Source: Escherichia phage sutha. Taken from it: DNA of 64,000 nt. Numbering within the stretch: the first letter of the stretch is position 1; each line of letters begins with the position of its first letter. The stretch lies in the sequence record PV245934.1. One strand, 5' to 3'. Both the position numbers and the translations under genes were made by a program. A model generated the notes under the pieces. It had not been told where the DNA came from. It saw only the letters and a list, made by a program, of their open reading frames with translations, and made no database searches. Shown here piece by piece: positions 1 through 64,000 of this stretch.

Positions 1-2
1 CT

Positions 3-41
3 GGTGCAGATTTCGATGAGTTAACTGGTCTTGCAGGTTAA
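3..41 (+). CDS. 3' end of upstream late structural gene (tail sheath gp18 expected by T4 synteny), partial
   Basis: Open frame from window edge ending GADFDELTGLAG then TAA at 39-41, directly upstream of gene 19; identity by synteny only. Confidence 0.4.
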   Translation, partial: GADFDELTGLAG

Positions 42-57
42 TACGGTGCATTCTAAA

Positions 58-75
58 GGCCTGTTTCGGCAGGCC
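58..75 (+). terminator. GC-rich stem-loop GGCCTG-tttcgg-CAGGCC after upstream gene
   Basis: Perfect 6-bp inverted repeat read directly; no strong T-run, so may be an RNA-stability hairpin rather than a terminator. Confidence 0.4.
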
Positions 76-76
76 A

Positions 77-84
77 TATAAATA
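77..84 (+). promoter_or_regulatory. T4-type late promoter TATAAATA
   Basis: Exact TATAAATA upstream of gene 19. Confidence 0.6.
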
Positions 85-135
85 CACTATATCCTTAATT
101 CTTTAATTCTATATGCCCTAGGTTAAACATAGGGA

Positions 136-143
136 TATAAATA
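136..143 (+). promoter_or_regulatory. T4-type late promoter TATAAATA (gene 19)
   Basis: Exact TATAAATA 15 bp upstream of gene 19 ATG. Confidence 0.7.
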
Positions 144-157
144 CTACAGAGGCTAAT

Positions 158-649
158 ATGTTTGTAGATGATGTAACACGAGCGTTTGAATCTGGTGATT
201 TTGCTCGACCTAACTTATTCCAAGTAGAAATTTCTTATCTTGGACAAAATTTTACGTTTCAATGTAAAGCCACTGCTTTACCAGCTGGTATTGTAGAAAA
301 AATTCCAGTCGGATTTATGAACCGTAAAATTAACGTAGCAGGCGATCGTACATTCGATGACTGGACTGTTACAGTAATGAACGATGAGGCACATGATGCT
401 CGCCAGAAGTTTGTTGATTGGCAAAGCATTGCTGCTGGGCAAGGGAACGAAATTACTGGTGGAAAACCAGCAGAGTATAAAAAGAGTGCTATTGTACGCC
501 AATATGCTCGTGACGCTAAAACTGTAACAAAAGAAATCGAAATTAAAGGCTTGTGGCCTACCAACGTGGGTGAACTTCAATTAGATTGGGATTCAAACAA
601 TGAAATCCAAACCTTTGAAGTAACTCTCGCTCTCGATTATTGGGAATAA
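158..649 (+). CDS. 19: tail tube protein gp19
   Basis: 163 aa; MFVDDVTRAFESGDFARPNLFQVEISYLG... matches T4 gp19 by recall; synteny 19-20-67-68-21-22-23. Confidence 0.95.
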   Translation: MFVDDVTRAFESGDFARPNLFQVEISYLGQNFTFQCKATALPAGIVEKIPVGFMNRKINVAGDRTFDDWTVTVMNDEAHDARQKFVDWQSIAAGQGNEITGGKPAEYKKSAIVRQYARDAKTVTKEIEIKGLWPTNVGELQLDWDSNNEIQTFEVTLALDYWE

Positions 650-681
650 AATGAATGGGGAGAAATCCCCATCCTGCTTAA

Positions 682-2306
<1,625 letters not shown>

Positions 2307-2307
<1 letters not shown>

Positions 2308-2555
2308 TGGAAGGTTTAATTGAAGCTATTAAATCAAACGACCTCGTAGCCGCTCGTAAATTATTTGCTGAAGCCATGGCTGCAAGAACGATTGATTTAA
2401 TTAAAGAAGAAAAAATCGCTATCGCTCGTAATTTCTTAATCGAAGGTGAAGAACCTGATGATGAGGATGATGAAGACGAGGATGATGACGAAGATAGCGA
2501 TGATAAAGACGACAAAAAAGACAAAGACTCTGACGAAGACGAGGATGATGAATAA
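2307..2555 (+). CDS. 67: prohead core protein gp67, acidic D/E-rich C-terminus
   Basis: 82 aa, TAATG overlap with gene 20 stop; acidic tail [13 protein letters not shown]; position matches T4 gene 67. Confidence 0.85.
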
Positions 2556-2980
2556 TGCTTCTGATCCCTGAAACTCATGAATTAGTTCTCGAGAATGTCG
2601 AAGCACTTATTCCTGAAGCACAGGGTCGCTTTGACGAATTGTCTTCTGCTTTAAATAAAGACGATATAAATACAATTGTCGAGAATATGCTTGATGATGA
2701 AACTGATTTAGCAATTGCATTAGCTTCTATTAATGAAGATATGCCGCTAAATGAATTCATCGTTAAACATGTTTCTGCTCGTGGTGAAATTACACGTACT
2801 AAAGACCGCAAGACGCGTGAACGTAATGCATTTCAAACCACCGGGCTGTCTAAAGCAAAACGTAGACAAATTGCTCGCAAAGCTACCAAAACGAAGATTG
2901 CCAATCCAGCAGGTCAATCTCGTGCTCAGCGTAAGCGTAAAAAAGCTCTTAAACGCCGTAAAGCATTAGGATTAAGCTAA
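2555..2980 (+). CDS. 68: prohead core protein gp68
   Basis: 141 aa, start overlaps gene 67 stop; size and position match T4 gp68. Confidence 0.85.
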
Positions 2981-3618
2981 TGAATGAACCCCAATTACTA
3001 ATTGAAACTTGGGGTCAACCTGGCGAAATTATTGATGGTGTGCCAATGCTTGAATCCCACGATGGAAAAGACTTAGGTTTAAAACCTGGTTTATACATCG
3101 AAGGAATATTCATGCAAGCGGAAGTCGTCAATAGAAATAAACGTCTTTATCCAAAACGCATATTAGAAAAAGCGGTAAAAGACTATATCAATGAGCAAGT
3201 TTTAACTAAACAAGCTCTCGGAGAATTAAATCATCCTCCACGCGCTAATGTTGACCCGATGCAAGCCGCTATCATTATAGAAGATATGTGGTGGAAAGGA
3301 AATGACGTATACGGACGAGCTCGTGTTATTGAAGGTGACCATGGTCCTGGAGATAAATTAGCAGCTAATATTCGTGCCGGATGGATTCCAGGAGTTTCTT
3401 CTCGTGGATTAGGTTCATTGACTGACACAAATAAAGGTTATCGTATCGTAAACGAAGGATTCAAATTAACTGTAGGTGTTGATGCAGTATGGGGTCCAAG
3501 TGCTCCAGATGCATGGGTAACTCCTAAGGAAATTACCGAATCACAGACGGCGGAAGCCGATACAAGTGCCGATGACGCCTATATGGCTCTCGCAGAGGCC
3601 ATGAAAAAAGCGTTATAA
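2980..3618 (+). CDS. 21: prohead core scaffold protein and protease gp21
   Basis: 212 aa, size and position match T4 gp21 prohead protease. Confidence 0.9.
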   Translation: MNEPQLLIETWGQPGEIIDGVPMLESHDGKDLGLKPGLYIEGIFMQAEVVNRNKRLYPKRILEKAVKDYINEQVLTKQALGELNHPPRANVDPMQAAIIIEDMWWKGNDVYGRARVIEGDHGPGDKLAANIRAGWIPGVSSRGLGSLTDTNKGYRIVNEGFKLTVGVDAVWGPSAPDAWVTPKEITESQTAEADTSADDAYMALAEAMKKAL

Positions 3619-3648
3619 ATATTATTATCTAAACAACAGGACTACAAA

Positions 3649-4458
3649 ATGCTTAAAGAACAACTGATTGCTGAAGCGCAAAAAATTGATGCTTCCGTTG
3701 CTCTTGATAGTATTTTCGAATCAGTTAATATTTCTCCGGAAGCAAAAGAAACTTTCGGCACTGTATTCGAAGCTACCGTCAAGCAGCACGCCGTTAAATT
3801 AGCTGAATCTCATATCGCTAAAATTGCTGAAAAAGCAGAAGAAGAAGTAGAAAAAAATAAAGAAGAAGCCGAAGAAAAAGCTGAGAAGAAAATCGCTGAG
3901 CAAGCTTCTAAATTCATCGACCATCTTGCGAAAGAATGGCTCGCTGAAAATAAATTAGCAGTTGATAAAGGCATCAAAGCCGAACTGTTTGAATCCATGC
4001 TTGGTGGATTAAAAGAGCTCTTTGTTGAACACAACGTTGTTGTTCCAGAAGAATCAGTTGATGTTGTAGCTGAAATGGAAGAAGAGCTGCAAGAACATAA
4101 AGAAGAATCAGCTCGTCTGTTCGAAGAACTCAATAAGCGTGACGCATATATCAATTATGTGCAGCGTGAAGTGGCATTGAGCGAAAGTACTAAAGATCTG
4201 ACTGAGTCTCAAAAAGAAAAAGTCTCTGCTCTGGTCGAAGGTATGGATTATTCAGATGAATTCTCAAATAAATTGAGTGCCATCGTAGAAATGGTGAAGA
4301 AGTCTAATAAAGATGAAAGCACTATTACTGAGGGTATAAATACTCCTGATACTGAAGCAGTCGGACTGAATTTCGTCACTGAAGCTGTAGAAGATAAAGC
4401 TGCACCTGGTGCAGAAGATATTGTAAGTGTATATGCGAAAGTCGCATCTCGTTTCTAA
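3649..4458 (+). CDS. 22: major prohead scaffolding core protein gp22
   Basis: 269 aa, E/K-rich coiled-coil-like sequence; T4 gp22 size and position. Confidence 0.9.
   Translation: MLKEQLIAEAQKIDASVALDSIFESVNISPEAKETFGTVFEATVKQHAVKLAESHIAKIAEKAEEEVEKNKEEAEEKAEKKIAEQASKFIDHLAKEWLAENKLAVDKGIKAELFESMLGGLKELFVEHNVVVPEESVDVVAEMEEELQEHKEESARLFEELNKRDAYINYVQREVALSESTKDLTESQKEKVSALVEGMDYSDEFSNKLSAIVEMVKKSNKDESTITEGINTPDTEAVGLNFVTEAVEDKAAPGAEDIVSVYAKVASRF
4335..4342 (+). promoter_or_regulatory. late promoter TATAAATA inside 3' end of gene 22 (P23)
   Basis: Exact TATAAATA ~135 bp upstream of gene 23 ATG, as known for the T4 gene 23 late promoter. Confidence 0.6.
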
Positions 4459-4476
4459 TTTTAAAGGTTAACACAA

Positions 4477-6042
4477 ATGACTATCAAAACTAAAGCTGAA
4501 CTTTTGAACAAATGGAAGCCATTACTGGAAGGTGAAGGTTTACCGGAAATTGCTAATAGCAAACAAGCGATTATCGCTAAAATCTTTGAAAACCAGGAAA
4601 AAGATTTCCAGACAGCTCCAGAGTACAAAGACGAAAAAATCGCTCAGGCGTTCGGTTCTTTCTTAACAGAAGCTGAAATCGGTGGTGACCACGGTTACAA
4701 TGCTACTAACATCGCTGCTGGTCAGACTTCTGGCGCAGTAACTCAGATTGGCCCAGCTGTTATGGGTATGGTACGTCGTGCTATTCCTAACCTGATTGCT
4801 TTCGATATTTGTGGCGTTCAGCCGATGAACAGCCCGACTGGCCAGGTATTCGCACTGCGTGCAGTATATGGTAAAGACCCAATCGCTGCCGATGCTAAAG
4901 AAGCATTCCACCCAATGTATGGTCCAGATGCAATGTTCTCTGGTCAGGGTGCTGCTAAGAAATTCCCAGCTCTGGCTGCTAGCACACAAACCGTTGTAGG
5001 TGATATCTATACTCACTTCTTCCAGGAAACTGGTACTGTGTATCTGCAAGCTTCCGCTGTAGTAACAATCGATGCTAGTGCTAACGATGCAACTAAACTG
5101 GATGCTGAAATTAAGAAACAAATGGAAGCTGGTGTACTGGTAGAAATCGCTGAAGGTATGGCTACTTCTATCGCTGAACTTCAGGAAGGTTTCAACGGTT
5201 CTACCGATAACCCATGGAATGAAATGGGCTTCCGTATCGATAAACAAGTTATCGAAGCTAAATCTCGTCAGCTGAAAGCTGCTTACTCTATCGAATTAGC
5301 ACAAGACCTCCGCGCTGTTCACGGTATGGATGCTGATGCTGAACTGTCTGGTATTCTGGCTACAGAAATCATGCTGGAAATCAACCGTGAAGTTGTTGAT
5401 TGGATTAACTACTCAGCTCAGGTTGGTAAATCTGGTATGACCCTGACTCCGGGTTCTAAAGCTGGTGTATTTGACTTCCAGGATCCGATTGATATTCGTG
5501 GTGCTCGCTGGGCGGGTGAATCCTTTAAAGCTCTGTTGTTCCAGATTGACAAAGAAGCAGTTGAAATTGCTCGTCAGACCGGCCGTGGTGAAGGTAACTT
5601 CATTATCGCTTCCCGTAACGTAGTTAACGTTCTGGCTTCAGTTGATACCGGCATTTCTTATGCTGCGCAGGGTCTGGCTACCGGCTTTAATACTGATACT
5701 ACCAAGTCAGTATTTGCTGGTGTTCTGGGTGGTAAATACCGTGTATATATCGACCAGTATGCTAAACAGGATTATTTCACTGTAGGTTATAAAGGTCCGA
5801 ACGAAATGGATGCTGGTATTTACTATGCTCCATATGTAGCTCTGACTCCGCTGCGTGGTTCCGATCCGAAGAACTTCCAACCAGTAATGGGATTCAAAAC
5901 TCGTTACGGTATCGGTATCAACCCATTTGCAGAATCCGCTGCTCAGGCTCCGGCTTCTCGCATCCAGAGCGGTATGCCTTCTATTCTGAATAGCCTTGGT
6001 AAAAACGCTTACTTCCGCCGTGTATATGTTAAAGGTATCTAA
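4477..6042 (+). CDS. 23: major capsid protein gp23
   Basis: 521 aa; MTIKTKAELLNKWKPLLEGEGLPEIANSKQAIIAKIFENQ... matches T4 gp23 by recall. Confidence 0.97.
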   Translation: MTIKTKAELLNKWKPLLEGEGLPEIANSKQAIIAKIFENQEKDFQTAPEYKDEKIAQAFGSFLTEAEIGGDHGYNATNIAAGQTSGAVTQIGPAVMGMVRRAIPNLIAFDICGVQPMNSPTGQVFALRAVYGKDPIAADAKEAFHPMYGPDAMFSGQGAAKKFPALAASTQTVVGDIYTHFFQETGTVYLQASAVVTIDASANDATKLDAEIKKQMEAGVLVEIAEGMATSIAELQEGFNGSTDNPWNEMGFRIDKQVIEAKSRQLKAAYSIELAQDLRAVHGMDADAELSGILATEIMLEINREVVDWINYSAQVGKSGMTLTPGSKAGVFDFQDPIDIRGARWAGESFKALLFQIDKEAVEIARQTGRGEGNFIIASRNVVNVLASVDTGISYAAQGLATGFNTDTTKSVFAGVLGGKYRVYIDQYAKQDYFTVGYKGPNEMDAGIYYAPYVALTPLRGSDPKNFQPVMGFKTRYGIGINPFAESAAQAPASRIQSGMPSILNSLGKNAYFRRVYVKGI

Positions 6043-6057
6043 TCTTTGACGATTTAA

Positions 6058-6073
6058 GGGACCTTCGGGTCCC
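6058..6073 (+). terminator. intrinsic terminator GGGACC-ttcg-GGTCCC with UUCG tetraloop
   Basis: Perfect hairpin followed by T-rich tract directly after gene 23 stop. Confidence 0.75.
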
Positions 6074-6090
6074 TTTAGTTGTTTTTATGG

Positions 6091-6098
6091 TATAAATA
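6091..6098 (+). promoter_or_regulatory. late promoter TATAAATA (gene 24)
   Basis: Exact TATAAATA 28 bp upstream of gene 24 ATG. Confidence 0.7.
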
Positions 6099-6125
6099 AA
6101 TCATATAAACCAAAAGGAAAGCGCA

Positions 6126-7409
6126 ATGGCTAAAATCAACGAACTTCTGCGCGAATCAACCACAACGAATAGCAACTCAATCGGTCGCCCAAATCTCGTT
6201 GCTTTGACTCGCGCTACCACTAAATTAATATATTCTGACATTGTAGCAACGCAAAGAACTAATCAACCTGTTGCTGCTTTTTATGGTATCAAATACCTTA
6301 ACCCAGATAACGAATTTACATTTAAAACTGGTGCTACTTACGCTGGCGAAGCTGGGTACGTAGACCGAGAACAAATCACAGAATTAACAGAAGAGTCTAA
6401 ATTAACTCTCAATAAAGGCGATTTATTCAAATATAATAATATCGTTTATAAAGTATTAGAAGATACACCATTTGCTACCATTGAAGAAAGCGATTTAGAA
6501 TTAGCTCTTCAGATTGCAATTGTTCTTTTAAAGGTTCGTTTATTTTCTGATGCTGCAGTAACAAGCAAATTTGAAAGCTCTGATAGTGAAATTGCGGATG
6601 CTAGATTCCAGATTAATAAATGGCAAACCGCAGTTAAATCTCGTAAACTTAAAACTGGCATCACAGTTGAATTAGCACAAGATTTAGAAGCAAATGGATT
6701 CGATGCTCCTAATTTCTTGGAAGATTTGCTTGCAACTGAAATGGCAGATGAAATCAATAAAGATATTCTGCAGTCTTTGATTACAGTATCAAAACGCTAT
6801 AAAGTTACAGGAATTACTGATACTGGATTCATTGATTTGAGTTATGCATCTGCACCTGAAGCTGGTCGTTCATTATACCGAATGGTGTGTGAAATGGTTT
6901 CGCATATCCAAAAAGAATCAACTTATACTGCAACGTTCTGTGTTGCTTCAGCTCGTGCTGCTGCGATTCTTGCTGCATCAGGTTGGTTAAAACATAAACC
7001 AGAAGATGATAAATATCTTTCACAAAATGCCTACGGGTTCTTAGCTAATGGTTTACCGCTTTATTGCGATACCAACAGCCCATTAGATTATGTAATCGTT
7101 GGTGTAGTAGAAAATATCGGTGAAAAAGAAATTGTTGGATCAATTTTCTATGCTCCGTATACAGAAGGTCTTGACTTAGATGACCCTGAACATGTAGGTG
7201 CATTTAAAGTTGTAGTTGATCCAGAAAGCTTACAACCATCTATCGGTTTATTGGTTAGATATGCTTTATCTGCAAATCCTTACACTGTAGCAAAAGATGA
7301 AAAAGAAGCAAGAATAATTGATGGTGGAGACATGGATAAAATGGCGGGTCGTTCAGATTTGTCTGTTTTATTAGGTGTTAAATTACCAAAAATTATCGTT
7401 GATGAATAA
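6126..7409 (+). CDS. 24: capsid vertex protein gp24
   Basis: 427 aa, gp23 paralogue pattern; T4 gp24 size and position. Confidence 0.95.
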   Translation: MAKINELLRESTTTNSNSIGRPNLVALTRATTKLIYSDIVATQRTNQPVAAFYGIKYLNPDNEFTFKTGATYAGEAGYVDREQITELTEESKLTLNKGDLFKYNNIVYKVLEDTPFATIEESDLELALQIAIVLLKVRLFSDAAVTSKFESSDSEIADARFQINKWQTAVKSRKLKTGITVELAQDLEANGFDAPNFLEDLLATEMADEINKDILQSLITVSKRYKVTGITDTGFIDLSYASAPEAGRSLYRMVCEMVSHIQKESTYTATFCVASARAAAILAASGWLKHKPEDDKYLSQNAYGFLANGLPLYCDTNSPLDYVIVGVVENIGEKEIVGSIFYAPYTEGLDLDDPEHVGAFKVVVDPESLQPSIGLLVRYALSANPYTVAKDEKEARIIDGGDMDKMAGRSDLSVLLGVKLPKIIVDE

Positions 7410-7415
7410 AACAAA

Positions 7416-7431
7416 GGGACCGAAAGGTCCC
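7416..7431. terminator. bidirectional terminator GGGACC-gaaa-GGTCCC between convergent gene 24 and rnlB
   Basis: Palindromic hairpin flanked by A-run on the left and T-run on the right. Confidence 0.7.
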
Positions 7432-7438
7432 TTTTTAT

Positions 7439-8443
7439 TTAACTTACCAGTTCAATCCAAGCCGGACGAAGTACATCTTGTACCATTTTAACTAATTCCT
7501 TTTTAATCAAAGAAGGATTATCCGCTTGAGTTAAAGTAATACCTTCACGAGAAGTTTCTTCCAAAATATCTTGAACAGTTAGTCCCATCACCTTTCCAAA
7601 ATCCTTTGGACCAATTTCGCCAATTTTAGAAATAACGTTATTTACTCGGTTCAGTGTAACGTAGCAAGCTAAAATTCCCAGCAATTTATTATCAGCTTCT
7701 GACAGCTCAACTTTAGCTTTAATAGGCTTATCAGACTTTTTCTTTTCGCTAAATTTAGAGTTCTTGCATTTAATAGCTACACGATTGCCATTAGGCATCC
7801 AAGAAGGATAACAAGGTTTCAATACATAACCTTCAGCGGTAAATACTTCACCTTTCGCTTCGGCATTCCAAACGCATTTATTTGCATCAACTAATCCAGC
7901 ATGGTCTACTGTAAAATTATAATCCTGGACGACAGAATCTAAATCATTTGGCAATTTAATAAGTTCTTCAAATTTACCACGACCCAAAAGTGGAGCCATT
8001 TTAAATTTGAATGTATTACAGAATGATTCCATCATATAATCATCGACATAAGTCACATCACCACTTTCTGTAGTAACAATAATGTCAAATACATAAAAAT
8101 CTTTATCGCCATAATCAACATTCTTCTGAATGCCAGGTCCAGCAAATTCGCCGAAGACTTGATAAGATACAACTGCTGAAGTTTCCATAATATCTTGTAC
8201 TGCTTTAATGGAATCAGCGTAATTCTTTAGAATAATTTCATACCCAAAGAAATCTTCAGCAGGAAGAATCGGTCCAGTACGTTTAGCACAAGTTGCTTTA
8301 TCGCGTTCAATAATCAGTGAGAAATTTGTGCCATGAATCTTTTCACGAGCTACCCATTCGCCGCCAGTCAATCCTAAACTGTAAAGTTTTTCAATGAATT
8401 TAGAATTGTAATGATTTTCAAGACTGCTATACTTTTTAAACAT
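7439..8443 (-). CDS. rnlB: RNA ligase 2 (Rnl2)
   Basis: 334 aa; [20 protein letters not shown]...KIHGTNFS with ligase lysine motif KxHGxN; matches T4 gp24.1 by recall. Confidence 0.93.
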
Positions 8444-8452
8444 AATTAATCC

Positions 8453-8731
8453 TCAAAATGTAATTTCTAACCAATCACCATCACGCTGATCACTATTGAC
8501 TTTAAAGCTAAATCCTTCTTTTCTCAGCCAATCACCAATTTCTTCAGTAATCAATTTATCGCGAGCAGTACAATAATAACTAAAATATGTTTTACCTTGT
8601 TCAGCTGCTTTATTAGCAAGTTCCGAAAAATCTTTAATAAAACACTCTAGTTTAAACTGTTTACTTTTAAGTGCTTTTTCGCGTAATTGATTAGCAAAAG
8701 ATTCATTTTCATAAAGATCATACTGTTCCAT
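8453..8731 (-). CDS. hypothetical protein (T4 24.2 position)
   Basis: 92 aa ORF co-directional downstream of the next ORF. Confidence 0.6.
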   Translation of the reverse strand: MEQYDLYENESFANQLREKALKSKQFKLECFIKDFSELANKAAEQGKTYFSYYCTARDKLITEEIGDWLRKEGFSFKVNSDQRDGDWLEITF

Positions 8732-8933
8732 TTTTCACCTTTTTATTAATATGTCTTTTTCTATAGACAACTTTTTCTCGAGTCTCAAATTTATTTTTAG
8801 CAGTCATAGCTCGAGCCCATAATACAGCCACTTCTTTCGCCTGTAAGTTCAATTCACGAGCAATTTCAATGAATGACTTTCCAGACTCATGAAGAGTAAA
8901 CACCACAACCTCAGTTCTCATAATCAATCTCAT
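8718..8933 (-). CDS. hypothetical small protein with HTH-like segment (T4 24.3 position)
   Basis: 71 aa; ESGKSFIEIARELNLQAKEV resembles a helix-turn-helix. Confidence 0.55.
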   Translation of the reverse strand: MRLIMRTEVVVFTLHESGKSFIEIARELNLQAKEVAVLWARAMTAKNKFETREKVVYRKRHINKKVKNGTV

Positions 8934-9002
8934 GTTATCGAGTTGGTGCCATTATATACATCATTTTCTGATTGTGTTTTGTGTGCTTTCAAAATGAAGA
9001 AA

Positions 9003-9016
9003 GGGGCCGAAGCCCC
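9003..9016. terminator. hairpin GGGGC-cgaa-GCCCC
   Basis: Perfect GC stem with tetraloop between hoc end and 24.3 start. Confidence 0.6.
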
Positions 9017-9021
9017 TAAGA

Positions 9022-10152
9022 TTATGGATAGGTATAGATGATACCAGTTTCTAAAGCAGTTTTATGAATGATGTATCCATTGCGCGATTCTTGAACATCA
9101 ACTTCTGGATAGTCTTTCATCATCTTCTGAAGAGTGTAACGATGCAAGTAGTACTTACTATCTGGGTCGTCAGTTTTCCAATCTTTACCTTCTTCAGTCA
9201 TTTTTTGGATTTCATCCATAACCCACCAACCACACCAGATGTAAGCTGAAGTGCGATGTGGAAGAGGATGAACATAAGGTAATTCACCTTCTGGTTCTGG
9301 AGCAACTTTATCAGTTACCTGAACTTGACCTTCTGCTGTGATAGTTTTGCTATCATAATCAGTGGCAGTAACAGTTGCAGTAACTTCAATAGTTTGACTT
9401 CCAATAGATGATGTATCAACAGTGTATACATTAGTTGACCCTTCTACTGGAGAAGAATCTTTCTTCCATGAATATTCGATTTGTGCTTCTTCCGGAGCAT
9501 CCGTAACGTTAGCCGTAAATGTAGCCGAAGCATCTTGCTGAACATTAATAGAAGGAGGAGTCAATGTAACCTGTGGATTCATTGTCTTCTTATTAACAGT
9601 CAGTGATACTTCATTAGAAGTAACTTCCTTTGCATCATAATCTGTCGCGGTTACTTGGGCTACGCATTTAATTCTTTTTACTCCACTTGTAGTTGGAGTA
9701 TAGCTAAATGTAGCGGAAGTTGCTTCACTAACAGGAGAATCATCTACATGCCACTGATACGTAGCAGATGCGCCTGATGGTTGAGAAGCTAAAGCAGCAG
9801 TAAATTCAACAGGAGTTCCAATCACTCCAGCAGCAGGACTATCAGGAGTTACAGCTAAGGTAGTTGTCTGTGTCTTATTTTGAACTGTGATAGTTGTACT
9901 AATTTCTGCTGTTTCAGCTTCGGTATCAGGAATAGTATTTGTTGCAACAACTTTAATTGTTTTTGTTCCAGCAGGTCCTTTTAACACATAATCAAAAGTT
10001 TCTGCCGATCCTACTTGAGGAGCATCGTCTACACTCCATGCATAGGTAATAGTTCCACCTCCAGTTTCACCACTGGGTGTAGCAGTAAACTGCTGAGTCT
10101 GATCTATAACTCCAGTAGGTGTTTTAGGAGTTATATCAACTGTAAAAGCCAT
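9022..10152 (-). CDS. hoc: head outer capsid protein Hoc, three Ig-like repeats
   Basis: 376 aa; three ~90-aa repeats each ending in ...TATDYD...; T4 Hoc size and position. Confidence 0.93.
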   Translation of the reverse strand: MAFTVDITPKTPTGVIDQTQQFTATPSGETGGGTITYAWSVDDAPQVGSAETFDYVLKGPAGTKTIKVVATNTIPDTEAETAEISTTITVQNKTQTTTLAVTPDSPAAGVIGTPVEFTAALASQPSGASATYQWHVDDSPVSEATSATFSYTPTTSGVKRIKCVAQVTATDYDAKEVTSNEVSLTVNKKTMNPQVTLTPPSINVQQDASATFTANVTDAPEEAQIEYSWKKDSSPVEGSTNVYTVDTSSIGSQTIEVTATVTATDYDSKTITAEGQVQVTDKVAPEPEGELPYVHPLPHRTSAYIWCGWWVMDEIQKMTEEGKDWKTDDPDSKYYLHRYTLQKMMKDYPEVDVQESRNGYIIHKTALETGIIYTYP

Positions 10153-10161
10153 AAGTTATCC

Positions 10162-10842
10162 TTATTTTAATGTTACGAAAGAAGAATTGCGTGTTTCACG
10201 AATTAGAACTGATCCGTCGCGATTAATGTAATAAATTAAGCTAAATAAAGTTTGATGTGCCGACGCGTGTTCAAAACTAGTTGGGTGAGATTTCCAATCC
10301 GGAGTTTCAGCAATCCATTGGTAAATCCACCAAGGAACAGTGCAGAATCCTGGATTTTTTCCAATCAGCTGAAGATTCGGACTAAAGTTTTCCGGAAGAG
10401 TAAATACAGACGGCTTTTCAGATTCAATAATCTCAGCTACAGCCTGCTCGAATTTTTCTTCAACAAAAGGAGTATCTTCAATTAAAACATCGGTATTTTC
10501 AGGAATTTTATCCGTTTCGACTACTTCAATTTTAATATCAGATTTAACCGGAGAATCAATCAGAAGTGCTGCTTCTGGATTGACTTCTTCATCGTCATAT
10601 TTTAATCCCTCTGCAGCATCAGCAGCATTAATTAAGTCTTTAATAGATAACCCATCAGTCTCTGGCATAGGTTCACTAGCGAGCTTCTGGAGGGCTTCTT
10701 CAATATCAATAACGATATTATCAAAAGATTTATTCTTTTTGACCTTTATACCAAACTGTTCAGCATATTCAGCTAATTTAGCCTTAGCTTCTTTATTATC
10801 ATCAAGAGCCTTCAGCTCTGCAATATAATCTTTATCTATCAT
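10162..10842 (-). CDS. inh: inhibitor of prohead protease gp21 (Inh)
   Basis: 226 aa, position between hoc and segE/uvsW as in T4. Confidence 0.8.
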   Translation of the reverse strand: MIDKDYIAELKALDDNKEAKAKLAEYAEQFGIKVKKNKSFDNIVIDIEEALQKLASEPMPETDGLSIKDLINAADAAEGLKYDDEEVNPEAALLIDSPVKSDIKIEVVETDKIPENTDVLIEDTPFVEEKFEQAVAEIIESEKPSVFTLPENFSPNLQLIGKNPGFCTVPWWIYQWIAETPDWKSHPTSFEHASAHQTLFSLIYYINRDGSVLIRETRNSSFVTLK

Positions 10843-10858
10843 AATATTTCCTCAGTAT

Positions 10859-10866
10859 AAATATAG
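10859..10866 (+). promoter_or_regulatory. late promoter TATAAATA upstream of segE-like ORF and uvsW
   Basis: Exact TATAAATA 26 bp upstream of the ATG at 10892. Confidence 0.6.
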
Positions 10867-10891
10867 ATATATTTATTACTCGGAAAATAGT

Positions 10892-11509
10892 ATGTACCAC
10901 TTTGTATATGAAACAACAAATCTAATAAACGGTAAAAAGTATATAGGAAAACACTCTACTGATGACTTGAATGATGGTTACCTTGGTTCCGGTAAGGCAA
11001 TTCAACAGGCTATAAAGAAATATGGTGAAAACAATTTCTCTAGAACAATACTAAAAGAGTTTAAAACTTCCGAAGAAGCGTACATGTATGAAGAAGAAAT
11101 TATAACTCCTGAACTAATAAAAAGCAAAAATTATTATAATATGAAACCTGGTGGAATTGGTGGAATTGTTATGACTGCAGAGGTTATAGCAAAGATGAAA
11201 GAATCTTCCGCTAAGAGATTTGAAAACTCACCGGGCACGGTATTAGGTACAACTTGTTACACCAATGGAACTAAAAATATTTTTATTAAACCTGGAGAAC
11301 TTGTTCCAGAAGGATTTGTAAAAGGAATGGTTCATCCTAATAGAAAGTCCAGAAAAGGATGTAAAGTCAAACCGACTACCACAGGAACTTTTTGGGTCAA
11401 TAACGGTGCAATAAATAAATTAATACATCCAGACGGTATTATTCCCGACGGATTTATTAAAGGTCGTCTCATGAAAAGAGACTCTAAAGGCAAATTTAGT
11501 AAGGCATAA
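10892..11509 (+). CDS. segE: free-standing GIY-YIG homing endonuclease (SegE-like)
   Basis: 205 aa; N-term YHFVYETTNLINGKKYIGKHS...YLGSG is a GIY-YIG domain; C-term repeated PEGFVKG/PDGFIKG modules; location hoc/inh-uvsW matches T4 segE. Confidence 0.85.
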   Translation: MYHFVYETTNLINGKKYIGKHSTDDLNDGYLGSGKAIQQAIKKYGENNFSRTILKEFKTSEEAYMYEEEIITPELIKSKNYYNMKPGGIGGIVMTAEVIAKMKESSAKRFENSPGTVLGTTCYTNGTKNIFIKPGELVPEGFVKGMVHPNRKSRKGCKVKPTTTGTFWVNNGAINKLIHPDGIIPDGFIKGRLMKRDSKGKFSKA

Positions 11510-11511
11510 TT

Positions 11512-13020
11512 ATGGATATTAAAGTACATTTTCACGACTTCAGTCATGTACGCATCGATTGTGAAGAGAGCACGTTCCACGAATTAAGAGATTTCTTTTC
11601 GTTTGAGGCCGATGGATATAGGTTTAATCCTCGCTTCAGATATGGCAACTGGGATGGACGAATCCGTCTTTTAGATTATAATCGTCTTCTTCCGTTTGGT
11701 TTAGTCGGGCAAATTAAAAAGTTCTGTGATAACTTTGGCTATAAAGCCTGGATTGACCCACAAATTAACGAAAAAGAAGAATTATCAAGAAAAGATTTTG
11801 ATGAATGGCTTTCTAAATTAGAAATCTATTCAGGAAATAAAAGAATTGAACCACATTGGTATCAAAAAGATGCAGTGTTCGAAGGATTAGTTAATCGTCG
11901 TAGAATTCTTAATCTTCCAACATCTGCAGGTAAATCTTTAATTCAAGCTTTGCTTGCACGTTATTATTTGGAAAATTATGAAGGTAAAATTCTTATCATT
12001 GTTCCAACAACTGCTCTGACAACTCAGATGGCTGATGACTTTGTTGACTATCGTTTATTCAGTCATGCAATGATAAAGAAAATCGGTGGTGGAGCATCAA
12101 AAGATGATAAATATAAAAATGATGCGCCAGTCGTTGTTGGTACATGGCAAACTGTAGTAAAACAGCCGAAAGAATGGTTCTCACAGTTTGGAATGATGAT
12201 GAATGATGAATGCCATCTTGCTACAGGAAAAAGTATTTCATCTATCATATCAGGTTTAAATAACTGTATGTTTAAATTTGGTTTGTCCGGTTCATTACGC
12301 GATGGCAAAGCCAATATCATGCAGTATGTTGGAATGTTCGGTGAAATATTTAAGCCAGTAACGACTTCTAAATTAATGGAAGATGGGCAAGTAACTGAGT
12401 TAAAAATTAATAGTATTTTTCTTCGCTATCCCGATGAGTTCACTACTAAATTAAAGGGAAAAACTTACCAAGAAGAAATAAAAATTATTACTGGGCTCAG
12501 TAAAAGAAATAAATGGATCGCTAAATTAGCTATTAAACTTGCACAAAAAGATGAAAACGCTTTTGTCATGTTTAAACACGTATCGCACGGTAAAGCTATT
12601 TTCGATTTAATTAAAAATGAATACGATAAAGTTTATTACGTATCAGGGGAAGTTGATACCGAAACACGCAACGTAATGAAAACCCTAGCTGAAAACGGTA
12701 AAGGAATAATTATAGTAGCTAGTTATGGTGTATTTTCTACTGGTATTTCAGTTAAAAATCTGCATCACGTTATTTTAGCACACGGTGTTAAATCTAAAAT
12801 TATTGTATTGCAAACAATAGGTCGCGTATTACGTAAGCATGGTTCTAAAACAATCGCAACGGTCTGGGACCTCATTGATGATTGCGGTGTTAAGCCAAAA
12901 TCTGCTAATACGAAAAAGAAATACGTTCATTTGAATTATCTTTTAAAACACGGCATTGATCGTATTCAGCGATACGCAGATGAAAAATTTAATTACGTAA
13001 TGAAAACAGTTAATTTATAA
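11512..13020 (+). CDS. uvsW: UvsW RNA-DNA and DNA-DNA helicase
   Basis: 502 aa; SF2 helicase motifs (Walker A PTSAGKS, DECH box MMMNDECH); T4 UvsW size. Confidence 0.93.
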   Translation: MDIKVHFHDFSHVRIDCEESTFHELRDFFSFEADGYRFNPRFRYGNWDGRIRLLDYNRLLPFGLVGQIKKFCDNFGYKAWIDPQINEKEELSRKDFDEWLSKLEIYSGNKRIEPHWYQKDAVFEGLVNRRRILNLPTSAGKSLIQALLARYYLENYEGKILIIVPTTALTTQMADDFVDYRLFSHAMIKKIGGGASKDDKYKNDAPVVVGTWQTVVKQPKEWFSQFGMMMNDECHLATGKSISSIISGLNNCMFKFGLSGSLRDGKANIMQYVGMFGEIFKPVTTSKLMEDGQVTELKINSIFLRYPDEFTTKLKGKTYQEEIKIITGLSKRNKWIAKLAIKLAQKDENAFVMFKHVSHGKAIFDLIKNEYDKVYYVSGEVDTETRNVMKTLAENGKGIIIVASYGVFSTGISVKNLHHVILAHGVKSKIIVLQTIGRVLRKHGSKTIATVWDLIDDCGVKPKSANTKKKYVHLNYLLKHGIDRIQRYADEKFNYVMKTVNL

Positions 13021-13033
13021 GGGCTTCGGCCCT

Positions 13034-13276
13034 TTGGAGAAAAAGATGTTACTAGAATTTAAACAATTTCTTTATGAAGCTTCTATTGATGAATTTATGG
13101 GTAAAATTGCCTCTTGTCAAACATTAGAAGGTCTAGAAGAACTTGAAGCTTATTACAAGAAAAGAGTTAAAGAAACTGAATTAAAAGATACTGATGACAT
13201 CTCTGTGAGAGATGCTTTGGCAGGAAAAAGAGCTGAATTAGAAGATTCAGACGATGAAGTAGAAGAAAGCTTTTAA
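13034..13276 (+). CDS. UvsW.1 small acidic protein
   Basis: 80 aa ORF directly after uvsW, as T4 uvsW.1. Confidence 0.75.
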   Translation: MEKKMLLEFKQFLYEASIDEFMGKIASCQTLEGLEELEAYYKKRVKETELKDTDDISVRDALAGKRAELEDSDDEVEESF

Positions 13277-13330
13277 ATTAAAAAGGCCCAACCAAAAAGG
13301 AAGGGCCAAAACTATAGACTAAAGGTCACA

Positions 13331-13498
13331 CTATAGCAAAAGTTGTGTTTCATTTAATTGTTCTTCCGAACTTTCTGAAACTGGTAGTTCTTTAATGTAA
13401 TTATAACAAGGCCCAGGATGTACAGGACCTTTGTCTGTTTCAACAACCAATGCAGAATCGATTGGAGTTTTACAGACAACACAAATCTTATCTGACAT
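13331..13498 (-). CDS. small Cys-containing protein (uvsY.-2 position)
   Basis: 55 aa ORF found by hand (MSDKICVVCKTPIDS...), below the 60-aa track cutoff. Confidence 0.5.
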   Translation of the reverse strand: MSDKICVVCKTPIDSALVVETDKGPVHPGPCYNYIKELPVSESSEEQLNETQLLL

Positions 13499-13526
13499 GA
13501 TTGTCTCCTCTAAATTATATATCTAT

Positions 13527-13751
13527 TTATATAACTCTCATATGCATATCAATGCCCATATCTTTAGAATAAAAATATTCATCAAGATATCCGGCAAATT
13601 TTCCTTTAACATAAAGTACATCTTCACCGCATGGATGGTCAGCCAGGATACGAATATCCTGACGCTTGAGATTATACTTTTTCATTAAGAATTGAATTTC
13701 CGTTTCAAATTCTTCTTCATAATTAAAAGCATCATCAATGCTATATCTCAT
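13527..13751 (-). CDS. hypothetical protein (uvsY.-1 position)
   Basis: 74 aa, start overlaps uvsY stop (ATGA). Confidence 0.65.
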   Translation of the reverse strand: MRYSIDDAFNYEEEFETEIQFLMKKYNLKRQDIRILADHPCGEDVLYVKGKFAGYLDEYFYSKDMGIDMHMRVI

Positions 13752-14164
13752 TATTTTCCAGCCTCAAATGCTCGCATGTCTTGAATATGCTTAATAGCAA
13801 ATCCGCGTGATTTAATAGCATCAAGAGCTCCGCTACAGAAATCTAATAAAATTCCCCAATATTGTAATGAAGTATCAACTTTTAAAACATCCTTATCAGC
13901 TGATAGAACTGTCTTCATTTCTGATTTCTCATAACGGTCCATACTAAATTCATCACCATCTCCTCGTCCCGAGTAGTAGTCTAATTTAGCTTTAAGAGCA
14001 ACTTTTTTCTGCGCTTCAATTCTAAGCATTTCCTTTTTAATACTTGAATGCTTATTAAGCCATTTACTATATAACATTACGTTATTAGCTGCTTCATACT
14101 GTAATTTAGTCGAATCTATAAACACATCTTTCTTCAATTCTTCTTGAAGATCTTCTAATCTCAT
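13751..14164 (-). CDS. uvsY: UvsY recombination mediator protein
   Basis: 137 aa; MRLEDLQEELKKDVFIDSTKLQYEAANNVMLYSKWLNKH matches T4 UvsY by recall. Confidence 0.95.
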   Translation of the reverse strand: MRLEDLQEELKKDVFIDSTKLQYEAANNVMLYSKWLNKHSSIKKEMLRIEAQKKVALKAKLDYYSGRGDGDEFSMDRYEKSEMKTVLSADKDVLKVDTSLQYWGILLDFCSGALDAIKSRGFAIKHIQDMRAFEAGK

Positions 14165-14204
14165 ATTGTTCTCTATTCAATTGTTATTGGATGGACTTAG
14201 ATTC

Positions 14205-14232
14205 ATTATACCACGTTTATACGTGAAGCATT
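14205..14232 (-). promoter_or_regulatory. MotA-dependent middle promoter of uvsY (MotA box AATGCTTCA + TATAAT), coincident with T4 ori(uvsY)
   Basis: On minus strand AATGCTTCA, 13-bp spacer, TATAAT, ~40 bp upstream of uvsY ATG. Confidence 0.6.
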
Positions 14233-14629
14233 ATACTCTGTTACTGGAAGCTAGTTGTAGTTTTATCTGCTCAATATCATCAGGGTTATCGATGACCGAA
14301 AAGCGTATTTCTACTATCAGAGTATAATCATCATAAACTGGTATTACATTAACTGCTAATTTATCAATACGTGGCTCGTAGTTTCTTACTGCGCTTTCAA
14401 TGTTACGCTCAACAGTATCAGCAGTAAGAGGAGTCATATTCTCAAAAAGCTGATCAGATAAATCACATCCAAATTCCGGGTCAAATGGTCTCGACCCTTT
14501 TCTGGTTGTAATAATTCCCAAAAGGCTATTTTTAATTGACCTTAATCCAAGAGATCTAGAAACATCTTTGTCCCAATCCATTTTCATTTCTGGGTCAATG
14601 TCAGAATAAAGCTTATTAATATTTGCCAT
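14231..14629 (-). CDS. 25: baseplate wedge protein gp25
   Basis: 132 aa; [28 protein letters not shown] matches T4 gp25 by recall. Confidence 0.93.
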   Translation of the reverse strand: MANINKLYSDIDPEMKMDWDKDVSRSLGLRSIKNSLLGIITTRKGSRPFDPEFGCDLSDQLFENMTPLTADTVERNIESAVRNYEPRIDKLAVNVIPVYDDYTLIVEIRFSVIDNPDDIEQIKLQLASSNRV

Positions 14630-15255
14630 TACAATAGCTCAAAGAATTCTTTGAGTCCTCTTATTACATGAGCGTGAGATTTTCCACACTCTGGACATTT
14701 AATTGGAACAGCCAAATAAACAGTAGGCTTTAAAAGCATATCTTTTATAGCTACAATATCTGACTCTGTGATGATAGAATATAAATCTTCCAACTCTTTT
14801 TCATTCAAGTCTTCAATTGGAATGCTTTCACCGTTAGCATGAATCGTTTCTATACATGATACTATCATGTGGGCTATATTTTTATCATCAAAAATTTTAG
14901 GGTAATGGAACTTAATTTTAATGTCACCCAGTGTATACCAGAGGTCTTCTGGTGCATCTATTTGTGTATGTAATAGATTTATATGGGTTGGTATTTCAGT
15001 TCCGCAGGTGCACTTCCAGGAGTTTTCGTGATTAACTTCTCCAAGAGAATGCGCCCATAAATGAATCAACAGTAGTTCTGATTCTTGGCGGTTTAAATCT
15101 TTTGCATTTGTGCATTCTTTGATTAGCTTTTTAACGTTCTCTTCTACTGAACCGTTCTTTTTAGCAGTAATAAGTTCTAGATATTCTTTAAGAGTAAATG
15201 CGCGACAGTTGATTATTTTAGAACCAACTCTCACATCAAATTTGTATTCATACAT
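14629..15255 (-). CDS. 26: baseplate hub protein gp26
   Basis: 208 aa, overlaps gene 25 start; T4 gp26 size and position. Confidence 0.88.
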
Positions 15256-15276
15256 ATTTAGCTCCTTTATTTATCA

Positions 15277-15288
15277 TATTTATAAATA
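15277..15288. promoter_or_regulatory. divergent overlapping late promoters (TATAAATA on both strands) for genes 26 and 51
   Basis: Plus TATAAATA at 15281-15288 and minus-strand TATAAATA (plus tatttata) at 15277-15284 in the 50-bp divergent intergenic region. Confidence 0.6.
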
Positions 15289-15305
15289 GAATAAAAGGAG
15301 CATCT

Positions 15306-16055
15306 ATGGCAAACATTATTCGTTGTAAATTACCAGATGGTGTTCATCGTTTTAAACCATTTACGGTAGAAGATTATCGAGATTTTTTGTTAGTTCGAAA
15401 CGATATAGAACATCGGTCACCACAAGAACAAAAAGAAATAATTGCTGATTTAATTGCTGATTATTTTGGAGACTATCCGAAGACTTGGCAACCATTTATA
15501 TTTTTGCAGGTATTTGTAGGGTCAATAGGTAAAACTAAAGTACCGGTTACATTTGTATGTCCAAAATGTAAAAAAGAAAAGACAGTTCCATTTGAAATAT
15601 ATCAAAAAGAATTAAAGGAACCTGTTTTTGATGTAGCTAATGTTAAAATTAAATTAAAGTTTCCTTCTGAGTTTTATGAAAATAAAGCAAAGATGATTAC
15701 TGAAAATATTCATTCCGTTCAAGTAGATGAAATGTGGTATGATTGGAATGAAATTAGCGAATCAAGTCAAATAGAACTTGTTGATGCCATCGAGATAGAA
15801 ACATTAGAAAAAATTCTCGATGCAATGAATCCTATTAATTTAACGCTACACATGTCCTGTTGTGACAAGTATGTAAAAAAATACACTGATATAGTAGATG
15901 TATTTAAGCTATTAGTTAACCCAGATGAAATATTTACTTTTTATCAAATTAATCACACACTCGTAAAAAGTAATTATAGCTTAAATTCAATAATGAAAAT
16001 GATTCCTGCCGAGCGCGGATTCGTATTAAAACTGATTGAGAAGGATAAACAATAA
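15306..16055 (+). CDS. 51: baseplate hub assembly catalyst gp51
   Basis: 249 aa, T4 gp51 size and position. Confidence 0.88.
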
Positions 16056-17230
16056 TGAGTATGTTGCAACGCCCCGGATATCCAAATCTCAGCGTTAAAT
16101 TATTTGATAGCTACGACGCTTGGAGTAATAATAGATTTGTTGAATTAGCTGCTACTATTACTACATTAACTATGCGGGATTCTCTTTATGGACGAAATGA
16201 AGGAATGCTGCAGTTTTATGATTCTAAAAATATCCACACAAAAATGGATGGAAATGAAATAATTCAGATTTCTGTAGCTAATGCAAACGATATTAATAAT
16301 GTTAAAACAAGAATTTATGGATGTAAGCATTTTTCCGTGTCAGTAGATTCAAAGGGTGATAACATCATTGCTATTGAATTGGGAACTATTCATTCTATAG
16401 AAAATCTTAAATTTGGCAGACCGTTTTTCCCTGATGCAGGTGAATCTATAAAGGAAATGCTTGGCGTCATTTATCAAGATCGCACATTATTAACTCCAGC
16501 AATAAATGCTATAAATGCTTATGTTCCTGATATTCCGTGGACTAGTACATTTGAAAACTATTTATCGTATGTTAGAGAAGTTGCTCTAGCTGTAGGAAGT
16601 GACAAATTTGTGTTTGTGTGGCAAGACATCATGGGAGTTAACATGATGGACTATGATATGATGATAAATCAAGAACCGTATCCAATGATTGTCGGTGAGC
16701 CATCTTTAATAGGTCAATTCATCCAAGAATTAAAATATCCATTAGCATATGATTTCGTTTGGTTGACTAAATCGAATCCTCACAAACGTGACCCAATGAA
16801 AAACGCTACTATCTATGCGCATTCATTTTTAGATTCTTCATTGCCAATGATTACTACAGGAAAGGGCGAAAACTCTATTGTAGTGTCAAGGTCAGGTGCT
16901 TATTCTGAAATGACTTATAGGAATGGATATGAAGAAGCTATTCGTCTTCAAACTATGGCACAATACGATGGCTATGCTAAATGTTCTACTGTCGGTAATT
17001 TTAACTTGACACCTGGCGTTAAAATTATTTTTAACGATAGTAAAAACCAATTTAAAACAGAATTTTACGTTGATGAAGTCATCCATGAATTATCAAATAA
17101 TAATTCAGTAACTCATCTATATATGTTCACTAATGCAACGAAACTGGAAACAATAGACCCAGTTAAGGTTAAAAATGAATTTAAATCTGATACTACCACT
17201 GAAGAAAGTAGTTCTTCCAATAAGCAATAA
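16055..17230 (+). CDS. 27: baseplate hub protein gp27
   Basis: 391 aa, T4 gp27 size and position. Confidence 0.92.
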
Positions 17231-17708
17231 AGAAGTTTCTATTCCTAAAATGGGTCTTAAACATTATAACATTTTAAAGGATGTTAAAGGTCCTGATGAA
17301 AATTTAAAACTTCTTATTGATTCTATTTGTCCGAATTTATCACCGGCAGAAGTTGATTTCGTTTCCATTCATTTATTGGAATTTAATGGAAAGATTAAAT
17401 CTCATAAAGAAATAGATGGTTATACTTATGACATTAATGATGTTTATGTATGCCAAAGATTAGAATTTCAATACCAAGGAAATACATTTTATTTTAGACC
17501 GCCTGGAAAATTTGAACAATTTTTAACTGTGAGCGATATGTTATCCAAATGCTTGCTTAAGGTCAATGATGAAGTTAAAGAAATTAATTTTCTTGAGATG
17601 CCAGCATTCGTTTTAAAATGGGCAAATGATATTTTTACAACTTTAGCAATTCCTGGCCCTAATGGTCCAATAACCGGAATTGGCAATATTATTGGATTAT
17701 TTGAATGA
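17175..17708 (+). CDS. 28: baseplate hub distal subunit gp28
   Basis: 177 aa, overlaps gene 27 3' end in another frame; T4 gp28 size. Confidence 0.8.
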
Positions 17709-19477
17709 AAAAGCCACAAGAAATGCAAACGATGCGTAGAAAAGTTATTTCAGATAATAAACCAACACAGGAAGCGGCTAAATCCGCTTCTAACACTTTA
17801 TCTGGACTTAACGATATATCTACGAAATTGGATGATGCTCAAGCTGCTTCTGAGTTAATTGCTCAAACTGTCGAAGAAAAATCGAATGAAATAATTGGAG
17901 CAATTGATAACGTAGAAAGCGCAGTGAGTGATACTACTGCCGGTTCTGAGTTAATTGCTGAAACCGTTGAAATTGGCAATAATATTAATAAAGAAATCGG
18001 TGAATCACTCGGGAGCAAATTAGATAAATTAACAAGTTTACTAGAGCAAAAAATTCAGACAGCTGGAATTCAACAAACAGGAACTAGTTTAGCCACGGTT
18101 GAAAGCGCTATTCCTGTTAAAGTTGTTGAGGACGATACAGCTGAATCTGTGGGTCCTTTATTACCGGCTCCTGAAGCAGTTAATAATGATCCTGATGCTG
18201 ATTTTTTCCCTACCCCTCAGCCAGTCGAACCTAAACAAGAATCTCCAGAAGAAAAACAGAAAAAAGACGCATTTAACTTAAAATTATCTCAAGCTTTAGA
18301 TAAATTAACAAAGACTGTTGATTTCGGATTTAAGAAATCTATTTCAATTACTGATAAAATATCAAGCATGCTATTTAAGTATACCGTCAGTGCTGCTATT
18401 GAAGCTGCTAAAATGACTGCAATGATATTGGCTATTGTTGTTGGAATAGATCTACTGATGGTTCACTTTAAATATTGGTCAGATAAATTTTCAAAAGCCT
18501 GGGATTTATATAGTACTGATTTTACTAAATTCTCTAGCGAAACCGGAACATGGGGTCCTTTATTACAGAGCATCTTTGATTCTATTGATAAAATTAAACA
18601 ACTTTGGGAAGCGGGAGATTGGGGTGGATTGACAACAGCTATCATAGAAGGACTTGGAAGTGTTCTTTTTAATTTAGGAGAGCTTATTCAATTAGGTATG
18701 GCTAAATTATCTGCAGCAATTCTTCGAGTCATTCCTGGTATGAAGGATACTGCTGATGAAGTAGAAGGAAGAGCATTGGAAAATTTCCAAAATTCTACTG
18801 GAGCATCTCTCAATAAAGAAGACCAGGAAAAAGTTGCAAATTATCAAGATAAACGAATGAACGGAGACCTTGGTCCGATAGCAAAAGGATTAGATAAAAT
18901 TGCTAATTGGAAAACTCGTGCATCTAACTGGATTCGTGGCGTTGATAATAAAGAAGCACTAACTACCGACGAAGAACGCGCAGCAGAAGAAGAAAAATTA
19001 AAGCAACTTTCACCAGAAGAAAGAAAAAATGCTTTAATGAAGGCTAATGAAGCTCGGGCCGCGATGATTCGTTTTGAAAAATATGCTGATTCAGCTGATA
19101 TGAGTAAAGACTCGACAGTTAAATCAGTTGAAGCTGCCTATGAAGACCTTAAAAAACGGATGGATGACCCGGATTTAAATAATTCACCGGCAGTTAAAAA
19201 AGAACTTGCTGCTAGATTTTCTAAAATTGATGCTACTTATCAAGAGCTCAAGAAAAATCAGCCTAATGCCAAACCTCAAACTTCTGCTAAATCGCCAGAA
19301 GCAAAACAAGTCCAGGTAATAGAAAAGAACAAAGCACAGCAAGCTCCTGTTCAACAAGCATCTCCTTCGATCAATAATACTAATAATGTTGTTAAGAAAA
19401 ATACTGTCGTTCATAATATGACACCCGTAACGAGCACGACTGCTCCTGGTGTATTTGATGCGACTGGAGTTAATTAA
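17705..19477 (+). CDS. 29: baseplate hub / tail length determinator gp29
   Basis: 590 aa, ATGA overlap with gene 28; T4 gp29 size. Confidence 0.92.
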   Translation: MKKPQEMQTMRRKVISDNKPTQEAAKSASNTLSGLNDISTKLDDAQAASELIAQTVEEKSNEIIGAIDNVESAVSDTTAGSELIAETVEIGNNINKEIGESLGSKLDKLTSLLEQKIQTAGIQQTGTSLATVESAIPVKVVEDDTAESVGPLLPAPEAVNNDPDADFFPTPQPVEPKQESPEEKQKKDAFNLKLSQALDKLTKTVDFGFKKSISITDKISSMLFKYTVSAAIEAAKMTAMILAIVVGIDLLMVHFKYWSDKFSKAWDLYSTDFTKFSSETGTWGPLLQSIFDSIDKIKQLWEAGDWGGLTTAIIEGLGSVLFNLGELIQLGMAKLSAAILRVIPGMKDTADEVEGRALENFQNSTGASLNKEDQEKVANYQDKRMNGDLGPIAKGLDKIANWKTRASNWIRGVDNKEALTTDEERAAEEEKLKQLSPEERKNALMKANEARAAMIRFEKYADSADMSKDSTVKSVEAAYEDLKKRMDDPDLNNSPAVKKELAARFSKIDATYQELKKNQPNAKPQTSAKSPEAKQVQVIEKNKAQQAPVQQASPSINNTNNVVKKNTVVHNMTPVTSTTAPGVFDATGVN

Positions 19478-19485
19478 GGAATAAT

Positions 19486-20580
19486 ATGGCAATTGTTAAA
19501 GAAATAACTGCTGATTTAATTAAAAAGTCCGGTGAGAAAATTTCAGCCGGACAGAGTACTAAATCAGAAGTAGCAACTAAAACATACACTGCCCAGTTTC
19601 CAACTGGGCGTGCTAGTGGTAATGACACTACAGGGGACTTCCAGGTAACAGATCTATATAAGAATGGATTATTATTTACTGCATACAATATGTCATCTAG
19701 GGATTCTGGAAGTCTTAGATCGATGAGATCTAACTACTCTTCTTCATCTTCGAGTATTTTAAGTACAGCTAGAAACACTATTAGTAGTACAGTATCAAAA
19801 CTATCAAATGGATTAATATCAAACAATAATTCAGGAACAATAAGTAAAGCTCCTGTCGCAAATATTCTTTTACCGAGATCTAAATCTGATGTTGATACAT
19901 CATCACATAGATTTAATGATGTTCAAGAAAGTCTTATCAGTAGAGGCGGAGGTACTGCTACTGGCGTGCTAAGTAATATTGCTTCAACTGCAGTATTTGG
20001 GGCACTGGAAAGTATAACGCAAGGTATAATGGCTGATAATAATGAACAGATTTATACGACAGCCAGAAGTATGTATGGCGGTGCTGAGAATAGAACTAAA
20101 GTGTTTACATGGGATTTGACTCCACGTTCAACAGAAGATTTGATGGCTATTATCAATATCTATCAATATTTTAACTATTTTTCTTATGGTGAAACGGGCA
20201 AATCTCAATATGCTGCTGAAATAAAGGGGTATTTAGATGATTGGTATCGTTCTACATTAATTGAACCTTTATCTCCGGAAGACGCGGCTAAAAATAAAAC
20301 ACTATTTGAGAAAATGACATCGAGTTTAACTAACGTTCTAGTAGTTTCAAACCCGACAATTTGGATGGTGAAAAACTTTGGTGCAACATCTAAGTTTGAT
20401 GGAAAAACGGAAATATTTGGCCCATGTCAAATACAGAGCATCAGATTTGATAAAACACCTAATGGTAACTTTAATGGATTAGCTATTGCTCCAAACCTCC
20501 CTAGTACATTTACTCTTGAGATTACTATGAGAGAAATTATCACGTTAAACCGTGCTTCTTTATATGCGGGGACTTTTTAA
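19486..20580 (+). CDS. 48: baseplate tail tube cap gp48
   Basis: 364 aa, T4 gp48 size and position. Confidence 0.9.
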   Translation: MAIVKEITADLIKKSGEKISAGQSTKSEVATKTYTAQFPTGRASGNDTTGDFQVTDLYKNGLLFTAYNMSSRDSGSLRSMRSNYSSSSSSILSTARNTISSTVSKLSNGLISNNNSGTISKAPVANILLPRSKSDVDTSSHRFNDVQESLISRGGGTATGVLSNIASTAVFGALESITQGIMADNNEQIYTTARSMYGGAENRTKVFTWDLTPRSTEDLMAIINIYQYFNYFSYGETGKSQYAAEIKGYLDDWYRSTLIEPLSPEDAAKNKTLFEKMTSSLTNVLVVSNPTIWMVKNFGATSKFDGKTEIFGPCQIQSIRFDKTPNGNFNGLAIAPNLPSTFTLEITMREIITLNRASLYAGTF

Positions 20581-21500
20581 TGTATTCTTTAGAGGAATTT
20601 AATAATCAAGCAATAAACGCAGATTTCCAACGTAATAATATGTTTAGCTGCGTTTTTGCGACAACTCCATCAACTAAAAGCTCTTCGTTGATAAGTTCAA
20701 TTAGCAACTTTTCTTATAATAACTTGGGTCTAAATTCAGATTGGTTAGGATTGACTCAAGGCGATATTAATCAGGGAATTACCACGCTAATTACTGCTGG
20801 CACACAAAAACTGATAAGAAAATCAGGGGTTAGTAAATATCTTATTGGTGCCATGAGTCAACGTACAGTTCAAAGTTTATTGGGCTCATTTACAGTTGGT
20901 ACATATTTAATTGACTTCTTTAACATGGCATATAACTCATCTGGATTGATGATATATTCTGTAAAAATGCCAGAGAATAGATTATCCTATGAAACTGACT
21001 GGAACTATAATTCTCCTAATATTCGTATAACTGGGAGAGAATTAGACCCTTTGGTTATTTCATTTAGAATGGATTCAGAAGCTTGTAACTATCGTGCAAT
21101 GCAAGACTGGGTTAACGCTGTTCAAGACCCAGTAACTGGATTGCGTGCTTTGCCACAAGATGTCGAGGCAGATATTCAGGTTAATCTTCATGCTCGTAAT
21201 GGATTACCTCATACTGCGGTGATGTTCACTGGATGCATTCCAGTGTCAGTGAGCGCTCCTGAGTTATCATATGATGGAGATAACCAAATAACTACATTTG
21301 ATGTTACTTTTGCGTATAGAGTCATGCAGGCTGGGTCGGTTGATAGACAAGCTGCGCTTGAGTGGCTTGAATCTGCTGCTATAAACGGTATTCAAAGCGT
21401 TCTCGGAAATAGTGGAGGTGTTACTGGATTATCTAATTCGCTTTCACGACTTAGTAGATTAGGGGGAACTGCTGGAAGCATTTCCAACATTATACTATGA
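20580..21500 (+). CDS. 54: baseplate tail tube initiator gp54
   Basis: 306 aa, TAATG overlap with gene 48, position as T4 gene 54. Confidence 0.88.
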   Translation: MYSLEEFNNQAINADFQRNNMFSCVFATTPSTKSSSLISSISNFSYNNLGLNSDWLGLTQGDINQGITTLITAGTQKLIRKSGVSKYLIGAMSQRTVQSLLGSFTVGTYLIDFFNMAYNSSGLMIYSVKMPENRLSYETDWNYNSPNIRITGRELDPLVISFRMDSEACNYRAMQDWVNAVQDPVTGLRALPQDVEADIQVNLHARNGLPHTAVMFTGCIPVSVSAPELSYDGDNQITTFDVTFAYRVMQAGSVDRQAALEWLESAAINGIQSVLGNSGGVTGLSNSLSRLSRLGGTAGSISNIIL

Positions 21501-21548
21501 CGGGAATTGTCAACTCGCAAAGTAAAATATTAGGAGCAATATAACAAT

Positions 21549-21566
21549 GGGGACCTTTCGGTCCCC
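21549..21566. terminator. bidirectional terminator GGGGACC-tttc-GGTCCCC
   Basis: Perfect 7-bp stem followed by T-run, between convergent gene 54 and the minus-strand ORF. Confidence 0.7.
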
Positions 21567-21573
21567 ATATTTT

Positions 21574-21864
21574 TTATTTACGGAATGAAATAAAAGCAGC
21601 AACTGAAGCAACTAAACTGTCTTCAATATAAACTTCAATTTTTACCGGAGCTTCTGACTCAAATTTACCTGTTACTACACCTTGGAAAATACTTTCAGTC
21701 TGTTCTGGCTTTGAAAAATTTTCAGAAGGAAAAATTCCGAACTTTTTATCTGTTCCAAAAATTTTGATAAATTCGTCGTAAACCGCTTCATTAAAAGCGT
21801 TATCAGCAGGAATAACGCCTTCAACTACGAGTTCTTGACCTAAAAAGCGCAAAGAAGATTTCAT
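21574..21864 (-). CDS. hypothetical early protein downstream of alt
   Basis: 96 aa ORF with early promoter and GAGGA Shine-Dalgarno upstream. Confidence 0.7.
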   Translation of the reverse strand: MKSSLRFLGQELVVEGVIPADNAFNEAVYDEFIKIFGTDKKFGIFPSENFSKPEQTESIFQGVVTGKFESEAPVKIEVYIEDSLVASVAAFISFRK

Positions 21865-21895
21865 TTTATGTTCCTCATGTTATGTCAGTAAATCT

Positions 21896-21925
21896 ACTAT
21901 AACACAACACGAGGGACTTGTAAAC
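21896..21925 (-). promoter_or_regulatory. T4-type early promoter (GTTTAC -35 with downstream A/T-rich -10)
   Basis: Minus strand GTTTAC-AAGTCCCTCGTGTTGTGT-TATAGT; part of a 54-bp block repeated at 35725-35778. Confidence 0.65.
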
Positions 21926-22041
21926 TACATTTTGAACTTTTTAGACATTCCGTTGACGTTAACCAAAGAAGCCAAGATTTGAGAAACTTCGTTTTCCTCT
22001 TCTTTTGATTCTTCTACAAGGAATTGGTTAAATCCAGTCAT
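21925..22041 (-). CDS. small hypothetical protein, 38 aa
   Basis: Hand-found ORF MTGFNQFLVEESKEEENEV... with ATGA overlap onto the alt stop; below track cutoff. Confidence 0.35.
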   Translation of the reverse strand: MTGFNQFLVEESKEEENEVSQILASLVNVNGMSKKFKM

Positions 22042-24131
22042 TGAACGAACTTGTAAGGAATGTTTGCAATATCTATGCAAGATGCAATAATTCCAAGAGA
22101 TGATTCTACTTTTTGTTTAACATTTGATGAAACAAATGATGCAAAGTCAACTCTGTCTTCTATTTCAATATCACCTGTCATTGCAACTACTTCACCAGTT
22201 TCCATTAAACGGTCACCGTCATAAATTACTGATTCGGTGAGTTCTTCTGTAGTCATAACTTCAGCTTGAATGAGTTTTGTATTATTAGATATTATTCCGT
22301 CATTATTAGAAGCATCAGTTATTTTATTAACTTTGACCATCAATCCGCGTGGTAGAATAACTTCAGCTTCTGATGCTATTCCGAGACTTCCTGGATATAC
22401 AACATTAACTTTATGAGCTCCATCAATTGCCCATCCTATTTGAACTTTAACGTATTCAGGATTTTCTTTATACGCTCTTATTTCGCTTGGATTAATAGTT
22501 ATTCCTTCTTCATTTTTATCAACTGTTAATTCATTACGAGCTTCTGGTTCTAAAAGACCAATACCAGCATGTGTAATTCCAAAACGTCCAAAAATGATAG
22601 GAGTTAAAGAAGTAGATACAAAATTTCTGAAATAGAACACTTTATTTTTAACTAGTGCTTCGTATATAGGAGCAGTCATGCTTTGAGCACGATAAACTGT
22701 AATGCCTTCTGGTATACGGTCACCATTTTCAAAGGCTGAATCTAAATTATTTATCGCAGATTCAATTTCTTTTTCACTCATTACCTCATATCGTTCTGGA
22801 TTGTAGCGGCCTAAAAGAAGATTATTGATGTCGGTATAACCTGAGCCACAGTATTCTCTGATGCCGCGCTTTTGTGATGGAGTATATTTAGAACCATCAC
22901 GGGCAATAGTAATATCAATCATTGGACCTGCACCAATTCCAGAAAAACTATAAATCATTCGTTTGAGGAATACAGTTTTTGCTGCGTTCCAGCAATTTTT
23001 AGTTATTTCTTCCCAGACTTCATCTGGCTGTCCTTTGCGGGTTTTATTATGTGTATCAAGCCATTTATCTTTATATTCTTCAAAGAATTGATTAACAGCT
23101 GCTGCGTATTTCTCTAAACATTTTATTGAAGTAGTTGGTTCATTTTTGATCGCATTAAGAATTACATCTTTAATTTTTTCAGAAACTTCATCAACCTCAC
23201 TTTTTGAAACGAATTTATAGTAATAGCGAAGTTCATTTACAGTTCCTTCGGCAATAATTTTTGCTGCCTTAGTTTTAGAAGCTAATGAATTAATTCCAAG
23301 CTTCATTTCTTCTGCTTCGGGAATTAAAGGAGCGGTAGCAGGTTTATTGAAATTAGCTGCGGTAGATTCATATTTCTGGAATAATTCACTTTCAAATCTA
23401 GAAGATTCCAATGACTGACTTTGTGCAATTGCTCTACGGGAAATTTTAACTTTAACGATTACAGCTTGGTCAGAACGTTTATCATTTTCTTGCGCAATAG
23501 ATGCAGCAATTGCCTCATTTTTAGTTACTTGAGCTCCGGTATCTTTATTGATATAAACATCACCGACCTTCGATTCAACTTTAGTAAAGAGCTCGGTGCT
23601 AATTTCCGGAACTCCTGGAATGTCTTCTAGTGATACATTTTTGCGATGTATAAGAATATATGCATACTTTTTATCATAATCCCAGAGTTCCTTAAGAAGG
23701 ACGTATCTGCCACCTGAACGACTACGGATAAGTCTATCAGCAATAAGTTGAATTTGACGAGCTTGACCAGCAGTTTTAGACTTAAGAATACGGAGCATAC
23801 AGGCATCAATTTTATACTGACGCATCGTTTGCATTGCAACAGTAAAAACTGAATTGATGTAATTAATTGGGCTTGGACCGAGACCTTTTAATTTAGCAAT
23901 TGAACCTTTAGCAGTTAATGTAAAAGGAACAATATGCATCATTTTATCGCCCATCTTTAAATCACGGTTAGTATCACCTCCAGATGTATAGGTACATAAA
24001 CGAAAGCCTGGTTGTTCAATCGCATCATCAACATGAACTGAAAAAATTTGCGGTATTTTCTTCTTTGGATTCAAGTTTGTAATCGGAAGAGTAGTATCTT
24101 CGTCAAATAATTCTGTAATAAGTTCCATCAT
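22038..24131 (-). CDS. alt: Alt ADP-ribosyltransferase, virion-packaged
   Basis: 697 aa; MELITELFDEDTTLPITNL... as T4 Alt; ART-like segments YRAQSMT and FVSTSL; true start may be the second Met. Confidence 0.9.
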   Translation of the reverse strand: MMELITELFDEDTTLPITNLNPKKKIPQIFSVHVDDAIEQPGFRLCTYTSGGDTNRDLKMGDKMMHIVPFTLTAKGSIAKLKGLGPSPINYINSVFTVAMQTMRQYKIDACMLRILKSKTAGQARQIQLIADRLIRSRSGGRYVLLKELWDYDKKYAYILIHRKNVSLEDIPGVPEISTELFTKVESKVGDVYINKDTGAQVTKNEAIAASIAQENDKRSDQAVIVKVKISRRAIAQSQSLESSRFESELFQKYESTAANFNKPATAPLIPEAEEMKLGINSLASKTKAAKIIAEGTVNELRYYYKFVSKSEVDEVSEKIKDVILNAIKNEPTTSIKCLEKYAAAVNQFFEEYKDKWLDTHNKTRKGQPDEVWEEITKNCWNAAKTVFLKRMIYSFSGIGAGPMIDITIARDGSKYTPSQKRGIREYCGSGYTDINNLLLGRYNPERYEVMSEKEIESAINNLDSAFENGDRIPEGITVYRAQSMTAPIYEALVKNKVFYFRNFVSTSLTPIIFGRFGITHAGIGLLEPEARNELTVDKNEEGITINPSEIRAYKENPEYVKVQIGWAIDGAHKVNVVYPGSLGIASEAEVILPRGLMVKVNKITDASNNDGIISNNTKLIQAEVMTTEELTESVIYDGDRLMETGEVVAMTGDIEIEDRVDFASFVSSNVKQKVESSLGIIASCIDIANIPYKFVQ

Positions 24132-24159
24132 ATCCTCTCTAGTGTTTATTTCTATTTAC

Positions 24160-24167
24160 TATTTATA
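24160..24167 (-). promoter_or_regulatory. late promoter TATAAATA for alt (minus strand)
   Basis: Plus tatttata is minus TATAAATA, ~30 bp upstream of alt ATG. Confidence 0.6.
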
Positions 24168-24171
24168 AATT

Positions 24172-24189
24172 AAAGGCCCGAAGGCCTTT
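24172..24189. terminator. hairpin AAAGGCC-cgaa-GGCCTTT
   Basis: Perfect palindrome with flanking A/T runs. Confidence 0.6.
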
Positions 24190-24376
24190 AATAATCTAGT
24201 GGTAAGAGAGTACGATATATTTCAAACTTCGGACCTTTTTCATAGGCATCAAATGTTTCTGTGAATTTATTATAAGCATATGCATCTATAAATTCAATCA
24301 TAATTTGTGATACAGAAGTAGAAACATCTCCACCTTCTTTTTGAGCAACGACAATTGTTTCTAAGTAAGCTTTCAT
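24188..24376 (-). CDS. hypothetical small protein
   Basis: 62 aa, start overlaps gene 30 stop (ATGA). Confidence 0.6.
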   Translation of the reverse strand: MKAYLETIVVAQKEGGDVSTSVSQIMIEFIDAYAYNKFTETFDAYEKGPKFEIYRTLLPLDY

Positions 24377-25836
24377 AGACCAGTTACCTCATGAAAATCA
24401 CCAAATACATCCTCGAATGTATTAGCTTTAGTTTTATCTTCACGTAAACGAATCGCAATCGGAAGAAATAATTTAACGTAATCAGTGCGGCCATCAGATT
24501 TTAGCCAACCGTTGCATTCGCACTCTAGAATTTTTCCAATATAATAATTTTGGTTTTCCATAATGCGAGTACGGTCAAGTTCATGTGATTTTACACCGGC
24601 TTTATCTTTTAAGCCTGAACCAGCATTTACTTTAATTTTTCCACACTCTGATTCAAGAATAAATCCACCTGCTTTAGTAGGGTCTTTACGGTGAGGATAA
24701 ATTCCTACAATTTTTAAATCAACATCAATTACTTCTTTAAATTTATAGAGATTTTTTGAACGAGCATTTTCCCACAATCCATCGGTATTTTTGAGAATAA
24801 TACCTTCAAGACCTTGGTCAATATACTTTTTATAAATTACCTTAGCTTCATCTAGGTTATTTACTACCTGGTTTTCAATTAAAATTACTTTATCATATCC
24901 TGATGTCATTTGTTCTAGTTTAGAAAAACGTACATCATATTTTAAACGAAACGCCGGAAGACCGTATATTTCTACCAACGGGACATAATCCCAGACCTGA
25001 AACTTCATACATTGAGCTTCTTTTTCGGAAATGGTTCCTTTTAAGGATTTATTGGCGATTCCATTAGAAGCAGTACGAGATTCCGCTACTTCGGCGAATT
25101 CTTTAGCTTTACTAATTTCAGGATAAGCATCAAAAAGAAAATCTAGGCCTTCTGGTTCCTTTTTAATTTGCTCATGGTATACCAATTCGCCATCAATTAA
25201 CACACCTTCTGGATGAATCTGGCGGGCTTCAGCAGTCATTTTGATTAATTCTTCCTTAAGAAGATCTAATCCTAGATATTCATTACCAGCTCGTGATAAA
25301 AGACGAACATCATCTAATTCATCACCTCGGACTTCAGCAAAACACCGAGCTCCATCTGCTTTTAACTGTGCAAAGGCTGGAAACTTAATATTCTTACTAA
25401 TGCCTTTTTCATCATAAGAACTTGCCAGCATTTGAGGTTGTTCAGGAATTAAACCTGGCCAAACTTTATTTGCAATAGATACTGAAGCACCGCATTCAAG
25501 GTCTCGCATCATCACTCGACGCAAAACTTCAACATCATCCTTTTTACCATCGGTGATATATCCAGTCAATTCCTCAATTGCAGCATTTCCGGTCAATTTC
25601 CGAGTAGCTAACGTGAATTCAATGAAGTCAAGCATATCGGTAATGGTCAGCATTCCAAAACTCTGGGTAGCAATACCAGGTTTAGGCCATTTCTTGATAT
25701 AATACTGTAACCCACGAGAATAAGTCAGACGATATACCCGTTTAAGCAATTCATTATCTTTATTCTTTTCAAGAATTGCTTGCTTCTGCTTAGTTGATCC
25801 AATAGATGCTATTTCATTCAGAATTTTAAGAATCAT
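24373..25836 (-). CDS. 30: ATP-dependent DNA ligase gp30
   Basis: 487 aa; MILKILNEIASIGSTKQKQAILEKNKDNELLKRVYRLTYSRGLQYYIKKWPKPG... nearly identical to T4 DNA ligase by recall; ligase KxDG motif (FAQLKADGARCF). Confidence 0.98.
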   Translation of the reverse strand: MILKILNEIASIGSTKQKQAILEKNKDNELLKRVYRLTYSRGLQYYIKKWPKPGIATQSFGMLTITDMLDFIEFTLATRKLTGNAAIEELTGYITDGKKDDVEVLRRVMMRDLECGASVSIANKVWPGLIPEQPQMLASSYDEKGISKNIKFPAFAQLKADGARCFAEVRGDELDDVRLLSRAGNEYLGLDLLKEELIKMTAEARQIHPEGVLIDGELVYHEQIKKEPEGLDFLFDAYPEISKAKEFAEVAESRTASNGIANKSLKGTISEKEAQCMKFQVWDYVPLVEIYGLPAFRLKYDVRFSKLEQMTSGYDKVILIENQVVNNLDEAKVIYKKYIDQGLEGIILKNTDGLWENARSKNLYKFKEVIDVDLKIVGIYPHRKDPTKAGGFILESECGKIKVNAGSGLKDKAGVKSHELDRTRIMENQNYYIGKILECECNGWLKSDGRTDYVKLFLPIAIRLREDKTKANTFEDVFGDFHEVTGL

Positions 25837-26102
25837 TGCTCATCCTTCAAAGTTTGGTTTACAGCTCTATTATAAATCAATTCATCATTAAGCTCAGGCA
25901 AAGACTTATGATATGTAGTTCTAACTTTATTTCCTTGCATCCAGTGCTTGACGTAAATGAAACCTTGCTCTACACATTTTTTAAAAATTCGTTCGTCTTT
26001 TTGAGCTCGGAATTCTGGATTGCATCTAAAAAATTGATTTACGTGACCGTAATCACGTGTAGTATTACCTTCATTTTCATAAATAGTGTGAACGACAAAC
26101 AT
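25833..26102 (-). CDS. hypothetical protein (30.1 position)
   Basis: 89 aa, start overlaps the next ORF's stop and stop overlaps gene 30 start. Confidence 0.65.
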   Translation of the reverse strand: MFVVHTIYENEGNTTRDYGHVNQFFRCNPEFRAQKDERIFKKCVEQGFIYVKHWMQGNKVRTTYHKSLPELNDELIYNRAVNQTLKDEQ

Positions 26103-26965
26103 TAGAATGCTCCTTGGAAAATATTATCACCACTAGTAAATCTATTAAAATACCCTGCATCACCAGGCTTAGTATAACTCCACGTATGGAATGGATTCAT
26201 ATGATACGGGTGTGTATAATATGGATTATATGGATGTGTATAATATGGATTATACGGATTAAATCCAGGAGTTCTCCAGGTAGTGTTCCAACGAAAAGAA
26301 TCGTTTTTAACCATCTTCTCAATTACATCTTTTATAGCTTTTTCACTATCAAAACTTTTTTTATTTTCCTTCGGCGAAAAAAGCTTATTTTCTACATCAT
26401 TCCATGTATAAACTCGCTGAGCGGTTTTTGGAATATTGTCACGCTCTCCTCGCGCCATCCAATAAACAGGAACATTTAATATTTCACTCGCATGGTCGCA
26501 GTGGTGAGCGAGATCGTCAATATAACAAATTACGTTATATTTCTCTTTTGCCTTTTTGAATAACTCTTCTTTTGAAGAATCATGACCACACATCATTACT
26601 TCTGAGAAGGCACCAGGAAAAAGAGCATTTAAATTAAATTGACGATTCAACAGAGCGTCAATAGAATCACCCAATGCTGTAACAGCTACAAAATTATAAT
26701 CTTCTTTTAATTTGTTAATTACACACAGGGCATCTTTATACGGAGACAAGTAACGAATAAAATCTGAACGATTGTATTTTTCAATTAACTTGACGCCAAG
26801 TTCTTCATCACAATTAAAGAGTTTACCCGGAGAAATAAATTTCTCATCTTGGATCATTTTTAAAATATGTTCTAACGGAAGATTATATTTCTGAGCAAAA
26901 TAAGGAAGGCCTGATTGCCAGCTTAAACATACTCCATCAATATCAGTCAAAATAGTAGGCTTCAT
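26102..26965 (-). CDS. HAD-superfamily-like hydrolase with C-terminal PYNPYYTH tandem repeat (30.2 position)
   Basis: 287 aa; N-term MKPTILTDIDGVCL has HAD motif I DxDGV; C-term NPYNPYYTHPYNPYYTHPYHMNPFHTW encoded by a tandem 24-bp repeat at 26211-26257. Confidence 0.7.
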   Translation of the reverse strand: MKPTILTDIDGVCLSWQSGLPYFAQKYNLPLEHILKMIQDEKFISPGKLFNCDEELGVKLIEKYNRSDFIRYLSPYKDALCVINKLKEDYNFVAVTALGDSIDALLNRQFNLNALFPGAFSEVMMCGHDSSKEELFKKAKEKYNVICYIDDLAHHCDHASEILNVPVYWMARGERDNIPKTAQRVYTWNDVENKLFSPKENKKSFDSEKAIKDVIEKMVKNDSFRWNTTWRTPGFNPYNPYYTHPYNPYYTHPYHMNPFHTWSYTKPGDAGYFNRFTSGDNIFQGAF

Positions 26966-27426
26966 AGAGAGTCTCTTAATAGATTTAACATATCAATAAA
27001 TTCAGCTTCGGTTAGTATTGTATCATCTTTTGTTAGACCACTAGCCATGCTGTGCTTCAAAACTTTTCCTTTCGAGGCTTGTAATGCATCGCGAAAGCCC
27101 TTGTTTTGGAACGCTGCTTCAAAATATGCATTTGTGTATAATTCTTTCCACGCCGGAGAGTATCTTGAAAACGGAACTCCAAGCCAGAAGAGGGTCCCAC
27201 GGTCCTGAGCTCTAGCATAAGACCTTCCAGCTTGTTGGGCGGCAAGCCCGGATAACCCAAATATACGACGTTGCTGTTCAACATTTTTCACCTTACATCC
27301 TTGGAGGAATCCTTCGAGACCTCCAAATTGGATACCATCCATAACAAAAGGCCATTGGGCGAAATTACTTAATGCACATGATGGCCATCTAAAATTGCTT
27401 CTTATCTCTAACTCAGACATTTTCAA
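26962..27426 (-). CDS. NADAR / YbiA-like (DUF1768) protein (30.3 position)
   Basis: 154 aa; LSNFAQWPFVMDGIQFGGLEGFLQGCKV aligns with E. coli YbiA FSNFAAWPIKVDGKTWPTSEHYFQAQKF as recalled. Confidence 0.65.
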   Translation of the reverse strand: MKMSELEIRSNFRWPSCALSNFAQWPFVMDGIQFGGLEGFLQGCKVKNVEQQRRIFGLSGLAAQQAGRSYARAQDRGTLFWLGVPFSRYSPAWKELYTNAYFEAAFQNKGFRDALQASKGKVLKHSMASGLTKDDTILTEAEFIDMLNLLRDSL

Positions 27427-27619
27427 TACTTATAATTTCAACATCAGCCCAATGACCATAGCAAGGAAGACGAAATTCAACTGGCCAGTTAGGGTCCTTT
27501 TCTAATATAATAGACTGAACTTGTGGCTCTTCATGTTCATCGGTATACGGACCTTTATACGTTACTTTATATGTAACCTTAATGTACTGAATTCCAAAAA
27601 TCTTATTAATTATATTCAT
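27413..27619 (-). CDS. hypothetical small early protein
   Basis: 68 aa, overlapping start/stop with neighbours. Confidence 0.55.
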   Translation of the reverse strand: MNIINKIFGIQYIKVTYKVTYKGPYTDEHEEPQVQSIILEKDPNWPVEFRLPCYGHWADVEIISIENV

Positions 27620-27813
27620 ATTAATTCCTTTAATCCATAGATAGGAGATAATTCATCACCCATACGAAGGTCTTCATTTCCATCTACCCAGGAAACAATA
27701 TAAGCCTCTTTTATTTGAATACCACTCCATTTAAATGGAGGTAGAACCTTAGAAATTAATCCAGGTATACCAACTCCCTTTAATTCAACAGTTTGACCCA
27801 AAAAGAATTTCAT
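27616..27813 (-). CDS. hypothetical small early protein
   Basis: 65 aa, ATGA-type coupling with neighbours. Confidence 0.55.
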   Translation of the reverse strand: MKFFLGQTVELKGVGIPGLISKVLPPFKWSGIQIKEAYIVSWVDGNEDLRMGDELSPIYGLKELI

Positions 27814-28100
27814 TAGAACCTCATCTGAAAACCATGCGATTTAACATTACCGCCGCCAATATCAGAAATGTTAATTTCACGCGCAATTGAAGGGTCAATG
27901 TCAATTTCACGATTAAGTTTAGTGATAGCTAAAGTATCGCGGCCATTTACAGTACGGAACTCTAAAGGGCAGACTACATTAACATAGTTTTTAATCGATT
28001 CACTAGTAGGCTGCAAATGAGCAGGAAGGTCTTTAGGTGCCTTAGAAAAAACCACTTCACAGAAATTTTTGCGGGTATCAAAATAAGTAGTCATAAACAT
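27813..28100 (-). CDS. hypothetical early protein
   Basis: 95 aa ORF. Confidence 0.6.
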   Translation of the reverse strand: MFMTTYFDTRKNFCEVVFSKAPKDLPAHLQPTSESIKNYVNVVCPLEFRTVNGRDTLAITKLNREIDIDPSIAREINISDIGGGNVKSHGFQMRF

Positions 28101-28117
28101 AGTAATTTCCTCAGTAA

Positions 28118-28131
28118 GGGGCCGAAGCCCC
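28118..28131. terminator. hairpin GGGGC-cgaa-GCCCC
   Basis: Perfect GC stem with tetraloop followed by T-rich tract. Confidence 0.6.
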
Positions 28132-28141
28132 TCATTTTATT

Positions 28142-28507
28142 TTAAATATCAAATTCGTTAAGAACTACATCAAAGATTGCTTCAAGATGCTCAGGTTTAG
28201 CTCTGTTACTCAGAATATGACGAATCCAAGTTTTAACCAGAAGCTTGCGATTAACGCCATTCCAGCAAGGATGAGTCCCTAAATCGCGTTGACGAAAATC
28301 ATCATCTAATGCGATTTTAAAAGAAGAACCTTCTTTCGTGATTGAAACCGTAATGCCATTTTCAAATCGCATATAAACGTAGTTAGGAGTCATATACTGT
28401 TCAATTTCGCATACTGATCCATTTTGATGTTTCCAAAGGCAGATAGTATCAATAGAACCTGCAATACCGTTAGAAACATATTTACGTTCAAAGTTGATGT
28501 AATTCAT
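28142..28507 (-). CDS. hypothetical early protein
   Basis: 121 aa ORF. Confidence 0.6.
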   Translation of the reverse strand: MNYINFERKYVSNGIAGSIDTICLWKHQNGSVCEIEQYMTPNYVYMRFENGITVSITKEGSSFKIALDDDFRQRDLGTHPCWNGVNRKLLVKTWIRHILSNRAKPEHLEAIFDVVLNEFDI

Positions 28508-28575
28508 TTTTATTCTCCGAGATGTTTAATTGCGGTACAGGTATATAATATCATATCCTGTACCAAAGTAAACAA

Positions 28576-28908
28576 TTATTTTACTACTTTCCAGTGCTGC
28601 ATGTCAAGTTTACCAACTTTTTTCATCTTCTCAATTAAGCGTTCGGCACGTTGGCGAGCTGTAACATAATGCCATTCACCCAATTCATTTTGTTCAATTT
28701 TTCCAACGATTACTGTATTCAATTCATAAATCCAACCAGTAAAGAAATTATGAACTTGGATTGTAAAGGTGAAATCTGTTCCCATACCTTCTGTTGTTTC
28801 TACTTCAATAATATCACCTTCAACTGCCATTAAGAACCACATAGTTTCATCATATTTACCATTGAAGCATTTAGTTTTAACTGTGGCGTTCAGATTAATC
28901 GTTTTCAT
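28576..28908 (-). CDS. hypothetical early protein
   Basis: 110 aa ORF preceded by an early promoter. Confidence 0.6.
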   Translation of the reverse strand: MKTINLNATVKTKCFNGKYDETMWFLMAVEGDIIEVETTEGMGTDFTFTIQVHNFFTGWIYELNTVIVGKIEQNELGEWHYVTARQRAERLIEKMKKVGKLDMQHWKVVK

Positions 28909-28930
28909 TTTATTCTCCTTTGTTTGTGTA

Positions 28931-28965
28931 AGATAATACTATCACAAAGGAACTATACTGTAAAC
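28931..28965 (-). promoter_or_regulatory. early promoter (GTTTAC -35)
   Basis: Minus GTTTAC-AGTATAGTTCCTTTGTGA-TAGTATTAT upstream of the 110-aa ORF. Confidence 0.5.
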
Positions 28966-28995
28966 AACTTTATGCAATCTTTGGAAAATAAAAAA

Positions 28996-29013
28996 GGACT
29001 CCCGAAGGAGTCC
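28996..29013. terminator. hairpin GGACTCC-cgaa-GGAGTCC
   Basis: Perfect 7-bp stem with tetraloop and flanking A/T runs. Confidence 0.65.
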
Positions 29014-29018
29014 TCAAC

Positions 29019-29237
29019 TTATGCTTTCTGCTTACCAAAACGAGAAGCATCATCTCGAAGAACCGCACGTGCTCGGCGCATGATCTTCTCAACAGTTTGA
29101 TTGATACGAGAGTTCGACCCACGCTTGTAACCAGCGCGTTTAGAATCACCAACTTTCTTTTCAACTGCTTTCTTTGCTTTAACTTGTTTTGCCATTATAA
29201 ATTCTCTTTTAAATGAAAATGCAGGACTTATTGGCAT
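29019..29237 (-). CDS. small basic protein (30.9 position); start may be the internal Met at 29195
   Basis: K/R-rich 58-72 aa ORF MAKQVKAKKAVEKKVGDSKRAGYKRG... Confidence 0.55.
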   Translation of the reverse strand: MPISPAFSFKREFIMAKQVKAKKAVEKKVGDSKRAGYKRGSNSRINQTVEKIMRRARAVLRDDASRFGKQKA

Positions 29238-29389
29238 TGCCTGCGCAAGCCCTCAAGGGGAACATAGGTTTTGAGTATTTACCGACAGGATAACCATAAA
29301 CCTCGTCAACATTCAAGAGGTACACCGTAAAACAAAGTTCGACGGCTCCTCGATTTTAGCTCACACTAAGGCAGTGAATCTCCAATAAA

Positions 29390-29638
29390 TTACTTCAGTG
29401 TTACCACAAAGTGACGAACTGCTTTTCGTGCGGCAGAAGCCAGAGGCTTAGCATATTTAAGTTCATCTTTTTCCTGAAGCTCAGCAGCTAATGCAGTTTG
29501 AGCAGGATTCAGATGTTTGAAATAACGCAGGATTTCAAGAGCTTCGGCTTCAACATCAATAGATGCGCCATAGTTTTCGTGACCATTATTCCATGCGTTT
29601 CGTTGCAGTTCAAGAGCGTGTTGTAATTGTTTAATCAT
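29390..29638 (-). CDS. rIII: RIII lysis-inhibition accessory protein
   Basis: 82 aa; MIKQLQHALELQRNAWNNGHENYGASIDVEAEALEILRYF matches T4 rIII by recall. Confidence 0.92.
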   Translation of the reverse strand: MIKQLQHALELQRNAWNNGHENYGASIDVEAEALEILRYFKHLNPAQTALAAELQEKDELKYAKPLASAARKAVRHFVVTLK

Positions 29639-29785
29639 TTAAAAATTCTCGTTAGAGATTAAAACTCGGTAGTCACGTTCTTCTGAATTTCATCTTCTTT
29701 CGACAGATCTCTCAGTTGTAGACTACCACATAGAATTGTTCGGTTAACTTATTATTCCGATACCCAATTCATATTATTATTTATA

Positions 29786-30121
29786 TCACTTATAAAGACA
29801 CGGAATAGCTTTATAGTGACAGGTAACAAATTTTTGTTTAATTTCTTTTGGCTGCTTAAGACCTAGAGCTACAAAAGGATGCGGAACGTTTCGAATTTGA
29901 CCAACTGGAAGAGAAGTCAAATCACCAACTTCGCAGAAACCTTCAGGAACATCAGGACCAACAGAGTGAACTACACACAGTTCAGGAACTTCACCTTGAA
30001 CACGTTTACCGATAATAAGTCCTGATTCTGTAACTTCTTCATCACCGGCTTGTGCAGGTTCAGAAACTAAAATAACATATTCACCGACAGCACGAATTGG
30101 TAGCTGTTGTACTTCAGACAT
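29786..30121 (-). CDS. 31: co-chaperonin gp31 (GroES-like)
   Basis: 111 aa; [38 protein letters not shown] matches T4 gp31 by recall. Confidence 0.95.
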
Positions 30122-30177
30122 CGTTTTTCCTTTTTGTTAACAGATGAATTAATAATAACAAATAATTCTTAAAGCAT

Positions 30178-30486
30178 TTATTTACCAATAAATTGAAGCA
30201 AATGCTCAACTTTCATGCCATTAACTGAAATCAATTTGTCAATAGAAAAACCTCGCCATGCACCAAGCTCAACATCAAATACTGGAATCATATCAGTAGA
30301 TTCTTTCCGAGTAGATTCAGTCAATTTACCGGTTTGCATAGTTGGCATAAAGTCAGCATCACGAGTGCCTTTCATAGTACGAATAGTACCATCAGACTTT
30401 TCAAAAACCACGTTTGAAATACCCATGGACAATTTAGTTTTCAAAATTTCACGAATTGCTACTTTCTGTTCAGTTGTCAATTTCAT
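30178..30486 (-). CDS. hypothetical protein (31.1 position)
   Basis: 102 aa ORF. Confidence 0.65.
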   Translation of the reverse strand: MKLTTEQKVAIREILKTKLSMGISNVVFEKSDGTIRTMKGTRDADFMPTMQTGKLTESTRKESTDMIPVFDVELGAWRGFSIDKLISVNGMKVEHLLQFIGK

Positions 30487-30723
30487 TTATTTACCTATTA
30501 CAGTTTTAATATGGGTTGTTCCACGTTCTTTAAGAGTGGAAAGCAACTTTTGGCATTTTTCTAAATCAGATTTCCAACTATACGGTCTATCAATACAAAC
30601 CCATTCTGACTTATAATACTGCTTCCATTTAGAGAAAAAATACTTCTTATACTCTACAGCAAATGAAATGTTCTCGTTAGAATAAGAACTAATTGCTGTG
30701 AGCTGTACCAAACGAAATTTCAT
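30487..30723 (-). CDS. hypothetical protein (31.2 position)
   Basis: 78 aa ORF, start overlaps cd stop. Confidence 0.6.
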   Translation of the reverse strand: MKFRLVQLTAISSYSNENISFAVEYKKYFFSKWKQYYKSEWVCIDRPYSWKSDLEKCQKLLSTLKERGTTHIKTVIGK

Positions 30724-31304
30724 TATTCACCACAGAATTCGTTGATATTTTCCCAATTTAACTTATTCAAGTTTTTCTTAGGAACATTAAACACTTCAAT
30801 ACCTGCATTTCGCAGAATATCATCCCAGCCAGGCTTATTTTTATCGTATGTTTCGCAATAAACCAGCTTTTTAATTCCAGATTGAGCTATGGCTTTTGCA
30901 CAATCCGGACAAGGAGAAAGTGTTACATACATAGTAGCACCTTCAATTGAAGAACCATTTCGTGCAGCAAACAAAATCGCATTTAGTTCAGCATGAATTT
31001 CATTTTTAGACGACCACTCAGAGTGAGCGCTACGGTGTTCTTTCGCCAAGACAAAACGATCAGTTGAACCAAACGATACGCATTCAGGCTTATGACCTTG
31101 AATGATAGTATGTTTAGGCTTATTCAGCAACCAGCCTTGTTCAGCAGCATAATCACAGCAATTCACACCGCCTGCAGGTGAACCATTATATCCGGTAGAA
31201 ATAATACGTCCATTCTTTTCAATTACTGCTCCTACCTTCCAGGAGCAACATTTTGATTCTTGTGATACTAAATATGCAATTTGAAGTACTGTACTCGCTT
31301 TCAT
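30723..31304 (-). CDS. cd: dCMP deaminase
   Basis: 193 aa; zinc-dependent deaminase motifs HAELNAI and PCPDC; T4 Cd size. Confidence 0.93.
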   Translation of the reverse strand: MKASTVLQIAYLVSQESKCCSWKVGAVIEKNGRIISTGYNGSPAGGVNCCDYAAEQGWLLNKPKHTIIQGHKPECVSFGSTDRFVLAKEHRSAHSEWSSKNEIHAELNAILFAARNGSSIEGATMYVTLSPCPDCAKAIAQSGIKKLVYCETYDKNKPGWDDILRNAGIEVFNVPKKNLNKLNWENINEFCGE

Positions 31305-31639
31305 TTCATAATCACCAGATAAGCAGATTTAGCAGTTTCAACACGATAAATTTCGTGACGAAGTTTAGTTATACTTTTAATAACAGAACTAATTATATTC
31401 TGCCCATCTTTAAAGCGGTTTTTCTTATCAATAAAAATTGCACCAGCCATCTTTTTGTGAAGCTCAACCGGATACTTCGTCACAATAATAGCATCATACA
31501 CAGAAGGATGAATACTATTCACTAGAGTATCATTCATTAAAGTTATTCTAATGAACTGTGCTGTTTCAGAGTCAAGCGCTCTATGATCGCCAGTATCATT
31601 TTCAAGACAATTATCAATTATATCAGTTAAATTCATCAT
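31301..31639 (-). CDS. hypothetical protein (cd.1 position)
   Basis: 112 aa, ATGA overlap with cd. Confidence 0.6.
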   Translation of the reverse strand: MMNLTDIIDNCLENDTGDHRALDSETAQFIRITLMNDTLVNSIHPSVYDAIIVTKYPVELHKKMAGAIFIDKKNRFKDGQNIISSVIKSITKLRHEIYRVETAKSAYLVIMK

Positions 31640-31872
31640 AGTACGCCATACACCCTTTGTGCTTCAACTAATCCATCAAAATCCAGTTTAAGATGTGTTA
31701 TTTGGTCACCATCACCTGGATTCACAATTACTAATACTGAACGAGGAGTTTCGGTAATAACACGAACCGATGTTTCAGGAAATCGTTCAGAAACCTTATT
31801 TACCAATTCCTGAGCAAATAGTTTAACTTTTTCTTGGAATTCTCTAGTAGTAATTGGTTTTTCACTTAGCAT
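31636..31872 (-). CDS. hypothetical protein (cd.2 position)
   Basis: 78 aa ORF. Confidence 0.6.
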   Translation of the reverse strand: MLSEKPITTREFQEKVKLFAQELVNKVSERFPETSVRVITETPRSVLVIVNPGDGDQITHLKLDFDGLVEAQRVYGVL

Positions 31873-32393
31873 GTTGATCCCAGCTCCTTACTTTCAACGT
31901 TTTTAACTAATTTGACAGAAACTAATTCGGCATCTTGGGTAATCATTACCGGGCCTTCTTCATACTCTTCAAGATATTCTAGAGCTTTCTTTTTAGCTTC
32001 TTCCTTCGTATCAGTTTGAGCATAGATATAAAACATACAACCAGTAATACCTACTACTTTCCACTTAATTTCTTTATCAGTTTTAATTTCAAATTTACTG
32101 ATAGAGTCATCTTTTTGAACTTCTTCGAAAAAAGAATATTCTAACATATAAGCAATTGAAAATAACGGGCTAACTTTATAAGATTCGCCCATTACATCAA
32201 CAGCTTTATACCAGCAATCGTCAATTTCGCGTTTAATGCTAATAACATTTTTCGCAGGATCTATTTTTACTTTAAATGAATTTTCCCCAATAAACTGAGC
32301 AATTCGTTTATTAGCCCCGCAAGTTTCATTAAAAATATCTTTATATCCAGCTTTAAAGCGATAAACCTTATCTTCTTCAAACCATTTGCTCAT
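31866..32393 (-). CDS. hypothetical protein (cd.3 position)
   Basis: 175 aa ORF with early promoter upstream. Confidence 0.65.
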   Translation of the reverse strand: MSKWFEEDKVYRFKAGYKDIFNETCGANKRIAQFIGENSFKVKIDPAKNVISIKREIDDCWYKAVDVMGESYKVSPLFSIAYMLEYSFFEEVQKDDSISKFEIKTDKEIKWKVVGITGCMFYIYAQTDTKEEAKKKALEYLEEYEEGPVMITQDAELVSVKLVKNVESKELGSTC

Positions 32394-32422
32394 TTCAATT
32401 TCCTCATTTGTTTTGGTAGAGC

Positions 32423-32452
32423 TATAATATCACAACTCTACCGTAAAGTAAA
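32423..32452 (-). promoter_or_regulatory. early promoter (GTTTAC -35, TATTAT -10)
   Basis: Minus GTTTAC-18 bp-TATTAT upstream of the 175-aa ORF. Confidence 0.55.
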
Positions 32453-32455
32453 CTG

Positions 32456-32737
32456 TTAAATTGCCTTGAATTCTGATGTCTGTGATTCAAAACGAATATC
32501 GCCTTTGATGACTAGCTCAGCATCAAGACCGAATACGACAATGATATGCGCAGAACCTGGATACAGCGTAATGGCAATAGAATCCACCTGGTCTGGAAGC
32601 AAAGTATTCAATACATGAGTCACTTGAGCATGAATTCGAAGCTCAGCTGCATTATCAAACTTTTCAAACATATTATTAGCGATAATTTGGCTAAACACTA
32701 CTTCTACGATTTTAGAATAAGTCGGAAACATATTCAC
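32456..32737 (-). CDS. hypothetical protein (cd.4 position)
   Basis: 93 aa ORF. Confidence 0.6.
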   Translation of the reverse strand: MNMFPTYSKIVEVVFSQIIANNMFEKFDNAAELRIHAQVTHVLNTLLPDQVDSIAITLYPGSAHIIVVFGLDAELVIKGDIRFESQTSEFKAI

Positions 32738-32926
32738 CTCACATAATTTTCTTCAAGCCAATTAATAACATCCAACGCATTATCAAAAGTTGAACCATCT
32801 ACTTTGTCTTCTGTTTCATAATCAAGAACATCTAAGCCTACTCTTCCATCAACAATAGGCCATAAACAAAATAGATATTTCTTTTCTTTTTCAATTTTAT
32901 CACAAAGTCGATAAATCTTTTCTATG

Positions 32927-32934
<8 letters not shown>
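32734..32934 (-). CDS. hypothetical protein (cd.5 position)
   Basis: 66 aa ORF. Confidence 0.55.
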
Positions 32935-34349
<1,415 letters not shown>

Positions 34350-34352
34350 TTA

Positions 34353-34583
34353 TTATTTCTCAACCAATGATTGAATATAATCATGCAAGTCTTTAGATGC
34401 TTTACCCCACTTATTTTGGTATTCATTTTTAAGATTAGCCCGAGATTGAGCTAATAAAACATCATTAGTTGGAGGTAAAGATTCTAACCGTTGAATCTGG
34501 CGTCCATAAATCATTGCAGCCATCTCGGATTCATAAATCAATCCTTTGAGATGTTCAAATTGATGCCATGAAATCATTTGCAT
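34353..34583 (-). CDS. hypothetical protein
   Basis: 76 aa ORF. Confidence 0.55.
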   Translation of the reverse strand: MQMISWHQFEHLKGLIYESEMAAMIYGRQIQRLESLPPTNDVLLAQSRANLKNEYQNKWGKASKDLHDYIQSLVEK

Positions 34584-34873
34584 TTATCCTCTTTTAACTC
34601 TTGACGATAATAACATATCATAGTTTTCTGATCATGTACATATCGTTTTACATCATTAAGCCAAATGCGAAATTCCTGGGAATCTTCAAATGGCATACCG
34701 ACCCAAGCTTTACCATCAATAACTTTAACTTGCCAAGATAGTTTAGCTTCATCATATGACTTTATTTGTACAGGCCAATTAGGATGAACTGTTTCTTTCT
34801 TTACTTCTAGAGGCTTTGTCGAACAACCAACTAGAAGACCAATAGATAATATTACTGCTGATAGTTTAATCAT
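34574..34873 (-). CDS. outer-membrane lipoprotein, candidate o-spanin
   Basis: 99 aa; signal peptide plus lipobox MIKLSAVILSIGLLVGC; ATGA overlap with upstream i-spanin-like ORF. Confidence 0.65.
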   Translation of the reverse strand: MIKLSAVILSIGLLVGCSTKPLEVKKETVHPNWPVQIKSYDEAKLSWQVKVIDGKAWVGMPFEDSQEFRIWLNDVKRYVHDQKTMICYYRQELKEDKCK

Positions 34874-35223
34874 TTAGAAAGGTCCTGGATGTCTTCTGCG
34901 AACTTGTTGAAGGAGTTGTTGATTTGTTTTTCAACCAATCCTGGCTTATGAGCCACCACATCCGCCTTCTTTGCGTCTTTGCGCAGTTTTTCATTTTCAC
35001 GCTCAATAGCAGCAATTGCCTCACGATTTTTATTATTCATCGCATCAATATAATTATACTGAATTCGCAAATTATTTAATGCTAAAGCGTTTTCATTGGC
35101 CGTTTTTGTAATTTCTACAACAGACGTTTCTAATCTTTCAATTTTATTTTTTAAAATTAAAGAAGTTCCGCCCAATGCAATTACAATTAATAGCAAGCCT
35201 GCTGTCGTATTACTTAATTGCAT
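34870..35223 (-). CDS. N-terminal transmembrane coiled-coil protein, candidate i-spanin
   Basis: 117 aa; TM helix AGLLLIVIALGGTSLIL then coiled-coil-like region. Confidence 0.6.
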   Translation of the reverse strand: MQLSNTTAGLLLIVIALGGTSLILKNKIERLETSVVEITKTANENALALNNLRIQYNYIDAMNNKNREAIAAIERENEKLRKDAKKADVVAHKPGLVEKQINNSFNKFAEDIQDLSK

Positions 35224-35717
35224 AAAGTTTTAATAACCTCTATAATATCGTCTTGAGAAAGACCGTTAATTAAAATATGATGTTCAGCCGGAGATTTAGA
35301 AATTTTAAAGCATGCCTCAACATCTTCTGCCATATCTGATGCGCTACGATTTGGATTACTAATTCCAAGACGATGTTTTCCCGTCAAAGGATTAACGATG
35401 ATATAGCATTTACAGTTGTTAATATGAACATTAGGTTGAGTCTGATTAATGAACACATCACAATCATATTTCGCAAGCTGATTTTCTAAAAAGACTTTCA
35501 TCTCCTCAACTGCATCAGGAAGCATATCACGGGCTTGCTCAAGACGACGATTTCGATATTCTTTAATGGTCGTTTTCCGCTTGACTTGCTTAGCTAAATC
35601 TTTCTTAAGATCGGTGATATATCCAACTCGACGATTTCCTTTAAATACAGAAATCCCATCTGTAGTATCACCGTATGCTTCAACGACCATTTCAGTAGTA
35701 ATAAGCTGTAAATCCAT
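35214..35717 (-). CDS. alc: Alc transcription terminator / inhibitor of host transcription
   Basis: 167-168 aa at the T4 alc position between spanin genes and rnlA; early promoter upstream. Confidence 0.75.
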   Translation of the reverse strand: MDLQLITTEMVVEAYGDTTDGISVFKGNRRVGYITDLKKDLAKQVKRKTTIKEYRNRRLEQARDMLPDAVEEMKVFLENQLAKYDCDVFINQTQPNVHINNCKCYIIVNPLTGKHRLGISNPNRSASDMAEDVEACFKISKSPAEHHILINGLSQDDIIEVIKTLCN

Positions 35718-35748
35718 CATAAAGTCCTCATGTTATGTCAGTAAGACT

Positions 35749-35778
35749 ACTGTAACACAACACGAGGGACTTGTAAAC
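35749..35778 (-). promoter_or_regulatory. early promoter (GTTTAC -35) within conserved 54-bp block
   Basis: Minus GTTTAC-AAGTCCCTCGTGTTGTGT-TACAGT; near-identical to block at 21872-21925. Confidence 0.65.
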
Positions 35779-35781
35779 AGC

Positions 35782-37369
<1,588 letters not shown>

Positions 37370-37377
37370 AATAAAAT

Positions 37378-37391
37378 GGGCCTTGCGGCCC
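37378..37391. terminator. hairpin GGGCC-ttgc-GGCCC
   Basis: Perfect stem between nrdB stop and denA start. Confidence 0.5.
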
Positions 37392-37396
37392 ACTCC

Positions 37397-38566
37397 TTAA
37401 AAATATTTTTTAAAACTCATCATAACTTTATCATCAACATCATTATCAATCTGTGCTACAAGGTAAGATGACAGTTCTACTTCTTGTGGCGCGGATTGAA
37501 CATTATCAGAATTAAGATATTCACGAATCCAAGGATACGGATGTTTAACCGGAGCATCAGTAATTGGGCATGGAAGACCACACTGTTTCATACGAGATAC
37601 AGTTAAGTAATCAATAAAGCTCCACATGCTATTTGTATTTAATCCAGGAACATCGCCATCTTTAAATAAATGAACTGCCCAGTCTTTTTCTTGACGGTTA
37701 ACTTCCATGAAAATATCAACTGCTTCTTGTTCACACTCTTGGGCGATTTTAACCCATTCATCACCATCAGTGCCAAGTTGAAGTTGACGAATAATATATT
37801 GGGTGCCTTTAAGGTGAAGCTGCTCATCACGTGCAATGAACTTCATAATCTTGGCATTACCTTCCATAATTTCCATGTTCTTATGGAAGTTAAAGGTACA
37901 TGCGAAAGATACATAAAAACGAATAGCTTCCAATGCGTTGATTACATGAAGGCAAAGATAAAGAGATTTCATTAGTGCCCGTTTAGTATATTCAACAACT
38001 TTGCCTAGCTCTTCTTTACGAAATCCTTCTGATAAAATTCCTTCATAATCTTCAACCGCATTCTGATATTCACGAGTCTTAACTAGAACATCATCATAAT
38101 AGCGACCAATAGATTCAGCACGTTTCATGATAGCTTTATCTAATACAATCTCATCAAATACCTTTGATGGATCAGTATAAAGATTTCGCATAATATGAGT
38201 ATATGAACGGCTGTGAATAGTTTCGCTAAAAGTCCATGTAGCAACCCATGTATCAAGACTTGGGTCTGAAATTAACGACATAAGTACAGCAGACGGCGCA
38301 CGACCCTGAATGCTATCCAAAAGTGATTGATACTTCAGGTTATTAGTAAAAATATCTTGCTGATATTGAGGAAGCTTGTTAAATTGTGCAGCATCCATCA
38401 TTAAGTTTACTTCTTCAGGACGCCAGAAAAATGATAACTGCTTTTCGGTTAAATCTTCAAAAACTTTATGGCGTTGAATATCATAACGCGCAATACCAAG
38501 ACCTGAACCGAAGAACATAGGTTCTTTTAAAACATCAACTGGATTTGTATTAAAAACTGTGCTCAT
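37397..38566 (-). CDS. nrdB: ribonucleotide reductase small subunit NrdB, uninterrupted (no intron)
   Basis: 389 aa continuous ORF MSTVFNTNPVDVLKEPMFFGSGLG...KKYF with di-iron radical signature; T4 nrdB is split by an intron, this copy is not. Confidence 0.95.
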   Translation of the reverse strand: MSTVFNTNPVDVLKEPMFFGSGLGIARYDIQRHKVFEDLTEKQLSFFWRPEEVNLMMDAAQFNKLPQYQQDIFTNNLKYQSLLDSIQGRAPSAVLMSLISDPSLDTWVATWTFSETIHSRSYTHIMRNLYTDPSKVFDEIVLDKAIMKRAESIGRYYDDVLVKTREYQNAVEDYEGILSEGFRKEELGKVVEYTKRALMKSLYLCLHVINALEAIRFYVSFACTFNFHKNMEIMEGNAKIMKFIARDEQLHLKGTQYIIRQLQLGTDGDEWVKIAQECEQEAVDIFMEVNRQEKDWAVHLFKDGDVPGLNTNSMWSFIDYLTVSRMKQCGLPCPITDAPVKHPYPWIREYLNSDNVQSAPQEVELSSYLVAQIDNDVDDKVMMSFKKYF

Positions 38567-38617
38567 AAATTTTCCGCTTAGTTAATAGATAGTGACTCGT
38601 CCGTGAGTCAAATTATA

Positions 38618-40882
38618 TCATAATTTACAGGATGAACAATCTTCAGCTTTTGGAGTTTCTATTTCATAATCATCAGTACCAGAACCATCGCGGGTATTAT
38701 GATAATAGAAATTTTTTCCGCCAAAATACCAAAAATACAAAAGGTCATCAATCATTATTGACATTGGAACCTTTCCTTTTGGAAAAATCTGCGGGTCATA
38801 ATATGTATTTGCTGAAGCTGATTGACATACCCATTTAAGCATAATAGCTACCTGCGTAAGATAAGGTTTATTACCTTTCTTAGCTAATTTCCACGTATAA
38901 TCATAGAGGTCTATGTTATGCTCAATATTGGGCACGACTTGATTAAAGGAACCCTCTTTTGATTCTTTAACAGAGACTGGTCCACGTGGAGGCTCGATAC
39001 CGTTTGTACTGTTAGAAACTTGGGAAGATGACTCACATGGCATAAGTGCTGATAATGTGCTATTACGGATGCCAAAGAGCTTAAGGTCTTCCCGCAGCGA
39101 CGACCAGTCACAAACGTATTTTGGAGCTGCGATTTGGTCAATCTTTTTATTGTACCAGTCGATAGGTAATTCGCCTCGAGACCAACGAGTGTCTGAATAA
39201 TATTCGCAAGGTCCTTTTTCTTTGGCGAGCTTAATGGATGCTTTAATGAGTCCATACTGCAATCTCTCAAATAGTTCATGTGTTAAATCGTTAGCATCTT
39301 CATAAGAAGCAAAGTTACTTGCCAGCCAAGCTGCATAGTTAGTAACACCTACGCCAAGGTTTCGACGCTTTTTAGCTTTTTCTGCTTCAGGAACTGGATA
39401 TCCTTGGTAATCCAAAAGATTATCAAGAGCGCGAACTTGAACTTCTGCTAATTCATTAATTTTATCTTGGTCTTGCCAATCGAAGTTATCCAACACGAAT
39501 GCAGATAACGTACACAATCCAATTTCAGCATCAGGACTATTCACATCATTTGTTGGAATAGCAATTTCACAGCACAAGTTACTCTGACGAATAGGTGCCT
39601 TTTCACGAATAAATGGAGTATAGTTATTCGTATTATCAATGAACTGCACATAAATCCTTGCTGTTCCTGAGCGTTCAGTCATTAGCAATTCAAACAGTTC
39701 ACGTGCTTTAATACGCTTTTTACGAATATTAGGGTCTTTTTCTGCGGCTTCATATAATTCACGGAAACGGTCTTGGTCTTTAAAATAAGAATAATAAAGC
39801 TCGCCACTCATTTCATGCGGACTGAACAAAGTAATGTAGTCGTTCTTTCCAAAACGTTCCATCATCAAATCATTCAGCTGAACGCCATAATCCATATGAC
39901 GGATACGGTTTTCTTCTACGCCTTTGTTATTTTTCAAAACGAGAAGATTTTCAACTTCCAAATGCCAAATAGGATAATAAGCAGTAGCAGCGCCGCCACG
40001 AATTCCACCCTGTGAGCATGATTTAACAGCAGTCTGAAAATGTTTCCAAAAAGGAATAACACCAGTATGGCGTACTTCACCTGTACCAATCTTAGAACCT
40101 TCGGCACGAATCATACCAACGTTAATACCAATTCCAGCGCGTTTGGAGATATATTCAACAATTGAAGCGGAAACCTTATTGATAGACTTCAGCGAATCAC
40201 CTGCCTCAATAACAACACATGAACTAAACTGTCGAGTCGGAGTACGACAACCAGCCATAATAGGAGTTGGTAATGAAATTTGTCGAGTAGATACTGCTTC
40301 ATAAAAACGAATAACATGTTTTAATCTATCAACAGGTTCATCTTGATGTAATGCCATTCCAATAGTCATAAATGCAAACTGTGGAGTTTCATAAATTTGA
40401 CCAGTGGTTTTATCTTTAACGAGATATTTTTCTTTTAATTGCATCGCCCCGGAATAAGTAAATTCCATATCCCGCTCGTGCTTAATTTTTGATTCTAAAA
40501 ATGTAATTTCTTCTGCTGAATATTTTGACAGCAGTTCAGGGTCATATTTACCTTCATTTACACAGTAAGAAATATGGTCAATAAATGAACGTGGTTCATA
40601 TTGCCCATAAACATGCTTACGAAGAGCAAACATTAAACAGCGAGCGGCTACATATTGATAATCAGGCTCTTCAACTGAAATAGAATTCGCAGCAGCCTTA
40701 ATTACAATGGTTTGAATGTCATCAGTGGTCATTCCATCACGGAGATATGATTTAATATTTTCATATAATTCATAAGGATCTACAGATGTTCCTTCGGCTG
40801 CCCAAGATAAAACTTTAATAATTTTTTGTGGATCAAAGCTCTGAGAAACACCACTACTTTTGATAACATTAATTAATTGCAT
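38618..40882 (-). CDS. nrdA: ribonucleotide reductase large subunit NrdA
   Basis: 754 aa from MQLINVIKSSGVSQSFDPQKII... matching T4 NrdA by recall; track ORF has a 32-codon in-frame extension; AGAGGA Shine-Dalgarno before ATG at 40882. Confidence 0.95.
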   Translation of the reverse strand: MQLINVIKSSGVSQSFDPQKIIKVLSWAAEGTSVDPYELYENIKSYLRDGMTTDDIQTIVIKAAANSISVEEPDYQYVAARCLMFALRKHVYGQYEPRSFIDHISYCVNEGKYDPELLSKYSAEEITFLESKIKHERDMEFTYSGAMQLKEKYLVKDKTTGQIYETPQFAFMTIGMALHQDEPVDRLKHVIRFYEAVSTRQISLPTPIMAGCRTPTRQFSSCVVIEAGDSLKSINKVSASIVEYISKRAGIGINVGMIRAEGSKIGTGEVRHTGVIPFWKHFQTAVKSCSQGGIRGGAATAYYPIWHLEVENLLVLKNNKGVEENRIRHMDYGVQLNDLMMERFGKNDYITLFSPHEMSGELYYSYFKDQDRFRELYEAAEKDPNIRKKRIKARELFELLMTERSGTARIYVQFIDNTNNYTPFIREKAPIRQSNLCCEIAIPTNDVNSPDAEIGLCTLSAFVLDNFDWQDQDKINELAEVQVRALDNLLDYQGYPVPEAEKAKKRRNLGVGVTNYAAWLASNFASYEDANDLTHELFERLQYGLIKASIKLAKEKGPCEYYSDTRWSRGELPIDWYNKKIDQIAAPKYVCDWSSLREDLKLFGIRNSTLSALMPCESSSQVSNSTNGIEPPRGPVSVKESKEGSFNQVVPNIEHNIDLYDYTWKLAKKGNKPYLTQVAIMLKWVCQSASANTYYDPQIFPKGKVPMSIMIDDLLYFWYFGGKNFYYHNTRDGSGTDDYEIETPKAEDCSSCKL

Positions 40883-40907
40883 AAGTCCTCTGTAGTAAGT
40901 TACTCCA

Positions 40908-40915
40908 TATAAATA
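40908..40915 (+). promoter_or_regulatory. late promoter TATAAATA for antisense homing endonuclease gene
   Basis: Exact TATAAATA 22 bp upstream of ATG at 40938, then AGGAG Shine-Dalgarno. Confidence 0.6.
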
Positions 40916-40937
40916 TAATTTTATATAGGAGAATATA

Positions 40938-41669
40938 ATGAAATCTGGAATATATGCTATTATAAACACTAAAACCAATAAGCACTATATAGGAAGTGCA
41001 ATTAATTTTGAAGAACGATGGAAACGACACTTCAAAGATTTAGATAATGGAAATCATCATTCAATAAAGCTGCAACGTTCTTATAATAAGCATGGGAAAG
41101 ATGCTTTCGTATGTAAAATCATAGAAGAACTTCCATACGAAAAATCTATCATTATTGAACGTGAAAATTATTGGATACATGAATATGACTCAAAGGAAAA
41201 TGGGTATAATATAGCAGACGCATCGTTTGGGGATACCTTATCTCATCACCCAAGAAAGCAAGAAATCCTTAATAAAATTTCAAATGCAATTAAAAATAAT
41301 AATTCAAAATTATCACCAGAAGAACTTAAGCAAAAACATGGTAGACCTAAAGATATTAAAGGTAAAACTATAGAAGAACACTATGGGTTAGATCGTGCTA
41401 TAGAAATAAGCAAAAAGTTCCAAGAAAGAAACGCTGCACTTAATATGAAAGGCATCAATAATCCATATTATGGACAGACACATACCAATGAAGTTAGAAA
41501 ACGAATTTCTGACTCACAAAGAGGTAAAAAGAAACCCCATCTAAGAGTAAGTATAGATGGGGTAGAATATCCAACAATAGCAGAAGCTGTGCGTCAAACC
41601 GGAATAAGCAGAAAACTTATATCTAAAAGATGTGCTCTAGATTGTTGGGAATCATATTTATACTGCTAA
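40938..41669 (+). CDS. free-standing GIY-YIG homing endonuclease, I-TevI-like catalytic domain with NUMOD/HTH C-terminus
   Basis: 243 aa; first ~100 aa ([21 protein letters not shown]...RWKRHFKDL...[12 protein letters not shown]...IIERENYWI...[13 protein letters not shown]) closely parallel I-TevI; C-term [22 protein letters not shown] and [22 protein letters not shown]; antisense to flanking nrdA/td. Confidence 0.85.
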
Positions 41670-41903
41670 AGTTCTACATTCGTCATATTGTTTTTCCGTT
41701 AAAACAGTAATATCATAATAACAATCTGAAGAAGTTTTAACTGTAGAAATTTTATTATCAAAATACTCACGAGTCATTTTATGAGTATAATATTTTTTGC
41801 CATAAATGACAATAGGCTGTTCTGGTCCTGGAACTTCTAACTCGCTTGGATTAGGAAGTGTAAAAAGAACTACACCAGAAGTATCTTTAAATCGTAAAAT
41901 CAT
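41658..41903 (-). CDS. hypothetical protein between td and nrdA
   Basis: 81 aa ORF, convergently overlaps the endonuclease 3' end by 12 bp. Confidence 0.6.
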
Positions 41904-41926
41904 ATATCCTCACAATTAATAATTAA

Positions 41927-42238
41927 TTACACCGCCATTTTTCCTTTAATAGAAGGGTGTGATTCGTAACCTTTAAGAACGAAATCTTTAGGCCTGAGTT
42001 TAAGAATGTATTCCAATTGTTCTTTAGTAGAAAGATAGCGGAATTTATAAGGCAATCCGCCTATTACCAGTTCACAAAGCTCTTTAGGTTCACGACGCAA
42101 AATTTCTTTACATTGTTCTACGTGATTCATATAGATATGAGTATTACCGCCAGAAAATATCAAATCTCCTGGAATAAGATTACACATCTTAGCTACAATA
42201 TGAACTAACGCAGCATATGATGCAATGTTGAACGGTAG
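41927..42238 (-). CDS. td: thymidylate synthase exon 2
   Basis: Encodes LPFNIASYAALVHIVAKMCNLIPGDLIFSGGNTHIYMNHVEQ...KGKMAV, matching the C-terminal 103 aa of T4 TS; preceded by intron 3' end ...CATAATG. Confidence 0.93.
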   Translation of the reverse strand, partial: LPFNIASYAALVHIVAKMCNLIPGDLIFSGGNTHIYMNHVEQCKEILRREPKELCELVIGGLPYKFRYLSTKEQLEYILKLRPKDFVLKGYESHPSIKGKMAV

Positions 42239-43254
42239 CATTATGTTCAGATAAGGTCGTTAATCTTATCCCGGAATTATATCCAGCTGCATGTCACCAT
42301 GCAGAGCAGACTATATCTCCAACTTGTTAAAGCAAGTTGTCTATCGTTTCGAGTCACTTGACCCTACTCCCTAAAGGGATAGTCGTTAGGCATTTATGTA
42401 GAACCAATTCCACTTATCAGATTTTACACGGTAAGTAACTAATCCTGATGAAATTTCAAAATGTCTAGCCGCATCGGCTGCACATTCAAAAATAATCCCA
42501 TCGCATGAAATCTTTTTGATGTTAGCTGGCTTTTTGCCTTTCATCTTTTCAGATAGTTTAGTTTTAGTTTTTTCTGAATGTTTGTGATTAAAGAACGGGT
42601 TATTTTCACCTGAACGTTTTCGGCACTTTCCACAAGTATCGGCCGAAGATGGTATGCGAACACCGCATTTACAAAACTTGTGGTTTTCTGGATTCCATCG
42701 GCCATTTTTACTTCCGTGTTTACCATAAAGAGCTTTCCGACCATCAGGACCAAGCTTAAGCATCTTAGCTTTAACAGTTTCAGCTCGTTTCTTAGCAATT
42801 TCTTCTTTTAATGGATGATTTGAAAGCACATCGCCAAAAGACGCATCAGCAATATTATATCCATTAATTTTAGAATTTAGCTCTTTAATCCAAAAATTTT
42901 CTCGTTCAATAATCAAATCTTTCTCATATGGAATTTCTTCCAGTACAGAGCATTCAAAAACATTACCATGTTTATTAAAAGACCTTTGAAATTTTATAGA
43001 AGAGTGAACACCGTTTTCAAGGTCTTTAAAATGTCTCTTCCATCTTTTCTCAAAATCTTTAGCACTTCCAACATACACTTTACCGTTTAAAGTGTTTTTA
43101 ATCTGATAAATTCCGCTTTTCATAAACACCTCTTTTTATATAGAAGTATTTATTAAAGGGTAGTCCTACAATTTAGCACGGGATTGTCTACTAGAGAGGT
43201 TCCCCGTTTAGATAGATTACAAGTATAAGTCACCTTATACTCAGGCCTAAATTA
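42239..43254 (-). mobile_element. group I self-splicing intron of td carrying I-TevI
   Basis: 1016 bp between exon 1 end (...VDVFLG, GGT then TAA in intron) and exon 2 start (CTACCG); 5' intron sequence TAATTGAGGCCTGAGTATAAGGTGACTTATACTTG as recalled for T4. Confidence 0.9.
42386..43123 (-). CDS. intron-encoded GIY-YIG homing endonuclease I-TevI
   Basis: 245 aa from [35 protein letters not shown]...; zinc finger CKCGVRIPSSADTCGKC; C-term HTH ...VTYRVKSDKWNWFYINA; matches I-TevI by recall. Confidence 0.93.
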   Translation of the reverse strand: MKSGIYQIKNTLNGKVYVGSAKDFEKRWKRHFKDLENGVHSSIKFQRSFNKHGNVFECSVLEEIPYEKDLIIERENFWIKELNSKINGYNIADASFGDVLSNHPLKEEIAKKRAETVKAKMLKLGPDGRKALYGKHGSKNGRWNPENHKFCKCGVRIPSSADTCGKCRKRSGENNPFFNHKHSEKTKTKLSEKMKGKKPANIKKISCDGIIFECAADAARHFEISSGLVTYRVKSDKWNWFYINA

Positions 43255-43802
43255 ACCTAAGAAAACATCGACACTGCGTTGGTACCATTGTAAATCCAAA
43301 TATCCATTACGCACATTAAACTGATAAAACATATGACAAGGTGGTAATGCCATTTGCTTAAGTTCTGCCGGATTCCATGCTGAAACAATTTGACGTCTAT
43401 CATTTGGCAGTTTTTTAATACGTTCAACAACTTCTATAATTTGATCTACACCACCAAAATCGCGCCACTGTTTTCCATAAATTGGACCAAGTTCACCGCT
43501 ATGGTATCCTAAATCTTTTGCTTGATTTTCGTAATTTTCATCCCAGACTGTTTTGCCTTGAATTAATGAATCATGTTGAATTAATCGCAAATCATTGACA
43601 TTTGTGCTTCCCGATAAAAACCATATTAGCTCAGCAATACAGGCTTTCCACGCTAATTTTTTAGTTGTTACCGCAGGAAAACCTTTAGTTAAATCCCAGC
43701 GTAATTTAGTACCAAACAAAGCAATTGTTCCTGTGCCTGTTCGGTCATCGGTTTCGTAACCATTTTCCAGGATATCTTTAATTAAAAATTGGTATTGTTT
43801 CA

Positions 43803-43803
<1 letters not shown>
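43255..43803 (-). CDS. td: thymidylate synthase exon 1
   Basis: 183 codons from ATG at 43803 (MKQYQFLIKDILENGYETDDRTGTGTIALFG...[30 protein letters not shown]); the track ORF begins at an upstream TTG. Confidence 0.93.
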
Positions 43804-44835
<1,032 letters not shown>

Positions 44836-44845
44836 ATTATTTTCC

Positions 44846-45088
44846 TTAAACAGACTTTTTCACAATTTTCCAATCAGCTTTAAACTGTTCAACGTCAGAA
44901 TGGTAAATCCAGAATCCTGCGCTTTCTCCATCCTCATAAAGAGGGCATCCATCACATTCATCTTCCCATCCCATATCACGTAAAAGATGTTCAGCTTTTT
45001 CAACAAGTTCAGAATCTTTACCGATGATATTAAAATACCATTTACCTCTAACTTCTGAATCTTTGATGCTCTGGCGTTGTAATCTCAT
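44846..45088 (-). CDS. hypothetical protein (frd.2 position)
   Basis: 80 aa ORF. Confidence 0.6.
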   Translation of the reverse strand: MRLQRQSIKDSEVRGKWYFNIIGKDSELVEKAEHLLRDMGWEDECDGCPLYEDGESAGFWIYHSDVEQFKADWKIVKKSV

Positions 45089-45197
45089 TTTATTCTCCTT
45101 AGCAAGCTTTAATCAAAAGGTATAAACAAACTAACATAACTGCTGCCATAATATAAGGTGCGAACATTTTCTTTTCTCCATTAGTTTTGATAGGGTA

Positions 45198-45227
45198 ATA
45201 GTATCACACTACTACCCTGCTGTAAAC
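45198..45227 (-). promoter_or_regulatory. early promoter (GTTTAC -35)
   Basis: Minus GTTTAC-AGCAGGGTAGTAGTGTGA-TACTAT upstream of the 80-aa ORF. Confidence 0.5.
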
Positions 45228-45613
45228 TACTTTTTGAAAGTTTTTCGCAAAAGTTCAATGATTTCATCTACATTGTTTTCGTCTACAATGCAGTGAATTT
45301 TTGTTACGCCAGAAACTGGATCTTCAACTCCAGCTTCATCTTCTTCAAGAGTCGGTTCTTTATACTCGCGAAAACAGTAAAATTCATCTTCACAAATTTC
45401 TGCAAGTCTATCACAAAGGTAAAAATGCTTTCCATTCGCGCATTTAATATGTTTTACCTCTTTAAATCCATCAGCAAAGAAAACTTCTTTAACTTCAAAC
45501 CATCCGCCATTTTCTTGGATAATTTTAACTATTGATGCATTGGATCGTGGGCTATGACTAATAAATGCGTCAATAAGGCTTGGAATAAGTTCATACTTTT
45601 CGCCGATATACAT
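45227..45613 (-). CDS. hypothetical protein (frd.3 position)
   Basis: 128 aa ORF. Confidence 0.6.
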   Translation of the reverse strand: MYIGEKYELIPSLIDAFISHSPRSNASIVKIIQENGGWFEVKEVFFADGFKEVKHIKCANGKHFYLCDRLAEICEDEFYCFREYKEPTLEEDEAGVEDPVSGVTKIHCIVDENNVDEIIELLRKTFKK

Positions 45614-45655
45614 TACGTTTTCCTCATTTTAATGTGGCTTGATGCCCCTTGATAA

Positions 45656-45886
45656 TTACTGTTCAATCAATCCCATGTAAAATTCTGCGTCTTCAGAATC
45701 CATACCATCGCAGTATTCATTAGCCATAAATCGTTCAAGAACTTCTAAAGGACCTTCAATAACAATAGAAAAATTGCAATAATTGGGATCATCATGAATA
45801 CTTGTGATACTAAGTTCAGGATAACGATTACGAATAATTTCTTCAATATATTCAAAATCAACGGTGTCAATATCAACTTTAGCCAT
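45656..45886 (-). CDS. hypothetical small acidic protein
   Basis: 76 aa from [17 protein letters not shown]... with AGAGGA Shine-Dalgarno; the longer track ORF would include its own promoter. Confidence 0.55.
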
Positions 45887-45929
45887 ATTATTTTCCTCTT
45901 TAATCATCAGCAGTATTGCCGATAGTTGT

Positions 45930-45959
45930 ATAGTACCATGGAAGGACAAGGATGTAAAC
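45930..45959 (-). promoter_or_regulatory. early promoter (GTTTAC -35) within repeated cassette
   Basis: Minus GGTTTAC-18 bp-TACTAT; cassette shared with 62249-62338. Confidence 0.6.
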
Positions 45960-45990
45960 CGTTTTGTGAAAAAAATTTTGAAATAAAAAA

Positions 45991-46008
45991 GGGACCTCTA
46001 GGGTCCCC
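45991..46008. terminator. terminator GGGGACCC-ta-GGGTCCC after gene 32
   Basis: Near-perfect palindrome flanked by A-run and T-run, directly downstream of gene 32 stop. Confidence 0.7.
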
Positions 46009-46030
46009 AATTAATTAGTAATATAATCTA

Positions 46031-46939
46031 TTAAAGGTCATTCAAAAGGTCATCCAAGTCCGTGTCATCAGCACTAGATGAACTGCCGGAGCTTGAGCTC
46101 ATAAAATCATCTTCAGTTTTTGTATTGAAGTCATCAACATTGAATGCATCCAAATCATCAGCAACTTTATCGGCTTTCTTAGCAGCAGTTGCAGCGGCAC
46201 CACCCATCACAGCAGTTCCCATAACTTGACTGAACTTAGTGCTCAGTTCTTCAAACGATTTGAACTTATCTTTAGAAGTCATTTCAGAAAGGTCAACCAT
46301 TTGTTCGAACAGTTCTTTCTGGAAAGATTCATCATCAATGTTTGGAATCGCAGATTGATTCAGGAATTTAGATTCATCGTAGTTACTAAAACCAGAAACT
46401 TGTTTAACTTTCAGTACAAAGTTAGCACCTTCCCACGGACAAGTTACATCAACTGGAGTTTCACCCATTTCAACATCAACCGCAATCATTGCATTGATTT
46501 TGTCCCAAATCTTTTTACCAAAACGGTATTTGAATACTTTACCTTCGTTTTCTGGAGCTTGTGGGTCTTTAACAACCAGGATATTAGCCCAATAAGAAGT
46601 TTTACGTTTCAGTTGAGAATATTCGGTTTTGTTTGTATTGTACAGGTCATTTTTACTAATGTACTGACACACCGGACAAGAGTCATAATCGCCGTGTGTA
46701 GATGAACAAGTTTCAATATACCATTTGCCATTTTTCTTGAACCCATGGTTAACAAGAATTGCAAACGGAAGTGCGTCATCTGTTTTTGCCGGCAGGAAAC
46801 GAATTACTGCTTGACCGTTACCCGCATTGTCGAGTTTCAGTTTCCACTCGCCTTTATCTTCAGAAGAAAAACCACCTTTATTGCCATTCAGTTTAGCCAT
46901 TTGTGCAGCGAGTTCAGCAGTAGATTTACGTTTAAACAT
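46031..46939 (-). CDS. 32: single-stranded DNA-binding protein gp32
   Basis: 302 aa; [22 protein letters not shown]...; zinc site [15 protein letters not shown]; acidic C-terminus [16 protein letters not shown]; matches T4 gp32 by recall. Confidence 0.97.
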
Positions 46940-47002
46940 TTTTATTTCCTTTTTAATTTAATTAACAGTTGGTGCTATGACGATGTATGACCTCATAGCT
47001 GG
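46940..47002 (-). promoter_or_regulatory. gene 32 translational operator: A/U-rich leader plus pseudoknot-forming GCUAUGA...UCAUAGC element
   Basis: Minus-strand 5' [66 protein letters not shown] read directly; matches my recollection of the T4 gene 32 autoregulatory operator. Confidence 0.65.
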
Positions 47003-47022
47003 TCAGTGAGATAATTATAATC

Positions 47023-47030
47023 TATTTATA
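47023..47030 (-). promoter_or_regulatory. late promoter TATAAATA upstream of gene 32
   Basis: Plus tatttata is minus TATAAATA, ~85 bp upstream of gene 32 ATG. Confidence 0.55.
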
Positions 47031-47038
47031 ATAAGCAA

Positions 47039-47692
47039 TTAATACTTACAAGATTTCACAGTTTCAATGAAAACACTTTTAGCTTTCTGTGAATCAATAT
47101 TTAAAATTTTTCTATAAGCCTTTAACTTTATAGAATAATTATTCCAGACTAAATTATCAGTTTGTTCATCATGTTTATCAATTATATTTAAAAACGAATC
47201 AAGCAAGATAAACGTTTCAAACGAAATTATGTTCGATTGCAGAAGTTTAAAAATATAACTTGATTGAACTTTTGGATTATACTCAAAGATTTCTTTAAAA
47301 GCAGAAACTTCAACTTTCTTACTAAAATAATAAATGTTGCGAATATCTTCTTCAAACTTAAATTTAATTTGCTTTAAGCGTCCGATATATTCACGATAAA
47401 ACACAAGTGCATCAGCGTCCGATATCTCACCAATCCATGCGTCTTGGTTAGCAACTAAGTTGCTTATGAATATCAAGGTGAGTTCCTTCAATTTATATTT
47501 CTCTGCTAGTTTTTCAAAGAAATATTTATCTCGGCGTTTTTGATACGCATTATCCGAAACACGCATGCACCAGTTATATTTGATTACGTCATACCGACCA
47601 CCAAAATGGTTTTTGCACATCAAGTATAGTTTATATACCGATTTTCCGTTAATATAACGTTCTCCATCAGCAGGCATGCGGAGTTTAATCAT
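47039..47692 (-). CDS. 59: helicase loader gp59
   Basis: 217 aa; MIKLRMPADGERYINGKSVYKLYLMCKNHFGG...; T4 gp59 size and position. Confidence 0.93.
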   Translation of the reverse strand: MIKLRMPADGERYINGKSVYKLYLMCKNHFGGRYDVIKYNWCMRVSDNAYQKRRDKYFFEKLAEKYKLKELTLIFISNLVANQDAWIGEISDADALVFYREYIGRLKQIKFKFEEDIRNIYYFSKKVEVSAFKEIFEYNPKVQSSYIFKLLQSNIISFETFILLDSFLNIIDKHDEQTDNLVWNNYSIKLKAYRKILNIDSQKAKSVFIETVKSCKY

Positions 47693-48027
47693 AGTAGAAA
47701 ATCTAATGTATTAGTTTTTTCACAACGAACAACAGAAGGACGTAAAAGATTTTCGTCAATGGCTTCTGACTGAATTTTTTCAATTATACCTGAAGGAATA
47801 AATTTAGCAAATTGAGTTTCAGGAATAGAGTTTTCTTCCAAGAATGCTGTCGTAGCTTCAAGATAACTCATTCCAAACTCTTCTACCATTTTTTCAATAA
47901 TAAATCCGTTTTCTTGACGATCAAGAAGCTTTGCAATTTCATCCTTTTCTTTCTTAATTGAAAGTTCTTTTTCTGAAAGACCGGTCTCATCGACCGGACG
48001 AATATCATTTAGAGAAAACTGTGTCAT
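47689..48027 (-). CDS. 33: late transcription co-activator gp33
   Basis: 112 aa from MTQFSLNDIRPVDETGLSEKEL...; ATGA overlap with gene 59. Confidence 0.88.
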   Translation of the reverse strand: MTQFSLNDIRPVDETGLSEKELSIKKEKDEIAKLLDRQENGFIIEKMVEEFGMSYLEATTAFLEENSIPETQFAKFIPSGIIEKIQSEAIDENLLRPSVVRCEKTNTLDFLL

Positions 48028-48274
48028 AAAGTTCAACTACCTCTTCAGTTTCAGCTTCAAACACATCACGGTTATCTTTATGATACAAAGCTAACAGACG
48101 ATTAAACATCTTGCCATCAACACCAAGTTCATCTTTGGCACGAATTCGAATATCTTTAATCAATTCATTATAACCGGAAATTTTCAGTTTATGATCAGAT
48201 GCTTCTTTAATAAATTTAGCCAAGTCTTCGCCATGGATAGCTTCATCAAATTCAACCATTTCTTTTTTAGCCAT
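48005..48274 (-). CDS. dsbA: double-stranded DNA-binding protein DsbA
   Basis: 89 aa, overlaps gene 33 start, position as T4 dsbA. Confidence 0.8.
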   Translation of the reverse strand: MAKKEMVEFDEAIHGEDLAKFIKEASDHKLKISGYNELIKDIRIRAKDELGVDGKMFNRLLALYHKDNRDVFEAETEEVVELYDTVFSK

Positions 48275-48282
48275 TATTCACC

Positions 48283-49200
48283 TCAAAATTCATTAATGTT
48301 ATTAGTTAATTTAGAAAGACCCGCTTTTACAAAATATGAATAAATTTTGCCACGCGGTGGTAATTTATATGAATTATAGTAATTCACAATGTTTGAAGCA
48401 ATATTATCAGGAATATAATCAAAATCAATTAGAACTAAATTTTCTTTATATCGATTATATTCAGATTCAGTGAGAAGCACCTTAGCTTGCTCACGGTCAT
48501 TAGCAATAGCTTCAACGATTGAAGTTTTCATTGAAGGAGTTCGTTCACCTTCAACTCTAGTAAACCAAAAGTCAGATCGTACTTTAACTGAAGCAACGTT
48601 ATCCTTTTTGTCACCTTTAAGGATTTTAGTCATACAGTCAATTTCAGCAGAACCGCTTTTAATTTTAACCCATTTCTTGTGCATCGGTGACCATTGCTTA
48701 ACATTTGGGTATTTGTGAAGTTGAGTAAAGTCACCATCCGACGAAATGATTAAAATCTTATGTCCTTCTAAAGAGAACTTTTTAACCAAAACAGCAATAT
48801 GGTCATCTGCTTCATACTTATCAATATCCATAACGATGTATGGCATATAAGCTTTCAATTCATCTATAACTTTATGACTGGATTCAAAATAACCTTCCCA
48901 GTCCCAAGTAGATTCTTCTCGTGCTTTTCCACGGTTTTTCTTATAATAATAAGCAAAATCACGACGCCAGTATCCAGATTTCGCGTTATCAATACACAAT
49001 ACAATTTTAGTGTATCCAAGAGTTTTTGCTTTTTTGACATTAAACTTAATTGAGTTCAATATCAAATGACGAACCATTGATAAATTAATTTTTTCTTTAT
49101 CTGGGAAGTTTACCAAAGCAGTTGAAAGCGCAATTTGACTAAAGTCAATTAAGCAGATTCCTTCTTTGTAATCTTCATCCAGCATCATTTCTAAATCCAT
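48283..49200 (-). CDS. rnh: RNase H (5'-3' exonuclease, FEN family)
   Basis: 305 aa from MDLEMMLDEDYKEGICLIDFSQIALS... matching T4 RNase H by recall. Confidence 0.93.
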   Translation of the reverse strand: MDLEMMLDEDYKEGICLIDFSQIALSTALVNFPDKEKINLSMVRHLILNSIKFNVKKAKTLGYTKIVLCIDNAKSGYWRRDFAYYYKKNRGKAREESTWDWEGYFESSHKVIDELKAYMPYIVMDIDKYEADDHIAVLVKKFSLEGHKILIISSDGDFTQLHKYPNVKQWSPMHKKWVKIKSGSAEIDCMTKILKGDKKDNVASVKVRSDFWFTRVEGERTPSMKTSIVEAIANDREQAKVLLTESEYNRYKENLVLIDFDYIPDNIASNIVNYYNSYKLPPRGKIYSYFVKAGLSKLTNNINEF

Positions 49201-49262
49201 ATGAACCTCGTTCAATTAGTGAGATTTCTATTATATACCATCCGAATCTTAAAGTAAACAAG

Positions 49263-49270
49263 TATAAATA
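49263..49270 (+). promoter_or_regulatory. late promoter TATAAATA (gene 34)
   Basis: Exact TATAAATA 35 bp upstream of gene 34 ATG. Confidence 0.7.
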
Positions 49271-49304
49271 CTTATTATTGAAAACACAATAGGAGCCCGG
49301 GAGA

Positions 49305-52300
49305 ATGGCCGAGATTAAAAGAAAGTTCAGAGCAGAAGACGGTCTGGACGCAGGTGGCGATAAAATAATCAACGTAGCTTTAGCTGATCGTACCGTAGGA
49401 ACTGACGGTGTTAACGTTGATTACCTAATTCAAGAAAACACAGTTCAACAATACGATCCAACTCGTGGATATTTAAAAGATTTTGTAATCATTTATGATA
49501 ACCGCTTTTGGGCTGCTATAAATGATATTCCAAAACCGGCAGGAGCTTTTAATAGTGGACGCTGGAGAGCATTACGTACAGATGCTAACTGGATTACAGT
49601 CTCATCTGGTTCATATCAATTAAAATCTGGTGAAGCTATTTCGGTTAACACTGCAGCTGGTAATGATATTACATTTACTTTGCCATCTACCCCAATTGAT
49701 GGTGATACTATCGTTCTCCAAGACATTGGAGGAAAACCTGGGGTTAACCAAGTTTTAATTGCAGCTTCAGTACAAAGTATTGTAAACTTTAGAGGTGAAC
49801 AAGTACGTTCAGTACTAATGACTCATCCAAAGTCGCAGTTAGTTTTAATTTTTAGTAATCGTCTGTGGCAAATGTATGTAGCTGATTATAGTAGAGAAGC
49901 TGTAGTTGTAACACCAGCGAATACTTATCAAGCGCAATCCAACGATTTTATCGTACGTAGATTTACTTCTGCTGCACCAATTAATGTTAAACTTCCAAGA
50001 TTTGCTAATCATGGCGATATTATTAATTTCGTCGATTTAGATAAACTAAATCCGCTTTATCATACAATTGTTACTACATACGATGAAACGACTTCAATAC
50101 AAGAAGTTGGAACTCATTCCATTGAAGGCCGTACAACGATTGACGGTTTCTTGATGTTTGATGATAATGAGAAATTGTGGAGATTGTTTGACGGGGATAG
50201 TAAAGCGCGTTTACGCATTATAACGACTAATTCTAATATTCGTCCAAATGAAGAAGTTATGGTATTTGGTGCGAATAACGGAACAGCTCAGACAATTGAA
50301 CTTCAGCTTCCGACTGATATTTCTGTTGGTGATACTGTCAAAATTTCCATGAATTACATGCGAAAAGGACAAACAGTTAAAATCAAAGCTGCCGGTGAAG
50401 ATAAAATTGCTTCTTCAGTTCAATTGCTGCAATTCCCAAAACGTTCAGAATATCCGCCTGAAGCTGAATGGGTAACTGTTCAAGAATTAGTTTTTAACGG
50501 TGAAACTAATTATGTTCCAGTTTTACAACTTGCTTATATAGAAGATTCTGACGGAAAATACTGGGTTGTACAACAAAACGTTCCAACCGTAGAAAGAGTT
50601 GATTCTTTGAATGATTCTACTAGAGCAAGATTAGGCGTGATTGCTTTAGCTACACAAGCGCAAGCTAATGTCGATTTAGAAAATTCTCCACAAAAAGAAT
50701 TAGCAATTACTCCAGAAACATTAGCTAACCGTACTGCTACAGAAACTCGTAGAGGTATCGCAAGAATAGCAACTACTGCTCAAGTGAATCAGAACACTAC
50801 ATTCTCTTTTGCTGACGATATTATCATCACTCCTAAAAAGCTGAATGAAAGAACTGCTACAGAAACTCGCAGAGGTGTTGCTGAAATTGCGACACAGCAA
50901 GAAACTAATGCAGGTACTGATGATACTACAATCATCACTCCTAAAAAGCTTCAAGCTCGTCAAGGTTCTGAATCATTATCTGGTATCGTAACCTTTGTAT
51001 CTACCGCAGGAGCTACTCCAGCTTCTAGCCGTGAATTAAATGGTACAAATGTTTACAATAAAAACACTAATAATTTAGTCGTTTCGCCTAAAGCTCTGGA
51101 TCAGTATAAAGCTACTCCAACACAGCAAGGTGCAGTAATTTTAGCAGTTGAAAGTGAAGTAATTGCTGGACAAAGCCAAGAAGGATGGGCAAATGCGGTT
51201 GTAACACCAGAAACGTTACATAAAAAGACATCAACTGATGGAAGAATTGGTTTAATTGAAATTGCTACGCAAAGTGAAGTTAATACAGGAACTGATTATA
51301 CTCGTGCAGTCACTCCTAAAACTTTAAATGACCGTATAGCAACTGAAAGTTTAAGTGGTATAGCTGAAATTGCTGCACAAGTTGAATTCGACGCAGGCGT
51401 CGACGATACTCGTATCTCTACACCATTAAAAATTAAAACTAGATTTAATAGTACTGATCGTACTTCTGTTGTTGCTCTATCTGGATTAGTTGAATCAGGA
51501 ACTCTCTGGGACCATTATACCCTTAATATTCTTGAAGCAAATGAGACACAGCGTGGTACACTTCGTGTGGCTACACAAGTTGAAGCTGCTGCAGGAACAT
51601 TAGATAATGTTTTAATAACTCCTAAAAAGCTTTTAGGTACTAAATCTACTGAAGCACAGGAAGGTGTTATTAAAGTTGCAACTCAGTCTGAAACTGTGAC
51701 TGGAACGTCAGCAAATACTGCTGTATCTCCAAAAAATTTAAAATGGATTGTGCAGAGTGAACCTACTTGGGCAGCTACTACTGCGATAAGAGGCTTTGTT
51801 AAAACTTCATCTGGTTCAATTACATTCGTTGGTAATGATACAGTTGGTTCAACGCAGTCGTTAGAATTATACGAGAAAAATAGCTATGCAGTATCACCGT
51901 ATGAATTAAACCGTGTATTAGCAAATTATTTGCCATTAAAAGCAAAAGCTGCTGACGCAAATTTATTAGATGGCCTAGATTCATCTCAGTTCATTCGTAG
52001 GGACATTGCACAGACGGTTAATGGTTCACTAACCTTAACCCAACAAACGAATCTGAGTGCCCCTCTTGTATCATCTAGTACTGCTACGTTTGGTGGTTCA
52101 GTTTCGGTAAATAGTACATTAACTATTTCTAATACTGGAACGGCAACTCGTCTGATTTTTGAAAAAGGACCTCAAACTGGAACTAACCCAGCACAGACAA
52201 TGAGCATCCGTGTATGGGGTAACCAGTATGGTGGCGGTTCAGATACAACACGTTCTACCGTATTTGAAGTTGGTGATGAAACGTCTAATCACTTTTATTC

Positions 52301-53174
52301 TCAACGCAATAAAGCCGGGAATATAACGTTTAGTATCAATGGTACTGTAATGCCAATAAATGTTAATGCTTCAGGTTCTTTGAACGCGAACGGCGTTGCA
52401 ACATTTGGTAGTTCAGTTACTGCTAATGGTGAATTCATCAGCAAGTCTGCAAATGCTTTCAGAGCAATAAATGGAAATTACGGATTCTTTATTCGTAATG
52501 CTGGTAATGACACCTATTTTATGCTCACTGCAGCCGGTGATCAGAGCGGTGGATATAATGGATTACGTCCATTATCAATTAATAATCAATCCGGTCAGGT
52601 TACAATTGGTGAAAGCTTAATTATTGCTAAAGGTGTTACTATAAATTCAGGTGGTTTAACTGTTAACTCGAGAATTCGTTCTCAGGGTACTAAAACCGCT
52701 GATTTATACACCCGTGCACCGACATCTGATACTGTAGGATTCTGGTCAATTGACATTAATGATTCGGCCACTTATAACCAGTTCCCAGGTTATTTTAAAA
52801 TGGTTGAAAAAACTAATGAAGTGACTGGACTTCCATACTTAGAACGTGGCGAAGAAGTTAAATCTCCTGGTACTTTGACTCAGTTTGGTAACACACTTGA
52901 TTCTCTTTACCAAGATTGGATTACTTATCCAACAACTCCAGAAGCACGTACAACCCGTTGGACGCGTACATGGCAGAAAACTAAAAATTCTTGGTCGAGT
53001 TTTGTTCAGGTATTTGATGGAGGTAACCCTCCTCAGCCGTCTGATATCGGTGCTTTGCCATCTGATAATGCTACAATGGGGAATCTTACTATTCGTGATT
53101 TCTTACGAATTGGTAATGTTCGCATTATTCCTGACCCAGTGAATAAATCTGTTAAATTTGAATGGATTGAATAA
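49305..53174 (+). CDS. 34: long tail fibre proximal subunit gp34
   Basis: 1289 aa; internal repeats of ...TETRRG(I/V)A(R/E)IAT...ITPKKL...; same length as T4 gp34. Confidence 0.95.
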   Translation: MAEIKRKFRAEDGLDAGGDKIINVALADRTVGTDGVNVDYLIQENTVQQYDPTRGYLKDFVIIYDNRFWAAINDIPKPAGAFNSGRWRALRTDANWITVSSGSYQLKSGEAISVNTAAGNDITFTLPSTPIDGDTIVLQDIGGKPGVNQVLIAASVQSIVNFRGEQVRSVLMTHPKSQLVLIFSNRLWQMYVADYSREAVVVTPANTYQAQSNDFIVRRFTSAAPINVKLPRFANHGDIINFVDLDKLNPLYHTIVTTYDETTSIQEVGTHSIEGRTTIDGFLMFDDNEKLWRLFDGDSKARLRIITTNSNIRPNEEVMVFGANNGTAQTIELQLPTDISVGDTVKISMNYMRKGQTVKIKAAGEDKIASSVQLLQFPKRSEYPPEAEWVTVQELVFNGETNYVPVLQLAYIEDSDGKYWVVQQNVPTVERVDSLNDSTRARLGVIALATQAQANVDLENSPQKELAITPETLANRTATETRRGIARIATTAQVNQNTTFSFADDIIITPKKLNERTATETRRGVAEIATQQETNAGTDDTTIITPKKLQARQGSESLSGIVTFVSTAGATPASSRELNGTNVYNKNTNNLVVSPKALDQYKATPTQQGAVILAVESEVIAGQSQEGWANAVVTPETLHKKTSTDGRIGLIEIATQSEVNTGTDYTRAVTPKTLNDRIATESLSGIAEIAAQVEFDAGVDDTRISTPLKIKTRFNSTDRTSVVALSGLVESGTLWDHYTLNILEANETQRGTLRVATQVEAAAGTLDNVLITPKKLLGTKSTEAQEGVIKVATQSETVTGTSANTAVSPKNLKWIVQSEPTWAATTAIRGFVKTSSGSITFVGNDTVGSTQSLELYEKNSYAVSPYELNRVLANYLPLKAKAADANLLDGLDSSQFIRRDIAQTVNGSLTLTQQTNLSAPLVSSSTATFGGSVSVNSTLTISNTGTATRLIFEKGPQTGTNPAQTMSIRVWGNQYGGGSDTTRSTVFEVGDETSNHFYSQRNKAGNITFSINGTVMPINVNASGSLNANGVATFGSSVTANGEFISKSANAFRAINGNYGFFIRNAGNDTYFMLTAAGDQSGGYNGLRPLSINNQSGQVTIGESLIIAKGVTINSGGLTVNSRIRSQGTKTADLYTRAPTSDTVGFWSIDINDSATYNQFPGYFKMVEKTNEVTGLPYLERGEEVKSPGTLTQFGNTLDSLYQDWITYPTTPEARTTRWTRTWQKTKNSWSSFVQVFDGGNPPQPSDIGALPSDNATMGNLTIRDFLRIGNVRIIPDPVNKSVKFEWIE

Positions 53175-53182
53175 GAGGTATT

Positions 53183-54298
53183 ATGGAAAAATTTATGGCA
53201 GAGTTTGGACAAGGATATGTCCAAACGCCATTTTTATCGGAAAGTAATTCAGTAAGATACAAAATAAGTATAGCGGGTTCTTGCCCGCTTTCTACTGCAG
53301 GACCATACGTTAAATTTCAAGATAATCCGGTTGGAAGTCAAACATTTAGCGCAGGTCTTCATCTAAGAGTTTTTGACCCTTCTACAGGAGCATTAGTTGA
53401 TAGTAAGTCATATGCTTTTTCGACTTCAAATGATACTACATCAGCTACTTTTGTTAGTTTCATGAATTCTTTGACGAATAATAGACTTGTTGCTATATTA
53501 ACTAGTGGAAAAGTTAATTTTCCTCCTGAAGTAGTATCTTGGCTAAGAACCACAGGAACGTCTGCTTTTCCATCTGATTCTGTATTGTCAAGATTCGACG
53601 TGTCATATGCTGCTTTTTACACTTCTTCTAAAAGAGCTATTGCATTAGAGCATGTTAAATTAAGTAATAGAAAAAGCACAGATGACTATCAAACTATTTT
53701 AGATGTTGTATTTGACAGTTTAGAAGATGTTGGAGCTACCGGATTTCCAAGAAGAACGTATGAAAGCATCGAGCAATTTATGTCAGCGGTTGGCGGAACT
53801 AATAACGAAATTGCGCGTTTGCCAACTTCAGCTGCTATAAGTAAACTCTCTGATTATAATTTAATTCCTGGCGATGTTCTTTATCTCAAAGCACAGTTAT
53901 ATGCTGATGCCGATTTACTTGCGCTTGGAACTACAAATATATCTATCCGTTTTTATAACGCATCGAATGGATATATTTCTTCAACACAAGCTGAGTTTAC
54001 CGGACAAGCTGGGTCTTGGGAATTAAAGGAAGATTATGTAGTTGTTCCAGAAAACGCTGTGGGATTTACGATATATGCACAAAGAACTGCGCAAGCTGGT
54101 CAAGGTGGCATGAGAAATTTAAGCTTTTCTGAAGTGTCAAGAAATGGAGGTATTTCGAAACCTGCTGAATTTGGCGTCAATGGCATTCGTGTTAATTATA
54201 TCTGTGAATCTGCTTCACCTCCGGATATAATGGTACTTCCTACGCAAGCATCGTCTAAAACTGGTAAAGTGTTTGGGCAAGAATTTAGAGAAGTATAA
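53183..54298 (+). CDS. 35: long tail fibre hinge protein gp35
   Basis: 371 aa, position between genes 34 and 36. Confidence 0.9.
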   Translation: MEKFMAEFGQGYVQTPFLSESNSVRYKISIAGSCPLSTAGPYVKFQDNPVGSQTFSAGLHLRVFDPSTGALVDSKSYAFSTSNDTTSATFVSFMNSLTNNRLVAILTSGKVNFPPEVVSWLRTTGTSAFPSDSVLSRFDVSYAAFYTSSKRAIALEHVKLSNRKSTDDYQTILDVVFDSLEDVGATGFPRRTYESIEQFMSAVGGTNNEIARLPTSAAISKLSDYNLIPGDVLYLKAQLYADADLLALGTTNISIRFYNASNGYISSTQAEFTGQAGSWELKEDYVVVPENAVGFTIYAQRTAQAGQGGMRNLSFSEVSRNGGISKPAEFGVNGIRVNYICESASPPDIMVLPTQASSKTGKVFGQEFREV

Positions 54299-54303
54299 AT
54301 TGA

Positions 54304-54321
54304 GGGAGCCTTCGGGCTCCC
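54304..54321 (+). terminator. terminator GGGAGCC-ttcg-GGCTCCC
   Basis: Perfect 7-bp stem, UUCG loop, T-run; after gene 35. Confidence 0.7.
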
Positions 54322-54329
54322 TTTTTCTT

Positions 54330-54337
54330 TATAAATA
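54330..54337 (+). promoter_or_regulatory. late promoter TATAAATA (gene 36)
   Basis: Exact TATAAATA 24 bp upstream of gene 36 ATG. Confidence 0.7.
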
Positions 54338-54360
54338 CTATTAAAATAAAGGGGCATACA

Positions 54361-55023
54361 ATGGCTGATTTAAAAGTAGGTTCAACAACTGGAGGCTCTG
54401 TCATTTGGCATCAAGGAAATTTTCCATTGAATCCAGCCGGTGACGATGTACTCTATAAATCATTTAAAATATATTCAGAATATAATAAACCACAAGCTGC
54501 AGATAACGATTTCGTTTCTAAAGCTAATGGTGGTACTTATGCCGCGACTGTTCGATTTAATGGAGGAGTACATGTTCCTACTATAGGTAGTAGTCAACAG
54601 TGCGGCGTTTATCCAGGCAACGGTGATGCAGCTACTTTTGCTATGGCAAATATTGACATCGTTTCATGGAATGGTATTGGTTTTAAATCATCACAAGGTT
54701 CAGCAGACCGAACTGTTGTAATTAATGCACGTAATGGTGATATTAGTACAAAAGGCGTCGTGACAGCAGTAGGTCAAATAAGAAGTAATGCAGTTTCTCC
54801 TGTATCAGCAAATGACCTTACTAGAAAGGACTATGTTGATGGAGCAATAAATACTGTTACGGCAAATGCGAACTCTAGAGTGTTACGATCTGGTGACACT
54901 ATGACGGGTAACTTAACCGCACCAAACTTTTTCTCGCAGAATCCTGCATCTCAACCTTCACACGTTCCACGATTTGACCAAATCGTAATTAAGGATTCTG
55001 TTCAAGATTTCGGCTATTATTAA
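54361..55023 (+). CDS. 36: long tail fibre distal connector gp36
   Basis: 220 aa, position and size as T4 gp36. Confidence 0.9.
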
Positions 55024-55031
55024 GAGGACTT

Positions 55032-58000
55032 ATGGCTACTTTAAAACAAATACAATTTAAAAGAAGCAAAACTGCAGGTGCACGTCCTGCTGCTTCAGTA
55101 TTAGCCGAAGGTGAATTGGCTATAAACTTAAAAGATAGAACAATTTTTACTAAAGATGATTCAGGAAATATCATTGATTTAAGCATTTCCGCTGGCGGTA
55201 ATATCAGTGGAAATATCACTCAAACTGGCGATTATTTACAAAATGGAACATATAATCTTAATGGAAACCAGTTTGTTTATGCAGGAAAATATATTGAATT
55301 TTTACCTAAAACTGCTGGCAATGGTGCTTGGGCAAATCAACACAAAAATAAAGCTCCTATCTTTACCGATTTGAGTTCAACGACTTCTACTTCAGAATAC
55401 CATCCGCTAATTAAACAACGCTATAAAGATGGAACTTTTTCTGTTGGTACGTTAGTAAACGAAGGTAGTTTTAAAATTCAATATATCAATGAATCTGGTG
55501 ATTCAAAATATTGGACTTTTAATCGTAACGGTAGTTTTATTGTAGATAATGGCAGTATTGAAGTCCGTGCAGGTAATATTTCTGCATCAGGCAATATTAA
55601 CTCGGCAACTGGATTTGTTTCTGCACCGCGCGTCAATACAAAAAATATTAACCTGAGTTCTAAAACCTTTATACCGAATAATGACACGGGTTATGACATT
55701 GTTTCTTTACCTACTTGGATTTATAATCCACCAGCAGATGGTTCTGACCGTGATACAAACGGATTGAACTACATGCGTAAAATGCGGGCTTCAAATACTT
55801 CTAGCATTTTCCATGAAGTAGTTGACTGTCGTTCGGGAAAACCACAAGAAATTTCTTGGTGGACCGGCGTAGGACCTTCATCTTTCCAGTGGGCGTTTGA
55901 TACCTCTGGACGTATTACCGCAGGTAAATCTATTTCAGTAGGTCTTCCTGATAGTGGTACAAATGGTCGTTATCCTTTAGATTCTGCAATTTCTATTGGT
56001 ATTGCGATTGGCGATAACGATACCGGTATTAAATGGGTCCGCGATGGCGTTTATGACCTGATGGCTAACGGTATTTCATCCGCTACCATTTTGAATAATG
56101 GTATTAATAGTACTAAAAAATTGATGGTTGGTTATAGCCGTGATTCCGGCTCTACTTGGGATTTCCCAAATAACAACCAAGCAATGTTTACTGCGCGTAC
56201 CGATATTGATGGTAATAATAACGGCGATGGTCAGACTCATATTGGTTATAGCAGCAATTCTAAAATGTATCACTATTTCCGTGGCACGGGTCGTATGGCT
56301 GTCGGAATGGCTGAAGGTTTAATTGTTGAGCCGGGTATTTTAGATATTAAAACTGGGTCCAATAGAGTTGCTATTAGAGCAGATGGCACATTTGACTCAA
56401 CCCAACGTATTTCAATGCGTACTGGATTATTTTTATCAGGTGATGATAATACCAATGCTTTGTCATTTAAAGCGCCTACAGGTGTTGACGGGACAAAAAC
56501 CATTAACTGGGATGCAGGCACTCGTAATGGTCAGAATAAAAATACTGTAACCATTAAAGCGTGGGGTAACTCATTTAACTCAACTCCAGGTAATAGAGAA
56601 ACTGTATTCGAAGTTTCAGATTCACAAGGTTATTATTTCTACGCTCAACGCACTAATCCTGCGTCAGGTCAAACAGTAGGTCCGGTTAACTTTAAATTTA
56701 ACGGAACTGTCGAAACAGGCCATATCATAGGCCTTGGAAATATAAGTGCCTCCGGTACAGGTTCTTTCGGTGGCAATGTTACCATGTCTAAAGGTTTGTT
56801 TGTCCAAGGTGGTTCTTCTATTACTGGACAAGTTAAAATCGGCGGAACTGCTGATGCATTAAGAATTTGGAATGCTGAATATGGTGCTATTTTCCGTCGC
56901 TCGGAAAGTAATCTTTATATTATCCCGACTCCTAAAGGTGCTGGTGAAAGTGGTGGAATAAGTAATCTCCGCCCATTAAGTATTAGTCTTAATAATGGTA
57001 TGGTACAAATGCGCCATTCTGTTACATTAGGTGATGATGGGTTAGGCGGCAATATGGTTACTGTTGATAATGATAGTAAACTTGTCGTGGTAACTTCTAA
57101 TACCAGATTAAGCCCTAATTTCCGCATGCAAATAGGCCACTCGTCTTATATTGATGTTGAATGCACTAACTCTGTTCGCCCGGCAGGTGCTGGTTCGTTT
57201 GCTTCACAGAATAACGAAAATATTCGTGCACCGTTCTATATGAATATCGACCGTGGTGATAATAGTACTTATATTCCAATTTTGAAGCAACGTTACGTTC
57301 AAGGAGATAGTACTTATTCTATTGGTACCTTGATTTCTCAGGGAGACTTCCGCGTCCATTATCACCAGGGAACTAGCACCAATGGCGTAGATTTGGGTTG
57401 GGAATTCCGTCGCACAGGCGATTTCCGCGCGGCAGGTAAAATTATTGCCGGCGCTGCCACTCTTGGCACTGATGGTAATATTACTGGTGGTTCTGGTAAT
57501 TTTGCTAACTTAAACAGTACAATTGAATCACTTAAAACTGATATTGTTTCAAGTTATCCTATTGGAGCTCCAATTCCATGGCCTACAGATACTCCTCCTA
57601 ACGGTTACGCTATTATGGAAGGTCAGACCTTTGATAAGTCTGCATATCCAAAGCTAGCTGTTGCATATCCTAGCGGTGTTATTCCAGATATGCGCGGGCA
57701 AACTATCAAAGGTAAACCAAGTGGTCGTGCTGTTTTGAGCACAGAAGAAGATGGTGTTAAGGCTCATAGCCATAGCGCATCTGCTTCAAGTACTGACTTA
57801 GGCACTAAAACCACATCAAGCTTTGACTATGGTACGAAGAACACTAATAGTACTGGTGCTCACACTCACTCTGTAAGTGGTACAACAAGTGCTGCTGGTA
57901 ACCACGCTCATCACTTAGGTCTACTATTAGTTAACGGCGGTGCTGCTTTGTACGGTTATACAACCATTGGTAACAGTCTACCTAGAACACTTGACTGGCT

Positions 58001-58232
58001 TGACAGAAGAGACAATAAGTTCCCTAACACTAACACAACTGGTAACCATACACACACATGGTCTGGTACTACAAGCGGTGCTGGTGACCATTCCCACTCT
58101 GTAGGTATTGGTGCTCATACCCACACGGTAGCGATTGGTTCGCATGGTCATACTATCACTGTAAATAGTACAGGTAATACAGAAAACACGGTTAAAAACA
58201 TTGCTTTTAACTATATCGTTCGTTTAGCATAA
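55032..58232 (+). CDS. 37: long tail fibre distal subunit gp37 (receptor-binding)
   Basis: 1066 aa; C-terminal His-x-His repeats ([41 protein letters not shown]) and end [11 protein letters not shown] as in T4-type gp37. Confidence 0.93.
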
Positions 58233-58237
58233 GGAGA

Positions 58238-58251
58238 GGGGCTTCGGCCCC
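58238..58251 (+). terminator. hairpin GGGGC-ttcg-GCCCC
   Basis: Perfect stem with UUCG loop between genes 37 and 38. Confidence 0.55.
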
Positions 58252-58259
58252 TTCTAAAT

Positions 58260-58811
58260 ATGAAAATCTATCATTATTATTTTGACACAAAAGAATTTTA
58301 CAAAGAAGAAAATTACAAACCGATTAAAGGTCTTGGTCTTCCTGCTCATTCAACAATTAAAAAACCTTTAGAACCTAAAGAAGGATACGCGGTTGTATTT
58401 GATGAACGTATTCAGGATTGGATTTATGAAGAAGACCATCGCGGCAAACGAGCATGGACTTTTAATAAAGAAGAAATTTTTATAAATGACATTGGAAGCC
58501 CAGTTGGTATAACTTTTGATGAACCCGGCGAATTTGACATATGGACTGATGATGGTTGGAAAGAAGATGAAACATATAAACGGGTTTTAATTCGTAATAG
58601 AAAAATTGAAGAATTATATAAAGAATTCCAAGTATTGAGTAATATGATCGAAGCTTCAGCTGCAAATAAAAAGGAAAAATTCTATCATCAAAACCTTAAA
58701 CGGTTCTTTGCTCTTTTAGAAAAGCATGAGCATTTAGGTGGTGAATTCCCTGCATGGCCTGAAAAAGAACGGAAGCCTTGGTATAAGCGTTTATTCAAGC
58801 ATTACGTATAA
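58260..58811 (+). CDS. 38: tail fibre assembly chaperone gp38 (T4 type)
   Basis: 183 aa; T4-type short gp38 rather than the longer T2-type adhesin gp38. Confidence 0.85.
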   Translation: MKIYHYYFDTKEFYKEENYKPIKGLGLPAHSTIKKPLEPKEGYAVVFDERIQDWIYEEDHRGKRAWTFNKEEIFINDIGSPVGITFDEPGEFDIWTDDGWKEDETYKRVLIRNRKIEELYKEFQVLSNMIEASAANKKEKFYHQNLKRFFALLEKHEHLGGEFPAWPEKERKPWYKRLFKHYV

Positions 58812-58832
58812 ATATCTTAAAAAGGAGGGTCT

Positions 58833-59489
58833 ATGTCAGCACCTAGAATATCATTTTCGCCCTCTGATATTCTGTTGGGTGTTCTAGATCGCTTGTTCAA
58901 AGATAACGCTACCGGGAATGTTCTTGCTTCCCGGGTAGCTGTCGTAATTCTTTTATTTATGATGGCGATTGTTTGGTATAGGGGAGATAGTTTCTTTGAG
59001 TACTATAAGCAATCAAAGTATGAAACATACAGTGAAATTATTGAAAAGGAAAGAAATGCACGCTTTGAATCTGTCGCCCTGGAACAACTCCAGATAGTTC
59101 ATATATCATCTGAGGCAGACTTTAGTGCGGTGTATTCTTTCCGCCCTAAAAACTTAAACTATTTTGTTGATATTATAGCATATGAAGGAAGATTACCTTC
59201 AACAATAAGTGAAAAATCACTTGGAGGATATCCTGTTGATAAAACTATGGATGAATATACAGTTCATTTAAATGGACGTCATTATTATTCCAACTCAAAA
59301 TTTGCTTTTTTGCCAACTAAAAAGCCTACTCCCGAAATAAACTACATGTACAGTTGTCCATATTTTAATTTGGATAACATCTATGCTGGAACAATAACCA
59401 TGTACTGGTATAGAAATGATCATATAAGTAATGACCGCCTTGAATCAATATGTTCTCAGGCGGCCAGAATATTAGGAAGGGCTAAATAA
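58833..59489 (+). CDS. t: holin T
   Basis: 218 aa; ...PRISFSPSDILLGVLDRLFKDNATGNVLASRVAVVILLFMMAIVWYRGD... single TM and large periplasmic domain; matches T4 holin by recall. Confidence 0.95.
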   Translation: MSAPRISFSPSDILLGVLDRLFKDNATGNVLASRVAVVILLFMMAIVWYRGDSFFEYYKQSKYETYSEIIEKERNARFESVALEQLQIVHISSEADFSAVYSFRPKNLNYFVDIIAYEGRLPSTISEKSLGGYPVDKTMDEYTVHLNGRHYYSNSKFAFLPTKKPTPEINYMYSCPYFNLDNIYAGTITMYWYRNDHISNDRLESICSQAARILGRAK

Positions 59490-59762
59490 TTATTTGTTCG
59501 TATACATCTCTAGATATCGATATACACCCTCAAAACCCTCGTTGAATTCGTCGATGAGGGTTTTCTTATCTTCTTGAGTTAATTCAGAAACAATTTTACG
59601 GAATGAATTCTGATTCAACTTTCTACCTTCATGCGTTACTCCAATCTCATTCAGAAATGCAATAAAATTAGCGCGATTCTCAACAATATCTTCTCGGGAA
59701 AATTTAATCAAAATAGACGCAACAGTAATAATTTCACGAACTGTATCAATATTTTTATTCAT
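59490..59762 (-). CDS. asiA: anti-sigma-70 factor AsiA
   Basis: 90 aa; MNKNIDTVREIITVASILIKFSREDIVENRANFIAFLNEIG... matches T4 AsiA by recall. Confidence 0.93.
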   Translation of the reverse strand: MNKNIDTVREIITVASILIKFSREDIVENRANFIAFLNEIGVTHEGRKLNQNSFRKIVSELTQEDKKTLIDEFNEGFEGVYRYLEMYTNK

Positions 59763-59790
59763 TAACTATACCACTCAATTAGTTGACTTT

Positions 59791-59823
59791 ATTATAATAT
59801 CATCAGACACTTGATTTGTAAAC
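59791..59823 (-). promoter_or_regulatory. early promoter for asiA (GTTTAC -35, TATTATAAT -10 region)
   Basis: Minus GTTTAC-AAATCAAGTGTCTGATGA-TATTATAAT ~30 bp upstream of asiA ATG. Confidence 0.6.
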
Positions 59824-59923
59824 TGGTCTGTGTTATTTTCTTCAAAAATTTTTTCTACGAATTCTTTGAACGACTCACGTTCCTGAGCTACATTATGCTC
59901 GATTACCTTTTCAAGATTATGAC

Positions 59924-60202
59924 TCATTCGAAATAATCTTCAATTTCGTAATCATGGACGTAAATCATTATAGTTTTTAATACGTCATCAATACTTTTTC
60001 CTGGAGCTGGAATTACGTAAAAATATCCCGCCTTTGAGTTATCTTTATAAGTTCCAACCAAGAAATCATTATTTTCAAGATGTAGTTCTTCAACTAATTC
60101 ATTAACAATTGAGTGGTATAAATTTGGTAGAAACTTATATAGCTTTTCTAGAATATCAATTTTGATTGTATATTGAACTACAGATTGAGAATCAATAATC
60201 AT
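59924..60202 (-). CDS. arn: anti-restriction nuclease Arn
   Basis: 92 aa ORF at the T4 arn position, acidic. Confidence 0.75.
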   Translation of the reverse strand: MIIDSQSVVQYTIKIDILEKLYKFLPNLYHSIVNELVEELHLENNDFLVGTYKDNSKAGYFYVIPAPGKSIDDVLKTIMIYVHDYEIEDYFE

Positions 60203-60285
60203 AGACCTTCCCCTTATGTTTCTGTTTGCGATTAGATTCTTTAAACGCTTTCTTTTTATCTTTATGGACAGAAGCTTTATTAAAA

Positions 60286-60504
60286 TTATGTTTTGCGACT
60301 AAATTGTTCATAGTGCTGAATTACCTCTCTTAAGCATTTGCATGTGAATGAAAACTTTTTAGCTACACCACATTCAAATATATGTTCTCTTAAATCGCGT
60401 GTATCGGTATATCCCATCTCAACAATAAAATGCCGTATTAGATTTTTATCTTTATCATTGAGAGAATTAAAATAATCAGATTTTGAATTAATTTCCCTGG
60501 CCAA
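60286..60504 (-). CDS. hypothetical protein (arn.x position), Cys-containing
   Basis: 72 aa ORF. Confidence 0.55.
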   Translation of the reverse strand: MAREINSKSDYFNSLNDKDKNLIRHFIVEMGYTDTRDLREHIFECGVAKKFSFTCKCLREVIQHYEQFSRKT

Positions 60505-60784
60505 ATTGAATCACCTTCAGTTGACGTTTTAACTCTTTTATCATTTCTTCGTTCATCGCAATATAAAGATCGCGTAAAGCAGGTTTTAGCGTTCCATTTA
60601 CTGGAGAACTAAATGGACATACATAATCTTTTCCTACAAGCTTTTTGGTGAATTCCATATCACAGAACTTAAATCCCGGCTCATTGGTATAAATTCCCCA
60701 ATTAGTTGACATCATTTTATTAGCATATTCCAGTGCCTGGATTTGATTCATAATTCCATCAATTTGAAACTTTTTAATATTCAT
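60488..60784 (-). CDS. hypothetical protein (arn.x position)
   Basis: 98 aa ORF. Confidence 0.6.
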   Translation of the reverse strand: MNIKKFQIDGIMNQIQALEYANKMMSTNWGIYTNEPGFKFCDMEFTKKLVGKDYVCPFSSPVNGTLKPALRDLYIAMNEEMIKELKRQLKVIQFGQGN

Positions 60785-61244
60785 TAGTAAAGGTCCTCAG
60801 AGTAAAGTTCTTTTTCACTACCACCACGTTCAATACGTACTTGTCCAGCGTAAGTTGCAATAATCATTGCTTCTTCACGTGTCCAATAATTACTATATTG
60901 GTCAATAAACCCTTGGTCATCATCACAAACTTGCTGAGTAACTAATTGAGGTTTAACTACATCTAAAACTTCTGCCATATCTTTAGAATAATGACGAGCA
61001 CCTGGAATAATAAGAGTTCGTCCATCTTTTAATTTAAAACGGTTGGCTGCGCAAACAATTCGTCGTTGATACTTTTGATTTTCATCCCAATATGCAGTCT
61101 GCCAACAGATTTCAGGAACTTCATCTAAACATTTTGTTCTGTATATTCACCACCGTAAGAAGCTAATTTAGCAGCCAGACTTTCCGGAGTCTCACGAGAT
61201 AAAGCTTTATCTAACAGAGCTAAACGTTCTTTAAAAGTTTTCAT
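60784..61244 (-). pseudogene. hypothetical gene disrupted by an apparent 1-nt frameshift in a T4/A4 homopolymer at 61132-61135
   Basis: Hand translation: ATG at 61244 gives 39 codons ending at TAG (61125-61127); the +1 frame stays open from 61149 to 60784 with no ATG before MAEVL...; one extra A in GAACAAAATG joins them into ~153 aa. Confidence 0.5.
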
Positions 61245-61570
61245 TTAAACCATCCTTTAATACGCTGCCACAAAGTTTTCTGTTGAGCTTTGTTGACGCC
61301 AATTGAGCGAATAACTGGTTGAGATTCCTGGAATTCTTTATAATCAGCAAGGTAAATTTCGTAAGCTGCATCTGTAAATGAACTTATTGCTGCCATAAAA
61401 TTATTGCGAATACCTACTGGAGCATCTTTACTTTCACGAATAATCATGTATTTACCAGTCTTAATCTTTACAATAGTTCCAAGATAAGCTCCATGGTACC
61501 AAATATCCCAACCCTCTTGAGTAGGTTCTGCGCAACGACGAAGTTCATTAACAATTTCTAACTTGTTCAT
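61241..61570 (-). CDS. hypothetical protein
   Basis: 109 aa ORF, start adjacent to motA stop. Confidence 0.6.
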   Translation of the reverse strand: MNKLEIVNELRRCAEPTQEGWDIWYHGAYLGTIVKIKTGKYMIIRESKDAPVGIRNNFMAAISSFTDAAYEIYLADYKEFQESQPVIRSIGVNKAQQKTLWQRIKGWFK

Positions 61571-61580
61571 TATTTATTCC

Positions 61581-62216
61581 TCACAGTTCAGATGCTACAG
61601 TGATTACAGCTTCAATGTTTTCTGCCGAGCGTTTAATGTCAAGATACACATTACCGTTTTTAGCGATTTTACATGACATTCCGATATCAGTAAATTTCTG
61701 AATATGATGTTCCATCATTTTGTATCCAAAAATTCGCATATTTCCATTGTTGTTAATTTCAAAATTACGAATTCCGTGAGTGCGTTTTTCTAAAATAGCG
61801 AGATAGTTACTGCGATAAGTTTCAACCTTTTTAAGAACAAATCCATTTTCATCTAAAAGTTTTAACATGAAGTCTTTATCTTCTTCCATATCAGAAGTAA
61901 TCTCACGAGCTTTACGAGTTGCTCGTTTTTTCAGCAGTTCAGGAGCATTTTCCTGTGCGTATAAAGTTGCTGCATTTGAAATAATATCCTGAGCTTCACC
62001 AGTAATGATTAATCCATCACCAGATTTCTCCACCAGGCCTTTTTTAATCAATACCCCAATATTACTATTAACTACTGCGTTACCTAAATCTGGATGCACC
62101 TCACGAACTTCTGCAGCTGTAATGAAATCTTTCTTAGCAATAGTAATTAAAATCGCAGCAGTTTTTTCATTCAGAACACCGTTAGAAGCTTTGATGATGT
62201 AAGTTACTTTAGACAT
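61581..62216 (-). CDS. motA: middle-mode transcription activator MotA
   Basis: 211 aa; MSKVTYIIKASNGVLNEKTAAILITIAKKDFITAAEVREVHPDLGNAV... matches T4 MotA by recall. Confidence 0.95.
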   Translation of the reverse strand: MSKVTYIIKASNGVLNEKTAAILITIAKKDFITAAEVREVHPDLGNAVVNSNIGVLIKKGLVEKSGDGLIITGEAQDIISNAATLYAQENAPELLKKRATRKAREITSDMEEDKDFMLKLLDENGFVLKKVETYRSNYLAILEKRTHGIRNFEINNNGNMRIFGYKMMEHHIQKFTDIGMSCKIAKNGNVYLDIKRSAENIEAVITVASEL

Positions 62217-62257
62217 TTTCTAATCTCCGTAATTCTGTATCAGTAGTTGATAGTTGT

Positions 62258-62287
62258 ATAGTACCACAGTATGCTTTGGTTGTAAAC
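62258..62287 (-). promoter_or_regulatory. early promoter for motA within repeated cassette
   Basis: Minus GTTTAC-18 bp-TACTAT; cassette shared with 45921-46008. Confidence 0.6.
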
Positions 62288-62318
62288 CGTTTTGTGAAAA
62301 AATTTTTGAAATAAAAAA

Positions 62319-62338
62319 GGGAGAGCCGAGGCTCTCCC
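62319..62338. terminator. terminator GGGAGAGCC-ga-GGCTCTCCC
   Basis: Perfect 9-bp stem with flanking A-run and T-run. Confidence 0.7.
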
Positions 62339-62343
62339 TAAAA

Positions 62344-62493
62344 TTACTGCATGAATGTGATAACTATCATGATAACACGTTGAATTCCGAACGCAAGAAG
62401 ACCTCCTGCTACGGCTGGAACAACGCCTAAACCCGCCAGTAAAATGCTACCAGATACTAATGCAGCGCTTGTAATACCTATGAATGGACTCAT
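62344..62493 (-). CDS. small hydrophobic membrane protein (52.1 position)
   Basis: 49 aa hand-found ORF MSPFIGITSAALVSGSILLAGLGVVPAVAGGLLAFGIQRVIMIVITFMQ; ATG overlaps gene 52 stop. Confidence 0.55.
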   Translation of the reverse strand: MSPFIGITSAALVSGSILLAGLGVVPAVAGGLLAFGIQRVIMIVITFMQ

Positions 62494-63818
62494 TTGATTT
62501 CCTCTAAATCTTTGGTGTATTCAGTAACTACATCAGTAGTTTTCCAATATTCGTTTTCTTCTTTTTTAGCTTTAGCTTCTTCAGCAAGTTTCTTCGCTTC
62601 ATCGGAAGTCATATGAAAAATATTCATTCCAACTAGTTTATCAACATAAGAAGAATACATATCGATTTTCGAAAGTTCTTCGGTCAGTTCTTTACGAGTT
62701 TTACCTTGTACAACAATTTCACCTGAAATTACTTTCTTAATGAAATGTGCCTTGGCAAAGGCTAAACGAAAAGCTGATTCAGTTTCTTTAATTTTGTTAT
62801 CAATTCGTTTTTGAACATAAGTTTTACGAACTTCAACAAAGTCTTTAATTAAATCAACTACGTTATCGTAAACTTGTAGTTTTCCTTTCTCATTAATAAC
62901 GGTAATATTCTGAGAACGACGCTCAATCAACCCGAAGTCTTTCATAATTTTTGCATGACGTTCTTCTTCATTATCGCTCAAAGAATATTCTTTGCGGAAT
63001 TTAGCTTTGAATCCAAAACCATGCTCACCGCAAGCATCATCCCATGTAATGAAGCCTTTATCTTCAAGCGGGTCTAAGATTTTACTCACATAAGTTTCAC
63101 GATCATACTTATACGGAATCTCAGTGATATGCATTTGAGTTCGTGAAGTAAACTTATATGTTCCACGAATTTCATATTGCCCATCAATTTCAACGACTTC
63201 ACCACGAAATTCTGGGAATTCTACCTTCGGTTTAGTTACTTTCTTTCCTTGAAGAGCTTGCAGTACAGCTTTCTTAACAGAAGAAACACTATGAGGAAGA
63301 ATGTAAGTTGCATAACCAGTTGCAATACCGGAAACGCCATTAAGAAGAACAGTAGGAATAACAGGCAAATAGAAAGCAGGCGGAATGTGTTCTTTATCTT
63401 GATGTACCGGAGCATATTCAGTATCTTTATATACGTTATAGAAATTTTTACTTACACGAGCAAAAATATAACGACTTGCTGCTGCTTTTTGGACAGTACG
63501 AGAACCAAAGTTTCCTTGACCATCTAACAGAGGAAAGTTATTATTCCAAGTGTTAGCCATCAAAGCACCTGCGTCTTGCGCAGAGTTTTCACCATGATGA
63601 TATCCAAGGTCCGCTACACCACCTGCAATAGAAGCGAGTTTGTGAAACTTATCTTTATTTCCTCGTGCCAAATCAAGAGCTCGAGCAATAACAAATCGTT
63701 GAACTGGCTTAAATCCATCAATCATATTTGGAATAGCACGATTTTCAACCGTGTACATAGCATAAGCCAATGCTTCATTATCAATGATACTTTTTAAATC
63801 GCGATTATTCAGTTGCAT
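62490..63818 (-). CDS. 52: DNA topoisomerase II medium subunit gp52
   Basis: 442 aa; MQLNNRDLKSIIDNEALAYAMYTVENRAIPNMIDGFKPVQRFV... GyrA-like active-site region; matches T4 gp52 by recall. Confidence 0.95.
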   Translation of the reverse strand: MQLNNRDLKSIIDNEALAYAMYTVENRAIPNMIDGFKPVQRFVIARALDLARGNKDKFHKLASIAGGVADLGYHHGENSAQDAGALMANTWNNNFPLLDGQGNFGSRTVQKAAASRYIFARVSKNFYNVYKDTEYAPVHQDKEHIPPAFYLPVIPTVLLNGVSGIATGYATYILPHSVSSVKKAVLQALQGKKVTKPKVEFPEFRGEVVEIDGQYEIRGTYKFTSRTQMHITEIPYKYDRETYVSKILDPLEDKGFITWDDACGEHGFGFKAKFRKEYSLSDNEEERHAKIMKDFGLIERRSQNITVINEKGKLQVYDNVVDLIKDFVEVRKTYVQKRIDNKIKETESAFRLAFAKAHFIKKVISGEIVVQGKTRKELTEELSKIDMYSSYVDKLVGMNIFHMTSDEAKKLAEEAKAKKEENEYWKTTDVVTEYTKDLEEIK

Positions 63819-63822
63819 AAAT

Positions 63823-63963
63823 TTACCATACTAGTGAATGTAGTGCCATAATAACATCAGAAATGAAAAGCACGACTTGAATTAATCCGAACATTATTCC
63901 GTAATATAATGCTACCAATAAAGTAGCAAGGGCTAATGAATAGCCCAAGATTTTCTTAATCAT
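63823..63963 (-). CDS. small hydrophobic membrane protein upstream of gene 52 (possibly ac)
   Basis: 46 aa hand-found ORF MIKKILGYSLALATLLVALYYGIMFGLIQVVLFISDVIMALHSLVW. Confidence 0.45.
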   Translation of the reverse strand: MIKKILGYSLALATLLVALYYGIMFGLIQVVLFISDVIMALHSLVW

Positions 63964-64000
63964 TAGTAGATAACAACACAAATGTTAAATATGCACACAT

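Follow-up and report, generated by a model that had tools for sequence, protein, structure and literature searches.

Organisation of the gene 32 locus

The window, by which we mean the whole 64-kb stretch of DNA that was analysed, is that of a T4-like phage (Tequatrovirus). On its minus strand a leader of 104 nt (47040-46937) lies between two open reading frames (Table 1). The downstream frame matches the Pfam family gp32 (PF08804) with E = 8e-65, and its product is 95% identical to T4 gp32, with residues 1-22, KRKST included, being the same in both proteins. These matches bear out the initial annotation, which had named the gene as gene 32. By analogy with T4, the product would be both the repressor and the target of the regulation considered here.

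Gene 59 is found directly upstream of the leader. Compared with T4, the interval from gene 59 to gene 32 (47039-46940) lacks segG (T4 32.1), the same arrangement as in T2. When T4 was crossed with T2, the naive recipient of segG homing was T2, which is without the gene (PMC535899, PMC2988022), a lack that the present phage has in common with it. On the other side, 22 nt past the stop codon of gene 32, there is a strong terminator that reads GGGGACC...GGTCCCT and then TTTTTTATTT; its 7-bp stem contains 5 G-C pairs and is followed by the T run TTTTTTATTTC.

Table 1. Features of the gene 32 locus, in window coordinates, listed in the direction of transcription
Feature	Position	Strand	Basis or remark
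Gene 59	47692-47039	-	Both Pfam domains of the T4 gp59 helicase loader matched
Candidate MotA box TGCTTAT	47037-47031	-	10-mer AATTGCTTAT fits wwwTGCTTtA at 8/10 positions
TATAAATA, T4-type late promoter (candidate)	47030-47023	-	Exact coding-strand match in the 59-32 spacer
TATAAT, -10 of candidate middle promoter	47019-47014	-	Sequence; within the fPS-2 annotation
AAUUAU, possible RNase E motif	47016-47011	-	Same hexamer in T4 (GAAUUAUGCC)
Pseudoknot stem 1, 5' arm UGACC	47005-47001	-	Helix H1 of the T2 NMR construct; pairs with 46992-46988
Loop 1, single A	47000	-	Invariant across nine distinct knots
Pseudoknot stem 2, 5' arm GCUAUGA	46999-46993	-	Pairs with 46980-46974
Pseudoknot stem 1, 3' arm GGUCA	46992-46988	-	Pairs with 47005-47001
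Loop 2 UACAUCG	46987-46981	-	L2 'uacaucg' of the T2 pseudoknot (PMC5684407)
Pseudoknot stem 2, 3' arm UCAUAGC	46980-46974	-	Pairs with 46999-46993
A/U-rich tract with UUAA(A)/UAAA repeats	46973-46940	-	34 nt, 82% A+U
AACUGU hexamer	46970-46965	-	Just 3' of the knot
Shine-Dalgarno AAGGA	46951-46947	-	Within the A/U-rich tract
Start codon AUG of gene 32	46939-46937	-	Opens the 302-aa ORF
Gene 32 (gp32, single-stranded-DNA-binding protein)	46939-46031	-	302-aa ORF
Intrinsic terminator hairpin 3' of gene 32	46008-45990	-	Terminator scan

The leader contains an H-type pseudoknot

The initial annotation drew attention to an inverted repeat, GCUAUGA...UCAUAGC, and the minus-strand leader that it quoted is present letter for letter, repeat included. 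It also spoke of a pseudoknot. Such a knot is indeed there, but just one of its helices, stem 2, had been named, and the other had been missed: UGACC pairs with GGUCA to form stem 1, which interlocks with stem 2 and turns the hairpin into an H-type pseudoknot. The layout is S1(5)-A-S2(7)-S1'(5)-UACAUCG-S2'(7), and the whole element takes up 32 nt, from -66 to -35 relative to the AUG. Knots of T-even gene 32 operators measure about 28-32 nt and begin near -67, with two stems that stack and a loop 1 of 1 nt. The NMR structure of the T2 knot (PDB 2tpk) was determined on a 36-nt RNA, which is printed in PMC5684407 as gcugaccagcuaugaggucauacaucgucauagcac; that paper gives H1 and H2 as a joint helix of 12 bp and L2 as uacaucg, and the structure itself is credited to Holland et al. 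1999, as cited in PMC3014915 and PMC5684407. Positions 47006-46972 of the window are identical to nucleotides 2-36 of this RNA, and the assignment of stems and loops given in Table 1 is therefore the one determined by experiment.

Could stem 2 act by itself, as a simple hairpin operator with no functional pseudoknot? Both the minimum free energy (MFE) fold and the centroid fold of the leader contain just the 7-bp stem 2 (-11.4 kcal/mol; z = -1.56, which is unremarkable), and the two arms of stem 1 are about 80% unpaired in a nested-only ensemble. Nested folding is, however, unable to represent pseudoknots. The folding check proposed in the initial annotation returned two things, the stem 2 hairpin by MFE and the knot by a pairing grammar. 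Furthermore, stem 1 covaries among relatives, its pairs 2-17 and 3-16 changing on both sides, an RNA of identical sequence is an H-type pseudoknot in the solved structure 2tpk (PDB; cited in PMC5684407), and the knot is required for repression (PMC535899). We consider a hairpin-only operator very unlikely.

A separate question is whether the inverted repeat might be a mere accident of an AT-rich spacer. The modest MFE z-score would agree with this, as would the scan of both strands of the 64-kb window (128 kb in total), in which three Watson-Crick knots of the same grammar were counted, the present one included. On the other hand, when the 99-nt intergenic leader was shuffled 20,000 times with its dinucleotides preserved, a knot of this grammar turned up in just 8 of the shuffled sequences, a statistic that is not to be read as a probability, the sequences being related by descent. 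The knot is moreover conserved across genera, in the same place and before the same gene, with compensatory changes in its stems. The likelihood of a chance feature is, in our judgement, negligible.

An Rfam search had been proposed as a further check and came back empty: no family of Rfam 15 was matched at gathering thresholds anywhere in the window, and a search of 46500-47500 at a permissive E-value yielded only chance-level matches around the leader (E > 1). A weak match to the DUF2815 RNA (E = 1.2) was discarded; it consists solely of the ribosome-binding stretch AAAAAGGAAAUAA...AUG. Rfam is without a family for the gene 32 operator.

Covariation of the knot among T4-like phages

Gene 32 loci for comparison were drawn from IMG/VR and from named phages. 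They furnish nine distinct compact knots at the same position, from Tequatrovirus (T2 and T4 types), Mosigvirus, Winklervirus, Jiaodavirus and unnamed lineages, and all nine keep the junction CC-A-G...A-GG. When MAFFT was applied to the full knots, the 3' arm of stem 1 was misaligned, loop 2 being variable in length, and stem 1 was for this reason counted on an alignment from which the loops had been excised. There, 95.4% of cells are paired, a percentage that is inflated by the use of knots found by the grammar, and 7 of the 12 pairs have changed on both sides. As a control, the partners were slid by 1-3 columns, which brought pairing down to 24-41%. Within stem 1, compensatory change affects 3 of the 5 pairs, including 2-17 (UA/GC) and 3-16 (AU/UA/GC/GU), in which both sides change. 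Stem 2 could be assessed on a plain MAFFT alignment, unguided by structure, and is 100% paired there, with compensatory change in 4 of its 7 pairs; this result and the conserved CCAG...AGG anchors mitigate the bias in pairing.

Do pseudoknots occur beyond the compact type? Expanded knots of the same topology are present in L026/L027 (-90 to -42) and in Acinetobacter phage Stupor of the Twarogvirinae (L093; -79 to -27). Their stem 1 measures 8 bp, their loops are 5 and 9-13 nt long, the junction is one of 4 nt, and stem 2 is either GGUGUAG/CUACAUC or GGUGUAC/GUACAUC; each of them outscores all 60 shuffles. This suggests that the operator knot reaches into the Twarogvirinae. Many other genera show no knot by either the compact or the relaxed grammar. 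With the relaxed grammar, the leaders of Moonvirus, Dhakavirus, Gaprivervirus, Krischvirus, Chrysonvirus, Schizotequatrovirus and others gave none above shuffle level, in agreement with the reported lack of a knot in RB49 (PMC535899, PMC3014915). A scan of IMG/VR with the degenerate pattern CCAG-N6-AGG-N10-40-AACTGTWAA was set aside as too unspecific, with unrelated contigs among the matches listed. Nine distinct compact knots and two distinct expanded ones (three leaders) would suffice to seed a model of the Rfam type.

The public record of the Mosigvirus phage SA35RD (OL960577; L085 232-265) labels the homologous 34 nt, that is, its pseudoknot, as 'rho-independent terminator; WebGeSTer'. Read in this manner, the element would end transcription of gene 59. 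Stem 2 of the present leader is not followed by a U run, the next bases being ACCAACUGUUAA, and a terminator scan of 45900-47300 returns solely the site after gene 32. Polycistronic transcripts of gene 32 are known, moreover, to read through and then to be processed (PMC3014915). We regard a terminator as extremely unlikely here, and the label in SA35RD is probably mistaken, given that the stem lacks a U run behind it. The case is a warning for annotation: automated pipelines take the knot for a terminator, and Rfam holds no model for it.

The A/U-rich tract and a conserved AACUGU hexamer

Between the knot and the start codon the initial annotation had placed an unstructured, A/U-rich stretch, and this description holds. 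The tract carries three UUAA and three UAAA motifs. Averaged over 46973-46952, the probability of being unpaired in the nested ensemble is 0.70, and for 46951-46937 it is 0.76; the tract is thus predicted to be mostly unpaired, along with the ribosome-binding site and the start codon that it covers. The number of UUAAA repeats (3 or 4) is independent of the type of knot, as a comparison of two leaders (L004 and L005) indicates; L005 combines a knot of the T4 type with a short tract as in T2.

In the 100 nt before gene 32, the hexamer AACUGU is the most widely shared of all, being found in 25 of 31 non-redundant T4-like leaders, and the 45 copies observed in these 31 leaders compare with 0.87 expected from shuffles. 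Phages that bear a knot have one copy, just 3' of it. Knotless genera have 2-4 copies at distances of 10-13 nt (among loci L008-L016, L022, L086 and L094), which lie partly in the coding tail of gene 59, where amino-acid changes accommodate them. A literature search for AACUGU together with gp32 found no earlier mention. Might this hexamer be an undescribed, sequence-specific part of the operator, whose tandem copies replace the knot as nucleation site or bind another factor? We put this forward tentatively and consider it rather doubtful.

Candidate promoters and possible RNA processing upstream of the knot

Further upstream, the initial annotation had noted a late promoter, TATAAATA. The motif is an exact match located 17 nt 5' of the knot, and it is conserved in relatives: in 8 of the 10 non-T4 leaders with a knot that were examined, TATAAATA precedes the knot by 4-22 nt, and the homologous site carries a late-promoter annotation in phage SA35RD. 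The 64-kb window contains 20 copies, compared with 9.3 expected, and no shuffle reaches 20. The element may plausibly serve as a late promoter, in which case transcripts would start at about 47017-47015; initiation at promoters of this type takes place some 6 nt downstream of the motif, late in infection, and depends on gp55, gp33 and gp45. T4 likewise has a middle and a late promoter for gene 32 just upstream, inside segG (PMC2988022).

A candidate middle promoter of the MotA type overlaps TATAAATA. The consensus for the MotA box is wwwTGCTTtA, placed 12+/-1 bp before an excellent sigma-70 -10 element (PMC2988021). Here the MotA-like AATTGCTTAT is spaced 11 nt from a perfect TATAAT, and the identical stretch of Yersinia phage fPS-2 is annotated as 'predicted middle promoter'. 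Another, good candidate of this kind was noticed inside the 3' end of gene 59 (47205-47181, minus strand), where TGCTTGA is followed after 12 nt by TATAAT. Transcription from it is predicted to begin near 47174, the exact counterpart of T4 position 148678, which is listed as the start of PsegG; with segG absent, this promoter would feed gene 32 directly.

In T4, RNase E cleaves every gene 32 mRNA at -71, immediately before the knot (PMC3014915). The hexamer AAUUAU is located in T4 at the position that matches this cut, and in the window it is 5 nt further from the knot; judged by this motif, a processing site for RNase E at 47016-47011 is possible. Only 4-5 nt separate the end of TATAAATA from stem 1 in several genera, whose late transcripts would therefore start at the knot. 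A knot at the 5' end thus seems to be the shared outcome of initiation and processing, and one may speculate that it adds to the unusual stability of the gene 32 message.

Could the knot then be mainly a 5'-terminal shield against 5'-end-dependent mRNA decay, besides or instead of being a site for gp32 nucleation? The placement of TATAAATA a few nucleotides before stem 1 in several genera would suit such a role, as would the finding that the gene 32 mRNAs, with their RNase E cut at -71, are the most stable of T4 messages (PMC3014915). Their stability has, however, been tied to translation and not to the knot (PMC3014915), and a protective role is in any case compatible with that of an operator. 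We think a predominantly protective function possible, if improbable.

The leader as the T2 form of the gene 32 operator

What, then, is this element? In T4, T2 and RB69 the gene 32 operator consists of two contiguous parts, a pseudoknot that serves as nucleation site and a less structured tract (PMC535899, PMC3014915). The second part, which exceeds 40 nt and includes UUAAA/UAAA repeats as well as the ribosome-binding site, is bound cooperatively by gp32; both parts are needed for repression (PMC535899, PMC3014915). Binding of gp32, its spreading and the repression of its own synthesis have been shown for T4 and RB69 (PMC535899, PMC3014915). The initial annotation had described an autoregulatory operator of this kind, with nucleation at a pseudoknot and coating of the leader, and that is the mechanism found in the literature.

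The 104-nt leader matches four independent records of T2 (PV958097, AY310907, LC348380 and MH751506) at 100% identity and 350 phage records at 99% or more. A longer query of 241 nt (46880-47120) finds its best match, at 100%, in Shigella phage ESh25, and 500 of 500 matching records are T4-like; the window may thus belong to a Tequatrovirus that resembles T2 and not to T2 itself. We are highly confident that the leader is the autogenous translational operator of gene 32, in the form that it has in phage T2. The same mechanism can be assigned to it with high confidence because the leader is identical to that of T2 and the gp32 nearly identical to that of T4. On the basis of the T2-identical leader and of the first 22 residues of gp32, which are those of T4, we infer that gp32 represses its own translation in the present phage as well.

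Regulation would proceed as follows. The gene 32 mRNA bears a compact H-type knot, its stems stacked into a quasi-continuous helix of 12 bp. Once present in excess over single-stranded DNA, gp32 would bind the knot first and from there spread cooperatively in the 3' direction along the tract, until it covers the ribosome-binding site and initiation is blocked. The leader itself could come from longer transcripts that are processed, or transcription could begin within the 59-32 spacer, at the putative TATAAATA late promoter some 17 nt before the knot and at the candidate MotA-type middle promoter that overlaps it. By either origin, the knot would come to be at or near the 5' end of the message.

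This operator is already known, and there is no new biology in finding it intact. It is a textbook case of a protein that senses its own free concentration by way of RNA, and its knot was among the first pseudoknots to be characterised. For annotation, its recognition fixes the true start and the regulatory leader of gene 32, and it marks the window as T2-like and segG-less at the gene 32 locus.

Comparison with known operators

The closest known system is the gene 32 operator of T2 (and T6). The T2 leader is without any difference from the present one; in T2, too, gene 59 is directly upstream and there is no segG.

The initial annotation had likened the leader to that of T4 (McPheeters et al. 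1988; Shamoo et al. 1993; both cited in PMC535899). It is the same operator, in its T2 variant. Shared with T4 are the gene, the position, stem 2, the one-A loop 1, the flank CACCAACUGUUAAUUAAAUUAAA..., the Shine-Dalgarno sequence and the start codon. The T4 knot starts at -67, compared with -66 here, and its stem 1 is UGCC/GGUA (4 bp) in place of UGACC/GGUCA (5 bp); its loop 2 is AAGUG (5 nt) in place of UACAUCG (7 nt), and its tract is longer by one UUAAA (5 nt). In T4, moreover, genes 59 and 32 are separated by segG, which encodes a homing endonuclease and has a reading frame that overlaps the 5' arm of the knot; there is no such gene here.

RB69 (Mosigvirus) resembles the present phage in having a knot and an unstructured A/U tract, and its autogenous repression has been demonstrated experimentally (Borjac-Natour et al. 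2004, PMC535899). The Mosigvirus leaders that we examined (SA35RD and contig L007) keep the CC-A-G...A-GG junction. They differ from the present leader in stem 2 (GCUACGA/UCGUAGC) and stem 1 (AUACC/GGUAU), in their longer tract and in a TATAAATA that abuts the knot.

Outside the phages, rpsO of E. coli, which encodes ribosomal protein S15, likewise uses an mRNA pseudoknot for autogenous translational control (PMC3014915). Its sequence is unrelated, however, and it operates by entrapment of the ribosome and not by the cooperative coating of an unstructured tract (PMC3014915).

Follow-up and report, generated by a model that had tools for sequence, protein, structure and literature searches.

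Compact T2-type gene 59/32 and gene 23/24 junctions in Escherichia phage sutha

Both of the loci that T4 fills with the free-standing GIY-YIG homing endonuclease genes segG (formerly 32.1) and segD are empty in Escherichia phage sutha. Since the two spacers that stand there are letter for letter those of T2, the empty slots are an ordinary and already known state, and only the Mosigvirus-type patches that lie around one of them, in genes 32 and 59, merit a further look. The two junctions are very probably endonuclease-free T2-type alleles of loci filled by segG and segD in T4, with the native regulatory regions kept. The DNA analysed, referred to below as the window, is a stretch of 64,000 nucleotides of record PV245934.1, a Tequatrovirus (T4-like) segment that runs from gene 18/19 to about gene 52 and is collinear with T4.

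The two junctions compared with T4

Genes 32 (ssDNA-binding protein, 302 aa) and 59 (helicase loader) lie on the minus strand of the window at 46031–46939 and 47039–47692, and both give full-length Pfam matches (gp32, E = 8e-65, for the former; T4_Gp59_N and T4_Gp59_C for the latter). At the other locus the gene 23 stop codon, TAA, occupies 6040–6042 and the ATG of gene 24 begins at 6126. The original prediction had put 99 bp between the gene 59 stop and the gene 32 start and 83 bp, consisting of a terminator and a late promoter, between genes 23 and 24, and had taken this compactness as a sign that segG and segD are absent. Both intervals were recovered, with a hairpin and a late-promoter motif visible in the shorter one, and within each of them the part that stands opposite the T4 insertion can be delimited.

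46940–47038, minus strand: spacer from the gene 59 stop (TAA) to the gene 32 ATG, an unoccupied T2-type segG slot of 99 bp
47003–47037, minus strand: stretch opposite the body of T4 segG, 35 bp by blastn break points, carrying the presumed native promoters of gene 32
6043–6125, plus strand: spacer between gene 23 and gene 24, an unoccupied segD slot of 83 bp
6054–6113, plus strand: stretch opposite the segD-bearing 789 bp of T4, 60 bp by blastn break points and alignment

In the T4 reference (NC_000866.4) SegG is annotated on the minus strand at 147909–148541, between gene 32 (146948–147853) and gene 59 (148543–149196), and segD at 106561–107232, also on the minus strand and thus antisense, between gene 23 (end at 106510) and gene 24 (start at 107323). 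The review table of Edgell et al. 2010 gives the same insertion positions for the two genes, names gene 32 as the target of SegG and lists that of SegD as unknown (PMC2988022). The positions that the original prediction had given are therefore right, and the possibility that T4 has the same compact junctions is excluded.

When the window was compared by blastn with T4 positions 99001–168903, long blocks of 93–98% identity were obtained, and collinearity was broken exactly at the 59/32 and 23/24 junctions. At the first of these the 35 bp at 47003–47037 stand for 623 bp of T4 (147919–148541, the segG body), with break points at 47002/47038 of the window and 147918/148542 of T4. At the second the 60 bp at 6054–6113 stand for the 789 bp at 106522–107310, which include the antisense segD. 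Neither gene was found elsewhere in the window: tblastn of T4 SegG against the 64 kb gave no match at E ≤ 0.01, nor did the MobE and I-TevIII queries match, and the sole match to T4 SegD was its paralogue SegE (46% over the N-terminal GIY-YIG domain). Neither a GIY-YIG ORF nor any homology to one was seen at the 59/32 or the 23/24 junction.

T4 has the same flanking genes as the window, in the same order and orientation, and the terminator after gene 23 and the 3' portion of the operator of gene 32 are conserved as well, but it has in addition the 633-bp segG ORF, whose 3' end overlaps the gene 32 pseudoknot, and the 672-bp antisense segD, neither of which is present in the window. Published descriptions of T4 have the segG ORF reaching into the pseudoknot at its 5' side (PMC535899) and place the middle and late promoters of gene 32 within segG (PMC2988022). 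The segG cassette of T4 would have replaced 35 bp, and the segD cassette 60 bp, of spacers such as those seen in sutha.

Regulatory contents of the spacers

No coding-strand ORF of 40 aa or more was found in the 59/32 or the 23/24 spacer. The original prediction had called the 99 bp "all regulatory", which is fair, because the spacers hold late-promoter motifs, a terminator, an A/U-rich leader and a segment able to form a pseudoknot, the terminator being the one element of these that belongs to the 23/24 spacer only. The following elements were assigned.

47014–47037, minus strand: putative MotA-dependent middle promoter, read from the sequence (MotA-box-like TGCTTAT at 47037–47031, an 11-bp spacer and TATAAT at 47019–47014)
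47023–47030, minus strand: T4-type late promoter TATAAATA of gene 32, an exact motif match whose function is presumed from what is known of T4 late promoters
46974–47005, minus strand: H-type pseudoknot of the gene 32 mRNA, T2 variant, at −66 to −35 relative to the AUG, assigned by T2 identity and visible complementarity
46940–46973, minus strand: A/U-rich part of the operator with UUAAA/UAAA repeats and the Shine-Dalgarno sequence AAGGAA, assigned by alignment to T4 and predicted to be unpaired
6056–6085, plus strand: intrinsic terminator after gene 23, GGGACC-TTCG-GGTCCC followed by a T-run (−20.3 kcal/mol, z = −4.5)
6091–6098, plus strand: late promoter TATAAATA of gene 24, an exact motif match with activity presumed from T4

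The window holds 20 copies of the late-promoter motif, where 9.3 ± 3.1 would be expected and 0 of 100 shuffles reach 20, and the copies at 47023–47030 (minus strand) and 6091–6098 (plus strand) stand on the correct strands for genes 32 and 24, respectively. The TGCTTAT and TATAAT elements at 47014–47037 are taken by us to match the middle-promoter consensus. A sigma-70 scan of the coding strand of the 59/32 spacer returned no promoter; late and middle-type promoters lie outside the model of that scan. Going by the T4 and T2 literature, the middle-type and late promoters of gene 32 would overlap in this spacer. The 23/24 spacer, in which the terminator hairpin itself takes up 6056–6075 with the T-run directly after it, includes a ribosome-binding site as well as the terminator and the late promoter.

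The putative pseudoknot of the gene 32 leader is built from stem 1 (UGACC/GGUCA) with loop 1 (A) and stem 2 (GCUAUGA/UCAUAGC) with loop 2 (UACAUCG). Stem 2 coincides with the predicted minimum-free-energy structure, and the pairing of stem 1 is seen directly in the sequence. Searches with Rfam, both of 46500–47500 at E ≤ 1 and of the whole window at gathering thresholds, gave 0 matches, the pseudoknot operator included. The td intron region at 41678–43804, which is collinear with the intron-containing td of T4, was likewise missed at gathering thresholds, so the silence of Rfam in this window is not evidence of absence and is neutral on the pseudoknot. Because no Rfam model matches the operator, the assignment rests on T2 identity and on the complementarity visible in the sequence.

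Next to the pseudoknot, the A/U-rich tract UUAAUUAAAUUAAAAAGGAAAUAAAA is predicted to be unstructured and overlaps the ribosome-binding site. The T4 operator differs from that of the window in stem 1 and loop 2 of the pseudoknot and in one extra 5-nt A/U repeat, so that the window has one repeat fewer. A pseudoknot combined with an A/U-rich tract is the known architecture of the gene 32 operator, which serves the autogenous repression of translation by gp32 (PMC535899, PMC3014915). By analogy with T4 and T2, then, the segment 46940–47005 is presumably the autoregulatory translational operator of gene 32, of the T2 type, through which gp32 would repress its own synthesis. Without a cassette, the 99-bp spacer would keep the ribosome-binding site and A/U-rich operator of gene 32 together with its promoters and the pseudoknot from which autorepression by gp32 nucleates, and in the 83-bp spacer, which lacks segD, the terminator of gene 23 and the late promoter of gene 24 would likewise be kept. 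For annotation this means that both spacers can be treated as regulatory, with nothing missing or misassembled there.

Prevalence of empty slots and the mosaic of genes 32 and 59

In T2 (AP018813) the two spacers measure 99 and 83 bp, and the window is identical to them at 99 of 99 and 83 of 83 positions. It also shares with T2 the variant form of the gene 32 pseudoknot and a gp32 of 302 aa. The two phages differ in the coding flanks of genes 32 and 59, where the window has patches of Mosigvirus type, and in their other endonuclease genes, as the T2 record is without an annotated segE, a td intron with I-TevI or the extra GIY-YIG gene, all three of which are present in the window.

We counted the states of the two loci across a collection of 50,697 phage records, about 500 of which are Tequatrovirus. 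Full-length T4-type segG was found in 143 records and full-length T4-type segD in 54. The compact 59/32 junction was present at ≥95% identity in 349 records and was uninterrupted in 506, and the 23/24 junction was uninterrupted in 718, at least 236 of them at ≥99% identity. As compact junctions outnumber the carriers of segG and segD, the endonuclease-free state is the majority one in the genus, and the window adds one more T2-type genome to this majority class. The claim of a distinct endonuclease repertoire thus holds relative to T4, but the repertoire is not unusual at these two loci, with spacers equal to those of T2 and a compact state that most of the genus shares.

Outside the genus the 59/32 slot is variable. 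Both T2 and RB69 are known to be without segG (PMC535899), and the 59–32 region of RB69, a Mosigvirus, is endonuclease-free like that of the window and likewise has a pseudoknot and an A/U-rich operator (PMC535899); in mogra the slot is empty too. The Mosigvirus spacer is only about 73% similar to the core of the window, whereas the flanking coding patches reach 94–98%. Gaprivervirus DK-13 and Dhakavirus NC-G differ from the window in that segG-like genes fill the slot and overlap the gene 59 stop (at 2500–3138 and 2500–3129, respectively, of the pieces compared). The presence of such genes at 59/32 in these two phages makes the junction a recurrent insertion site across Tevenvirinae genera. 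At the other locus, the 23/24 spacer of RB69 (109210–109632) measures 423 bp, bears two tiny annotated antisense ORFs (41 and 29 aa) and may be what is left of a segD-like gene that has decayed.

Around the empty segG slot the coding sequence of the window is a mosaic.

46502–46796, minus strand: patch in gene 32 (gene nucleotides ∼143–437, 295 bp), 96.6% identical to RB69 and 97.6% to mogra versus about 82% to T2 and T4
47423–47667, minus strand: patch in gene 59 (gene nucleotides ∼26–270, 245 bp), 94.2% identical to RB69 and 98.0% to mogra versus about 75% to T2 and T4

The two patches bracket a T2-type core of roughly 600 bp (46808–47407) which includes the empty slot. When 200-bp tiles of the whole window were compared with T2, T4 and RB69, RB69 was the best match at the gene 32 and gene 59 patches only. 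Two other places, 44150–44350 inside frd and 45300–45800 in frd.2/frd.3, are 56–80% identical to T2, T4 and RB69 alike and represent further mosaic patches.

No record among the 50,697 matches the mosaic (the best full-length match to 46450–47700 is 89.6%). Relatives of gp32 in IMG/VR reach at most 96% identity; the exact protein was found only in one Logan contig of 1766 bp (SRR32352025), an exact match to window 45199–46964, and the databases searched contain no exact gp59. The contig extends 25 nt upstream of the ATG of gene 32 and stops within the A/U-rich operator, and its break at 46964 may reflect low-complexity sequence or population heterogeneity. That the sole public contig with this gp32 stops inside the spacer, and that no phage in the collection matches the mosaic, could be turned into an argument that the compact junctions stem from a collapsed or chimeric assembly. 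We find such an artefact barely conceivable, as both spacers are base for base those of T2 and of hundreds of independent genomes, genes 32 and 59 have unbroken reading frames that Pfam domains cover in full, and the Logan contig is exact over all of its 1766 bp, the gene 32 patch included.

On the simplest reading the patches arose when conserved replication genes of this phage underwent ordinary homologous recombination with those of a co-infecting Mosigvirus, and the T2-type core could have been kept after that exchange or together with it. An origin from the flanks of DK-13 or NC-G was considered and rejected at only 73–79% identity. It is also possible, though unlikely, that a mosaic placed around an empty slot is the footprint of endonuclease-driven exchange, either through repair of a SegG-type break on a heterologous template or through selection of a cleavage-resistant gene 32 allele. 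This idea is weakened because in RB69 and mogra, the nearest donors, the slot is itself empty. If it were true, sutha would show a way in which phages without the endonuclease evade marker exclusion in nature.

A related scenario is that of secondary loss, in which an ancestral segG, segD or both were removed by recombination with a T2-type allele, the patches being the outer remains of an older and longer conversion tract. A T2-type core with a patch of about 98% identity to mogra on either side would fit two successive exchanges centred on the slot, no other tiles of Mosigvirus type occur in the 64 kb, and elsewhere, as in DK-13 and NC-G, the same slot is repeatedly filled by segG-like genes. 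We nevertheless hold this course of events to be quite unlikely: the closest donors carry no endonuclease gene at 59/32, tblastn revealed no segG remnant, the flanks of the phages that do bear segG-like genes are much too distant from the patches to have supplied them (73–79%), and recombination of the ordinary kind in conserved replication genes accounts for the patches without any endonuclease.

SegG targets and other endonuclease genes

Carriage of free-standing homing endonuclease genes is known to vary among T-even phages, and marker exclusion by SegG is familiar from T4 × T2, where T4 excludes T2 gene 32. In a mixed infection with a segG-positive phage the sutha genome would, like that of T2, be a potential recipient of segG, and for marker exclusion, the asymmetry of which the original prediction had raised, analogy with T2 is reasonable as far as SegG is concerned. 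No SegD-driven asymmetry is expected: the 16-bp SegD site described by Sokolov et al. in 2018 is reportedly the same in segD-positive and segD-negative phages.

The analogy meets a complication in the gene 32 patch. Liu et al. reportedly found in 2003 that SegG cuts T2 gene 32 at a distance of 332 bp from the segG insertion site, and a cut at this distance would, we assume, fall inside the patch at 46502–46796. As the patch lies 207–535 bp from the segG slot, it covers the reported 332-bp position and so probably includes the SegG cleavage region. Between gene 32 nucleotides 225 and 234 the window has the T4 base at three of the four sites where T2 and T4 differ. Since the region probably targeted is a patch of Mosigvirus type, a T2-like sensitivity to SegG is not to be assumed for sutha. 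An empty slot alone should not be used to predict SegG sensitivity, as in this phage a Mosigvirus-type sequence has taken the place of the likely target segment of gene 32.

These observations might be read in favour of an adaptive escape allele, that is, of Mosigvirus sequence laid over the SegG site and conferring resistance to cleavage and to marker exclusion by segG-positive competitors. The patch does cover the reported cut position, and the T4 bases at three of the four differing sites point the same way. Yet the gene 59 patch contains no known endonuclease target and such patches can arise neutrally, and we consider adaptive escape very unlikely. Crosses have shown that SegG carries itself and T4 gene 32 into T2 (PMC535899, PMC2330249).

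The original prediction had contrasted the empty slots with the presence of segE and of an additional endonuclease gene close to td, and both of these genes are indeed there. With the intron-borne enzyme of td, the window has the following endonuclease genes.

10892–11509, plus strand: segE, 98% amino acid identity to T4 SegE, Pfam SegE_GIY-YIG
42386–43129, minus strand: I-TevI in the td intron, 89% amino acid identity to T4 I-TevI, Pfam GIY-YIG, I-TevI_ZnF and I-TevI_DNA-bd
40938–41669, plus strand: extra free-standing GIY-YIG endonuclease, Pfam GIY-YIG and NUMOD3, 46% amino acid identity to I-TevI

The extra gene, next to nrdA and td, lies antisense between nrdA and nrdA.2, in the place that nrdA.1 has in T4, and is preceded at about 22 bp by a TATAAATA motif of its own (40908–40915). 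It was found in only 26 phage records, 8 of E. coli phages and 18 of Klebsiella phages.

Other differences from T4 are scattered over the window. At 37899–37902 the nrdB group I intron of T4 with its defective I-TevIII is missing, at 38566–38622 the nrdB.1-mobE segment is missing, and the 3' part of nrdB between them (37902–38566) shows no more than 84% identity to T4. Between cd.2 and cd.3 there is an insertion of 519 bp (31866–32393, minus strand) that encodes an ORF of 175 aa with no Pfam match and no counterpart in T2, T4 and RB69. Between td and frd, which adjoin directly in T4 unlike in the window, there is a 68-aa ORF (43803–44009, minus strand) in DNA that T2, T4 and RB69 lack (tiles score 0). 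Finally, the distal tail-fibre region with genes 37/38 at 55200–58000 resembles T2, T4 and RB69 little or not at all and is likely a host-range cassette.

What the first reader, a model, noticed from the sequence alone, without database searches (positions are those of the whole stretch)
57720..58232. gp37 C-terminal His-x-His repeat needle with T4-type short gp38
The distal tail fibre ends with repeated HxH motifs ([41 protein letters not shown]) consistent with a metal-coordinating tip, and gp38 is the 183-aa chaperone type rather than the T2-type adhesin. gp37 is 1066 aa versus the 1026 aa I recall for T4, so the receptor-binding region probably differs, which bears on host range.
Basis: partly seen in the sequence, partly recalled or inferred. 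Interest (0 to 1): 0.4.

Follow-up and report, generated by a model that had tools for sequence, protein, structure and literature searches.

The report
T4-type tail-fibre tip with swapped head
This is the ordinary receptor-binding end of a T4-like phage's long tail fibre, with its T4-type folding chaperone, but the roughly 39-residue extreme tip that touches the host is not T4's: it sits in a ~270-base cassette shared with Felix O1-like phages, so host recognition probably differs from T4.

Summary
Window 55032-58232 (+) encodes a 1066-aa gp37, and 58260-58811 encodes a 183-aa gp38 that is 95% identical to the T4 chaperone. The last 252 aa of gp37 match the T4 gp37 tip crystal structure 2XGF (E 1e-111). 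All seven needle His-x-His motifs are in register with T4's seven iron sites.

Of the 40 extra residues, 29 lie in the strongly diverged shaft and 11 in the tip subdomain.

The segment nt ~57830-58100 is unlike T4, at 27-40% nt identity in its core. It is 93% identical to long-tail-fibre genes of Felixounavirus phages (Z31, ECML-1). The flanks on both sides are 93-100% T4-like. The breakpoints fall in conserved FDYGTK and DHSHSVG blocks.

Every T4 residue mapped to OmpC or LPS contact lies in the replaced stretch. The closest characterised carrier of this head, AV122 (94.5% aa identity), depends on the LPS outer core; no tested outer-membrane-protein deletion, OmpC included, was reported to block it. 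I therefore infer an LPS-core-binding or dual-receptor tip.

This is a new allele combination of a well-known modular system, not a new kind of thing. Interest is low to moderate.

The parts
55032..58232 (+). gene 37, long tail fibre distal subunit (1066 aa)
   Evidence: ORF. It hits PHROG 1699 'long tail fiber protein distal subunit' at E 5e-261 and is 58.5% identical to T4 gp37 overall. It lies after gp34, gp35 and gp36 and before gp38 and holin t, as in T4.
55032..55181 (+). conserved N-terminal 50 aa, the joint to gp36
   Evidence: 96% identical to T4. The function is inferred from the T4 fibre assembly order (PMC9603124).
55182..57473 (+). diverged shaft (aa 51-814), carrying +29 of the 40 extra residues
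   Evidence: Identity to T4 is 18-54% over aa 51-500 and 40-80% over aa 501-814. Pfam Gp34_trimer hits aa 519-651.
57549..57761 (+). collar domain D10, first part (aa 840-910, equivalent to T4 811-881)
   Evidence: Pfam Collar PF07484 hits aa 845-892 at E 2.6e-11. Domain limits are transferred from PMC6957217.
57762..57911 (+). needle stem, ascending strand (aa 911-960), with HxH at 57765-57773, 57861-57869 and 57903-57911
   Evidence: The third motif is HAHH, with an extra His next to the tip.
57912..58028 (+). tip ('head') subdomain, aa 961-999: 39 aa against 28 aa in T4 (932-959), the presumed receptor-contact surface
   Evidence: No meaningful identity to T4 here. The enclosing 73-aa segment (aa 945-1017) is 97% aa identical to the Felixounavirus Z31 fibre and 94.5% to AV122 and SHBML-50-1.
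58029..58178 (+). needle stem, descending strand (aa 1000-1049), with HxH at 58047-58055, 58089-58097, 58116-58124 and 58143-58151
58179..58229 (+). collar domain D10, second part (aa 1050-1066)
   Evidence: 100% identical to T4.
57830..58100 (+). recombinant head cassette (aa ~934-1023), Felixounavirus-like and flanked by T4-like sequence
   Evidence: At sites where T4 and Z31 differ, the window follows T4 up to 57827, follows Z31 from 57842 to 58085 (about 100 sites, 4 exceptions), and follows T4 again from 58106. The cassette is 93.0% nt identical to Z31 and ECML-1, 98.5% to N2 and 95.9% to BYEP01.
58235..58255 (+). GC-rich UUCG hairpin between an SD-like AAGGAG (58231-58236) and the gene 38 ATG
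   Evidence: Predicted fold is -15.6 kcal/mol, and the hairpin is conserved in T4 with a one-base difference. Its role as a split ribosome-binding site is recalled from the T4 literature and was not tested.
58260..58811 (+). gene 38, T4-type tail-fibre assembly chaperone (183 aa)
   Evidence: 174/183 identical to T4 gp38. It hits PHROG 105. The exact sequence occurs in phage W143.

Best explanation

By homology to the T4 tip structure 2XGF, three gp37 chains form a collar and then a six-stranded beta needle. The axis of the needle is held by seven metal (iron) ions, each bound by the HxH motif of all three chains. The chain turns at a small head and runs back to the collar. gp38, together with gp57A encoded elsewhere, assists folding and is not part of the virion.

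The head and the distal third of the needle (nt ~57830-58100) are not T4's. They form a cassette shared at about 93% nt identity with the long tail fibre of Felixounavirus phages. It was exchanged by recombination within the conserved FDYGTK and DHSHSVG 'His-box' blocks that flank it.

All T4 residues known to contact OmpC or LPS lie inside the replaced part. The fibre should therefore recognise a different surface feature from T4. My best inference is a sugar of the LPS outer core, possibly alongside a porin.

Shown here: gene identities, homology to 2XGF, HxH register, mosaic boundaries, and the distribution of the cassette. Inferred: metal binding, trimer architecture, chaperone dependence, and receptor identity.
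For: Identity and architecture:
- The tip hits 2XGF at E 1.3e-111 over aa 815-1066.
- The seven HxH motifs are in register with T4, against 1.2 expected by chance.
- The Collar domain is present.
- gp38 is 95% identical to T4 gp38 and hits PHROG 105.
- Gene order is gp34-35-36-37-38-t, as in T4.

Mosaic:
- The 30-nt identity profile and the informative-site analysis give breakpoints at 57828-57841 and 58086-58105.
- The cassette is 93.0% nt identical to Felixounavirus Z31 and ECML-1, while the flanks are 0-50% identical to them and 93-100% identical to T4.
- 35 phage records carry at least 80% of the cassette core. About 30 are Felixounavirus and 5 are Tequatrovirus records, representing 4 phages (N2, BYEP01, SHBML-50-1 deposited twice, AV122).
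- A parallel case exists: T4's own head cassette is 93.0% nt identical, ungapped over 287 nt, to Felixounavirus VpaE1 gp75.

Receptor:
- The T4 receptor-contact residues G938, T939, V941, G943, Y949, Y953 and A955 (PMC5221442), and the alanine-scan-critical residues I933-Y949 (PMC6957217), all fall in T4 932-959. In the window this stretch is replaced by an unrelated 39-aa segment.
- AV122, whose head is 94.5% identical, fails on ECOR4 waaR and waaC mutants. No outer-membrane protein was assigned to it from the panel of deletion mutants, which included ompC (PMC10844046).
- Felixounavirus phages are LPS-dependent (PMC8594841, PMC4690856, bioRxiv 10.64898/2026.07.23.740414).
Against: - No receptor experiment exists for this phage.
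- The window's head differs from AV122's at 4 of 73 residues, including D971A in a locally variable stretch (aa 968-971; NGGA here, NGGD in BYEP01, AV122 and Z31, IGDD in N2).
- In two large genetic screens, all T4-type-gp37 phages tested used OmpC despite extensive allelic variation in this subdomain (bioRxiv 10.64898/2026.04.02.716166 and 10.64898/2026.07.23.740414).
- Felixounavirus virions carry two fibres with gp37-like tips. Their LPS dependence therefore cannot be assigned to the long-fibre head.
- LPS truncation can reduce porin function indirectly.
- Metal binding and trimerisation are inferred from homology. A single-chain AF2 model was uninformative (pLDDT 38.8).
Confidence: 0.85

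Rival explanations
1. The variant head is simply another OmpC-binding allele. Like other T4-type gp37 fibres, it docks on the OmpC trimer, and the sequence change only tunes which OmpC loop variants are recognised.
For: [quoted passage not shown] All T4-like phages on O157:H7 used OmpC. JK42 and JK45, which share parts of this gp37 but not its head, are OmpC binders.
Against: None of those OmpC binders is shown to carry this head. The only characterised carrier, AV122, was not assigned OmpC from a deletion panel that included ompC, and it failed on waaR. The same head sits on fibres of Felixounavirus phages, which are described as not using protein receptors. None of the T4 OmpC-contact residues is conserved.
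Confidence: 0.3
2. The similarity between the Tequatrovirus and Felixounavirus heads reflects an ancient shared polymorphism or convergence, not recent exchange.
For: gp37-like tips are old and widespread, in lambda Stf, phiNP and more than 200 other phages (PMC9659904). GC content of the cassette (0.454) does not differ from its upstream flank (0.44).
Against: The cassette is 93% nt identical, including at synonymous sites, while the adjacent sequence is 0-50% identical, with sharp boundaries in conserved motifs. The window's cassette is as close to the Felixounavirus copies (93.0%) as to the Tequatrovirus AV122 and SHBML copies (92.2% and 90.7%). A second allele shows the same pattern between T4 and VpaE1.
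Confidence: 0.04
3. The gene is a non-functional or mis-assembled chimera.
For: The closest relative of the cassette, phage N2, is deposited with a frameshift in gene 37.
Against: The window ORF is intact over 1066 aa with all structural motifs. The same architecture is intact in BYEP01, AV122 and SHBML-50-1, which are plaque-forming isolates. The N2 defect is a single-base deletion.
Confidence: 0.02

Closest known systems
Phage T4 gp37 receptor-binding tip (PDB 2XGF) with the gp38 chaperone
   Same: The collar, the seven-HxH iron needle and the C-terminal 60 aa are the same: about 90-100% identical outside the head. gp38 is 95% identical, the gene order is the same, and the gp37-gp38 intergenic hairpin is conserved.
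   Different: The tip subdomain is 39 aa rather than 28 aa and unrelated in sequence, so none of the mapped OmpC or LPS contact residues is present. The shaft is only 20-50% identical and 29 aa longer.
gp37 of Escherichia phages BYEP01 (OR757453) and N2 (ON645936)
   Same: These are the closest whole-gene relatives, at 93.6% and 91.4% nt over gp37 plus gp38. The tip is 98.4% and 95.7% aa identical, with the same head allele and the same seven-HxH needle.
   Different: They are not identical. The window's exact gp37 is absent from a 15-billion-protein collection. There are differences at aa 968-971 and 979. N2's gene is frameshifted as deposited.
gp37 of Escherichia phage AV122 and Shigella phage SHBML-50-1
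   Same: They have the same head allele (94.5% aa) on a T4-type collar, with a T4-type gp38. AV122 is the only carrier with receptor data, which show LPS outer-core dependence (PMC10844046).
   Different: Their needle has eight HxH motifs, through paired duplications (SSFDYGTKT on the ascending strand, VGIGAHTHS on the descending strand). Their shafts are different.
Felixounavirus long tail fibre (Z31 QHB48954, ECML-1; structural model Bas63 gp27, PMC12609058)
   Same: The head cassette is identical in type: 97% aa and 93% nt over about 270 nt, including the unusual HAHH motif. The overall collar, HxH needle and head design is shared.
   Different: Everything outside the cassette is unrelated in sequence. 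The fibre is about 795 aa with six HxH motifs, a different collar and a different C-terminus. No detectable gp38 homologue lies downstream.
T4/lambda-type RBP tip family with Tfa-like assembly proteins (lambda Stf/Tfa, phiNP ORF6; PMC9659904)
   Same: The modular ~215-aa tip has its divergence concentrated in the specificity region, and an assembly-protein gene lies immediately downstream. The window's gp38 is about 30% identical to lambda Tfa.
   Different: The window belongs to the T4 sub-branch. The specific head allele was not found in 5,426 complete E. coli genomes, so it was not seen in prophages.

Membership tests
T4-type gp37 receptor-binding tip (2XGF architecture) | Sequence homology across the collar and both needle strands | tested here: met
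   phmmer E 1.3e-111; aa 815-1066 align to 2XGF residues 2-242.
T4-type gp37 receptor-binding tip (2XGF architecture) | Seven HxH motifs in register with the T4 iron sites | tested here: met
   Window H912, 944, 958, 1006, 1020, 1029 and 1038 correspond to T4 H883, 915, 929, 966, 980, 989 and 998. Chance expectation is 1.2.
T4-type gp37 receptor-binding tip (2XGF architecture) | Phage tail collar domain preceding the needle | tested here: met
   Pfam PF07484 at aa 845-892, 43.7 bits against a cut-off of 24.
T4-type gp37 receptor-binding tip (2XGF architecture) | Homotrimer with iron ions on the axis | not testable with these tools
   Only a monomer could be modelled, and the model was uninformative (pLDDT 38.8).
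T4-type gp37 receptor-binding tip (2XGF architecture) | Encoded as the last fibre gene after gp34, gp35 and gp36 | tested here: met
   ORFs 49305-53174, 53183-54298 and 54361-55023 precede it. Pfam Phage_T4_gp36 hits the last of these, and the order matches T4.
T4 head allele (OmpC plus E. coli B LPS binding) | Conservation of the T4 tip residues needed for receptor binding (I933, N937, G938, G940, G942, G943, S947, Y949; Nik/Nib/Arl positions 939, 941, 943, 953, 955) | tested here: not met
   The aligned stretch (window aa 961-999) is unrelated and 11 aa longer. The residue list is from PMC6957217 and PMC5221442.
T4-type gp38 assembly chaperone (not the T2/T6 adhesin) | About 183 aa, homologous to T4 gp38 and lambda Tfa | tested here: met
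   174/183 identical to T4 gp38. It hits PHROG 105 at E 5e-43 and matches lambda Tfa at 31% identity. There was no Pfam hit at E 0.01.
T4-type gp38 assembly chaperone (not the T2/T6 adhesin) | Located immediately downstream of gene 37 | tested here: met
   The gap is 27 nt: the stop codon ends at 58232 and the ATG is at 58260.
T4-type gp38 assembly chaperone (not the T2/T6 adhesin) | Required for gp37 folding and absent from the virion | not testable with these tools
   Needs genetics or proteomics.
Felixounavirus long tail fibre | Homology along the whole fibre (baseplate-binding N-terminus, beta-helix repeats, short six-HxH needle) | tested here: not met
   Only aa 909-1034 align to the Z31 fibre, and nt identity outside 57812-58111 is 0-50%. 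Only the head cassette is shared, not family membership.

The most novel reading that the evidence does not exclude
The ~270-nt head cassette may be a self-contained, scaffold-independent receptor-binding module that moves repeatedly between two unrelated virulent phage lineages, Straboviridae gp37 and Ounavirinae long tail fibres, by recombination at the His-box motifs.

At least two alleles would each be shared at about 93% nt identity: this one with Z31 and ECML-1, and T4's own with VpaE1. On this reading the module folds on fibres with or without a gp38 chaperone and specifies an LPS outer-core sugar. This phage would then be an OmpC-independent, LPS-only binder among the T4-type fibres.
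Probability: 0.35. Interest if true: 0.45.

Novelty: new member of a known kind. Interest (0 to 1): 0.22.

Why it matters
The head subdomain of gp37 decides which bacteria a T4-type phage can attach to. Knowing that this phage carries the Felixounavirus/AV122-type head predicts a host range governed by LPS core type rather than, or in addition to, OmpC. That is useful when choosing or engineering phages for cocktails.

The clean breakpoints inside conserved His-box motifs mark natural splice points. A ~270-nt cassette could be transplanted between fibre scaffolds at those points. None of this overturns current understanding. Modular exchange of tail-fibre tips, and variability of this subdomain, are well documented.

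Tried and rejected
- A tblastn search of the 72-aa head peptide against the phage collection returned nothing. A search of the 81-aa cassette against the 5.8-billion-protein index also returned nothing: only 4 candidates shared short words and none scored. The longer tip query and the DNA queries did find the relatives, so I treat these two results as uninformative. One possible cause is low-complexity masking of the Gly/Ser/Thr/His-rich sequence.
- Scans of IMG/VR used an exact degenerate DNA pattern and then a fully back-translated pattern for [13 protein letters not shown]. A scan of JGI metagenome contigs used the back-translated pattern. All found nothing. That pattern does match the window and five of the fetched loci. 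This head allele is therefore seen so far only in isolate genomes.
- The cassette is absent from 5,426 complete E. coli genomes, so no prophage reservoir was found.
- A single-sequence AlphaFold2 model of the 252-aa tip was unusable (mean pLDDT 38.8). This is expected for one chain of an intertwined trimer. No fold search was run on it.
- GC content does not indicate the direction of transfer (0.454 in the cassette against 0.44 in the flank).
- The Bartual et al. 2010 structure paper is not held. Domain limits were taken from PMC6957217 instead.
- I considered whether the 40-aa length difference marks the tip. It is mostly in the shaft.
Full report
**What is there**

The window is part of a Tequatrovirus (T4-like) genome. 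A 25-kb stretch upstream is 93-96% identical to many Tequatrovirus isolates. The local gene order is:
- gp34 at 49305-53174
- gp35 at 53183-54298
- gp36 at 54361-55023
- gp37 at 55032-58232
- gp38 at 58260-58811
- holin t at 58833-59489

This order is exactly as in T4. All quoted peptide motifs are present.

There are seven HxH motifs in this stretch, at aa 912, 944, 958, 1006, 1020, 1029 and 1038. Shuffling the same 170 residues gives a mean of 1.2, and none of 20,000 shuffles reached seven. gp37 is 1066 aa and gp38 is 183 aa. The T4 reference has 1026 and 183 aa.

**Identity of the parts**

The C-terminal 252 aa of gp37 align end to end with the crystallised T4 gp37 tip, PDB 2XGF, at E 1.3e-111. 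The Pfam Collar domain is present at aa 845-892.

I transferred the published T4 domain limits (PMC6957217: collar 811-881 and 1010-1026, stem 882-931 and 960-1009, tip 932-959). This gives for the window:
- collar: aa 840-910 and 1050-1066
- needle stem: aa 911-960 and 1000-1049
- tip subdomain: aa 961-999

The seven HxH motifs are in exact register with T4 H883, 915, 929, 966, 980, 989 and 998. In the T4 structure these coordinate seven iron ions along the trimer axis (PMC6957217, PMC12609058).

gp38 is 174/183 identical to the T4 chaperone. It matches PHROG 105 'tail fiber assembly' and is distantly related to lambda Tfa. It is therefore the chaperone type, not the T2/T6 adhesin type. Metal binding, trimer formation and chaperone dependence are inferences from this homology and were not tested here.

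**How gp37 differs from T4**

Overall identity is 58.5%, distributed as follows:
- The first 50 aa, the gp36 joint, are 96% identical.
- The shaft, aa 51-500, is only 18-54% identical and carries a net +29 residues.
- The collar and most of the needle are 86-100% identical.
- aa 951-1000 drop to 22%.

The tip subdomain is 39 aa against 28 aa in T4 (+11) and has no meaningful similarity. However, about three quarters of the length difference lies in the shaft.

**The head is a cassette shared with another phage family**

A DNA search with nt 57850-58080 found 35 phage records covering at least 80% of it. Five are Tequatrovirus records, representing four phages: N2, BYEP01, SHBML-50-1 (deposited twice) and AV122. 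About thirty are Felixounavirus (Ounavirinae), including ECML-1, Z31, P54, the LMP, KhF and LF82/LF110 series, and others.

A 30-nt identity profile and an informative-site analysis agree. The window follows T4 up to nt 57827. It follows the Felixounavirus Z31 sequence from 57842 to 58085, at about 100 informative sites with four exceptions. It follows T4 again from 58106.

The two crossover intervals lie in blocks conserved in both lineages. These encode FDYGTK and DHSHSVG, the 'His-box' type motifs long proposed as recombination points in T-even fibre genes. That proposal is my recollection of Tetart et al.; those papers are not held in the library.

The 271-nt cassette is 93.0% identical to Z31 and ECML-1. 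Among Tequatrovirus carriers it is 98.5% identical to N2, 95.9% to BYEP01, 92.2% to AV122 and 90.7% to SHBML-50-1. It is thus no more diverged across families than within Tequatrovirus. Outside the cassette, the Felixounavirus fibre (795 aa, six HxH, different collar and C-terminus) is unrelated at the sequence level.

The reciprocal case also exists. T4's own head cassette is 93.0% identical, ungapped over 287 nt, to gp75 of Felixounavirus VpaE1. At least two head alleles are therefore each shared between the two lineages.

I found the window's allele nowhere else:
- not in 5,426 complete E. coli genomes
- not in IMG/VR
- not in JGI metagenome contigs

The search pattern was validated on the window and on fetched loci.

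**What it probably does**

In T4, every residue mapped to receptor contact lies in residues 932-959, which are replaced here:
- V941, G943 and A955 for OmpC
- G938 and T939 for the terminal glucose of E. coli B LPS
- Y953 for altered LPS recognition (PMC5221442)
- the alanine-scan-critical residues I933, N937, G938, G940, G942, G943, S947 and Y949 (PMC6957217)

The only characterised carrier of the window's head type is AV122, which is 94.5% aa identical over the 73-aa head segment. It plated on ECOR4 but not on waaR or waaC mutants. No outer-membrane protein was assigned to it from the deletion panel, which covered ompC, ompA, ompF, tsx, fadL, lamB, btuB, fhuA, tolC and others. The authors concluded that it depends on the LPS outer core, while noting that an unidentified protein receptor cannot be excluded (PMC10844046).

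Felixounavirus phages are described as LPS-dependent:
- Bas63 needs an intact core (PMC8594841).
- VpaE1 binds truncated or E. coli B core and is insensitive to proteinase K (PMC4690856).
- TP11 and TP15 need the terminal GlcIII of the R3 core (bioRxiv 10.64898/2026.07.23.740414).

I therefore favour an LPS outer-core-binding head, perhaps alongside a porin, at roughly 50-60% confidence.

The main counter-argument comes from two large genetic screens. All T4-type-gp37 phages tested used OmpC despite 'extensive allelic variation' in this very subdomain (bioRxiv 10.64898/2026.04.02.716166). None of those phages is shown to carry this allele.

Positions 968-971 vary among carriers: NGGA here, NGGD in BYEP01, AV122 and Z31, and IGDD in N2. 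Position 979 also varies (I or V). This local variation would fit a receptor-contact role, but that is untested.

**Comparison with what is known, and novelty**

This is a member of the T4-type gp37/gp38 system. All sequence-testable defining features are met. The single feature not met, T4's own receptor-contact residues, defines the T4 allele and not the family.

Variation concentrated in the gp37 head is already reported for AV phages (PMC10844046), for OmpC-binding Straboviridae, and for the wider T4/lambda RBP-tip family of more than 200 phages (PMC9659904). The structural resemblance of Felixounavirus fibre tips to T4 gp37 is also published (PMC12609058, PMC4690856).

I did not find in those papers a description of the near-identical (93% nt) head cassettes shared across the two families, with defined breakpoints.

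The exact gp37 protein is absent from a 15-billion-sequence collection, whereas its gp38 is identical to that of phage W143. The nearest gp37 genes are those of BYEP01 (93.6% nt) and N2.

Verdict: a correct and essentially ordinary annotation, a new allele combination of a known modular system. The cross-family cassette observation and the host-range prediction are modestly interesting.

**Dead ends**

- Short-peptide protein searches of the head returned nothing and are uninformative.
- A single-chain AF2 model of the tip was unusable (pLDDT 38.8).
- GC content does not give the direction of transfer.

Noticed in passing
L001 (T4) 9234-9520 and L006 (VpaE1) 13240-13526: T4's own head cassette is 93.0% nt identical, ungapped over 287 nt, to the long tail fibre gp75 of Felixounavirus VpaE1. 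In the 28-aa tip the two differ only at V941R, N944D, I951V and A955T. Positions 941 and 955 are two of the three T4 'Nik' positions whose mutation abolishes OmpC-dependent adsorption. This fits VpaE1 binding E. coli B LPS but not K-12 (PMC4690856, PMC5221442).
   Followed up: partly
L007 (AV122) 613-3816 and L008 (SHBML-50-1) 739-3816: These gp37 proteins carry the same head allele as the window but have eight needle HxH motifs. They have matched duplications on the two needle strands: SSFDYGTKT ascending and VGIGAHTHS descending. The needle appears to have been lengthened by one metal site.
   Followed up: partly
window 58231-58262: An SD-like AAGGAG lies 24 nt upstream of the gene 38 ATG. 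The two are separated by a stable GAGGGGC-UUCG-GCCCCUUC hairpin (-15.6 kcal/mol) that is conserved in T4. From memory of the T4 literature, this is the 'split ribosome-binding site' of gene 38, where the hairpin brings the SD and the AUG together.
   Followed up: partly
L002 (Z31) 4450-5015; whole phage collection: Felixounavirus fibres with the same head have no gp38-like gene downstream, only 65-aa and 123-aa hypothetical ORFs. 'Felixounavirus' does not appear among the ten most frequent first words of organism names in a tblastn search with gp38; this is indirect, because many Felixounavirus records are named 'Escherichia phage' or 'Salmonella phage'. The shared head may therefore fold without a T4-type chaperone, or with an unrelated one.
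   Followed up: partly
L005 (phage N2) 1501-4703: Gene 37 of phage N2 is annotated only as a misc_feature. Relative to the window, the deposited sequence has a single-base deletion at the position equivalent to window 58006, which frameshifts the tip. This is either a sequencing error or a fibre-defective stock.
   Followed up: partly
window 58260-58811 versus 55032-58232: gp38 is 100% identical to that of Escherichia phage W143 (MZ189262), but W143 is not among the top 40 of 788 matches for gene 37 plus gene 38. The exact gp37 is not in the 15-billion-protein collection. The fibre gene and its chaperone seem to have different nearest relatives.
   Followed up: no
window 56586-56984 (gp37 aa 519-651) and gp34 49305-53174: A shaft segment of gp37 matches the Pfam family Gp34_trimer, the C-terminal trimerisation domain of the proximal fibre. 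Similar peptides (…VWGN…TVFEV…FY.QR…) are visible in the gp34 translation. This is a module shared between the proximal and distal half-fibres.
   Followed up: no

Follow-up and report, generated by a model that had tools for sequence, protein, structure and literature searches.

The arn.3 orthologue of the T4-like Escherichia phage sutha is interrupted by a one-base frameshift

Between arn.4 and arn.2 of Escherichia phage sutha (GenBank:PV245934.1; the stretch of 64,000 nt analyzed here is referred to as the window), the reading frame of a conserved phage gene breaks after 39 codons and continues in the −1 frame. Since the gene order from motA to asiA agreed with that of T4 gene for gene, the split gene, as judged from sequence, corresponds by orthology to T4 arn.3, which comes second in the arn.4-arn.3-arn.2-arn.1-arn operon. 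The lesion is an ordinary, unprogrammed one-base deletion and not a special decoding signal. We infer, with a probability of roughly 0.55, that it is a genuine mutation of very recent date that inactivated a dispensable accessory gene, a recent null mutation of this kind being slightly more likely than a sequencing error. The finding itself has small consequences, namely that arn.3 of this genome is to be annotated as frameshifted; a by-product of the analysis, a resemblance between the N-terminal module of Arn.3 and an antitoxin, may outweigh the lesion in value.

Organization of the arn region and identity of the split gene

The window is a segment of a T4-like (Tequatrovirus) genome, for which the best record matches over 24 kb had about 94% identity and none was identical. 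The features of the region are listed in Table 1. The arn.4 product was 100% identical to T4 Arn.4 over 68 aa, and the Pfam domain Phage_T4_Y16F had been precomputed on proteins identical to it. Its TGA overlaps the ATG of arn.3 (ATGA), and the stop codon of arn.3 in turn overlaps the ATG of arn.2 (TAATG), with a GAGGA located 9 nt upstream of the latter.

Table 1. Features of the region from gp52 to asiA, with the parts of the split arn.3 (window positions)
Feature	Position	Strand	Basis or remark
gp52	63818–62490	minus	
motA.1	62493–62344	minus	
motA	62216–61581	minus	
arn.4 orthologue, 109 aa	61241–61570	minus	ORF list; PHROG 1594, E=2.5e-54
Split arn.3	between arn.4 and arn.2	minus	
arn.3 5′ fragment, 39 codons plus premature TAG (61127–61125)	61125–61244	minus	ATG at 61244–61242; variable N-terminal helical module
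Lesion, TTT run versus TTTT in relatives	61127–61129	minus	alignment with relatives
Out-of-frame 31-codon ORF, not Arn.3	61029–61124	minus	ATG directly after the premature TAG (TAGATG)
arn.3 3′ fragment, 120 sense codons plus TAA (60786–60784)	60784–61146	minus	−1 frame; conserved T4_Y16D core, no start codon of its own
Sole remnant of the Arn.3 frame with an ATG start, 64 aa	60784–60978	minus	ORF list
arn.2 orthologue, 98 aa	60488–60784	minus	98% identity to T4 Arn.2; PHROG 1844
arn.1-like ORF, 72 aa, TTG start	60286–60504	minus	PHROG 4452
arn	60202–59924	minus	
asiA.1	between arn and asiA	minus	
asiA	59762–59490	minus	

Because the two pieces when joined matched PHROG 839 (restored Arn.3, E=2.1e-73) and T4 Arn.3 spanned both frames, its residues 1–39 aligning at 46% and residues 40–152 at 97% identity, the split by these comparisons is not a chance pattern. 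In addition, PF26092 (T4_Y16D) had been precomputed on Arn.3 homologues and on the 64-aa remnant of the window. T4 arn.3 (GenBank:NP_049871, annotated as [quoted passage not shown], with PF26092 and PHROG 839) lies at the same position of the locus, downstream of motA, and has the same stop/start overlaps with its neighbours, but is uninterrupted, whereas the window copy is frameshifted and carries a different allelic module in its N-terminal 39 residues.

In the literature found, Arn.3 has no assigned function (bioRxiv 10.64898/2026.06.19.733364). Homologues were found in more than 1,500 phage records, which came from T-even relatives as well as from diverse other phages that infect Escherichia, Klebsiella, Salmonella, Pseudomonas and other hosts, among them Pseudomonas and Serratia phages with genomes of about 275–280 kb. 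These homologues share the core only, approximately residues 43–153, and their alignment showed R61, A66, A67, R84, H85, Q111, G112, F113, D115, R123 and Q135 to be invariant. An AlphaFold model of the intact protein (pLDDT 88) had helices at residues 4–16 and 20–28. No significant structural neighbour of the model was found in the PDB; searching BFVD returned uncharacterised phage proteins and, as weak hits, domains of "large polyvalent proteins", and sequence searches of Pfam (a copy without PF26092), NCBIfam and the PDB came back empty.

Several other features of the window were noticed. The C-terminal 43 residues of the 72-aa ORF at the arn.1 position are those of T4 Arn.1, and an extra 39-aa ORF of the DUF7230 type (60311–60192) sits between this ORF and arn. 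A gene for an I-TevI-like GIY-YIG endonuclease (40938–41657, plus strand), 89% identical to I-TevI, occupies the td position, and a second such gene (42389–43123, minus strand), with 46% identity, adjoins nrdA. No counterparts of T4 segD, I-TevIII, mobE, nrdB.1, nrdA.1 and segG were found in the window.

Position of the lesion and distribution of the allele

A first-pass annotation, prepared from the letters of the window alone, had proposed that a single gene between arn and motA was split by a one-base frameshift in a short homopolymer, and our results support this. The ATG at 61244 overlapping the upstream stop, the 39 codons behind it and the TAG at 61125–61127 were recovered both on the sequence and in the ORF list. 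The second frame had been given as open from 61149 to 60784; such a frame exists, but it starts at 61146, the triplet 61149–61147 being the TGA that bounds it. That it holds no ATG before 60978 was likewise borne out, GTG and TTG being absent from this part as well. The 64-aa product that could start at this ATG covers less than half of the conserved core, R61, A66, A67, R84 and H85 being among the residues missing. As to the repair, one base added at the A run 61132–61135 had been predicted to fuse the frames. One added base does join them, the second frame being −1 relative to the first, into 153 codons; the lost base, however, is a T, TTTT having become TTT at 61127–61129, where the last T of the run also forms the first base of the premature TAG. 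The restored protein therefore does not read EQKCLDEV across the junction. In the alignment with phages JLBYU22, AV122 and NR1, the relatives carry AATGTTTTAGATG and the window carries AATGTTTAGATG, and every match among the phage records listed for this locus spans one base more than the window query.

Alignment to T4 and related phages, which the first-pass annotation had proposed as a check, showed that the orthologues are continuous, and in no relative examined was the gene split at this point into two ORFs with their own starts. T4 arn.3 has 152 codons, and uninterrupted genes of 153–155 codons were present in JLBYU22, AV122, NR1, Lv5cm, Shinka and eleven BASEL phages; in all of these, T4 included, arn.3 is annotated in one piece of 459–468 nt. 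In terms of continuity, the window gene is thus split at codon 39/40 against a single ORF of 152–155 codons in the family. Ten contigs having an identical arn.4 were also inspected, and all ten had an intact neighbour of 153–155 aa.

The locus was matched by 642 phage records, and alleles were compared among the records listed, none of which gave a gap-free match to the 81-nt stretch around the lesion. Exact-pattern scans detected neither the TTT nor the TTTT allele in IMG/VR and GTDB genomes, and in JGI metagenomes detected the TTTT allele only, on three contigs; TTTT was also carried by L018. The TTT allele was absent from E. coli genomes and from exact-protein look-ups, and an exact look-up of the gp37 protein of the window gave no match either. 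Among the sequences searched, then, the TTT allele was found nowhere else. Apparent cases of a split orthologue were rejected: contig L012 is truncated by the contig end and carries TTTT, L013 is interrupted by a scaffold gap of Ns, and the 51-aa ORF of L023 and L025 is an unrelated extra gene preceding a complete arn.3. This extra ORF, located between arn.4 and arn.3 in direct orientation, is present in Bas35 as well; L023, L025 and Bas35 are related to the L015/L016 lineage described below.

Origin of the lesion

With one T restored, the window protein became 100% identical to Arn.3 of phage Shinka, and at the DNA level the restored gene had 14 synonymous and 0 non-synonymous differences from that of Shinka, and 5 synonymous and 0 non-synonymous differences from that of JLBYU22. 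The lack of non-synonymous differences indicates that arn.3 was under purifying selection until just before the window sequence, and therefore that the lesion is either very recent or artefactual. An old, decaying pseudogene was rejected, as there was neither relaxed constraint nor any further disabling change.

On the reading that we prefer, replication slippage presumably removed one T from the run of four, in the isolate or its immediate lineage and not in the course of ancient decay. Translation from the normal ATG would stop after 39 codons at the TAG made by the shift, and the T4_Y16D core (residues ~43–153) would not be produced because the −1 frame in which it lies has no usable start codon. 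Terminating ribosomes would most likely re-initiate at the adjacent out-of-frame ATG and make a meaningless 31-aa peptide, so that the phage would yield the 39-aa N-terminal module only and lack the Arn.3 core altogether. That the core is translated on its own was rejected, since no start precedes 60978 and the ATG beside the TAG is out of frame. Spontaneous frameshifts at short homopolymers (Streisinger slippage) were classically defined in T4 rII. They likewise consist of a single-base change in a run of identical bases that leads to a premature stop, but the run is short here (4 nt) and nothing marks the site as a hot spot. In addition, as some 340 nt would go untranslated, there might be a polar effect on the genes from arn.2 to arn, which are transcribed together in T2 (bioRxiv 10.64898/2026.06.19.733364); arn.2 retains its own GAGGA Shine-Dalgarno sequence.

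Other disrupted copies bear on whether the gene can be lost, and count in favour of a real mutation. In a metagenomic T4-like contig (L029, coverage 32), the segment from the core through arn is deleted, while a 40-aa remnant of the N-terminal module stays (2501–2623); in a Tequatrovirus lineage represented by seven contigs, including a 168,444-nt assembly (L015/L016), the 5′ part of arn.3 is rearranged; a human gut contig (L014) has two in-frame stops in the N-terminal module; and in a 5x-coverage assembly (L017), AAA has become AAAA by an insertion at 2527, around codon 71 of arn.3. From these lost or disrupted copies we infer that arn.3 is dispensable in nature, and the frameshifted copy of the window adds to the evidence. 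It was also noticed that in L015 (2400–2830) and L016 the first ~220 nt of arn.3 are inverted relative to arn.4 and the remaining arn.3, creating a chimeric ORF of 104 aa on the opposite strand.

The strongest competitor of a real mutation is that the arn.3 of the phage is in truth intact, with TTTT and 153 codons, and that one T was under-called in the consensus; we put the chance of this somewhat below even. The TTT allele was found only in the window, its site is a homopolymer, and the gene bears no secondary degenerative changes; these three points count against a real mutation, and a miscalled base or a faulty assembly would produce precisely the same picture. Also in favour of an artefact, adding a single base restores a known protein exactly, with 0 non-synonymous differences. 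There is precedent for such errors, as old T4 database entries hold frame-shifted arn.3 translations (P0022) and the T4 record flags sequence discrepancies around uvsW. On the other hand, the run is only 4 nt long, and of the T4 proteins that could be matched to the window only three change frame, namely uvsW/uvsW.1, gp54 and arn.3. Among the genes that could be compared with T4 and Lv5cm across 64 kb, the break in arn.3 is the only unshared one, which argues against an error-prone platform, and the other net indels relative to T4 and Lv5cm appear, from sequence context, to be intergenic. The sole other rare one-base indel, that of gp54, is confirmed by an independent genome. By these comparisons the assembly looks clean rather than error-ridden, and in a clean assembly one would not expect the consensus to be wrong at a single 4-nt run only.

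The two other frame changes are as follows. The gene for gp54, the baseplate-tail tube initiator (20580–21500, plus strand), encodes 306 aa as compared with 320 in T4, a one-base deletion (TTAAT to TTAT) near 21492 having turned the last 16 residues into "IL"; of 412 matching records, one had this allele, that of Salmonella phage Lv5cm (GenBank:MZ150757), in which it is annotated as a 921-nt gene. The uvsW (502 aa, stop at 13018–13020) and uvsW.1 (ATG at 13047) genes are separate ORFs within 11512–13276 (plus strand), with a hairpin, GGGCTTCGGCCC, between them; about 394 phage records show this split form without any difference, whereas the T4 reference has a fused gene of 587 aa.

That full-length Arn.3 would still be made, through a −1 shift of the ribosome or through transcriptional slippage near 61128–61146, has in our view a negligible chance of being correct. 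Like the −1 frameshifting sites of dnaX and the phage tail chaperone genes G/GT, the locus has overlapping frames, here by 22 nt, and a sensible fusion protein, which is the normal Arn.3. Unlike them, it lacks a slippery heptamer, a stimulatory structure and conservation of the arrangement: an in-frame reading of the 22-nt overlap ATATACAGAACAAAATGTTTAG revealed no heptamer of the form X XXY YYZ; the minimum free energy of the downstream 121 nt (−19 kcal/mol) was no better than that of shuffled sequences (−19.8 kcal/mol, z=0.25); and the two-frame arrangement occurred in no relative examined. Programmed −1 frameshifting was rejected on the first two of these grounds. Runs of 3–4 nt are too short for polymerase slippage, and transcriptional slippage was rejected because the runs here are only of this length. 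The first-pass annotation had left the choice among a sequencing error, a genuine pseudogene and a slippage-prone site; the last of these finds no support, the run being only 3–4 nt and the allele being present in no other sequence found.

The N-terminal module and its resemblance to CmdA

The N-terminal module of Arn.3 is variable and exchangeable, and the type found in the window was present with at least 99% identity in 73 phage records. The 39-aa product matched the PADLOC profile PD-T4-9_B at positions 1–30 of 77 only (36 bits, E=1.9e-9), and 9 of 41 members of the Arn.3 family matched this profile. TPR repeats that resemble the 39-aa peptide did not match PD-T4-9_B, and the match of the module is therefore specific relative to these look-alikes. 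PD-T4-9 corresponds to CmdTAC, a toxin-antitoxin-chaperone system that defends against T-even phages; CmdA, encoded by the second gene of cmdTAC, is the antitoxin, and consists of an N-terminal helix pair and an unstructured tail (PMC9519451, PMC11618068). An N-terminal helix pair is predicted in both CmdA and the window module, the latter matching the first 30 positions of the CmdA profile. Unlike CmdA, the window module has neither the unstructured chaperone-addiction tail nor the ClpX degron, arn.3 adjoins arn.4 and arn.2 instead of genes for the ART toxin CmdT and the SecB-like CmdC, and the module is fused to the Y16D core in relatives. The resemblance to CmdA is a lead suggested by profile matching, not a result, and literature text searches found no paper linking the arn operon to CmdTAC.

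Among the BASEL T-even phages, only Bas35 (WilhelmHis) and Bas38 (AugustSocin) have been published to escape CmdTAC. When Bas35–Bas45 were compared, each of these two had a distinct Arn.3 N-terminal module that is not of the T4 type, and the T4-type module was found in eight CmdTAC-sensitive BASEL phages and in T4. The association between non-T4-type modules and escape (2 of 3 versus 0 of 8, p ~0.055) is confounded by relatedness, and CmdTAC resistance does not vary with how strongly a module matches CmdA. Resistance conferred by the window-type module was rejected as an explanation, being contradicted by Bas36, which has this type in an intact Arn.3 and is reported to be sensitive.

By analogy with CmdA, Arn.3 might be a two-module counter-defence protein whose N-terminal hairpin mimics the toxin-binding N-terminus of the antitoxin, a real frameshift freeing an active 39-aa hairpin and shedding the core; we regard this as a long shot. 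Very unlikely, too, is a functional uncoupling in which the frameshift is real and tolerated or selected, the 39-aa module works alone, maybe as a CmdA-like antitoxin mimic, and the phage can do without the Y16D core, or fares better without it, on the isolation host. Such an uncoupling would agree with the PD-T4-9_B match that the TPR look-alikes do not share, with the break falling at the junction of module and core, with the deletion contig L029, which retains only the module remnant, and with the non-T4-type modules of both escaping BASEL phages. It is opposed by the sensitivity of Bas36 and by the relatedness that confounds the correlation; moreover, the comparison with CmdA was made through a PADLOC profile, and the allele is unique and shows no sign of selection. 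We keep to an ordinary recent null mutation as the somewhat likelier account of the lesion. If the CmdA match is functional, the natural module variants, including the truncated allele, would be ready-made reagents for studying a phage antitoxin mimic. A CmdA-like motif was also found inside a 320-aa protein of Klebsiella phage Geezett, at residues 105–132 (L030, 2698–3660), and in a 298-aa relative (P0124).
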